Positions 1 through 64,000 of a stretch of DNA of 64,000 bases are shown here, piece by piece. Both the position numbers and the translations under genes were made by a program. The notes below the pieces were generated by a model, which saw only the letters and a program-made list of their open reading frames with translations, searched no databases and was not told the origin of the DNA. The stretch spans positions 123,008,001 through 123,072,000 of the forward strand of contig NC_043000.1 in the NCBI RefSeq assembly GCF_006345805.1. Reading direction: 5' to 3'. The stretch's first letter is position 1. Every line of letters starts with the position of its first letter. This stretch comes from Octopus sinensis (Eukaryota).

Positions 1-51
1 CATCGAAGAAACTGCTAAATATAAGAGGCGGAGGAGCTGAGAGAGAGGGAG

Positions 52-64
52 TCAGAAAGATTCT

Positions 65-122
<58 letters not shown>

Positions 123-418
123 CAGAGACAGAAAGATTCTCTAATATATATATAGAGAGAGAAAGAAAGGGTGGGGGGATGGAAGTGGGTGGCGTAGGAG
201 TAAAAGGAACGAGGGAGATGTCGTTAGCGATTGTGACAGAAAGAGAACAGAACCGTTGAGGTTTTGAGAATGAGAGAGGCTGAGAAAGAGAGGAGTTGTG
301 TAATTTGGAAAGAGAGAGGGAGAGAGAGAGAGAGAGAGACGGTAGAGACAGACAGACAGATAGATAGATAGTTAGACAGTGGTGGAATTGACACCACAAT
401 GCGCGTCCGCTCGTGCTA

Positions 419-493
<75 letters not shown>

Positions 494-566
494 CTTGTTT
501 GTCGAGGGAGAAAGAGAGAAGGATGAAGAAAGAGAAAGAGAGAAAATGATAGAGAAGAAGGCAGAT

Positions 567-597
<31 letters not shown>

Positions 598-1010
598 GAG
601 TAAGAGTTGGTCGAACTGTGTAATGTGCTGTGGAGAGAAGGCGGTTGATAGCAGAAAGTTAAATGGAAAGATGTGTGTGTATGTGTGTGAGAAAGAGAGA
701 GAGACAGAGAGAGAGAGAAAGAGGGAAGGAAATGATAGTCAAAATGTGAGATGGACACTAGTAAACCATTGATAAAACTTAAAAGCTGTAAGTGGAGAAA
801 AGTGGGCAATGTCCCTTTGTAAGGAGCCAAAATATATAGGAAAGCTTAGAAGCATACAGAGGGAGAGAGAGTGAGAAATTAGAGTGAGTTATGTTTGTGT
901 GTGTGTGGTATACATACATACATACATACATACATACATACATACATACATACATACATACATACATAATATATATATAGATATATATATATATATATAT
1001 ATATAGTATA

Positions 1011-1043
<33 letters not shown>

Positions 1044-1183
1044 TACACACACACACACTTGGAAATATATATATAATATATAGATAGATAGAGAGAGATA
1101 TATATAAGGTGGTTGAAAAAAGACACTGACGAGAGTAGAATGAGAGAGGATCGAGATCGGTGAGAGAGGATGCGAGAGCGAGA

Positions 1184-1217
<34 letters not shown>

Positions 1218-1532
1218 CAGAACAGAGAGAGAGACAGGATGAGGCGAAAGAGGTGATATATATATAGATGAGAGAGAGGAAAGAGAATGGGTGAGTGAGT
1301 TGATAGATGGCAAGACGCTCGTGTGGTGGTCGGCTAGAATATGGCTGAAATGTATATAGAAGAGTGAAGACTGTAGGTAATCAAAGCCAGAGTGGCGCAT
1401 TATGACCGGCTGAAGGAGGAATGGGCAGAATCAAGCACCAGTACTAAATGTAGAATAAAGTGGAAGCGACATGTGGAGAGACAGAAGTGAAGAACGAAGT
1501 GATAGAGAGAAGGATAGATAGATAGATAGAAG

Positions 1533-1603
<71 letters not shown>
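52..1603. repeat. Compound purine-rich microsatellite region: (GA)n, (GT)n ~434-490, (TACA)n ~910-966, (TA)n, (GATA)n ~1513-1603
   Basis: Direct reading; the ORFs here (SLSLSL, HTHTHT, YVCM) are translations of these repeats. Confidence 0.95.
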
Positions 1604-1605
<2 letters not shown>

Positions 1606-1898
1606 AAAAAAAAGTTATAGTGGGGAAGGGGGTGAACGTGAATGCATGAGTGGTTCAGTTAGTTAAAGAAACAGATTCAGAGGTAGATATAGATAATATT
1701 AAGTTTAAAGTGGCAAAGAAACGATAAAAGATAAAGATATCGAAACTGAAAACGAAGGGATTAAAGAAATAAACAAATAAATAAAAAGAAAGAAAGAAAG
1801 AAAGAAAGAACAGGAGGAAAACATAGACTGATATATAAATTTATATATAGTGTACATTTCGAAGGTCATGCTGCCAATCAATCAATCAATATGTATAT

Positions 1899-1931
<33 letters not shown>

Positions 1932-3906
1932 CACACACAACTGTATTTGTCTATAGCAATTGCCTGTATTTCTTAGCTCATTTTTGTTTAATTTATGCAA
2001 ATTATTTAGACATATACAAAAACTAGTACAACATAGTTATGGCTTAACTCCCTTGGTTGCTGAAGATAGGTTAGTACACTTGTCGTGCTGATGACGCCTG
2101 TTGAGGTAGAACAGGTGTCCTCGATTATCCTTTTCTCTCCAGCTAATAAGTCTGCCATTTTAATTTATGGTAGGCCAGCTTACCAAGATTCTTGAGATAA
2201 TTTCACCTTCTCATATAAACCTGTTCTTAGACGCTATTTCGTAATTGAGATGCATCATCTAGAGGCGGAGATAATTTTAATAAATCAAGAAGTTACATTG
2301 TATATTTATCATACCTGTATTTGTCTAAGATTTTCATATGTATACCACTGATCATTCTGAGCAATTTCTCCGTATGTATTGGTGGTTTGGGGTTGAGGTA
2401 GAATTTGAAATTTAGTGTTAAGTGTGCCGTTTGTGATAAGGATACAATTTTAGCCTTGTTTTGAGAATGAAACAAAATGGTTTCACAGTAGATTTTTTAC
2501 TTCTTAGAACTTCATCAGGGAAAGATAACTGTCGTATGTCCATAAAACAATTAATAACTTATGGCAATTTATTACATATATAAACTTGGATCCATCTACA
2601 CTAGTCTAACTTGCTCATTTGTGCACGTGCTAACTATGTAGTTAATTAATTAATGAAATTCAGAAAATAGGTAACATTTAAGAGGTCAACAAATGTTGGT
2701 CGCAATTTTCTGCCCACAGAGGAAGAAAAGCCTGTAGGGCAACAGTTTTGTTTACTTGTCATAACAAGGATAAAATAGTATGATCATCAAATGTGCTATA
2801 CTTTATATATAGAATCATCTCCCATAATCAAAAATATGAAAGCTATCTGAAGAACATAATGAAATAATCAAATAATCTGTCAGCGTTATGAAATTAGACG
2901 GATCAGCTTAGGTGTGTCCCTGTTTGCACACACTGAAAATAACTATAGGTGAAGAATGTTTTCGTAGACAGAAAGTGAGTAGTCTTTATCTGATGAAGTC
3001 TGAAAAGATAGAAACTTCTATATTGTCAGATTGGTCTCCCTTGTTTTGTGTATACGGAAATTATAAACCCGGTAATATAACCAGTAATTTTTACCGACTC
3101 TTTTTTTCTTAATGACAGAGAATTCTTGACACTCGAGATTATCTCCCCTTTTTTAGAGTTGATGCAATTGCCACAAGCCATTTGTTTGTCCTTCTCTCAA
3201 ATGGAATAACTCAAGAGTTTACCTTGTATAGTATTTGATATATCTTCATTCATTATTTTCAACATCCATGCTACTGACCGTTCTGGGTTAATTCTCTTTG
3301 CTCATTTTTATTTGAATTATGTATATGTATTCTATATATTTCAGACTGTGTCGACCCTCACCTGGGCACAGCCTCAGGAAAGCATCTGCCGGTTTGTCTA
3401 GGCTGGTTATAGGCTTACTTCACCAAGAGGAAAAATTGCGGGTTAGACATGATGCAGCCGTGGTCGGGTACATGTATGTATGTATGTGCGTCTGTGTCTG
3501 TGAGTGTGTATCTGTGTGTGTGCGTGTGTGAAGACGGTGATATATTAACTTTGACTTGTCACCAAACCTGGCCTTTCAAACTGTGTCAATAGATATTAGA
3601 CATTACGTTTTTCTAACGGTTTGAAATGACAGATTTAGCGATATTTCGAACTTAACGCCACGTTTAAAAAAACCAAATAAACATCATTTTATGTATTGAG
3701 TTCTATATTCAATTTGTGCTTTGTTTATATGTGTATGTGTGTGAGTGTGCGCGCGCGTGTGTATCAATATATAAGTATGTGTATATACATATGGAGGAAG
3801 AATCGAACACCAAAATTACATTGAGAGAAATAGATGAATGTTTCTCTCGTTCACCGCTATCTCTCTATTTCTCTATCTCTCTCGCTCTCTCTCTCTCTCT
3901 CCCTTT

Positions 3907-3937
<31 letters not shown>

Positions 3938-4138
3938 ATACACATATTCAGTATTTCTTTTATCCGTCTTGCCCCCTGCATATCCTTCCTTGTCTTCGCA
4001 TTTACTAACCCCTTTCTCAAAATATCCCCTCTTTTTGTCTATGTTAATCACGCTCAATATCTTCTCCTATCTCTCTGACGCTTCTAGTTCAATCTATCAC
4101 TTTCTGTTTTCCAACCACATCTTCATTACATTCCGCTA

Positions 4139-4176
<38 letters not shown>

Positions 4177-5057
4177 CTCTACGTGTATCTCTCGCTTTCC
4201 CGCTACATGCTATCCTCCATTTTCTCCTTCCTCTCACTCTTTCTTTCACTTGCTCCTCTTTTGCCCCTCTCTTAGCTCTCTCTCGCTCTTTCTCTCTCGT
4301 TCAGCGTCTCACAAGCGCATTACCAGTAGTGCTGCGCACGAGCCGCACACCTTCCCGACATCACACACCTGTTACTGAGTGAACGAGAGTGTGAGTGAGA
4401 GGAGGAAAGCTACAGCTCTCTTTGCCTCCTTCCTCTCCTCTTGCTTGCTCTCCACTGTCTCTCGCTGCCTCATCCTCTCGCTCTTTCGTCTCTACCCTTT
4501 ATATTTGTCTCTTGCAGTATAAATACACGCCTCTCTAATAAATGGTACGGAGATGTAGAGAGTTTCGTCTCCCCCTCTCACTATGTCAATAAATAGGCCT
4601 GACTGACTGCTCTCACAGCCTTGCTCTTCTCTCATTCAATCTTCTTGCTATCTATTTCTTCCTCCTCTCTCTAACTCTGTCTGTTTCTCCGAATCACTCT
4701 CAGTTCTCTCGCGTTCTCTCTTTCACCCTCTCTCTGTATTTCTCTGTATCACTCTCACTCTCTCTTTTCGTTATGTGTGTATGTGCGTGCGGATAAGACA
4801 GAGCTAGCAGATGAGAGCGCCAGGAAGAATTTCTATGCCCAGCGCGGCCGCCATCCCGAGAGGAAAAAATGGGCAGAAAGGCTTGTTGCAGGATCTAATG
4901 TAATCTTTTCTCAAAAACAACGAGAAAGGTTTTCGCTGGCAGTTGTAGTTGTTGTATGAGAGGAGATTTAAAAAAAAAAAAAAAGAAAAAAAAGGAGGTG
5001 AAAGGAATATAAGAAAAGAAATAAAAAGACAACGACAACCACATCAACATCATCATC

Positions 5058-5157
5058 NNNNNNNNNNNNNNNNNNNNNNNNNNNNNNNNNNNNNNNNNNN
5101 NNNNNNNNNNNNNNNNNNNNNNNNNNNNNNNNNNNNNNNNNNNNNNNNNNNNNNNNN
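5058..5157. other. Assembly gap (100 N)
   Basis: Exactly 100 N, typical of a placeholder for an unsized scaffold join, so adjacency across it is uncertain. Confidence 0.99.
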
Positions 5158-5230
5158 TTTTCCTTTATAGAAAGTACCACAATTTTTCCTGATAAATTTA
5201 CTGTGAATAACTCTTAATATTCATCAAAAC

Positions 5231-5770
5231 CTGTGGACTTTAACCAAGGCGGAAGCGCCCACTTGGCGAGTTGACATGGAGAGGCTTTGAGGGTGGCAAC
5301 AAATGACAAAGGGGAATTATAGTACTTAAGAGAGGTTGTGATTTTTCTAAGAAATAGACTATTTAAAGTACGATATTCATATTTTAAGCACATTTAAAAA
5401 ACAAAATACTTCTTTATTGAGATTTGAATGTTAGAAAGATATTGTGGGGAAAGATATTGAGCAAAAATATGACTGATTATGCGCTAGAGATACAAAAAAG
5501 ATTCCACTATATAAGTTTTTCACCTTTTGTAGTAATTTCCATAAATATTGATCATCGAGAGCATTAGTCCATGCCTATATGTTTAAAAAAAAAGTACATG
5601 CTGGATGGGATTGTATCGAAAACATGGAAAATAATAAACCATTCTGCAAAATTAGATTCCGTTTAATAGAAATAATTCCCCCGCACCCTTTTTTTTATTG
5701 CTTAACACACTTTTGCCAAACAATATACAATGATAGTGATGGCTGAGGTACAAATGGTTGAGAACCACTG
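5231..5770. mobile_element. Non-autonomous hAT (Charlie-like) element/MITE
   Basis: Right end GGTTGAGAACCACTG (5756-5770) is the reverse complement of CAGTGGTTCTCAACC; the decayed left end CTGTGGACTTTAACC (5231) matches it 10/15. Flanks ATCAAAAC (5223-5230) and ACCAAAAC (5771-5778) form an 8-bp TSD with one mismatch. Confidence 0.75.
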
Positions 5771-6499
5771 ACCAAAACTATGCTCTTAGAATCACCAGTT
5801 ATTATTCAACCATAAAACAAGTCTTGAAGATCACAAAACAAAAACAAATAAAGAAACTTGCCAGCTTCTTCGAGTATTCATTGGTATGTCATGTGATACA
5901 CAGTTTCTAATTTAAGCACTTTATTATCTTGTTAGAAATGTCAATGAATTGCTGAAGGAGTTGAGCTATGCTTCTGTGTCAATTCTTAGTCAATCGCAGA
6001 CAGAGAACAATATATCTCAAGTGAAATGTCACTAACAGCAGTCCACTATCGCCATTTCCAGAGGCTGTTGAATCTGTCAAAGCGGGAACTTTTCCACCTA
6101 TCGGAGACATTTTCTCGTCTTAACAATATTTTTGTTCTTTGCTTTTAAGATGCTTTCAATATCTTAACTTACACAGATCTCTTATGTCGAAGCGGTTATT
6201 GCTTTTCTTTTTAGCCCAAGGTAAAAAAAAACAGATGTAGGTAGAAAGGTTTAGCCGATGGGATTATTCCATCCTTTCTTTTCATTAATATTGCAGCTAG
6301 TGCTACATTCTCCTGTGTTCTTTCTCAATACTTTAAATAATTATGTGATTTAAGGAATACTGGACAGTTACTTCTATCAAACGATGGATTCTGTATTGTC
6401 TGGCAGATTTCACTGCTAATATATATTCTTCACAACATAAATCGTTCTTGGCAGCATCAGCCAACACATTCCGTTTAAAATTTATTTTTCATGATGTAG

Positions 6500-7145
6500 C
6501 ATAAAAGACTATTTTCTATTCAGCAAAATTATTTGCAGTAAATAGAAGCCCCTAAAAGGAATTGCAGGGCATGTCACATAATATCGCACTATAACGAATA
6601 CTGCTGAACATCTCTCCTGATAATTGCTCCAGCATTGGTCATTGCGTGTTTCAAGTATGTTAGCATCGTTTTACCAATTGCTCATTGATTGATGAGTTTT
6701 GTCTTAAAGGATGATTGTTTCATTTCTATATTTTAGTGTCTACTCTCCGGCTTGACACTAAATGTTTCAAAAATGTGTCGTTTTTTTCCACGTTACGGAT
6801 CTAATAATCGTTGGTGGATTTCAAAAAGCCATTACTTGTGAAATTCTGTGAGTTGACAACCATCTTGCACAGATTTTACTGAAGTCAAATCTGTTTTGTA
6901 AGATAAATGTAGGATGAACCATAACTCATTTCTTTATTATTTTCCACTTCACAGTACACGTATGTTCGACAGAACTACATCACGGACTTGTTCAATATCA
7001 TCACGAGATGACATATTGAGCGTTCGACTCCTTCTTGATGCACTCATTTTTTAAACTTTCAGTTCATTCAGAGAGTCCGTAGCGGCAAAACATCATTTGT
7101 ATATTGTCTTCGATGGATTTCGGCTTCTGGTACACCTTCAGGTCC
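6500..7145 (-). pseudogene. Degenerate mariner (DD34D-type) transposase, N-terminal half
   Basis: Manual minus-strand translation across frameshifts gives PEGVPEAEIHRR, DDIEQVRDVVLSN, FDFSKICARW (WVP-like motif), EPES and GKTMLT, collinear with mariner transposases; many stops. Confidence 0.75.
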
Positions 7146-7936
7146 TAGACACCGGATAACTCAACGCCAACAAAAGTGGCACAAACAAAAATGAAGCAGT
7201 TAAGAAGCAGTGAAGCGCTAAGAATTCTGTTACAAAAGGATAATAAATATTATCATTAGTAATTGTGCATTTCGAAGATTCGCTGATACTGGCTTCTCAA
7301 AGCTACCTTGTTTTAAGAAGCAAGTATCAAGGAAACTTCAGAGTGTAAACTCAGTATTTCTAATAAATATTATTTACATGACTGAATCCTTGATTTAGTA
7401 GAGATTCAGTGTACTGAAGTACAAAAGTATATATAATATGCAATGATATATATGAATTAGTATATGCACGCATAATCACACATATACACGCATACACATC
7501 ATATATGTGTGTATATGTGTGCGCGTGCGAACATTTATGGAGTGCTGTATTCTAGAATGAGAAATCACAAGTTTCTGTGTATCTTTTCAGTAGGCTCATG
7601 CTGACCAATACCCGTAGGGAGAGGTCTTCGGTAGACGAGAACTGTAGAAGCAGTCGGACGGACCGAGATCAGTTACCAGTTTTAGATATGTTGAACCGGA
7701 TAAGTATACAGCAGCAACGGAGACCACCAGAAGTCGAATATGAAATAAATATAGAATAAACAGAATATTTAAAAAAAGGCATTACAAAACATTACTATAA
7801 ATCATATATGTCTGTGTTCGTTTATAATTTTTTACGTGCATGTGGCTGTATTTTTATGTATTTGTGAAACCGTCTTCCAGAATAATCGTATTTGTTTGAT
7901 TACATGGGTACAAGTATGAATGTTGGTTAAATAATG

Positions 7937-8022
7937 TCTCTGTGTTTGTCTCTTCGTGCTCTGTGTTTGTCTATTCGTGCTCTGTGTTTGTCTATTCGTG
8001 CTCTGTGCTTGTCTATTCGTCT
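7937..8022. repeat. 21-bp tandem minisatellite (TCTGTGTTTGTCTATTCGTGC) x~4
   Basis: Direct repeats visible; source of the RIDKHRA repeat in ORF 7927-8175. Confidence 0.9.
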
Positions 8023-8672
8023 ATTCTGTAAATGAATATAATTAATTTCGTCTCTCGAGTTAGGCAATGGTTTCAAATTTAAATAGTACAAAGTCAAATA
8101 ATCAGTGAGAGCTATAAGAAGACGTAGTAATAACTCTGACGCCAGTTTATATTTTAGGTAAGCAGACATATACAATCTTGAATACGATGCATTGACTTAC
8201 TCTGACTCCCAAGATTGGCAATGGTTTTACATCTGATAGCACAAAAACAGATTTTCAGGAAGATTTGATGCAGCTATTCGTTCCAAACCAAATTAGTTTC
8301 TACATAAACAGAGTTACATTTCTTGTCTTAACAACTAATTGCACATTTACAGCAAGATGTAATTCTAGATAGAATCAAAATTTCTCATACGGTTCCTTAC
8401 ATACGGCTGATCATCGTAGAAATACTGACCAGTATGTTTATTTCTTTTAAAGGGTGGTTTTGAACAATAACTCATTGTCATTAGATTGAACTCTAGTCTG
8501 TTACAAGTGACATTTTACACTGCGTAAGTATGATTATAATTCTACATTTTTTTCAAAACATGAATAAACAAACACGGTACACACCAATGGATAACTGTAT
8601 ATATAGTTTATTGAAAGAGAAGTTCTCTTTCAAGACTTGTGTTTTATACCACCGTTTCTTTTTTTCAGCATA

Positions 8673-8674
<2 letters not shown>

Positions 8675-8754
<80 letters not shown>

Positions 8755-8764
8755 TATATATATA

Positions 8765-8795
<31 letters not shown>

Positions 8796-8796
8796 C

Positions 8797-8830
<34 letters not shown>

Positions 8831-8872
8831 ATATATATATATATATATAATATATATATTATATATATATTA
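8675..8872. repeat. (TA)n microsatellite, interrupted
   Basis: Direct reading. Confidence 0.95.
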
Positions 8873-9070
8873 TAGATCGCTGGCCACTATAACTTTTTTC
8901 TTTTTCTCTCCCTGCTTATTTCTGTGTTCCTTCTGCCGAAGAGCGTAGGCTCGAAACGTAAAAGACTTTCTCACTTCCCGAGCGTTAAACTAATACATCT
9001 GTTTCTTGTTTACACACCCGTCTTCGTCTTCTGTTTTGGATTGTTTTTTTTTTTGTAAGTCCTCACTATA
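8873..9070 (+). mobile_element. Probable Penelope-like element terminal (pLTR) fragment within (TA)n
   Basis: Contains GAAGAGCGTAGGCTCGAAACGT, resembling the GAxGA..GAAACG motifs of PLE termini; bounded by TA repeats. Confidence 0.45.
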
Positions 9071-9364
9071 TACATAACTAAGTATACATGTACCCTTGTA
9101 TATGTTTGTGCTTGTATATATGAATGCAAGCTATAGATATATATGTATAAATATGCACTGATTCGTCTATGTCCATACGCCGAATGGCACGAGTGCGTAT
9201 TAAAAAGTGAGTGTATGTCCGTGTGTATGTGTGTATTTTCATGTGTCTATATATTTGTATGTGTGAATCGACAGGATGAATTATGTGTCCGTATGTATGT
9301 ATATATATATGGGTCTGTGAGTGCATGTGTGTGTATATATACATACACGCACAGATGTATATAT

Positions 9365-9651
9365 ATTTCTTTACTACCCACAAGGGGCTAAACACAGAGG
9401 GGACAAACAAGGACAGACAAAGGGATTTAGTCGATTACATCAACCCCAGTGCGCAACTGGTACTTAATTTATCGACCCCGAAAGGATGAAAGGCAAAGTC
9501 GACCTCGGCGGAATTTGAACACAGAACGTAACGTCAGACGAAATACGGCTACGCATTTTGCCCGGCGTACTAACGTTTCTGCCAGCTCGCCGCCTTAGCC
9601 AGCTCGCCGCCTTAGCCAGCTCGCCGCCTTAGCCAGCTCGCCGCCTTTTAT
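9365..9651 (-). mobile_element. tRNA-derived SINE family A (tail type 1) with quadruplicated head
   Basis: Head AAGGCGGCGAGCTGGCAG, B box GAGTTCAAAT-like, central GGTCGACTTTGCCTTTCATCCTTTCGGGGTCGAT..GTACCAG domain (Meta-domain-like). TSD ACAGATGTATATAT at 9351-9364 and 9652-9665. Confidence 0.92.
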
Positions 9652-9689
9652 ACAGATGTATATATGTGAGTGAGTGTGTGTGTCTTGTG

Positions 9690-10265
9690 CGTGTGTTGGT
9701 GAAAGCAGCCATCAAGTTTAAAAACGGGAATCACACCACCACTAAATTCTTGACCACGCCGGCACGCTTGACTGCCATAGCTAGCCATCAAAGGTCTCCA
9801 CACGCTTTAGGGCCTTTCCATCCAAAGCCATAAACACACACCACCCACCATTTACATTAGGTTCTTTGTATTTTGTATTCTTTATCAACCAATTCCTGAA
9901 CACAAGTATAAACACCCACTACTCATTTATACTGGACTCTTTGTACTTTTACTTCTTTATCAACCACTTCCTGTCCACAAATATCCTCACTTCATCAATG
10001 TGTTTGAACCACTTGCAACACACCATAATACCACCAGCATCCAACTTGGAGCGAAATGTAAATCTTATAACTTTTAAAGCATGTTACATCACCTGATGAG
10101 GCTTCTTGCACTGTGCGGAACATCTGAAGTCACATTAAACCGTTCCTCACCCACAAGGCAGCAGTACAGAACGCAGCCGAAACGATTGTTGTGCTAAATA
10201 AATCTTCTAGTTACACTCTGTCTTCCGTATCGATTATTTAAAATACACCCAACGTGAACCTAGGA
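9690..10265 (+). mobile_element. Penelope-like element 3' region/pLTR carrying a hammerhead motif
   Basis: Unique-looking sequence ending in a hammerhead core followed by AATAAA, the usual layout of PLE termini; boundaries approximate. Confidence 0.5.
10090..10193 (+). ncRNA. Minimal type I hammerhead ribozyme (probably decayed)
   Basis: CAC-CTGATGA(10093-10099)-GGCT...AGCC-GAAA(10179-10182)-C-GATT-GT-T-GTG: stem I CAC/GTG, stem II GGCT/AGCC with G10.1:C11.1, stem III AC/GT, cleavage triplet GUU. Confidence 0.72.
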
Positions 10266-10885
10266 ATTCCTGACATTGATCCAGCGACGAAAGTGCAGTA
10301 ACGCAGATGGCGCCTGATAGCCATAAGTGGTGAGCGTGCTTTTTAGGCGCACAACCTGGGACTTAACCGAAACAAGGTTTGGATACTGCGTTTTAATGTC
10401 TCCTTTCTAAACCTTAATTTTAATTCTAAATTCAACTTATATATATTATATTATATTGAGAAGACGTTTTTACAGGCAGAGCGCGAGAGAGACTGTACAA
10501 AATTAGCTGTTATAGATGAAATATATTTGGCGTTGCATGTTAGATAAAACCCACCATGCCCTTAAAGTCTCTTACAAAAAATCCACACTAAGGACTAGCT
10601 AGTTACAGGTGGGATCATAGCTATAATATTTGACCATTGCTTTTTCAAGGTTTCTATTTACTACGACTGATTTTGTTAAAGTGATTGTTGAATTGATAAG
10701 ATTGATTATTCATCCCCAACAAGTACAAGACCTCAATGGAAGGCAGATTCCACTAAGTTAACATTTAGACTTGAATGTGACAAACAAATTTCTAAAATTC
10801 TAGGTCTTCCAATTTTAACTTTGCTCTAAAAAAGCACAGATCAAATACAAGCTGTAAGTTTCCTAGTAATTTTCCATATTCATCC

Positions 10886-11045
10886 TGTATGTATGTATGT
10901 ATGTATGTATGTATGTATGTATGTATGTATGTATGTATGTATGTATGAATGTATGTGTGTAGGTATGTATGAATGTTGTATGTATGTATGTATGTATGTA
11001 TGTATGTATGTATGTATGTATGTATGTATGTATGTATGTATGCAT
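10886..11045. repeat. (TATG)n microsatellite
   Basis: Direct reading. Confidence 0.95.
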
Positions 11046-11751
11046 GTATGCATCAGGAAATTGAAATGTATATTTTATTTAATTTTATGCTATTTATTGA
11101 TTGGAAATATACGTTATCAATATACGAAGCATATATCTAATTTTTATGAATTTCATTTCATTTCATTGTTTTCTGTATTTAGCTGGACTACTTTTCACAA
11201 ATTACTTTTCTATGGACTCAGTAAATTTTAAAATCCAACTGCTGGTTGTTAGCTTCAAGAAATTATGTAAATTGCATATGTAGGAAGGGACAGCTACAAT
11301 CCATATACGCATAACATACCACATATACACACATACAGGATCTTCTTAAACGCACACGTATCAATAATATCATTGTGTACATATCAAACAAATATACCAA
11401 ACTATTTCCAGTTAACGAGAGAGTTACTGTGTAGTCACTCAGTCCGGTAGAAATAACAGCCAAATTCTCTATCAAATTTTTTTTAAATGCTCATTGGATT
11501 AAGTAGTTCAAGATGAGCATTGCTCAAGAGCATGCTGGGATAACCATAGTTGGAACGCCTTTTATCATAGGTCTACTCTAACAAGACTGAAACTGGCTAA
11601 GCAACAAGATATTTCAAGCAGGTATATATGTATGAATAACATGAACATGTTATATTTACCAAATCTTATTATTAACAAATTATTGCACATGCATATAATA
11701 TATATACTATATTATATATATATATATATTATATATATATTATATATATAC

Positions 11752-11785
<34 letters not shown>

Positions 11786-12484
11786 TACATATTATACATA
11801 TATATACATATATATATATAATATATATATATATATATCATAATTGTATTATTTCCATTCTATATACATTCTCCTAATAAAATATAATACTACCTATATA
11901 ACACACTAAATAACTCACAAGTATATACATGCAAATTATATTAACATAGGATTTATATACAGAATCTACGAACAGATATTTCGTATACAGCCAATATCAC
12001 AAATGCACACGCTCACACGCACACAGATACAATGTGAATAAGTTGTATTTAAAGGTTTCGTCGCATGTACATGCGTGTGCCTCTGTGTGTGTGCGCGCGC
12101 GCGTGTGTGTGTTTGTGTATCGTTGTTAAAATATGATATATTTGCGTTCGATTTTGAAATATTTCTCTGATTTTAATTACATTCTACTTATTACTTTTCC
12201 GTATACACTCTTCCAAAATTGGTCGCCATTTGTAATAATTACATTAATAATATATAAATTTACACATAAATATTTATTGAATGTACATGTGGCTGTATAT
12301 GTATATGCGTGTGTCAGTATGTGTGTATTCGTGCCTGTATATGTATGAATGTATGTACCTGTATACATTTATATATTTGAATATATATTTATATACATAT
12401 ATAGTCTGTATCTCCCTCTATATATATCATATATATTTATTCGTGTGCGTGCGTGTGTGTATATATATTATATATATATATATA

Positions 12485-12524
<40 letters not shown>

Positions 12525-27365: not shown

Positions 27366-27779
27366 CACACTGTTGTCAAACGAAAACTAAAGTTTAAAAC
27401 CAAAAGCAATTGAGTTTACGCCATGTTTTGATAACCAATTTTAGGCGAATAACAGTAGACAAGGGAAAACATTATTTATTTTCAAGTTTAAGAAGCATCT
27501 ATGCCTATATGATCAAATGAATTGCTGTACCTCGCGAGAGTTTGTGCTTCAGAAGAATCACAACTGAGAGTGTGTACGAAATGTGCATAACAGCATGTAA
27601 CATGTGCATACACATACAATAATGCACACACTCGCACATCATATATTTCATCTCGTTGAAGTCGTGAAGATAATCTCACCTTTAGAATAATCATTCAAAT
27701 GATAAATATACTCAGCCTGCATTTTAAATTGTAATGTGCAATTTATTGCACATGATTTTAGTTCTGTAACTGTGAATTC

Positions 27780-27844
<65 letters not shown>

Positions 27845-27846
<2 letters not shown>

Positions 27847-28061
27847 CGGAGATGTACTTACATAGTAAGTGACCTGATCTGAGATCGTGTGCTGGAACGA
27901 AAACAATTGCAGCGTGGAAGGTGTTTATAAGCCATTTAAGTAACACACAAAAACCGTTAGATTCACTTCAACATTTAAGTTTAATTTGTCAATGACAAGT
28001 AAATCTAAAGGTTTTTTTTGTGTTTCTTAAATGACTTATAAACACCTTCCATGCTGCAATT

Positions 28062-28065
<4 letters not shown>
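27845..28065. repeat. Foldback: ~68-bp inverted repeat (27901-27968 / 27997-28065) embedded in (TA)n
   Basis: AAACAATTGCAGCGTGGAAGGTGTTTATAAGCCATTTAAG.. is mirrored by ..CTTAAATGACTTATAAACACCTTCCATGCTGCAATTGTTT. Confidence 0.93.
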
Positions 28066-28100
<35 letters not shown>

Positions 28101-28294
28101 ACAATATGAAAATGGAGGGGATCAAGAGGTGGTATTCATCAAATTTTAGACATTATATTATTTAATTTTTAAAAAAACAATTATAACAATATACATACAT
28201 GTATAACATATTATGCATTACATATATACTGAGGTCTCCCGCCCCTAAGCCCTAGACCATCACCTAATCACCCTTACCCATCTTGTTGCTTAGC

Positions 28295-28320
28295 AACAAC
28301 AACAACAGCAGCAGCAGCAA

Positions 28321-28376
<56 letters not shown>

Positions 28377-28390
28377 ACAGCAGCAGTAGC

Positions 28391-28424
<34 letters not shown>

Positions 28425-28432
28425 ACAGTAGC

Positions 28433-28467
<35 letters not shown>

Positions 28468-28505
28468 CAGCAGTAGTAGAGGTAGCAGTAGTATAGTAGT
28501 AGTTG
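28295..28505. repeat. (GTA/GCA)n trinucleotide microsatellite
   Basis: Direct reading; source of the poly-S and poly-L ORFs. Confidence 0.95.
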
Positions 28506-29133
28506 TTGTTTTAGAATATCCAGTCAGCTTTTGCAAGGGTAGTGACATGGCGTGGATGCAATCTATGAAATGTTTGCCTTATGTGTGGTCACTATTCGAG
28601 CTATTCCGTCGCTTCTTCACACGACACTATAGCAGAAGAAACCTGTCCAAAGTGACACACTTCGAGATTGCAACTTAATGTATCGATAACAGAAATCCAA
28701 CACTTGACTTATCTATTTGAATGTCTCGTTGAATTTAACAAGTTTTTATATTTTCGTATATAAGGAAGTATTATACATGATGCTGTTGCAGTTTTAAGAC
28801 TACAGAAACCTACATTTGAAGATACCAAGTTAAAAACGTTCTGGTCAAACATAAATCGCTTACTTCACTTTTCATCTATGAAAGTTCAATACGCGAAGTG
28901 TGAAATACATTCACTTTATGGCTTGTCTTCTCAACGAGAGGCATAATGGTCCCCCAAGTTTTAATCTTGCTTAGAGGTACTTTTCAGTTAAAATTGTGCG
29001 ATATATTAAATGGGTGACGATGTTTCTCTCATCTTCTTAGCAATACAGAAATTAAAAGAAGCTCCTACGGCTCAATGAAACGATCTTAAACGGGAAATGA
29101 AATAAAACGTTATGCACCTACATTATTTATTAG

Positions 29134-29195
<62 letters not shown>

Positions 29196-30589
29196 GAAAA
29201 TTAGAAACGCCCACTATTTGACTTCTCTCTATCTCTTTCTTTCTCTCTCTGTCTCTCTCTCTCTCTCCCTCTCTCTTGGCTGCTCATTTTTCTCTCTCTT
29301 ATTCTATTCTCTTTCATGTCCTTAATCTGCCTTTCAAATATTTTTATGTAAACTAGCTAAACAGTTCTTATTCTATTCTAAAAGATGCGTATGTATGTGT
29401 TCGGGTATGAACGCACAGGCACACGTATGTGTATGTGCACATACTCGTACACATACACGCACATATGTGTACGGGTATGTACACATAGGTAAACATATGT
29501 GTATGTACCCATACCCGTTCATATACACATATGTTTACGGGTATATGTGTATGTACGTGTTCTTGTACGTGCATTTGTGTTTATTTATCTACATAGCTTT
29601 CATTTCACAGCCTGTTATCTTACTGTTATTTTACTCGTCACAACTTATATTTCGCTTTCTCTTACCAGCTTCTAAGACTTTCAATGTTTAATGAGCGAAT
29701 ATATCTTCCTACACGATCTATAGGTTAATCATAAATTTAACTATTTAAAGACAGAAACTAAATAATTTGATGTCAAAGGATCAAAGTAATTCAGGAATTA
29801 ATGGTGTGAGTTCTTTACTTGACAATATATACCGAGTTCTTGTAGCTATTTCTGTAAGGACTTAAACTTAGATCTCTTAGACTGTGATTAGAAATAACGA
29901 AACAAAACATGAATTATTATCCAATTATGCAATGAATAATGATATCTATAGAGGCAAAAAGCCTTCAGCAAGCAGTAAAATTGTCTCACTGAGAAATGCT
30001 ATGCATCATCTGTTGAGCAATATGAACTCACGACCTAAACAAACGGAACGGTACACTTTATGCACTTGGTCAATATATGAAATATATTGCCCATAAGGAA
30101 TAATGAGTTCTTAATCAGCAAAGTAATATAATCAACGAGATATAAACTTGTGACCTTAATATAAGGGATTATTCAATCGGTCAATGCAGTTAACATTGCA
30201 CATAAGGAACAATGATTTCGGAATTCATAATACAAACTAGCCTTAGGAATGAGTTGGCATGTTATATATGAGAGTGCTGTACCGCTGGCTTATCCATAAT
30301 AAATACCAACAGAATATATTGATTTTCTTTCATAGCACAGTTTCAGATAAGATTATCTGATATCCATGCCATTTTCAAAGGCATTAGTAATGCACGTGGA
30401 TCGAAATGACCTTAACTGGGGATATATATTTACTTGATTCTAAGTATGTCTAAGTATGTATGACAAATGAATTATGCGCAAATTATATGCAAATTCAAAG
30501 CACTACATTTTTAATAATAATAATTTTTTATTCCTTGTCTGAAAGGTAAAACATGCCTCTTCGCAGCCATCATACTGGTGATAAATATA

Positions 30590-30800
30590 ATCCCTTCTAC
30601 AATAGGCACAAGACCTGTAAATTTGGGGGATGGAAGCTAGTCGATGACATTGTCATCAGTGTTCAACTGGTACTTATTTCATCGATCCCGAAAGGATTAA
30701 AAGCAAAGTCGACCTCGGCAAAATTTAAACTCAGAACAAAAGGCTGGAAGAAATGCAGCTAAGCATATGATCTGGTACGGTAACGATTCTGGTACTTGAT
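30590..30800 (-). mobile_element. Diverged SINE A (tail type 2)
   Basis: GGCACAAGACCTGTAAATTTG..GGTACTTATTTCATCGATCCCGAAAGGAT..AAAGTCGACCTCGGC..TTTAAACTCAGAAC. Confidence 0.8.
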
Positions 30801-31185
30801 TCATGGACCTTGTAACATCGAGAGGCAACCTTGCCCATGGTGGGATTTGAACTCAGGATGCTAAAATCCAGAGCGAATACGGCAATATATTACATCCGAC
30901 GCTCTAATGACACAGCTTCGGGAAAATAAGCTATAAAAATCAATACCGAATAGCATGCAGAACGTTGAGCACGTAATATGTAGTCTGAATAACGATTTCT
31001 AACTTTCAACAAGGTCACACATTTATAGAAAACGAGAGTAGTTGATTAAACACTTGGGCAATTACATTACTGGCACGTATTTCATCAGTAATATACATCT
31101 ATCCTCGTTTATCACATGGGTTTGATTCCTAAAGAAAAAAAACAAGAAACAATGATAAATGAATGAGTGATAAATGAATCATCTC

Positions 31186-31336
31186 CATGCACTTTGTAAA
31201 TAGAACGAATGGCAAATTCATTGACGCCAAACTCATGGCATACAGTAGCGAAGCTTCCACTGTCACGTATTTTCTTCATCATCTCTTCTCTTTCCTGTAC
31301 AGAATACATTTGACTATGTCGTTTGTTAGGATCAGG
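31186..31336 (-). pseudogene. Tigger/pogo transposase N-terminal CENP-B-type HTH relic
   Basis: KRHSQMYSVQEREEMMKKIRDSGSFATVCHEFGVNEFAIRSIYK follows the pogo/Tigger pattern KR..+T+.EK.++++.+..G.S.A.V.+.+G+NES.+R.I.K. Confidence 0.65.
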
Positions 31337-31476
31337 CCTCTCTGTATATATTTTTTTCTACTCACTGATGGATACGAGTAGATAAATCAGTACAAAAAAA
31401 TACTCAGCCTCGCACGAAAGTGATAGAAACACAAGTGATAATCAGTGTGTCCTAAGTAACTGAAAATTATGGATAG

Positions 31477-31857
31477 AAGGCGGCGAGCTAGCAGAAACGT
31501 TAGCACGCAGGGTGAAATGCTTAGCGGTATCTCGTCTGCCGTTACGTTCTGAGTTCAAATTAGGCCGCGGTCGACTTTGCCTTTCATCCTTTCGGGGTCG
31601 ATTAAATAAGTACCAGTTACGCACTGGGATCGATATAATCGACTTAATCCGTTTGTCTGTCCTTGTTTGCCCTCTCTGTGTAGTAAAGAAATAGGTATCT
31701 CGTCTGCCGCTACGTTCTGAGTTCAAATTCCGCCGAGGTCGACTTTGCCTTTCATCCTTTCGGGATCGATGAGCACCAGTTGCGTACTGGAGTCGATCTA
31801 ATCGACTGGCCCCCTCCCCAAAAATTTCGGGCCTTGTATCTAGAGTAGAAAATGAAT
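31477..31857 (+). mobile_element. Dimeric SINE A (full unit with tail 1 + headless unit with tail 2)
   Basis: Two tandem bodies joined at AAAGAAATAGGTATCTCGTCT; TSD ATTATGGAT(A/G)G at 31466-31476 and 31858-31868. Confidence 0.92.
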
Positions 31858-32461
31858 ATTATGGATGGTAGCTGAAACGCATTTTGGAATATTATGGATG
31901 ATAACTGGAACAAGCATAACCTACGCTTACCACAGAACACTGCGTACTAAGTATACCACGGTGATAGATGAGATTACATGTATTTAAGACAAAAAAAAAC
32001 CCCGAAAATTCTGCCACTGCAAAGATTGACTTTGAGCATAAGTAAAAGAAGCTAGAGAGGAAAATGGAAACACTGGTGCTAAAAGTGTTCCATATTACTT
32101 TTCGTGCGACTTAAAACTAGCTTTAGAGGTAAGGGGTTAGTAAATATAACACCACATAAAAAGTGCTTCACGTGATGTTTCAGAAGATATGTTGTGGAGG
32201 AAAATCATTATGATTGATTGTATCTCTTATTTATTTTACCTTTTATCTTTGGATGAAAGGCAATCCTGCAAACTCGAAATGAAATCCTATGAAAGAGCAC
32301 TTGATACTCAATTTAAAGGCTACGCCTATATATAGATATCAGCATATGTTTGTGCTTGTGCAGAATCATACATTCAAATGCATGTATGATTGCAACATGT
32401 ACAATCATACAAACAAACGCACACGCACACACCTCATGCCCACGCGCGCAAAGACGCTCAC

Positions 32462-32499
<38 letters not shown>

Positions 32500-32864
32500 A
32501 TATATGGATATATATATATATATATATGGGTGTACATGGGCATACATATTACTCAATTTTTTCTCTCGCTCACTTCCTCTCTCATTCTTTCTCTCTCTCT
32601 CTTTCTCCCTATATGTTATATGTGTGTGTGTTTGAGTGTGTACAGAGAAAGATAGATAGATAGAAACTTTTTTATATTTCTTTGTGTTTTTTTTTTAATT
32701 TCCTATGCGTTTGATGTATACAAAAATGGAACATATTGATTTTATATCATACCATTGATTTATATGAAACAAATTCAATATAGTCGTATATACAAATCAT
32801 GTAAAACTATGCACAAAAATTATTGCTAAATAATTATGTGAATATGTGTGTCCTTCCATATATC

Positions 32865-32900
<36 letters not shown>

Positions 32901-35785
32901 CACTGTTGTTGGTAAGTATATGTGTATATATATATATATTATATTACTAGTAATATTATATTTGTGTGTCTGTATTGAAATATACCTATCTATTTATTTA
33001 TCTGTGTTTGCGTATTCATTTCTAGACACATTCATGAAAAAATTATATTAAAATTAGTTTTACCTGGTCTCTGTGGTGCATAGTTTTCTAAGAATCAAAT
33101 AATGGAAATATTTCTTTTTCTCTTTTCTTTTTCCTCGCAAATCATGAAGACAATTGAAAATGAACAACATTTATTTATTTATTTATTTTTAGAAATCTCT
33201 ACTTATATTTCGTAATTAGAAATAACTCCGTTTCTTTCTCTTTTTTTCTTTTTTTTAAAAGAAAAGAAAAAAATGTTAATTTGCAGTCGAGATATAAAAT
33301 AATTTTCTCGGACACTATAGTAAAATATCTTTTTCAATAACTCTTCTTAATTTTCAAACAGAACGTGCTTCTCTCTAGTCTTTCATGGAATTCATTTTGT
33401 AAAGAATCTATTTTTGCTATATGTATTCCTGGAGAAAGAGTAAATAGATGATAGTATAAAAGAGAGTTAGTGGATGCTGAAGAAATCGTTGAATGTAGAA
33501 ACTGAGCTTTGAGGAAATATTAAGGTTAATAATCCTTTGGTGGAAGGAAATAAAAACAAAGATTTACTTGTATGTCTGCAATATTTTCTTTTATATATTT
33601 ACATCTAGTTTTCATTACAATCATAATACAACAGTCTCCAGACAAAAGCCTCTTCTCTCTTCTGGTGTGTTTCTGATTGCTGTTGTTACTGCTATTGCTG
33701 GTGGTATGTTGGTGTTGCTGTTGATATTGTTTTGCAGCATTTTTCTTAATGATTTTTTTTTTTTTAAAAGAGTTGTGGTAATGTTTATCGTATCTGTTTT
33801 TTCTATTCTTGTCATTCTGTATGGTTGCTATTGGATTTCTTATTAACGTTGTTGCTATTCAAACTGATTTTTGTTGTAATCTCCATTTTTTTTTAATGTT
33901 ATTGTTATAGCTATTGTCGGCTATAGTGTTTTTGTTTCCGTTGTTTTGTTGTTTTTGTTATTGTTATTTATGCTTCCGTGTTGTTGTTGTTGTTGTTGGA
34001 TCTTATTTTTGCAGCTGTTATTAAAGTCTTGTTAGTGCTCCTGTTGTTCGCGTTGTAACTGTAATTACTCTTCGACCTGTCTTTGATGTTGGTGTTGCAT
34101 TAATCAATGATTTTCGTTTTGAAACGCTGATTAGTTTTGTCGGTAACGTTGTTTTTATTGTTATTGTTCCCGATAACGGTGCTGCATTATAGTACTCCAG
34201 TATTTAATACTGCTGCTGTTGTATGATGACGACGATGATGATGATGATGATGGTGGTGGTGTACAAATTGCTATACTGGCACTCACCAGAGAAATAAAAA
34301 AAAATCTGAAGCCACAGTTTTCAATGAATGCGGAAGATTAAAACAAACATGAGTCTTAGACACCCTTTATATTAGACTGCAATGAAATTATTGTACTGGA
34401 ATTATTTAATAATGATTATTTAGAAATCTTTGAATAGAATGGATAGTGCAGACGACAGTGTCGTTAAGATGTCTGACTACCATCTGAAGGTACTCTTCTT
34501 CCAGTACTGGCACTTCACTCGTTAAGTAATCGAGACACTAATTTCTTGTTAGTCCCCTTCAGTTTGACGTAAAATGGAGTGGATATAGCTGTCTTCTGAA
34601 GGATTTGATTGGGGAGATAGAAAATGAATGGATGCTTTGTTAACTTTCAGTTCTGAATTCGCGTTTCTCAGCTGGCATAGATAACTCGAAGTAAACCAAA
34701 ACTGTTCTGCTGCAGTACTTAAGAATTCAATTTTCTTTAAGCCAGTAGAGACTTTAATCAGTCGATAAAGAAACACTGGTAATATTATTGGAGTTAGATT
34801 AGGGTTTAGAAATATCCATTACTCACAACGGTTCGTAAGAACTAGGTATAGTACTAAGTATATGTAAGGAGCTGTTATCAGAAAAATTTGTACGAGTATG
34901 AAGTTCTAAATCACATCCAAACATTATGTGTTTCTGAGCAATGAAGATTAGTTCAACTGCAGGCGCCATTGAAACAACTTTCACTTTTTTCAACATTCCT
35001 CTGGCTAAACGGCGATATCACTACCAAGTCAAAACTAACCTGACAAAGATTAATATCTAAAGTCAGGATCAATATATTGACGTCTGATAATCCTTGTAAA
35101 ACATTTTATTAACACAGCTTCTCAGGTCTAAACGAAACTCATAATGGTGTATGTTTATTTCTTTATGGAGACAATTCTTAAGGTAAGCTGCCACTGCAAA
35201 TGTAAATATTTGGCCTGGACCGCAGTATTTACATTAAAATCCTGCCAGGAATCTGAGGGATTTTAGAGTGTACAATACTGTTATCCTATAATCCGTTTGT
35301 AAATTCTGTCATTCATTTATATTCTACTTCATGTTTAACTTTTACATTCATAAGATGGAATTGTCTTTTGATCGGCTTTATATTTAACAACATTAGGAGG
35401 TCATTTCTGCTAGTAATGTTTTACTTTTGCATTTCGACCTGTCGTACTTAAATTTATAAAATCCTATGAAAGGTTTCAGTGGTGTTAATAACGAATATAA
35501 GCTTCTTTATGAGAAACCTTGTCTAATAGAATAGTTTCCACTATATTTTTCCGCACAAATTCTCTCTCACAAAACGTCGTTAAATGTTGTTCATATTAAT
35601 TCACGTTTTCTGCTTACGTTATATTAATTTGGGTAAATCCTATATTTTACTTAACTTCCTAATCCACTCCACTTTTACTCCACTTCCTAATCAAGTCAAG
35701 AAAATAACACTGAAGATAATTTAACATTTGATAATATTTTCTTTAATTTTTCTTCTAATGCAAATATGACATATATTAGTCACCG

Positions 35786-35840
<55 letters not shown>

Positions 35841-37060
35841 ATGTGTGTGTTTAGCATCTACGAGCTTTGAGCACTGCACATCTCAGTAACTCTTAAATAC
35901 ATCGTTAATCATCTTATCTAATATTTTAACACGTTTTAGTACATAAGCAGAATACATGATAGTTCCGTCTTAAATTTATGACTCAAACTTATCTATATTC
36001 TTGAATATGTATCCTCTTAGCATACATTTTACAAACACTATAATTCTGTATGGTTTAGAGATGATTAAAATAGTTTTGTTACATATTTTTTGTAACTAAT
36101 ATGATTTTATTCCTTTTTCGATGTGAAATTTTGCCAAAAGTGATAAATTTTTCTCAAATACAAATAACATGGTGATTAGTAGACACTAATTATTTTAGGA
36201 AGGGCAGTAATCATAGTGTTTGTATATTCGCTCACCCAGATTGGTGAGATCGGTGCGATAGTACAAACAATATATGAAAGAAAAGAAAACATAGATATGG
36301 CAAATTCCTTAAGAATCCAAAAGGCAAGTACAGCACAAGTGGGTTCGTTTTTGAGTCTGGATTGATATCCTTTTCCTTTACACCAATCATTTTCTGATAA
36401 AATACATAGACATCATAACTTGTCGTTCCCGCCCCCTAAAATTCTATTACAATTCATATGCATGGAAAACAATCAATTAAACGTAAATGTTACGATCACC
36501 TGACTAGATTTGAACTGAATAAACATACATTTTGCACCACGGGGCAAATGAGTTTAATGAATTTTATGTTTGTAATCTTCCTCTAAAATAGTTTAATCAT
36601 AAAAACTGATAAACAGAGTACTTATAAATTACAGTTGTTCATTCTACTTGCTGCAGTTCAAAAGACAACGATAGTATTTCTCAAATATTTTTAGTTGTTT
36701 TAAGTAAATGAGTGTATTTAATCAATGTTTCATTAAATAATTATAGGGGTTTCCTTTTTATATGAACAGAACCATGATTTCTGAGCTCATAGAGTGTTTA
36801 GAACTATTGTTAGCTCTGAAATATTAACGATTCAACTTAGTAATAGATTGTCATAGAATTGTGCTAGAGGTAACAGTAAGTTGTATACTACTTATGCCAC
36901 CTGCTGTCGTCCCAAACATCGTTTTGTTCAGCTTTAAAGCAGTTAGCATTCGTTTGATATAGATTTGACTACTTTTCAAGCATGTCCTAAAATCACAGGG
37001 CTCTCATCAATCTTGTGAAGCGAGATTGTTTTACAAACATATATCTAACCATCGAAAATA

Positions 37061-37229
37061 GGCGCAAGAGTGGCTGTGTGGTAAGTAGCTTGTTTACCAA
37101 CTACCTGGTTTCCGGTTCAGTCCCACTGCGTGGCATCTTGGGCAAGTGTCTTCTACTGTAGCCTCGGGCCGACCAAAGCCTTGTGAGTGGATTTGGTAGA
37201 CGGAAACTGAAAGAAGCCCGTCATATATA

Positions 37230-37283
<54 letters not shown>

Positions 37284-37483
37284 TGTGTTTGCCCTCCCCC
37301 CCGCAACATCGCTTGAAAACCGATGCTGGTGTGTTTTCGTCCCCGAAACTTAGCGGTTCAGCAAAAGAGACCGCTAGAATAAGTACTAGGCTTACATAGA
37401 ATAAGTTCTGGGGCCGATTTGCACGACTAAAGGCGGTGCTCCAGCATGGCTGCAGTCAAATGACTGAAACAAGTAAAAGAATA
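37061..37483 (+). mobile_element. Full-length SINE family B (tRNA head, CORE-like domain, internal (GT)n)
   Basis: GGCGCAAGAGTGGCTGTGTGGTAAG..GGTTCAGTCCC..CTTGGGCAAGTG..internal (TG)n..tail GCAGTCAAATGACTGAAACAAGTAAAAGA. Confidence 0.93.
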
Positions 37484-38832
37484 TAGCAGTAGCTTCAGTG
37501 GTCTAACTAGGTCTAAACATTGCTGTTCATACTACTTGCAGGTGTAATGACTTTTAAGAAACTTGTCTGAAATTATTCCATACACTTGATACAAACACTC
37601 TTTGTAGGAGAGATGATAGCTGATGAGAGTTTAAGTTATGTACATGATTCATTCAGTATCCAAGTTACAAAGATTCGTGTAACTGATATCTCTGTACCAT
37701 TAAATGGATAAGAGATATCCCCTACCTGGATAGTTTCATGATCTGTCGCCTGTAGACATTTCCGTAAGCAAAATCAACACAGTACAATACCTACGAAGCA
37801 TCAGCTTCACAATGCTGTTGTTACTTACAGCACGGGAATGCAACCCTCGCGATGTGGTTCTTTAGAGATGTGTGAATCCGGTCATTTTAAAGTAAAATGT
37901 GATCGCATCCAAAACACATTATTGTAACCAAACGTGACCACCGACCCTTTAGGTTTGTTCGATTCCTACCCTTGCGATAGAATCGCTAAGCCTCGAAATG
38001 CATCTATGGCTCGAGTCTTCATAAATGGAGCCAAAGTCTTCATGTGAGTTGGAAAGAAACACCCTGGTATGTATTACCTGGTTAATGGCCAGAGATACAC
38101 ACCCAGGAATGATGCGCAGCAGAACATCAGGTAAAAGGCTTTCTGCCTATCAGCAGAAGGTTATCAGGTTATGTTATCAGACAACTCCACTCTGAGACTA
38201 ACATTGATAACCAGAGTAGATGTTAGTGAATATTCACTTCGAAGGGCATACTTTTACAATTCAGGAATAGTAATTAACAGCAATAGCTGATGCACAAAAT
38301 AAAATGTTGGTAAAACCCCTAGATGTGCCAACTTACGCAGGCTCTGAAAATCAACACCGAAGATATATGACCCACATCATAAATATCCGTCTGAAAATGA
38401 TATCACAGTATCATTTTCTTGCGAGGCATGCTGTCAAAACATATACAATGCAATCTCTTCTAGAAAGGGTGTTTCAGGCGATCATTATTATAATGATTGG
38501 GAAGGGAAATAACAAAGTGTGTACAATTGTAGAATTCAGTTGTAAAACAGACGTAAACATAATGTTAATTTGAAAAGAAAGGAAAAAAACAACTGTGCTT
38601 AATTAATGAGAATACTGGCGATAATTTTAGATTTATGCCAATGATTATTGACTCTCTTGGTCATATAACTAATTGGTACAGCACTGATTTGGGGGTTTAA
38701 GTTTCACAAAACCGCGAAGTGCACGGCTAATTAGGAAATTACGAAGTCAAGTAGTTAAAGGAAGTATTGTTGAGATTTATGTAATAATCTAGAAATTTAA
38801 CTTGTGCTATGTACATACACACAAGTATCTTT

Positions 38833-38880
38833 CTTTTACTTATTTCAGTCATTAGACTGCGGCCATGCTGGGGCACCACC
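38833..38880 (-). mobile_element. SINE B 3' tail fragment
   Basis: Reverse complement of GGTGCTCCAGCATGGCTGCAGTCAAATGACTGAAACAAGTAAAAG (37434-37479). Confidence 0.8.
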
Positions 38881-38994
38881 GTGACGAACTGTTATTCGAA
38901 TGAATCGACCACAGTGGTTATTTTGCGGCAGACAAACACACACACACACACACACAAACACTTGCATGTGTGTGTGCGTGTGTGTGGGGGGGTA

Positions 38995-39716
38995 CAGGGT
39001 GCGGTGAATGAACTGTCGTTTAAATTACGCAAAAATGTCAATAACAGTGGCATTTCATTTTAACAGATATATTTATCAAAATTACATAAAAATATCTTGA
39101 AATACTAAAGACTAAATTTATTCAATCGAATCGCCATTAGCTTCAACCACAGCCTCCAGACGACTTCGGAATCTCCTGCAACTCTTCCAGGCGGTCTCTT
39201 TCTTTAAGTTGGTGAATGCTGCCATAATCCTTGCCTTCAGTTCATCTTTGGTGTGACAAGGAGTTTTGTTGGTCTCTTGCTCAACAGCGCCTTGCACATG
39301 ATAATCAAAGGGGTTACAGTCTGGCGAGTTAGGTGGCTAAATGTTAGGGTTGACGAGGTCGCAAAAATTGTCTGACAGCCACGACTGAGTTTTCTTTCGT
39401 GTGTGGCATGGTGCAGAGTCCTGTTGCCAGACATAGGGCCTTCCAGCAGCTACCGTCTTGACCCGGGGCAGCACTACCTCCTCCTGGCAGCTGATGTAAG
39501 CTTCTGTGTTGAGTCTCAGGCAATTATGGGAAGATGAATGGAGACATAACGTCACCATCACCAGTGATCACTCCAAATACCATGATGTTAACTGGATGTT
39601 TGATTATTATCACTCTCGGTACATGTCCTCAGATTGCACTGTCCGCAAATTGACACCCAAACACTCTGAAATGTTCGTATTGGAGCCTAAGCGTCTGATG
39701 ATGACGGCGCCATTTG
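38995..39716 (-). mobile_element. Internally deleted DD37D (maT/Bmmar1-type) Tc1/mariner element
   Basis: Minus strand: RLNTEAY..WQQDSAPCH..NI*PPNSPDCNPFDY (37 residues between the 2nd and 3rd D)..RLEAVVEANGDSIE* (stop 39118-39120). Terminus CAGGGT preceded by TA (38993-94). An N-terminal HTH piece (NISECLGVNLRTVQ) is fused almost directly to the catalytic domain. Confidence 0.9.
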
Positions 39717-39776
39717 TATGTATGTATGTATGTATGTATGTATGTATGTATATATGCATGCATGTATGTATGTATG

Positions 39777-40183
39777 TAGAAACGTTAGCAGGCCGGACGA
39801 AATGCTTAGTGGTATTTCGTCTTCCGCTACGTTCTGAGTTCAAATTCCGCCGAGGTCGACTTTGCCTTTCATCCTTTCGGGGTCGATTAAATAAGTACCA
39901 GTTACGCACTGGGGTCGAAATAATCGACTTAATCCGTTTGTCTATCCTTGTTTGTCCTCTCTGTGTTTAGCCCCTTGTGGGTAGTAAAGAAATAGGTATT
40001 TTGTCTACTGCTACGTTCTGAGTTCAAATTCCGCCGAGATCGACTTTGCCTTTCATCCTTTCGGGGTCGATTAATTCAGTACCAGTTACGCACTAGGATC
40101 TATGTAATCGACTTAATCCGTTTGTCTGTCCTTGTTTGTCCCCTCTATGTTTAGCCCCTTGTGGGTAGTAAAGAAATAGGTAT
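39777..40183 (+). mobile_element. Dimeric SINE A (5'-truncated unit + headless unit, both tail 1) inside (TATG)n
   Basis: Junction AAAGAAATAGGTATTTTGTCT near 39990; ends AAATAGGTAT running into (GTAT)n. Confidence 0.92.
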
Positions 40184-40935
40184 GTATGTATGTATGTATG
40201 TATGTATGTATGTATGTATGTATGTATGTATGTATGTATGTATGTACGTACGTTTGTACGAATATCACACATACCTACTAGTTTCGTGATATTCTCAGAG
40301 AAACTCTGCCAGAAGACCATTGCTTTTGGCTTGGACTAAATTTTAATCGTAGTTGGCGCATTGCTATTTCATCACAGAATGATTGATTCCATTCTAAACT
40401 GTTTCAAACAATAATATTACAACAACATTATCTTTCTCGTGAAGGTGTCGAAATTCTCTCTATATTTAGACAACTTTCATTCACCCTTCATTCATCTTTA
40501 AAGCGGAGTTGAAAAATAACAGTGGCATTCCTATTGAAGATATATATTTTTAGATTATTCAATGATTTGTTAAGATATATCACCATCTACAAGAAAAGAA
40601 GTAGTATTTGAAGAAAAAACGGATCGATAATTTCTTGAAATGTGTATGCGTATGAAGGTGGTAGAAAAGTGGAGAAGGACAGAGAAGGAAATTTACAGTC
40701 AACGTATTTAGTCTTAAGATAATATACTTCTACACGGAATGAGTGAGAAAATATTGAATTACAAAAACAAAGAGTTTCAATTGAATGCAGACACAAAACT
40801 GAATTTAAACTTCTCAAGTTTATTCAATCGTCTCCGTTTGTAAGTTAAACCAGTTATTTCTGGTTGATGTCTTTCAAAAATAGGTTTCCATTTCAGTTTG
40901 TACTCAGAAAAAAAACACTACTTTTACAATGTAAT

Positions 40936-40996
<61 letters not shown>

Positions 40997-41296
40997 ACAT
41001 ATATGTATGCATACGTGCGCAGACAAAGATGCAGCTTCCTCAAAGAATTGGAGCTTTCACTCAGACATATACAAACTAATATAAAATCTCACATAAACAA
41101 AAGAAAAACTATTTCAAAAACGAAGATTTATTTAAGAAAAGTAACAGGATATATGCATGGTATACCACTGATGGTCAGCTACAATAGGAAAGACAATACC
41201 TTCTAGATTAAGATGAGTTGGGTTTGGAAGTTTGAAATCAAAGAGTAAAGCATGAAGTGCAGAGAATATACACATTTAGTATTAGTTTTTCCTATA

Positions 41297-41467
41297 GGCG
41301 CAGGAGTGGCTGTGTGGTAAGTAGCTTTCTTACCAACCACATGGTTCCGGGTTCAGTCCCACTACGTGACACCTTGGGCAAGTGTCTTCTACTATAGCCG
41401 CGTGCCGACCAAAGCCTTGTGAGTGGATTTGGTAGGAGGAAACTGAAAGAAGCCCGTCGTATATATG

Positions 41468-41502
<35 letters not shown>

Positions 41503-41660
41503 GTGTGTGCGTGTTTGTGTGTCTGTGTTTGTCTCCCCAACGTCGCTTGACAACCAATGCTGGTGTGTTTACCTCCTCGTAACTTAGCGGTTCGGCAAAA
41601 GAGACCGATAGAATAAGTACTAGGCTTACAAAGAATAAATGACTGAAACAAGGAAAAGAG
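41297..41660 (+). mobile_element. SINE family B with internal 3' deletion
   Basis: Collinear with 37061-37483 but lacks the segment between GAATAA and AATGACTG. Confidence 0.92.
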
Positions 41661-41999
41661 TATACATTATAAAGTTTATTAAGATTTTTTAAGTTGTTGG
41701 TAGCCACGTATTTCATCATTTTTGTGAATCGTCAACGAGGCAAATAAATTGCACAAAATTAAACATTTTATAAACTTAGACAATTCTTATAGAGATAATC
41801 TAATTTACATTTTGAAAGGCATTCAGTAGATGTGTTTATATGTATTTCTGCTGAAGATAAAGTGTTTATTCCAATATACTAAAATAGGTTCTCAAATTTT
41901 CAAGTTTAACCCAAAATTTTGGGTTTAAAGTCTCGTTTTGTATTTCAAAATTAGTTTCTAATACTTCGATAGCTTTGATGGCATGTCAGTGATATGAGT

Positions 42000-42069
42000 T
42001 TGTGTGTGTGTGTGTGTTGTGTGTGTGTGTGTGTGTGGTGTGTGTGTGTGTGGTGTGTGTGTGTGTGTG

Positions 42070-42116
<47 letters not shown>

Positions 42117-42300
42117 GTCTGTCTGTGTGTTTGTCTCCCGCCACCGTTTGACAAGTGGTGCTGTTTGTTTAAATCTCCGTAACTTAGCAGTTCGGCAAGA
42201 GAGGAAGATAAACCAAAAGCTAGACTAAAATCTTTTCAAGGCAGTGCCCCAGGAAGACCGTAGTCTAATGACTGCAACAAGTAAAAGATAGAGATAAAAG
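42000..42300 (+). mobile_element. 3' half of SINE B after (GT)n/(GTCT)n
   Basis: TGTTTGTCTCCC..GCTGTTTGTTTAAATCTCCGTAACTTAGCAGTTCGGCAAGAGAG..AATGACTGCAACAAGTAAAAGA. Confidence 0.8.
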
Positions 42301-43264
42301 ATATATGTAAACATGTCTGTGTGCATATTATTTACGTTTGTGGTGTATGTTTAGATGCGTCTATATATTTGTGTAGTTCTATAAAATGTGCGGTTATACA
42401 GTGTGGTGTATATAACATGCTTTTTTTTGTCTGCGAAATGATGCATATAGTGTTCGTATAAGTGTAAGTATGTGTGTGTAAATATATTTATGTCTGTGAT
42501 GTGTGTGTAGATTTTGGTAGAATAATTAAGTCTAAATCTAAAATATAGCATGATGAGCGCACAACATCCTTCAGAAGCAAGATTCTATTCAATATTACAA
42601 CGATGTCAGGTGTTTCATTAAAGTCTTCATGTAGTGCGATTAGGAATAGAAAACGTTTTTACGCAACTCGATATTTTTTTCCATTTCAAAACCTCTTATT
42701 TTGTGTTTATCAACATCTATTCTCTTTTCATCCCTACTCCCTCCCTCCAATCTTTCACTATACCTCTCTGTATTCCTCTCCCTTCCACGCTTTGTCTCTC
42801 TTTTTTTTTTTCTATATTTTAATATTTTTTTTCCGTGCTTTACAAGCTTCTATTCCAAGAAAATTATAACCTTATACGCAAAGGTAAAAAGAAAAAAAAC
42901 TTCATAATTGATTCCTGAAAATCATTCATCTCTTTTTTATCATCTTTCTTGTTTTTACTATTTTCTACTTCTCTTCTCACACGCTCTTACTCCTCTCTCT
43001 CTATCTATCATCTATCTACCTATCTATCTATCTCTCACTCTCTCTCTATCTATCTATCTATCTATCTACCTATTTATCTCTCTCTCTCTCTTCAATTCTC
43101 TCACACAGCACTCTCTCTTATATTCGTACATAGCATCTCTCTAAAAAGAAAACGGAATATTCCTCGTATTTCTTCTTTACATGCAGCTTTCTTTTTATAT
43201 TTCATTTTTATATTCGCTTACCTATGTAATTAAGTAAATAAATAACTAAATAAATGATAAAACA

Positions 43265-45040
<1,776 letters not shown>

Positions 45041-45417
45041 TTAGCACCGCAACACTAGTTGTTGCTATTGTTGGTAGCAGTTTTTTGGTGGCGATGTAAC
45101 TAGTGATGTTGTAATCGGTTTTTTAAAAAAATCTCAAGTATAATGAATCTGTTAGCTATTAATATTTTGATCGATATTAATAGCTAACATAATTTCGTGG
45201 TCGATATTACGCTTGCTTTATATCACGTTCGTATAGCGTTTTTGTTATGGACATTTATGTAGTGATATATCTTGTAAGTAGTAATTATTGTCGTCTCATG
45301 TGGTATCAATCACTAATTTTTCTAGTATTTTACCCCATTAAAGGTTCTGAAACACAATATTTGGGGAGTTTTTGTTATCATTCAGGTTTCTTTGTTACAT
45401 TTACTTCTTAAATATAC

Positions 45418-45760
45418 AGACGCAGGCATGGCTGTGCGGTGAAGAAAGTTACTTTGCGAGCACACAGTATAGGGGTCAGTCAAGTGGGCTGACCAATGTC
45501 TTGTGAGGGAATTTGGTAGCCAGAAACTCTTTGAAAGCCCATCATGTGTGTGTGTGTGTGTGTGTATGTGTGTGTGTGCGTGCGTGCGACAGAGAGACAG
45601 ACAGACACAGAGAGAGAGAGAGAGAGAGAGAAATCGAACGGAATTCTATATTCATTTATAGATCTCGGAAGGATGAAAGACAAAGATGACCTTGGTGAGT
45701 TCACAACGCAGAGAGCCGAACAAATACTGCAAGGTATCGTATCTGACCGTCTCGACGACT
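45418..45760. mobile_element. Decayed SINE B head (+) followed by decayed SINE A fragment (-)
   Basis: GACGCAGGCATGGCTGTGCGGTGAAG..GTGAGGGAATTTGGTAG..GAAAGCCC; then GATCTCGGAAGGATGAAAGACAAAG. Confidence 0.6.
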
Positions 45761-46716
45761 ATAAAGTAAAAAGGGAATAACACGCTGGAGATCCTTGATC
45801 TAGAGACACTACGACCGAACATAATAGGGTGGGTTGGTCGCCATTGAAAAGTTTTGATTTTAAGTCTCAAGTCTGCACGACCGGAGCTGAGCTTTAGTTA
45901 AGCAACAATAGCAGCTGTTAAAAACTGTTAAAAATCTTTCGTCTCGTTTTGTAAGAGCGAATTATCTTACCTTATTTCAAAATAATCAAACATCATTATA
46001 TATTTATTTGTACATTCATTTATTTAGTTGTTCATTTGTTTGTTTGCAAATTCATTCATTTATTTGTTTATTTGTTTCCGTTCAGATTTTGAACCTTTTA
46101 AATAGTGTTGTAGCTAATGATCGTTAACTCCTGCATCTCTGCAAAACTAGATTCTGGAAAACAATACCTAATTACAGATTTTAATACTTCATTAAGAATG
46201 CTAATAGGGCTCGGTTTATTGAGAAAGAGAACAAAAAACAACACTAATGAGCTCTTTAAGTGAACGGTATTATAGTTGTTTTTCTTGTCGTTTTCCTTTC
46301 ATTTCATTTCCTTTTTTTTTTTTTTTGGCCTTTTGTAATATGCAGGATTAACATTCTATGACATTCTGTCAAATTCTCTCATGTTTATAGTTGGTTCTCA
46401 AATAAGACTGTCGGAATTGATGCTTGCCTGAAACAATATCAGAGAGAGCCTTGCCGGTTGCGCTTCAATTCTTACCTGTTCCACATTTGATATTTTTTTC
46501 TTTTTTTACTCTGTGAGTCGGATGTATTTTGGATAATCGAAGACAATGCAAGTTTACCAAAAGTAACTAGTGAGTCAGACGTTGAGTTTCGAAATAAAAC
46601 TAGTCTGTAGTTAACGATTCGTAGTATTATGTTTGTTTTCTACATGAATATTCAATGGATAATTAATCCTACGTTTGAAACGATATTTTATCTAATAGGT
46701 GTTATCTGCTGTTATA

Positions 46717-47050
46717 GACGCAGCGTGGTCGCATGGTTAAGAAGCTCGCTTTGCAAGCATGAGGTTCTGAGTTCGACCCCAATGCGTGGTACTTGAGCAA
46801 GTGTCTTTTATCATTGCCTCGAGTCAACCCAAGCCTTGAAAGGGAGATTGGGTAAACGGAAACTGTATAGAAGTTCATCGGATGGTTTATACCTGTAATG
46901 CAAAGGTGCTGACTTGTCGCACAGTGTGTCGTGGTAATTTCGGCTGAGAATTGCATTAAGGGAAACGTGTCTGGGGAATACTCAGATATTTACACATTAA
47001 TTCAATGAACAGGTAATTCATTTGTTCAAACAACTGTGTCCTCACCGTCG
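46717..47050 (+). mobile_element. Old chimeric SINE: head B + tail C
   Basis: Head GACGCAGCGTGGTCGCATGGTTAAGAAG..CTTGAGCAAGTGTC..GGTAAACGGAAACTG; tail GCTGAGAATTGCATTAAGGGAAACGTGTCTGGGGAATACTCAG..ATTAATTCA. Confidence 0.7.
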
Positions 47051-50000
47051 AAATCGACTAAGATTTGTTTACTATTTCATCTATTATCCTTGATCTGCTT
47101 GATGTCATACGACTGTAGCCAAGATGGCCAATAACCTGTCCTTTCCTACTTTAATACTGAAATATGATTTCTGTAATATATCCAGTAATCATTCAGTTTT
47201 CGATCAGAATAAAGCGAGTCTTGAACAGATATGGACTAAAATCCTTGGGCTGAATAGTGAAGCTCATAAAGTAATGTAACGATAAGATTTACTGATATTT
47301 TGAACCCTTGTTTTATTATAACTGCTCCCGAAAAACAGGGCGTCAATCCATTTCACCTTTTTTTGTTGTTGTTGTTTATTTCTTCTCATTTAGTACTCTG
47401 TTTTTCTCATTTTCTTTATAAAACTTCTTTTCTGCTTATTAACTACACTGTTGCCCCACTCTTTTTATACTTACTGCTATATTTTACTACCCTCTCTTTT
47501 CAACTCTTTGTGCTTTATTTGTACCACTGTCTGTTTCCTTTCCCAAAACTTTTAATCTTTCTACAGGCATTTGATTGTTATAAACCAAAAAGGAGTCATT
47601 ACACTTGAAAAACAACCCTATTTTTTGTTGTTTTTTCATCTATATCCGAACTTGAAAGCAAAAACAAATTGGAAAAACACTTAACACTATTTTGAAAATC
47701 TTTCCTCCCAGTTTCCATCGATTATTCTCCTATTTGTTCCGGTTTCCTTAATTAAGAACCTATCATTCATTCAGGAATACAAACCTGCCTACTTAACTGA
47801 TAATATACGCCACAGGTTTAAGTTGCTCGGAAGATATTAATAGTTATAATTACTCGATTGTTTTCAGCTGGACGCATCAAAGAGACAGCTGATCTGCTGT
47901 CTATTACATTAGTTGCTTCCGATCATATGACAAGCGTTAGTTCCTCAATACTTTACAAAATACCGACCAAACCAACATAACCAGTTGGTTACAGGCACTT
48001 TGCCAATAAAAATATCAGTGCTAAAATAGAGGAGACGTATTAAACTTTACTCAAGATCCAACAATTTGGCGTTTAAATCCACACAGGCTGAGTAATCAAT
48101 AAATACAGTCGCAAACCAGTTACCATGACAACAATCAGCTTTGCAACCCTATTTTTTTTTTCCAAGCCAACAATTTGCCATTATCACTCACTCAGTAGCA
48201 AATGGAAAGTCAATAAATACTGTGAAAAGCTTCGTGGATAATAGTTTGCTCTCTTTATTCATTCGCTGATATTAGTGAATTAATAAACTGGAAAAAAAGT
48301 AATCCATCTTTTTCAACTATGCTTACCACCATTTTCATATCAACCCATTCTAATAGTCTGTTTCATATCATCACTAACCTAACAGTCTCCGCCACCAAAA
48401 CCACTATTTTCCTTTCCCATCATTACCAGATATCATTGAATACCGCCTGCTGCAGTCAGTGCGATCGCTATTACAAGCAATTGTTATACATTTCAGTATT
48501 TACTCTTCATATGTCAAATACAATATATTCAGTACTGAATCGTGACAATATCTGTGATATTCCAGTGTCAATGTATATACAATTTTGCCTTATATGTTAA
48601 AATTGCGTTTTGAGATTGCAATAGTAGAAGTTGTATTAATTTTAAGCATATGTGCTCTACGCTCTTCCTATTCATCTGTATTCACAATACATTCCTTTGT
48701 ACTACTCCCACCTACACAAATATGCACACACAAGAAAGAGAAAGGAAAAGTGAGAATTTATAAAAGAGAGAAAGGAAAGGAGAGAGTTGTGCCCTCTGTG
48801 TTTATTCGTTCAACTGCCTGTACATTGTTTTGCTGGTAGACAGATCGATGCAGTTGGCAAACTTTATCAAAACTGAAGTATGGTTTATTGTTATTAACTC
48901 ACGCCATTGTCATTTGTTTAACGACCAGATATTTAAAGAGATGCAATTCTCTCGCAATTCATTGTCACTGGAGCATCATGTGAAAATTTCAATCGCTAGC
49001 AGTGTGTTGAACGCAGATTAACCCGACTGTGCTCATTCATCTACAAATCTTACATAAATAGCAGGATTTGAACTTGGCATTGTGATCTAACGAAATCAGC
49101 AGCAGTTATACAGTGCACATACAGTATGGAACATTTTTATAGCCAGGTAACTGAATCACCTGAAACTGTCTTGGACAAAAATCAATGCTGGTGAATGAGA
49201 TACGAACCATAGATCTTCTTTAGAATGTGCCGATTTTCGTGCTGTAGCTCTCGCTGATGTAATTAACCATGCGATAAAATAGCGTTGAGAAAAATTTTAA
49301 GATTCTAAATTACTAACACATGGAATAGAAAATTAAATAAACGGAACAATAGTTTATTTTGCAAATGTCGCCTTGTTCTAAAACTAACTTCAATTCTAAT
49401 AGACTAATGGATACAACAAGTTATATTCCCATATGAATTATACATTGAAACCGGTCAAAAACGTTGGTTTTAAGAAAATTATATGAAATAGAGTTCATTA
49501 AGAATAATTACTTTTATTTTGAAATAACGGTTTCAATATTTTATTGAAAGTCTATATTGATTATGTTTCCATAAGCGTATACGGGTGTATGTGAAAGTAT
49601 GATTATATATTTCTGTGTGCGGAGGATAAGTGTATTGAGGTGAGTCATTTTACTTCGGAGATTATCTTATCATGGTCATTATGTAAAGTATTAAGATAAC
49701 GGTGTAATTCTTTACCGATTCAGCGATAAATTTCACTGATATTTTTTAATGTTTTCCGTTCGATAATGGGGAAGATTTTCCAACCATTATGCTTCAGTAT
49801 ATTCTTTGATTATAACTGACAGGCTAAAACTAAAGTGTCAGCATCAATTCGATTGCTTAAAATTTTGGTTTAGTTATTGCCAACAGATATAAGAGAATCG
49901 ATTTTGGAACCTGCTAGAATGATATTCTTCTAATATTGTGTTGAATTGTACGAATGAAATGAAGAAATGTAATGGCTTCTTAAATTTGTAATCTTCCATT

Positions 50001-50804
50001 AAAGAAGAAAATATAACTGAAAAATTGTCATTTTCCACGCTTCGATACTTCGGATGAAAATTAAGAAAGGCTTTTAAATAGTGAATAGTTTTATTCTTTT
50101 TTTTTTTTCGATTTTAATTCTCAAAATAAATCATGATTTCTAAGCTAGATCTAGGCATCTTATACAGTAACAAAGCATAAGTACTTTTTACTTCCGAATC
50201 ATTCCAAACCCAGTAGTTATCAAAAGATTCCTGACAATAGCAATCACAAGATATAAAGTTTATCTCTTCTATAAAGTGTTTTGATAGATCAAACTGTGAA
50301 ATCCATTCTTCTCCCACAATTTATTTCAATGGTTATTGTTATGATAAATTATTATTATCCTCATCGTCGTTATCATTGCCATCATCACTATCATTTTCGT
50401 TATTTTTTTCTCTTTAAATGGAGATGGCTGAAACAGTAGACTGTACTGTTGTATATAATTTTGCTCTCGTTGGTTTGAGTTCAAACGTATACAAATCTTG
50501 CCATGCCATAATTGAATTTGTGTATAACCAATAAACTGCGTTAGATTCCCTCAAAACGAGTCGATAGACCAGTCTTGCATACGTTGCTCATCTTCTTCAG
50601 AAAAGATATTTATAACCATAGTAACTTCTAGTTTTCTGCACTAAAAATCTTTGGTGTTTGTTCCCCAAAGACAAAACACCTATGTTAGGAATTCTAGTTC
50701 ACATAGGAGTGGTAAGGTCACGGTTTATCAATTCAGCAATCAAACCAAATCTTGCCTGAAATCATCACATTCACTCTTCTCTTCTCCTGTAGTTATAAAT
50801 TACC

Positions 50805-50894
50805 CTTCGAGGACACAATGCGCCGCCGGTAATCGAACTCACAACCTTACGATCATAAGCCGAATACCCTACCCACTAAGCTACGCGCCTTCAC
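50805..50894 (-). mobile_element. SINE head D (tRNA-like), 3'-truncated
   Basis: Reverse complement GTGAAGGCGCGTAGCTTAGTGGGTAGGGTATTCGGCT..GAGTTCGATTACC..GCGCATTGTGTCCTCGA, with A and B boxes. Confidence 0.85.
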
Positions 50895-50925
50895 AAACAT
50901 ACCCATGATCCAAGGCACTCCAGTT

Positions 50926-51245
50926 GTGATGGTTTAGTGGCTAGGATATTCGGCTCATGATCTTGCGATCGTAAGTTCGATTACCTACGGTGCGTTGTAT
51001 CCTTGAACAAGACACTTTATTTCACGTTGCTCCAGTTCACTCAGCTGCCAAAAATGAGTTGTACCTCAGCTGAAAAAATGAATACCTGAAGTTCAATGAG
51101 CCAGTCTTGTCACATTCAGTCTCCTTGAGAACTGTGTTGAAAGTATGCGTGTCTGTGGATTGCTCAGTCACTTGCACGTTAATTTCACGATCAGGCTGTC
51201 CCGTTGATCGAATCAAGTAGAACACTTGTAACCTACGGAAAGACA
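50926..51245 (+). mobile_element. SINE head D + tail C
   Basis: GGTTTAGTGGCTAGGATATTCGGCTC..AAGTTCGATTACC..TGTATCCTTGAACAAGACACTTT; tail CTCCTTGAGAACTGTGTTGAAAGTATGCGTGTCTGTGG..CTCAGTCACTTGCACGTTAATTTCACG. Confidence 0.85.
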
Positions 51246-52089
51246 AACCAGGGTCTTAACTCGCAAGGTGACCTCAATAGAGCTGGATCTACAAGAGAAG
51301 TGCCTTGAAAAGTCTGTAAAGGACTAGCAGTTAAGCAGTAGAAACTATGCCAAAACAGATTTGATACCAAATTGGGACGCTTTGCGTTGCAGGATTAATA
51401 CCTTACGTAAAAATATGGACGTTTAACAGTTGGTACCTCATAACTAATGAAAGCAAATATCAACCTCTCTATTATTATTTACATGAAAACTATGATGTAA
51501 TACTGATGCAGTTATTACTATGGCATTTACTACAATTATAATCTTAAGTCAGTTTGGTAGTCTCTACGAAGTCACTTCGACTGCGATACATATCAGCCAA
51601 AGCGCCCTCAAATCACACACAATACTCATAAAAAGGGAAGGACAGACTGGATGAAAGAAAATTTGGGTGGTTGATCACAGCTGAAATACCTTGGGTAATT
51701 GGGATGTTTGCACAGGGCTGGCCTGGAGCTATATAACGAGAACAACCAGTATTGCACTTTATTCAACTGATCGCCGTAGAAAAGAGATCTGTTCACATTG
51801 ACCTGTATCCGTAACTTTATTTCTAGGTCACACTTCATCCATTTTATTTCATTTCAAACGTGAAATACTTTGGAAATTATATGAATGACACAGATTTACA
51901 TTTTCTTTCCATGAAAATTCCATGATTCTATAACAATATTTAGAAAACTTGCTACGTATCTACTACAAAATTTGATTATTTATTATATCACGTCAGAAAC
52001 AGTATATATGCATTTTTTTCATGTATGCATTTACATTTGTATATAATTATCTATTTATATAAGTCTTTGAGTGAGTATGTGTGTGGAGT

Positions 52090-52231
52090 ATGTATCTATG
52101 ATCGGACGGACGGACGGGCAGACGGAGAGATGGATGGAAGGATGGATGTTTATATGTATACGTCGAAATCGACGAGAAACCACAATAAACTTATGTGTGT
52201 GCATATATGAATATATAATATGTGTGCAGGC

Positions 52232-52293
<62 letters not shown>

Positions 52294-52322
52294 GTAGGTA
52301 GGTAGGTAGGTAGGTAGGTAGG

Positions 52323-52414
<92 letters not shown>

Positions 52415-52440
52415 CGGACGGACGGATGGATGGATGGATA
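52090..52440. repeat. Compound tetranucleotide microsatellite (GACG/GATG/GATA/GGTA)
   Basis: Direct reading. Confidence 0.95.
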
Positions 52441-53105
52441 GATGTGCCTATTAGGTATACTTTCATTTAATTTTTTAAGTTAATTCAGAGTAAAAAAAAA
52501 AATACCATTTTAAGCCTTCACATAAATCCGACAACAGGAAGACAATGTCAACTACCAGATCACCCATCAGCTGATAATTAAGCGGAAACTCGACATTATA
52601 ACAGTCTCGTCATAAACGGATCCCCACCACTTACTTAAGGAAACCAGAAACATAAAGCACTACTTTAAGATTTTGTACATCAGGCTGGATAGCTAACTTC
52701 CTTAAGCAACGTTACGACGTCTAAACATATACAATACCAAAATCAAAAATTATTAAAACAAATACGCATAAGGATTCAAGCCAAATAAAGAACCACGCAC
52801 ACTCACACAAACACATAAAGAAAAACATACGCACACATTAGAAACACACACATACATACACACACATACGTGTTGAAAATCAGAAGATGATTCACTTGAG
52901 TGTAACTTGGAGTTTCGCTCAAAGTATACATGTGATCAGTCAGGCAATATAAGATATGTTAGTTGATTATCATTCATCATACTGTGCTCCGTGATAGAAT
53001 ACATTGCAAATAAAAGTATAACAGGCTGTCCTGCTATGGAATTAGGGAGATTACTTAAAATGCCACCGTCGCCCAAAATATCTTCTAATGAACGTCGCTT
53101 ACATA

Positions 53106-53339
53106 CCTATTTCTTTACTACCCACAAGGGGCTAAACACAGAGAGGACAAACAATGACAGACAAACGGATTAAGTCGATTATATCGACCCAGTGCGTAAC
53201 TGGTACTTATTTAATCGACCCCGAAAGGATAAAAGGCAAAGTCGACCTCGGCGGAATTTGAACTCAGAACGTAACGGCAGACGAAATACGGCTACGCATT
53301 TCGCCCGGCGTGCTAACGATTCTGCCAGCTCGCCGCCTT
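53106..53339 (-). mobile_element. SINE A (tail 1), 3' part of the 5S-SINE chimera
   Basis: Near-identical to other family A copies (9365-9597, 54720-54944). Confidence 0.95.
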
Positions 53340-53352
53340 AACAATGTGTTAC

Positions 53353-53470
53353 GCTTGCTGCACCTAGGTTTCCCAAGCGGCCACCCATCTAAGTACTGAC
53401 TAGGTTCGACGTTGCTTAACTTCGGTGATCGGACGAGAACCGGTGCTTTCAACGTGATATGGCCGTAAGC
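53353..53470 (-). rRNA. 5S: Full-length 5S rRNA copy, probably a retrotransposed pseudogene
   Basis: Minus strand GCTTACGGCCATATCACGTTGAAAGCACCGGTTCTCGTCCGATCACCGAAGTTAAGCAACGTCGAACCTAGTCAGTACTTAGATGGGTGGCCGCTTGGGAAACCTAGGTGCAGCAAGC (118 nt) matches the metazoan 5S pattern. Single copy, no oligo-T terminator, and the C box reads TTAGATGGG instead of TTGGATGGG. Confidence 0.95.
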
Positions 53471-54519
53471 AACGTCACTTACATATATTTAAAAGGAACA
53501 ATCATTAGAGCTGTTTTCACACGTTTCCCTATTTATTTCTCATTAGCATTTACAAGGTATTTATCTCCTAATGTTTTATTAAATCTGAATGTGCAAAAGA
53601 ACATAAGGAAACATAAACTGGATGAGGTGACAGAATCTATAAAACTATATAATGTATTCGGTGAAAACAGGCAATATGCTCAAAATACAATCATAAATAT
53701 AATCAAAGCGATATACGCATTCGTTTTGATAGCTTTGCAGCATAATGTTTTTCTTTACTGTCACAGCACTGAGTAATGTTTTTCTCGAACACATTACAAA
53801 TCTTTGCATTTCTACTGCAGCAATCTCTATACCCAAAGAGAAATTATCAGCTTGACAGACCGTCTTCCTTTTCGCATGCAAAACTTCGCTAAAACTTCGC
53901 TCAAAATTCCAATAATCAATTTCAATTAACTCATCACACCATTACTTTTTCAACTGTGCCAGACGTAGCATTCAATGAATTGGCATCGAAATAATCCCTG
54001 GCACTACAACAAATTACCAATGGAAATATGTCAGATAATATTCTAAACCCATCCCTAATGTCTGCACCAGTGGGTTATCTGCAAATCGATCTCTTGCAAT
54101 CCTCCTGTCATTCAGCATTCTAATTTCCTCCGTAGATGCTCTCCAATATATCAAAGCAGCGAGGTATAATGAACTTTTGAAAAATGTCTTTCCTGCTCTC
54201 TCGGTTTATCAGAATTATTAACAAACATGCTATGAAGATTACTACACAGTGTTACAGACATTATTAAATGGGGTTACTGGCATTACTAATCATGGCGGTT
54301 GCTAAACAGTTTTCAAAACAGTATTGTACGAATTACTACGAAAGGCTGATGATATTGGAGACTGTTGATTGAAAACATGATTAAGTTAAAAGTTGAAGCA
54401 ATTACTACCTATTATTGTTATTATTAACTAAGAAATGTTATTGTAGTTACAGAGCTAGGTTATTTCACTAATGATAAATAGAACTATATATAAACATTTC
54501 CTACTACAAATACACTAAA

Positions 54520-54944
54520 TATTCATTCATTTCTTTATTGCCCACAGAGGGCTAAACATAGAGGGGACAAACAAGGACAGACAAACGGATTAAGTCGATT
54601 ACATCGACCTCAGTTATCAACTGGTACTTATTTAATCGACCCCGAAAGGATGGAAGAGAAAGTCGACCTCGGCAGAATTTGAACTCAGAACGTTACGGCA
54701 GACGAAATACCTGTTTCTTTATTACCCACAGAGGGCTAAACATAGAGGGGACAAACAAGGACAGACAAACAGATTAAGTCGATTACATCGACCCAGTGCA
54801 TAACTGGTACTTAATTTGTCGACCCCGAAAGAATGAAAGGCAAAGTCGACCTCGGCGGAATTTGAACTCAGAACGCAGCGGCAGATGAAATACCGCTAAG
54901 CATTTCGCCCGGCGTGCTAACGATTCTGCCAGCTCGCCGCCCTT
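54520..54944 (-). mobile_element. Dimeric SINE A (full + headless unit)
   Basis: Junction AAAGAAACAGGTATTTCGTCT (minus, ~54700-54720); TSD CAAATACACTAAA at 54507-54519 and 54945-54957. Confidence 0.93.
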
Positions 54945-55769
54945 CAAATACACTAAAATATATCCCACACAGTATATACACTCTTCTTCACACAAATCAG
55001 TTAAGCAGTTTCTCTATCGCTAATCTTTTTCAAGTATCTACTAATGAGAGAGAGTTTATACTCCACATCGGCCAATCCATCATATTTCTAAACAGTATGA
55101 ACTAATCATAGTTGAGAAAATCACCAACAAAAACAAAAGTGTTATCTCGATAAAGATAAAGACTTGTAAAATCTGGAATTCTTCGACATTCAATGTAAAT
55201 CACCACAACGCTTAATTTTTAATGGAGGCAATGCATCAAAATTACAAAAAGGTTTTCTATTCAATGTAAGTTAATAAATTCTTCTTTTCCAATTACATCG
55301 AATATTTCTTGCTGTCTCTAGATTTAGTAAATTCCATTTCCTCTTACAATTTAATACCGATAGTTTTGGCATTCGTACCATCCATTATTCAGCATCAACA
55401 ATACAGTTTTTCCAACTTTCAAACTTCATGCTCTGTCAACCACAACTGTTTCTAAGTCATTCCATTAATTTGATTTTTTACAAGTGCGCGTCATGTACAG
55501 TTCCCTCACTAAAATAGGAAGCTCGCTTTTTAGTGAATAAAATGAGCAAGCCCTCTTTATCACGCAGGATGGTTAATTTACATGGGACAACCACAAGTTT
55601 CTTATGAGCAACTAATAAAAATTAATAAAGTACATGTGGAACCAGGTGACATTTTCCAGTGGCTGATTCTTAATGCCAGAATATTTGGGATTGCTTTCTA
55701 TACTGAAATAGAATAATAGAATAATTAAGCAATTTACTAATACAGAAGAAAATAGCAAATACAAAACTA

Positions 55770-55770
55770 T

Positions 55771-55801
<31 letters not shown>

Positions 55802-55808
55802 TATATAC

Positions 55809-55882
<74 letters not shown>

Positions 55883-55963
55883 ATACATACATACATATAT
55901 ATATATGTATGTATGTATATATGTATGTATATATGTATGTATGTATGTATGTATCTATGTATG

Positions 55964-56040
<77 letters not shown>
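55770..56040. repeat. (TA)n/(TATG)n microsatellite
   Basis: Direct reading. Confidence 0.95.
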
Positions 56041-56544
56041 AGACTAGGAAAGAAGAGTTTAATACATCTCTAGTGACCAGTTAATAACATTTGTTTCAGT
56101 GCCATTCTGTTTTTAACGCCATTGCACACAAAAGTTCGATGGGAAAATTTACGTAATATTTTCTGCTTCATACATTAGATTAACACTTCGTCAGATTTGC
56201 ATCAAATGTTGCGCTCTTACAGTGTGCGACTGTCAAGCGTTGTGCGTTGGATATATAGAGATAAGTATAAAATAAGAATAAAGTTGGTCAAATAACGTGC
56301 AGGAGTTAGATAATAGCAATACCGAAATAGATAATGATAGAAGAAGATATAAAGCATATGGTAGGCTAATAATAAAGCCACTACAAAGCGCGCGACGAAA
56401 CAGGCAATAAATAGGTTAGAATAAGAGTAAACGAAAATTACAATAAAGGAAAGCGATTCCTCATTCCCAGAAACGAGAATGAAGAAGTGATATGATAATA
56501 TTACTCTAAATAAAAGCATACAGGTATATATAATAACGGTTTCG

Positions 56545-56914
56545 AATTCTGGTACAAGGCCAGCATTTTCGGTGGATGGTGTAAGTCAATTGCATAGACC
56601 CCAATACTCGACTGGTACTTATTTTATTGACCCCAGCGGAAGTATAACAACAACAACAACAGCAACAACAACAATAATAATAATAATAATAATAATATCA
56701 ATAATAATAATAATCCTTTCTACTAATAGGCACAATGCCTAAAATTTTAGGGGAGAGGGCTAGTCGATTACATGGACCCCAGTGCGTAACTAATAATAAT
56801 AATAATAATAATAATAATGGAAAAGAAAAAATTCCAAACATCGGGCTACAACAAGTAACCTTAGATGTCAAGAACCCGCCTTAATTTTTTATTTTCCAAG
56901 TCTAATCTGTTGTG

Positions 56915-56951
<37 letters not shown>

Positions 56952-57085
56952 GCAATAGCAGTAACTATAGGCACAGTGCTAATAACATTACACATGGAAT
57001 TTGGACTCGAACCGTAAAGTTGGAAGAAACTCTGTTAAGCATTTTGTACGGGCGTGCTGAAGATTCTTCCTGCTCGCCGCCTTTC
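56545..57085 (-). mobile_element. Fragmented SINE A pieces (two tail-2 ends and a decayed head) separated by (AAT)n
   Basis: GGTACAAGGCCAG..GGTACTTATTTTATTGACCCC; GGCACAATGCCTAAAATTTTAGGGGAG..GACCCCAGTGCGTAAC; CTGCTCGCCGCCTTT at ~57071-57085. Confidence 0.7.
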
Positions 57086-57296
57086 CAACAACATGAAGAA
57101 AGAAGAAAAATTAATGCCAGAGAGAACGTTGTAGTCTGTTAGAGGTATTTTCCATATTTAAACATGCTCAATCACCTCATTTTGGTCAGCTTATAATCAT
57201 ACAATATATGGTCATGTTGGAACACTATTGAATTTTCATTTATTTGAAGTTGTCAGATTTTGGTTTTGCAATAAATCAAAATGTTAAAAGAAAATA

Positions 57297-57662
57297 CAGT
57301 AAAACCACATAGTACGAGTGTCCCATTGTACGAGTAATTTGTGCGAATTTTTGTCTTGAAGTACGAGCGGAAATCCGCAGTACGCGCACACATATCGTCC
57401 CATCTTCAAGGTAATTCAGTTAATAAAACCACTTTACATATTTCTTATGCATTCTCTTTTTTATAATTGTCATTTTACTTGTAACTACGCCTCTTCTGTC
57501 TTAAAACCCATAAAAACCTATTTTTGAGTGGTTTTGTGGGGCTGGAACGGATTAATTATATTTTAGTTAATTTCAATAGGGAAAATTGATTTGTATAACT
57601 AGTAAATCGTCAGACGAGTTCGGTCATGAAACGAATTAAACTCGTACTGCGAGGTATCACTA
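57297..57662. mobile_element. Tigger/pogo-like MITE
   Basis: Left TA|CAGTAAAACCAC, right CGAGGTATCACTA|TA; repeated sub-terminal GTACGAG / CTCGTAC motifs. Confidence 0.75.
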
Positions 57663-57690
57663 TATATGTTTGGGGTTGTCTTTCAAACAT

Positions 57691-57837
<147 letters not shown>

Positions 57838-57995
57838 TTAGATGCTTGCGTTCATGTTACTGTTTGTTCATAAAACATTATAAGTAATTGGACAGATGCT
57901 TGAACAAATTAGAATAAATACCATGTTTATAAATATGTTTTTATGCATGTATGTGTGCATGTGAATGTATTTGTGAGTATATATATATTTATATA

Positions 57996-58240
57996 TAGAA
58001 TGGTTGTATACTGTCAATCTAACACGAACGTGACAGTAGGGGGGTACACCACCGCTGTATAGCCGTAGGAAGCATCGAACGCCTCCTGATGGCTTTGACA
58101 CATTTTTCCCTGTGTCCTTATATACATTTACGAAGGAGAGACAAACACCCTCGGCCGCCGAAGCTTCCTAGGGCTATACAGTGGTGGTGTACCCCCCTAC
58201 TGTCACGTTCGTGTTAGATTGACAGTATACAACCATTCTA
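57996..58240. mobile_element. Young MITE/foldback with 78-bp terminal inverted repeats
   Basis: 57996-58073 matches the reverse complement of 58163-58240 at 76/78; the outermost TA on each side may be a TA TSD. Confidence 0.92.
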
Positions 58241-58942
58241 TCGCCCCACCACCGTACATGTCTCTACGAGAGATTTAGAAATTCAATATTTCTTATATAT
58301 ATATATATATATATGTGTATATATATATACACCTCAGCATAGAGAATCGCATTTTGATATAATAAACATATCTATCCATGCCACCCAACGTATTGCGTTC
58401 TATATCAGATAACGTTTGCACCGTATGCATATTTATGAAATACATGTTCAAATATATATTTTACAATACTTACATCGCGATACATATACACGTATATATA
58501 CAGACAGAAGCAAGCAGACAGAAAGACAGACACAGGATGTGTGGGTTTGTGTGTGTGAGAGAGGGTGTGTGTAAAAGCTGTTGCAAAAAATACTTAACAG
58601 AGTATTTAAACAATATTTAAACACACCTTTCCTTAAATGTTATTAGTTATTTTTAAAAAAATATTTGTAAAAATATTTGTTTAAAATCAAGACATCACGA
58701 ATCTTTTGGAAGAAACATTTTTGCTTTTGTGCGTATTTTGTGTATAGGGGCTTTCGTTGCTCAACTTTTCAAACACACGTGTTCTAGGTTAATCCGTATG
58801 TATGTCATTATTCAGTTCTATTTCAAGATTTTTTTGCCAACAGAAAAAGAACCGGTTTCTAACCTAAATCCAAGGCTCCTTCTCCGGAATTTCAACATAT
58901 AAGTCTTTTGAGAGGATTTGATAGACGGAAATGAAGCCTGTC

Positions 58943-59018
<76 letters not shown>

Positions 59019-59049
59019 AGTTTGTATGATTGCGTATAGAACATGTAAT

Positions 59050-59720
59050 GCCAACTTAGTCTGAGACAATGACTAAGGTTATTCTGGATGTTTTTGCTGA
59101 CCAAACATTTCTCTAAGCTCAAAATTATGTTGCTTTTGTCTTTGATGGCGCATACATTATGAGCAGAACATTTCAGGCATACAAAAGAGATTAAAAGACA
59201 TGTTTCCTGGTATATTTTGTAGACTGTGGAAACCACTCTCTGGACTTTGTCATCCAAGAAATTTGATCTGCTGTTTCCATGGTCACTGATGCATTGATCT
59301 TTGTTCACCAAATCACAGTTCTTATGGAAGCGCTATGGGCCAGCCTTTATGATTAAAATATCACCATGTTGCAAGCCTTTGTCGCATCAAGCGAAAGAAT
59401 GTTCAGCACACTTCGCTGTTTGAAGAGCTGACTCAGTAACCATAATGACGCAACACCGTCTGATACACTGTGCTGTAATGCATGTACATAAAAATTTGTG
59501 CAATGAAAACACTTCTTGGAAAACTTCATCGCCAAAATGAACGAGTATAGAAATTTTTTTGGAATGATTTGAAGCATTACCTTTCCATATATAATAATGA
59601 TAAATATTATCATACCTGTGTTTGTTTTGATATTAAGACTGACAAAAGAACCGGTCTTGTTTGTAAAAGAATTGAACCTGAGTTTGCACCCCCTAAGTAA
59701 ATTTCGTTCCCGGGCCACTG
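59050..59720 (+). mobile_element. Internally deleted hAT transposon relic with 3' terminus
   Basis: Across frameshifts: FDGAYIMS, GIQKRLKDMFPG, CGNHSLDFVIQE (CxxH motif), then ASSERMFSTLR and MTQHRL..AVMHVHK (hAT dimerisation domain). Ends CCCGGGCCACTG (reverse complement CAGTGGCCCGGG) at 59720. Confidence 0.82.
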
Positions 59721-60275
59721 AGTGTAGATATTTTCTTTTTCACTGATCTTTAGCCTTATGTTAACATCCGATAGGCGGATGTATGTATGTATGCACGTAT
59801 GTATGTTTTAATTCACACATACATATATTTGTATCTGTATGTGCGCGTCTTTGCATATGTTTTTTCTTATAGTTTATCATTTATTACTGACTGAATTAAA
59901 TTCGATTAAGATTCTGTCACAATCGCCAGTTAAAACCCTTGTGATATAAATACTCCAAACACCGTAAATGTCTTTCTTTATACAGTTTAGCTTTATATCC
60001 ATCCCTCTATAATAAAGGTCAATGGTGTTTCACAAACGGATGCAGGGACTTTAATTTCTGTTGCTGGGTTTCGGCGTCTAGCTTGATTTAACACGAAATC
60101 TATTATTCCCAAAATTTGCTATATTAAAATTGGACATAAGCCAACAATAGACATTGAATACAAGTTTTATCTGCATTCTTACTTGTGGACTTCAAATGTC
60201 AAGTTAATGCAGTTTGAACTGCAAAATGGCCGAGCACAAAGACATGCGCGCGTTCACACACGCACACACACATTT

Positions 60276-60321
<46 letters not shown>

Positions 60322-61069
60322 ATTGATAGATATATATATATATATATATGATAGATCGGCTGGAAACTAATCGAATCAAAATAAACAAACTGAATTCAAA
60401 TTGAAATTCTTGATATTGAATTTGAAGTTCAGTTTCAGTTTGAATTTAAATTTCAGATCTTTTTCCCAATATCTTTTTGTGAAAATAATTTGAAATTCCT
60501 AATCGTTTAACAAAAGAAAATAAAAAGCGAGAAAAAATATATTCATTATTTGAAATTTCAACCACTAATTATAACCAGCATTATGTTTTTGAAATATAAG
60601 ATTCTCTAGTGTGATTATCATATGATTATCAGCCGTTGATTTTATAATTTCTCTTTCAGAACAATAGCGTCGATGAATTTATTTAAATGATATTCACGTT
60701 TAGTAAAGTTATTTGATCACATTGATCGTCTATAGGATGATTTATTAAATCAACAAGTTAATTGCTCACTTTAACATTCTAATTAAGCATTCGCATAAAT
60801 ACACACGTACATGTGTATGTGTGATTATGTGTATGTGTTTGTGTGTGTTTGTGTGTGTTTAAGTGAGAGAAATTTGTCCAAATTTTTAATTAATCCTGTT
60901 TAGAAATTTTTCTCACTCTATGTTTATAAAAATAATGTTTTATAATATATTTGTCATCATTGCTTTGAAGAGATTTAATTTAATTTTGTTTTCTATTATT
61001 TATACTGTGTAACATAAGTAGAATACCAAGTGTCTTTATTTATTTACGCTATTTATTTAAGTAGGCATC

Positions 61070-61132
<63 letters not shown>
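61070..61132. repeat. (GATA)n microsatellite
   Basis: Direct reading. Confidence 0.95.
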
Positions 61133-61134
<2 letters not shown>

Positions 61135-61600
61135 ATAGAAATACTAGCATAGTTAAATTTTTGAATAATTCCATTAAGCAATTATTTATTTAATTATTGT
61201 TTGAAAACTGGGCATTAATTTAACACACTCTATCAGCATGAATAAATTTTAAATTTAGTTTTAATGCACTGTCTGCATTTCTGAGGAGTTTTAGTTACTT
61301 GGCATTGTTTGGTTGTTTAGTAGTTTAGTTGTTTGTCCTCCAAAATATTTGCATATTATTAATCGATTAATACGTTATTATTTGTACAATTTAGAACATT
61401 TCTTTGGCTGGAATGGAATAGATGTTCAAGAGCGTCAATAACTTTATTTATGTAGACATTAAAATCTTTCGAATACTGGCTGGTTTTGTGCTTATAAACA
61501 TGTTATGAGTGAATAGTTTAGGAAGTGAAACAGGAGCGTTTATGAAGTAAGTTTCACCCAAATATAGAGTTCTCAAAGGTATTTTAATATTTTCAATATG

Positions 61601-61771
61601 AAAGGCAGCGAGCTGGCATAAACGTTCTGAGTTCAAATTCCGCCGAGGTCCACTTTGCCTTTCATCCTTTCGGGATCGATAAATTAATTACCAGTTGCGT
61701 ACTGGTGTCGATCTAATCGGCTGGCCCCCTCCCTCAAAATTTCGGGCCTTGTGTCTAGAGTGGAAAAGAAA
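61601..61771 (+). mobile_element. SINE A (tail 2) with precise internal deletion
   Basis: Perfect 12-bp TSD ATTTTCAATATG (61589-61600, 61772-61783); head joined directly to the B-box region at ACGTT. Confidence 0.93.
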
Positions 61772-62082
61772 ATTTTCAATATGGCTGAGACTAAAATATC
61801 TCAGAGAAATGCTCTTATATTAAATACAAATACGAAAAGATACGCGTGGCTGTGTGGTAAGAAGTCTGCTTCCCGACCTTCAGGTTTGATACATACGAAA
61901 TTGGAATAAATGGAGTCAACTCTATCTACTGCAGTCCATCGTTGAAAAGAAAATGGATTTTTTAACTTAAATATTCCTCTTGCTACTTTCGAGTTTATGA
62001 AGTATCTATGCTACTTTCTTTGAAATGGTTTTTACTATTTCATTAAGAACAATGAAAAACAGAATACGTAGAGAGAAATTTT

Positions 62083-62284
62083 CTTTCTACTGTAGGTTCA
62101 AGGCCCGAAATTTGGTGTTTGGTGACTAGTTTATTATATTAACGCCAGTACTCAACTAGTACTTATCTTATCGAGCCAAAAGGCAAAGCCAACTTCGGGT
62201 GAATTCAGAACGTGATGAGCTGGAAGAAATGCTGCTAAGCATTTTGTCTGATGTACTAACGATTCTGCCAGCTCACCGCCTTTC
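62083..62284 (-). mobile_element. Diverged SINE A (tail 2)
   Basis: AAGGCCCGAAATTT..AGTACTTATCTTATCGAG..AAAGGCAAAGCCAAC..CTAACGATTCTGCCAGCTCACCGCCTTT. Confidence 0.82.
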
Positions 62285-62543
62285 TTAAGGAAAGAAAATT
62301 AATGTCTACTGGTATTTAACTAGATCCCTTTACATTCTGAATTGGAATTCAATCGAGGCCATCTCTTCTCGAATCGATGAAGTACATAGCAATGCTACTT
62401 ATTTCTCATTGAGAGCCATTCAAAACAGCCAACATCTCTTACTTGCATCATGTGCTTCCCATGCTGATTTGACCAAAACAAAAGCCTAACTTAAGCTAAA
62501 TAAAGACCTAATAGGGAATTATGAGACAGTGTTATCAGGAAAG

Positions 62544-62883
62544 GTGGAGGCACATGGCCTAGTGGTTTGAGCAGCGGACTCGCGGTCGAGGGATCGCGGG
62601 TTCGAATCTCAGACCAGGCGATGTGTATGTTTATGAGCGAAACACCTAAGCTCCATGCGGCTCCGGCAGAAGGTAATGGCGAACTTCTGCTGACTCTTTC
62701 ACCACAGCTTTCTCTCACTCTTTCCTCCTGCATCTTGCAGCTCACCTGTGACGGACCGGCGTCCAGTCCAAATGGGGAACCTATACGCCAACGAAACTGG
62801 GAAACCGGCCCTTATGAGCCAGGCGTGGCTCGAGAAGGAACAAACAACTGTTCCTTCTAAAGGATGAAACAACAAACAAACAA
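62544..62883 (+). mobile_element. tRNA-derived SINE: head C + alternative tail ending in (AAAC)n
   Basis: Head as at 19196 (minus); tail CACCTGTGACGGACCGGCGTCCAGTCCA..GAAACTGGGAAACCGGCCCTTATGAGCC; TSD TTATCAGGAAAG (62532-62543, 62884-62895). Confidence 0.9.
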
Positions 62884-64000
62884 TTATCAGGAAAGAATAT
62901 GGCAAATGTGAATTAAAAGACTGATAATTATAAGAAGTGGGGAGACAAAAAATAGACCGTCTTTAGTGAGTTTTGAACCTAGATGCGAAAACGACAAAGC
63001 TATAAGTTGTAGTCTATCTAGATCGACATATTACTAGTGCTATGGAATAAACCATTATCATATCAGTTATATTAGTAGTGAGTTGAAACAAGATTACAAC
63101 AAAACTTCGTTTATTTCTAGTGCTGTATTTTAATATTTCAGTTATGTTGAGATCAAGATGAAATTTAAGAAATATTCCATTTTGTTCAAGAAATCAGATT
63201 TTGTAATTGATTCAGTTTCTGGTAATAGATCCTATATAGTTATTTGAGCAGTAGACGTAACATTCACATGCAGCTAAGATTTCTTTCGGTCGTTACGGAA
63301 CATTGATTAACGCCTCAATAAGTAAGTGGGAAAGGTTGGTTTATGAGAGAATCATTCATGTAAAGATTCAGTCAAATAAAGAGTGTGCGAAAATATAAAG
63401 ATAGAAAGATGCTGTTGGAAATCTAAACGAGAGAAGGGAGAGTGAGGAGGGAGAGTTGTGAGGAAAAGAAAAGAGATGTGTGAAAGAAAGGGAAAGAGAG
63501 AGGACTGTAAAAAAGAGAAAAATTATTCTGGAGTATTACTACACGTGCCTGATATAACAAGTATACCTATCTGCTAGTCTCTTCTCGTATTTTCTGCGTA
63601 TGATAAATTAAATCTTATTCCCGTTCTTACGCTGCAAATGATAAACAAGCGGAAAAAAGTTGATGCTAAAAAATGATGTGGAGAAAATAATGAACGGTGA
63701 CGATATGAACGTAAATGTTATTAATGAATAGCTGAATCAATTATGTTACATAATTAGTATTGATTTTTTTTGTATAGGCACAAAACCTCAGATTCATATG
63801 GGAGCAGAATTGGATTAATGGCGGGTGTTCATACTTTTCCAAAGAGTATATTAGCAAAGAAGGTGAAAGGGAATCATTTCAAGCGGGTAGTAAATCAGAA
63901 CACGTATCTGACTCCTGGGAGACTATGCTTCTCGATGCTTATATGATCAATACGTACATTATTTTTTTTTTCTAATATTTATGGTAATACTGACTTTCTT

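What the first reader, a model, noticed from the sequence alone, without database searches (positions are those of the whole stretch)
53091..53485. 5S rRNA-tRNA-SINE chimera inserted as one unit (shared 15-bp TSD)
Seen: on the minus strand a complete 118-nt 5S rRNA (53470 to 53353) is followed after a 13-nt linker (GTAACACATTGTT) by a full SINE A (53339 to 53106). One direct repeat brackets both parts: AACGTCGCTTACATA (53091-53105) and AACGTCACTTACATA (53471-53485), 14/15 identical, with the difference at a CpG. The 5S +1 G abuts the repeat exactly. The 5S has no oligo-T terminator; the first T4 downstream is inside the SINE (53231-53234), a site that reads TTTC in other copies. Known: TSDs of this length mark LINE-mediated target-primed reverse transcription; 5S-derived SINE3 families and template-switch chimeras (e.g. 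U6-L1) exist in other animals. Inference: this is either a one-off template-switch chimera or a copy of a composite 5S/tRNA SINE whose master reads through from a 5S promoter into the SINE. I do not know of such a family in cephalopods.
Basis: partly seen in the sequence, partly recalled or inferred. Interest (0 to 1): 0.85.

Follow-up and report, generated by a model that had tools for sequence, protein, structure and literature searches.

The report
5S rRNA fused to octopus SINE
A complete 5S ribosomal RNA copy and a complete copy of a common octopus SINE were pasted into the genome together in one retrotransposition event, a clean but probably ordinary example of how reverse transcriptases fuse two RNAs, and of the step thought to give rise to 5S-headed SINEs.

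Summary
On the minus strand lie a full-length 5S rRNA (53470-53352, Rfam 100.9 bits), a 12-13 nt linker, and a complete SINE (53339-53103). The SINE recurs many times in the window and in Octopus vulgaris. One 14/15 direct repeat brackets the whole unit and abuts the 5S +1. Neither part has a repeat of its own. Three plain copies of the same SINE have 13-16 bp target-site duplications, the same size class. So one LINE-type insertion delivered both parts.

New points:
- The linker resembles the 3' trailer of a genuine 5S gene and stops where that gene's T4 terminator begins. This suggests that the RT switched from the SINE RNA 5' end onto an unprocessed 5S primary transcript.
- The last "TAT" of the repeat is also the SINE tail, so the TSD is 12-15 bp.
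- tRNA ancestry of the SINE could not be shown.
- This copy's private T4 would stop a 5S-driven Pol III transcript at 240 nt.

Whether this is a single chimera or a member of a propagating 5S/SINE family cannot be decided, because no searchable collection here holds octopus genomes. Both readings belong to known kinds: template-switch chimeric retrocopies, and 5S/tRNA-SINE composites such as AmnSINE1 and HaSE3. Interest is moderate.

The parts
53471..53485 (-). Upstream copy of the target-site duplication (TATGTAAGTGACGTT); it ends exactly at the 5S +1
53352..53470 (-). Full-length 5S rRNA sequence (119 nt by Rfam; helix I closes at nt 118)
   Evidence: 100.9 bits, model 1-120; 30/32 pairs canonical; 90% identical to a bona fide 5S gene (L001), and the A81/U95 state is shared with an independent 5S array (L004).
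53407..53421 (-). 5S box A region (5S nt 50-64, AGTTAAGCAACGTCG), placed by Xenopus numbering
   Evidence: Coordinates. 14/15 or 15/15 identical to the genuine 5S genes L001, L004_b and L004_a (one mismatch to L001 at nt 63 and one to L004_a at nt 51; L004_b identical), and 13/15 to L002. Assignment as box A rests on established knowledge, not on a test.
53399..53404 (-). 5S intermediate element region (nt 67-72, CCTAGT)
   Evidence: same as L001 and L004
53374..53391 (-). 5S box C region (nt 80-97, TAGATGGGTGGCCGCTTG). It differs from L001 at 3 positions and from L004 at 1 (A90G).
53340..53352 (-). Linker GTAACACATTGTT, proposed to be the 3' trailer of a 5S primary transcript ending in the first two U of its terminator
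   Evidence: TAACACATTGTT vs the L002 5S gene trailer TATCACACTGTT, 10/12, shuffle p about 0.012. L002 continues TT, which makes its T4.
53103..53339 (-). Complete copy of an abundant Octopus SINE ('SINE A'), from its first nucleotide to the ...AAATAGGTAT tail
   Evidence: about 2.5% from a 5-copy consensus. O. vulgaris; tail.
53317..53327 (-). A-box-like motif of the SINE head (TGGCAGAATCG)
   Evidence: Read directly from the sequence; not validated.
53253..53265 (-). B-box-like motif of the SINE head (GAGTTCAAATTCC)
   Evidence: Read directly from the sequence; not validated.
53231..53234 (-). Private T4 (TTTC in other copies). A potential Pol III stop 240 nt after the 5S +1.
53091..53105 (-). 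Downstream copy of the target-site duplication (TATGTAAGCGACGTT). Its first TAT (53105-53103) overlaps the SINE tail.

Best explanation
One LINE-mediated, target-primed reverse transcription event inserted a two-part cDNA at the site TATGTAAGCGACGTT.

Proposed steps:
1. The partner LINE's RT started on the 3' tail of a SINE A RNA. The TAT shared by tail and target suggests microhomology priming.
2. It copied the SINE to its very first nucleotide.
3. It then continued onto the 3' end of a separate, unprocessed 5S rRNA primary transcript, consisting of the 5S plus a roughly 13-nt trailer ending in the first U's of the Pol III terminator.
4. It copied that transcript to its +1 G.
5. Second-strand synthesis produced the 12-15 bp duplication.

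Shown: single-unit insertion, exact RNA ends, and the TSD size class. Inferred: template switch (or prior RNA-RNA joining) as the joining step, and the trailer identity of the linker.

This copy is young, with roughly 1-3% private change. It keeps a near-native 5S fold and box A/IE. However, a private T4 inside the SINE would end a 5S-driven Pol III transcript at 240 nt, short of the SINE tail, so this copy is probably not itself mobile. Whether sibling copies exist is left open.
For: Single event:
- A 14/15 non-repetitive direct repeat lies exactly at the 5S +1 and at the SINE tail. 0/5976 random non-microsatellite pairs equal it.
- There is no SINE-only TSD (the best match is 6/7 and out of register). 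A 5S-only TSD is also absent: read directly, the 15 nt before the 5S (TATGTAAGTGACGTT) and the SINE head that follows the linker (AAGGCGGCGAGCTGG) do not match.
- Plain copies of the same SINE have TSDs of 13-16 bp: 54941-54529, 9597-9364 (14 bp exact), and O. vulgaris L003.

RNA ends:
- The unit starts at the 5S +1.
- The SINE part starts at the family's nucleotide 1.

The 5S derives from a functional-type gene:
- 100.9 bits and 30/32 pairs canonical.
- The A81/U95 state recurs in an independent 5S array, while L001 has G81/C95. In the standard eukaryotic 5S model these two positions pair in helix IV.

Linker as trailer:
- 10/12 match to the 3' trailer of the L002 5S gene, ending where L002's T4 begins.
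- Genuine 5S genes in this group can carry 7-14 nt before the first run of T4 or longer.

RT jumping at SINE 5' ends in this system:
- Copy 9597 carries four tandem copies of the first 17 nt of the SINE.
- A quasi-dimer with an identical internal junction is present at three loci.

Precedent: template switch from a SINE RNA to 5S rRNA is the published model for 5S/tRNA composite SINE heads (PMC4824008, PMC4758252, PMC3272025).
Against: - The linker/trailer similarity is weak: p about 0.012 for one flank, about 0.04 after testing three flanks. The comparison gene comes from an unidentified marine eukaryote, not an octopus. The native octopus 5S flank was not available.
- In the best-catalogued system (human 5S/L1), 5S segments are mostly antisense and truncated (PMC13174262), unlike this sense, full-length 5S.
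- A SINE that had inserted into the terminator of a 5S gene and was then co-transcribed would give the same sequence.
- A randomly met instance is more likely to come from a multi-copy family than from a unique event, and copy number could not be measured.
Confidence: 0.55

Rival explanations
1. The element is a daughter copy of a propagating composite SINE family. A master 5S-linker-SINE locus is transcribed by Pol III from the 5S internal promoter (perhaps helped by the SINE's A/B boxes), reads through the T4-free SINE consensus, and is mobilised through the SINE tail. The founder itself could have arisen by template switch.
For: - The 5-copy SINE consensus has no T4, and the 5S plus linker has none either. 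A transcript starting at the 5S +1 could therefore reach the SINE tail in a master.
- Box A and IE are the same as in the closest genuine 5S genes, L001 and L004.
- Composite derivatives of this SINE do propagate: the quasi-dimer has an identical junction at three loci.
- Sampling argument: an instance met by chance is more likely to come from a large family.
- An automated O. vulgaris annotation lists one '5S' SINE family (PMC13282606, Table 1).
- Such families exist elsewhere: SINE3, AmnSINE1, HaSE3.
Against: - No second junction was seen in the 64 kb window, which holds four other near-complete copies of this SINE plus at least ten shorter matches, or in 20 kb of O. vulgaris.
- The '5S' family in PMC13282606 has 7 insertions covering 42 kb, about 6 kb each. 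That looks like 5S rDNA rather than a 380-bp SINE.
- Retroposed 5S type-1 promoters are thought to be weakly active (discussion in PMC3272025).
- This copy's T4 makes it a dead end.
Confidence: 0.3
2. Read-through co-transcript. SINE A had inserted into or just before the terminator of a genomic 5S gene or pseudogene. Pol III started at the 5S +1, ran through the disrupted terminator and the SINE, and this single RNA was retrotransposed.
For: - The linker ends in TT, just where a related gene has its T-run, so an insertion splitting a terminator would create the read-through.
- The SINE part is full length, as a normal insertion would be.
Against: - It requires an insertion inside a target only a few nucleotides long.
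- No trace of the master's SINE TSD is visible after the tail, although none is required.
- A terminated primary transcript explains the linker's end point more simply.
Confidence: 0.12
3. Two independent insertions (a 5S retropseudogene and a SINE) that happen to be adjacent, or a chance repeat, or an assembly or DNA-level rearrangement artefact.
For: - The window is very repeat-rich, and 3% of random flank pairs show long direct repeats.
- A weak AAGCG...CATT similarity exists between the 5S end plus linker and the sequence after the SINE (read).
Against: - All random long repeats are microsatellites; 0/5976 are complex.
- Neither part has a TSD of its own (for the SINE; read directly for the 5S).
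- The repeat is anchored to the nucleotide at an RNA 5' end and at a SINE tail.
- The nearest assembly gap is 48 kb away (5058-5157).
- The weak similarity is 9/18, far below what a roughly 2% diverged SINE's TSD should show.
Confidence: 0.03

Closest known systems
AmnSINE1 / 5S-headed Deu-SINEs (Nishihara, Smit and Okada 2006; described in PMC4758252 and PMC4824008)
   Same: A 5S rRNA sequence is fused to the 5' end of a tRNA-type SINE head. The proposed origin is an RT template switch from SINE RNA to 5S rRNA.
   Different: Those are old, multi-copy families in which the tRNA-related part is partly lost and the 5S has taken over as promoter. Here both parts are complete, a 13-nt trailer lies between them, only one copy is known, and the host is a mollusc.
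HaSE3 of Helicoverpa armigera (PMC3272025)
   Same: A chimera of 5S rRNA with the body and tail of a co-resident tRNA-type SINE (HaSE1), with TSDs of 8-19 bp. It is explained by template switch from SINE RNA to 5S rRNA.
   Different: HaSE3 replaces the tRNA head of HaSE1 with the 5S. The octopus element keeps the entire SINE, head included. HaSE3 is present in several species and loci.
SINE3 (zebrafish 5S-derived SINEs, Kapitonov and Jurka 2003; cited in PMC3272025)
   Same: A 5S-derived 5' module with box A/IE/C, mobilised by a non-L1 LINE through a shared 3' part.
   Different: SINE3 is a large family with a diverged 5S head and no second complete SINE. Family status is untested here.
Bipartite chimeric retrocopies: U6/L1, U3/L1, 5S/L1 (Buzdin et al. 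2003; PMC13174262)
   Same: A small Pol III RNA is joined to the 5' end of a retroelement copy, a single TSD flanks both, and each instance is usually a one-off.
   Different: In humans the 3' partner is mostly a 5'-truncated L1, and 5S segments are mostly antisense and truncated. Here the 3' partner is a full-length SINE, the 5S is sense, complete and carries its trailer, and the RT is from an unidentified non-L1 LINE with 13-16 bp TSDs.
Dimeric/complex SINEs (Alu, B1-dID; SINEBase definitions, PMC3531059) and, from memory, the fruit-bat hybrid tRNA/5S SINE MEG-TR (Gogolevsky et al. 2009)
   Same: Two complete Pol III-derived modules in tandem make a new unit.
   Different: MEG-TR has the order tRNA then 5S (recalled, not checked here). 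Complex SINEs are defined by amplification, which is not shown for this element.

Membership tests
5S rRNA (Rfam RF00001) | Full-length match above the gathering score, with the consensus fold | tested here: met
   100.9 bits vs 38, model 1-120. 30/32 pairs canonical; the two mismatches are both in helix I, and one of them is shared with the genuine gene L001.
Functional 5S rRNA gene | Pol III oligo-T terminator shortly after the 3' end | tested here: not met
   No T4 until 53234-53231, inside the SINE. The genuine genes L001, L002 and L004 all have a run of T4 or longer starting 4-15 nt after the 3' end, reading the Rfam match ends against the sequences.
Functional 5S rRNA gene | Intact internal control region (box A, IE, box C) | tested here: inconclusive
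   IE is identical to genuine genes and box A is identical or one nucleotide off for L001 and both L004 copies (13/15 to L002). Box C differs at 1 position from L004 and 3 from L001. The native octopus 5S was not available.
LINE-mediated (TPRT) retrocopy | Target-site duplication flanking the whole insert | tested here: met
   14/15 repeat at both ends. Same size class as three plain copies of the SINE.
LINE-mediated (TPRT) retrocopy | Insert boundaries coincide with RNA ends (transcript +1; retroelement 3' tail) | tested here: met
   The repeat abuts the 5S +1 G and the SINE tail ...AGGTAT.
LINE-mediated (TPRT) retrocopy | Empty orthologous or allelic site with a single copy of the TSD | not testable with these tools
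   The flanks are unique in the window and in L003. No octopus assemblies are searchable by DNA.
Template-switch chimeric retrocopy (U6/L1 type) | Two unrelated transcripts, same orientation, directly fused inside one TSD, with the 5' partner a full-length small Pol III RNA | tested here: met
Template-switch chimeric retrocopy (U6/L1 type) | Each junction unique (no amplification) | not testable with these tools
   The junction pattern is absent from JGI metagenomes, but so is the SINE itself. The protein collections hold only 5S-only ORFs.
SINE family (SINEBase criteria, PMC3531059), applied to the composite | At least 100 interspersed copies per genome | not testable with these tools
   One copy in 64 kb plus 20 kb.
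SINE family (SINEBase criteria), applied to the composite | Head at least 60% identical to 5S rRNA over at least 60 nt | tested here: met
   107/119 identical to the L001 5S gene.
tRNA-derived SINE (the 3' module, 'SINE A') | Recognisable tRNA-related head (at least 60% identity to a tRNA over at least 60 nt, or tRNA model match) | tested here: not met
   ARAGORN finds no tRNA in the window. There is no Rfam tRNA match even at E<=10 on the 261-nt stretch. Only A-box-like and B-box-like motifs are present. Comparison with individual tRNA species was not done.
Octopus interspersed SINE (the 3' module) | Many dispersed copies with individual TSDs, present in Octopus genomes | tested here: met
   Four other near-complete copies plus at least ten shorter matches in the window. 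One copy at 95% identity on O. vulgaris chromosome OX597819.1. Individual TSDs found.

The most novel reading that the evidence does not exclude
This is a member, or the fresh founder type, of a cephalopod composite SINE. It carries two complete Pol III modules in tandem: a type-1 5S promoter followed by a type-2-like SINE head. That would make it the intact intermediate predicted, but not observed, for the birth of 5S-headed SINEs such as AmnSINE1 and HaSE3, and it would still be amplifying in Octopus.
Probability: 0.3. Interest if true: 0.6.

Novelty: new member of a known kind. Interest (0 to 1): 0.4.

Why it matters
5S-headed SINEs are thought to arise when a LINE reverse transcriptase jumps from a SINE RNA onto 5S rRNA. 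The known families are old, and the original joint has been eroded. This locus shows that joint in near-pristine state: complete 5S, apparent precursor trailer, complete SINE, and an intact TSD. The host lineage is one whose genome is about 12% SINE. If the linker is confirmed as the native 5S trailer, it shows that the acceptor was an unprocessed Pol III primary transcript, a mechanistic detail not visible in old families. If more copies exist, it would be a young composite SINE in cephalopods. If not, it is one more chimeric retrocopy, which extends that phenomenon to a mollusc and to a non-L1 LINE.

Tried and rejected
Searches that gave no usable information:
1. Other junction copies. The pattern CTAGGTGCAGYAAGY-N(0-30)-GGCGGCGAGCTGG had no hit in JGI metagenome contigs. 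The control scan for the SINE core also had no hit, and the core was absent from IMG/VR. These collections hold no octopus DNA, so the negative result is uninformative.
2. The 62-aa ORF that happens to span 5S, linker and SINE, used as a handle on protein collections. The word-indexed search found only two 5S-only ORFs from Tara Oceans contigs. The exhaustive search found 116 hits. Their best-matching stretch ends before or early in the SINE-encoded part for all but a few, and all eight whose sequences were inspected are 5S-only. The window's own ORFs are not on record.
3. A SINE-derived ORF found a single annotated O. vulgaris protein. This identified the genus and gave 20 kb of O. vulgaris DNA with one plain SINE copy and no 5S.
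4. Paralogous empty site: the flanks are unique.
5. Literature string searches for the 5S, SINE and junction sequences returned nothing. The supplement of the O. vulgaris repeat paper has no 5S SINE detail.
6. The MFE fold of the 5S did not reproduce the canonical fold. I used the Rfam consensus pairs instead.

Readings considered and rejected:
- 5S rDNA array remnant: there is only one 5S and no second unit.
- SINE-only TSD of AAGCG...CATT: 9/18, too poor for a roughly 2% diverged insertion.
- The sub-threshold Miscellaneous miRNA matches across the window: these are microsatellite artefacts.
Full report
**What is there**

All features below lie on the minus strand.
- Rfam finds one full-length 5S rRNA at 53470..53352: 100.9 bits against a gathering score of 38, E 6.8e-21, model positions 1-120.
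- It is the only 5S in the 64-kb window, even at E<=1. Every other sub-threshold Rfam match is a microsatellite artefact.
- After the 5S comes GTAACACATTGTT (53352-53340). The first G can be counted with the 5S.
- Then comes a 237-nt element (53339-53103). It recurs in the window at 9597-9364, 39778-40186, 54941-54529, 31477-31807 and in many fragments, at 91-94% identity.
- A translated ORF of its consensus matches a "hypothetical predicted protein" of Octopus vulgaris at 97%.
- The corresponding O. vulgaris locus (OX597819.1, locus L003) holds a plain copy 95% identical to the focal one. The host is therefore an Octopus. I did not determine the species.

**The bracket**

- TATGTAAGTGACGTT (53485-53471) and TATGTAAGCGACGTT (53105-53091) are 14/15 identical. 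The difference is C/T at a CpG.
- Long direct repeats occur in 3% of random flank pairs in this window, but all of them are microsatellites. Requiring at least 8 distinct dinucleotides, 0 of 5976 random pairs reach the observed score.
- The upstream copy ends at the 5S +1 G, to the nucleotide.
- Three loci carry a quasi-dimeric form of the SINE with the same internal joint...AAATAGGTAT|TTCGTCT. This fixes the monomer's 3' end at GGTAT.
- The first TAT of the downstream repeat is therefore also the SINE tail. The TSD is 12-15 bp, with 3 nt of tail/target microhomology.

**One event or two**

- If the SINE had inserted next to an older 5S retrocopy, or the reverse, the later arrival should have its own duplication. 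It does not.
  - The best SINE-only repeat is 6/7 and out of register.
  - The 5S plus linker has no repeat of its own: read directly, the 15 nt before the 5S do not recur after the linker.
- Plain copies of the same SINE have TSDs of the same size:
  - TTTAGTGTATTTG(+) at 54941-54529.
  - ATATATACATCTGT, 14 bp exact, at 9597-9364.
  - About 13-16 bp in O. vulgaris L003.
- In all of these the SINE begins AAGG(G)CGGCG directly or within a few nucleotides of the TSD. The composite therefore contains the SINE from its first nucleotide.
- Both outer boundaries are RNA ends. This argues for an RNA-mediated, single insertion and against a DNA-level rearrangement.
- The nearest assembly gap is 48 kb away.

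**State of the two parts**

- The SINE part differs from a 5-copy consensus at 5 substitutions and 1 indel, about 2.5%. Three of these are shared with other copies. The private changes are TTTC>TTTT, a lost G, and C>A.
- The 5S keeps 30 of 32 consensus pairs.
- It is 107/119 identical to a bona fide 5S gene on a Tara Oceans contig, L001.
- Its unusual A81 and U95 are both present in an independent 5S tandem array (L004), while L001 has G81 and C95. In the standard eukaryotic 5S model these positions pair in helix IV (established knowledge). This looks like a native covarying variant rather than decay.
- The IE region is identical to those genes, and box A is identical to L004 and one nucleotide off L001. 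Box C differs at 1-3 positions.
- The native octopus 5S was not available, so the number of private 5S changes is uncertain.

**The linker**

- Genuine 5S genes in this sequence group do not always terminate at once. L001 has its T5 about 7 nt after the 3' end. L002 has its T4 14 nt after it.
- The focal linker TAACACATTGTT matches the L002 trailer TATCACACTGTT at 10/12, and L002 then continues TT to complete its terminator.
- Shuffled linkers reach this score in 237 of 20,000 trials. This is about 0.04 after allowing for the three flanks tried.
- This is suggestive, not decisive. If true, the 5S partner was a terminated but untrimmed primary transcript, so the two parts were separate RNAs when they were joined.

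**Mechanism**

- The best-supported sequence is as follows.
  1. Target-primed reverse transcription starts on SINE RNA.
  2. The RT copies to the SINE 5' end.
  3. It switches template to the 3' end of a 5S precursor.
  4. It copies to the 5S +1.
  5. The cDNA integrates with a 12-15 bp TSD.
- The same window shows that this RT/SINE system does jump at 5' ends.
  - Copy 9597 has four tandem copies of the SINE's first 17 nt.
  - The quasi-dimer has a microhomology joint.
- Joining of the two RNAs by ligation before reverse transcription cannot be separated from template switch with the sequence alone.
- A 5S-driven Pol III transcript of this particular copy would meet T4 after 240 nt. This copy is therefore probably inert.
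- The SINE consensus, the 5S and the linker contain no T4. A T4-free sibling could be transcribed end to end.

**What could not be settled**

- Whether the junction is unique is unresolved. No collection available here contains octopus genomes searchable by DNA.
  - The junction pattern and the SINE core are both absent from JGI metagenome contigs, and the SINE core is also absent from IMG/VR.
  - The protein collections contain only annotated octopus proteins and 5S-only ORFs.
- I put about 0.55 on a chimera formed from two RNAs as described, with copy number open.
- I put about 0.3 on the focal copy being a daughter of a propagating composite master.
- I put about 0.12 on read-through from a 5S gene with a SINE in its terminator.
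- I put about 0.03 on independent insertions or artefact.

**Comparison with the known**

- The proposed origin of the 5S/partial-tRNA promoters of some vertebrate Deu-SINEs is a template switch from SINE RNA to 5S rRNA (PMC4824008). PMC4758252 describes the resulting 5S fusion to the 5' end of a tRNA-type SINE head.
- The same origin is proposed for HaSE3 in a moth (PMC3272025).
- Small-RNA/L1 chimeras are catalogued in mammals. There, 5S segments are mostly antisense and truncated (PMC13174262), unlike here.
- A curated O. vulgaris repeat annotation lists one "5S" SINE family with 7 recent insertions covering 42 kb (PMC13282606). That averages about 6 kb each and looks like 5S rDNA rather than this 380-bp unit.
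- I found no description of a 5S-SINE composite in cephalopods.
- The "tRNA" label for the SINE is unproven. ARAGORN and the Rfam tRNA model are both negative.

**Verdict**

The single-unit retro-insertion is well supported. The element belongs to known kinds, and its novelty is taxonomic plus the unusually intact state and the apparent precursor trailer. Interest 0.4. It would rise to about 0.6 if a family is found.

Noticed in passing
window 39778-40186 (+), 54941-54529 (-), 31477-31807 (+): A quasi-dimeric form of the same SINE: a full monomer followed by SINE nt ~50-238. The joint ...AAATAGGTAT|TTCGTCTGCC is identical at all three loci and sits at a GGTAT microhomology. This looks like a propagating subfamily, not three separate accidents.
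   Followed up: partly
window 9581-9648 (-): The SINE copy at 9597-9364 carries four tandem copies of its first 17 nt (AAGGCGGCGAGCTGGCT) at the 5' end, inside a 14-bp exact TSD (ATATATACATCTGT). This is consistent with repeated RT jumping at the RNA 5' end.
   Followed up: partly
window 53461-53482 (-): The upstream TSD copy and the 5S 5' end form a small inverted repeat (GTAAGT-GACGTT-GCTTAC). The target therefore contains a hexamer complementary to the 5S 5' end and similar to the 5S 3' end (GCAAGC). Probably chance; I estimate roughly 2-3% expectation.
   Followed up: no
window 61622-61722, 30639-30791, 20573-20707, 62133-62282, 56996-57083, 26243-26306: Weaker matches (72-89%) to the central part of the SINE only (SINE nt ~50-167). 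This suggests other SINE families that share a core module with SINE A.
   Followed up: no
window 37058-37480, 41293-41632, 18890-19341 vs L003 11229-11630 and 8923-9386: Other interspersed repeats shared at 82-86% between this window and the O. vulgaris locus. Not classified.
   Followed up: no
window-wide (e.g. 898-1076, 10885-11052, 15428-16536, 43208-45099, 55768-55986): Very dense microsatellites and low-complexity runs. They produce dozens of sub-threshold Rfam 'miRNA' matches (mir-297, mir-3149, mir-1277) and long spurious ORFs. None reaches a gathering score.
   Followed up: yes
window 5058-5157: A run of 100 N, i.e. an assembly gap. It is the only one in the window.
   Followed up: no
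L002 1-88 and 369-491; L004 139-257 and 331-449: Marine metagenome contigs fetched as 5S relatives. L002 has a U2 snRNA 3' part about 280 bp upstream of a 5S gene. L004 is a 5S tandem array with a ~192-bp unit. The source organisms are unknown.
   Followed up: no
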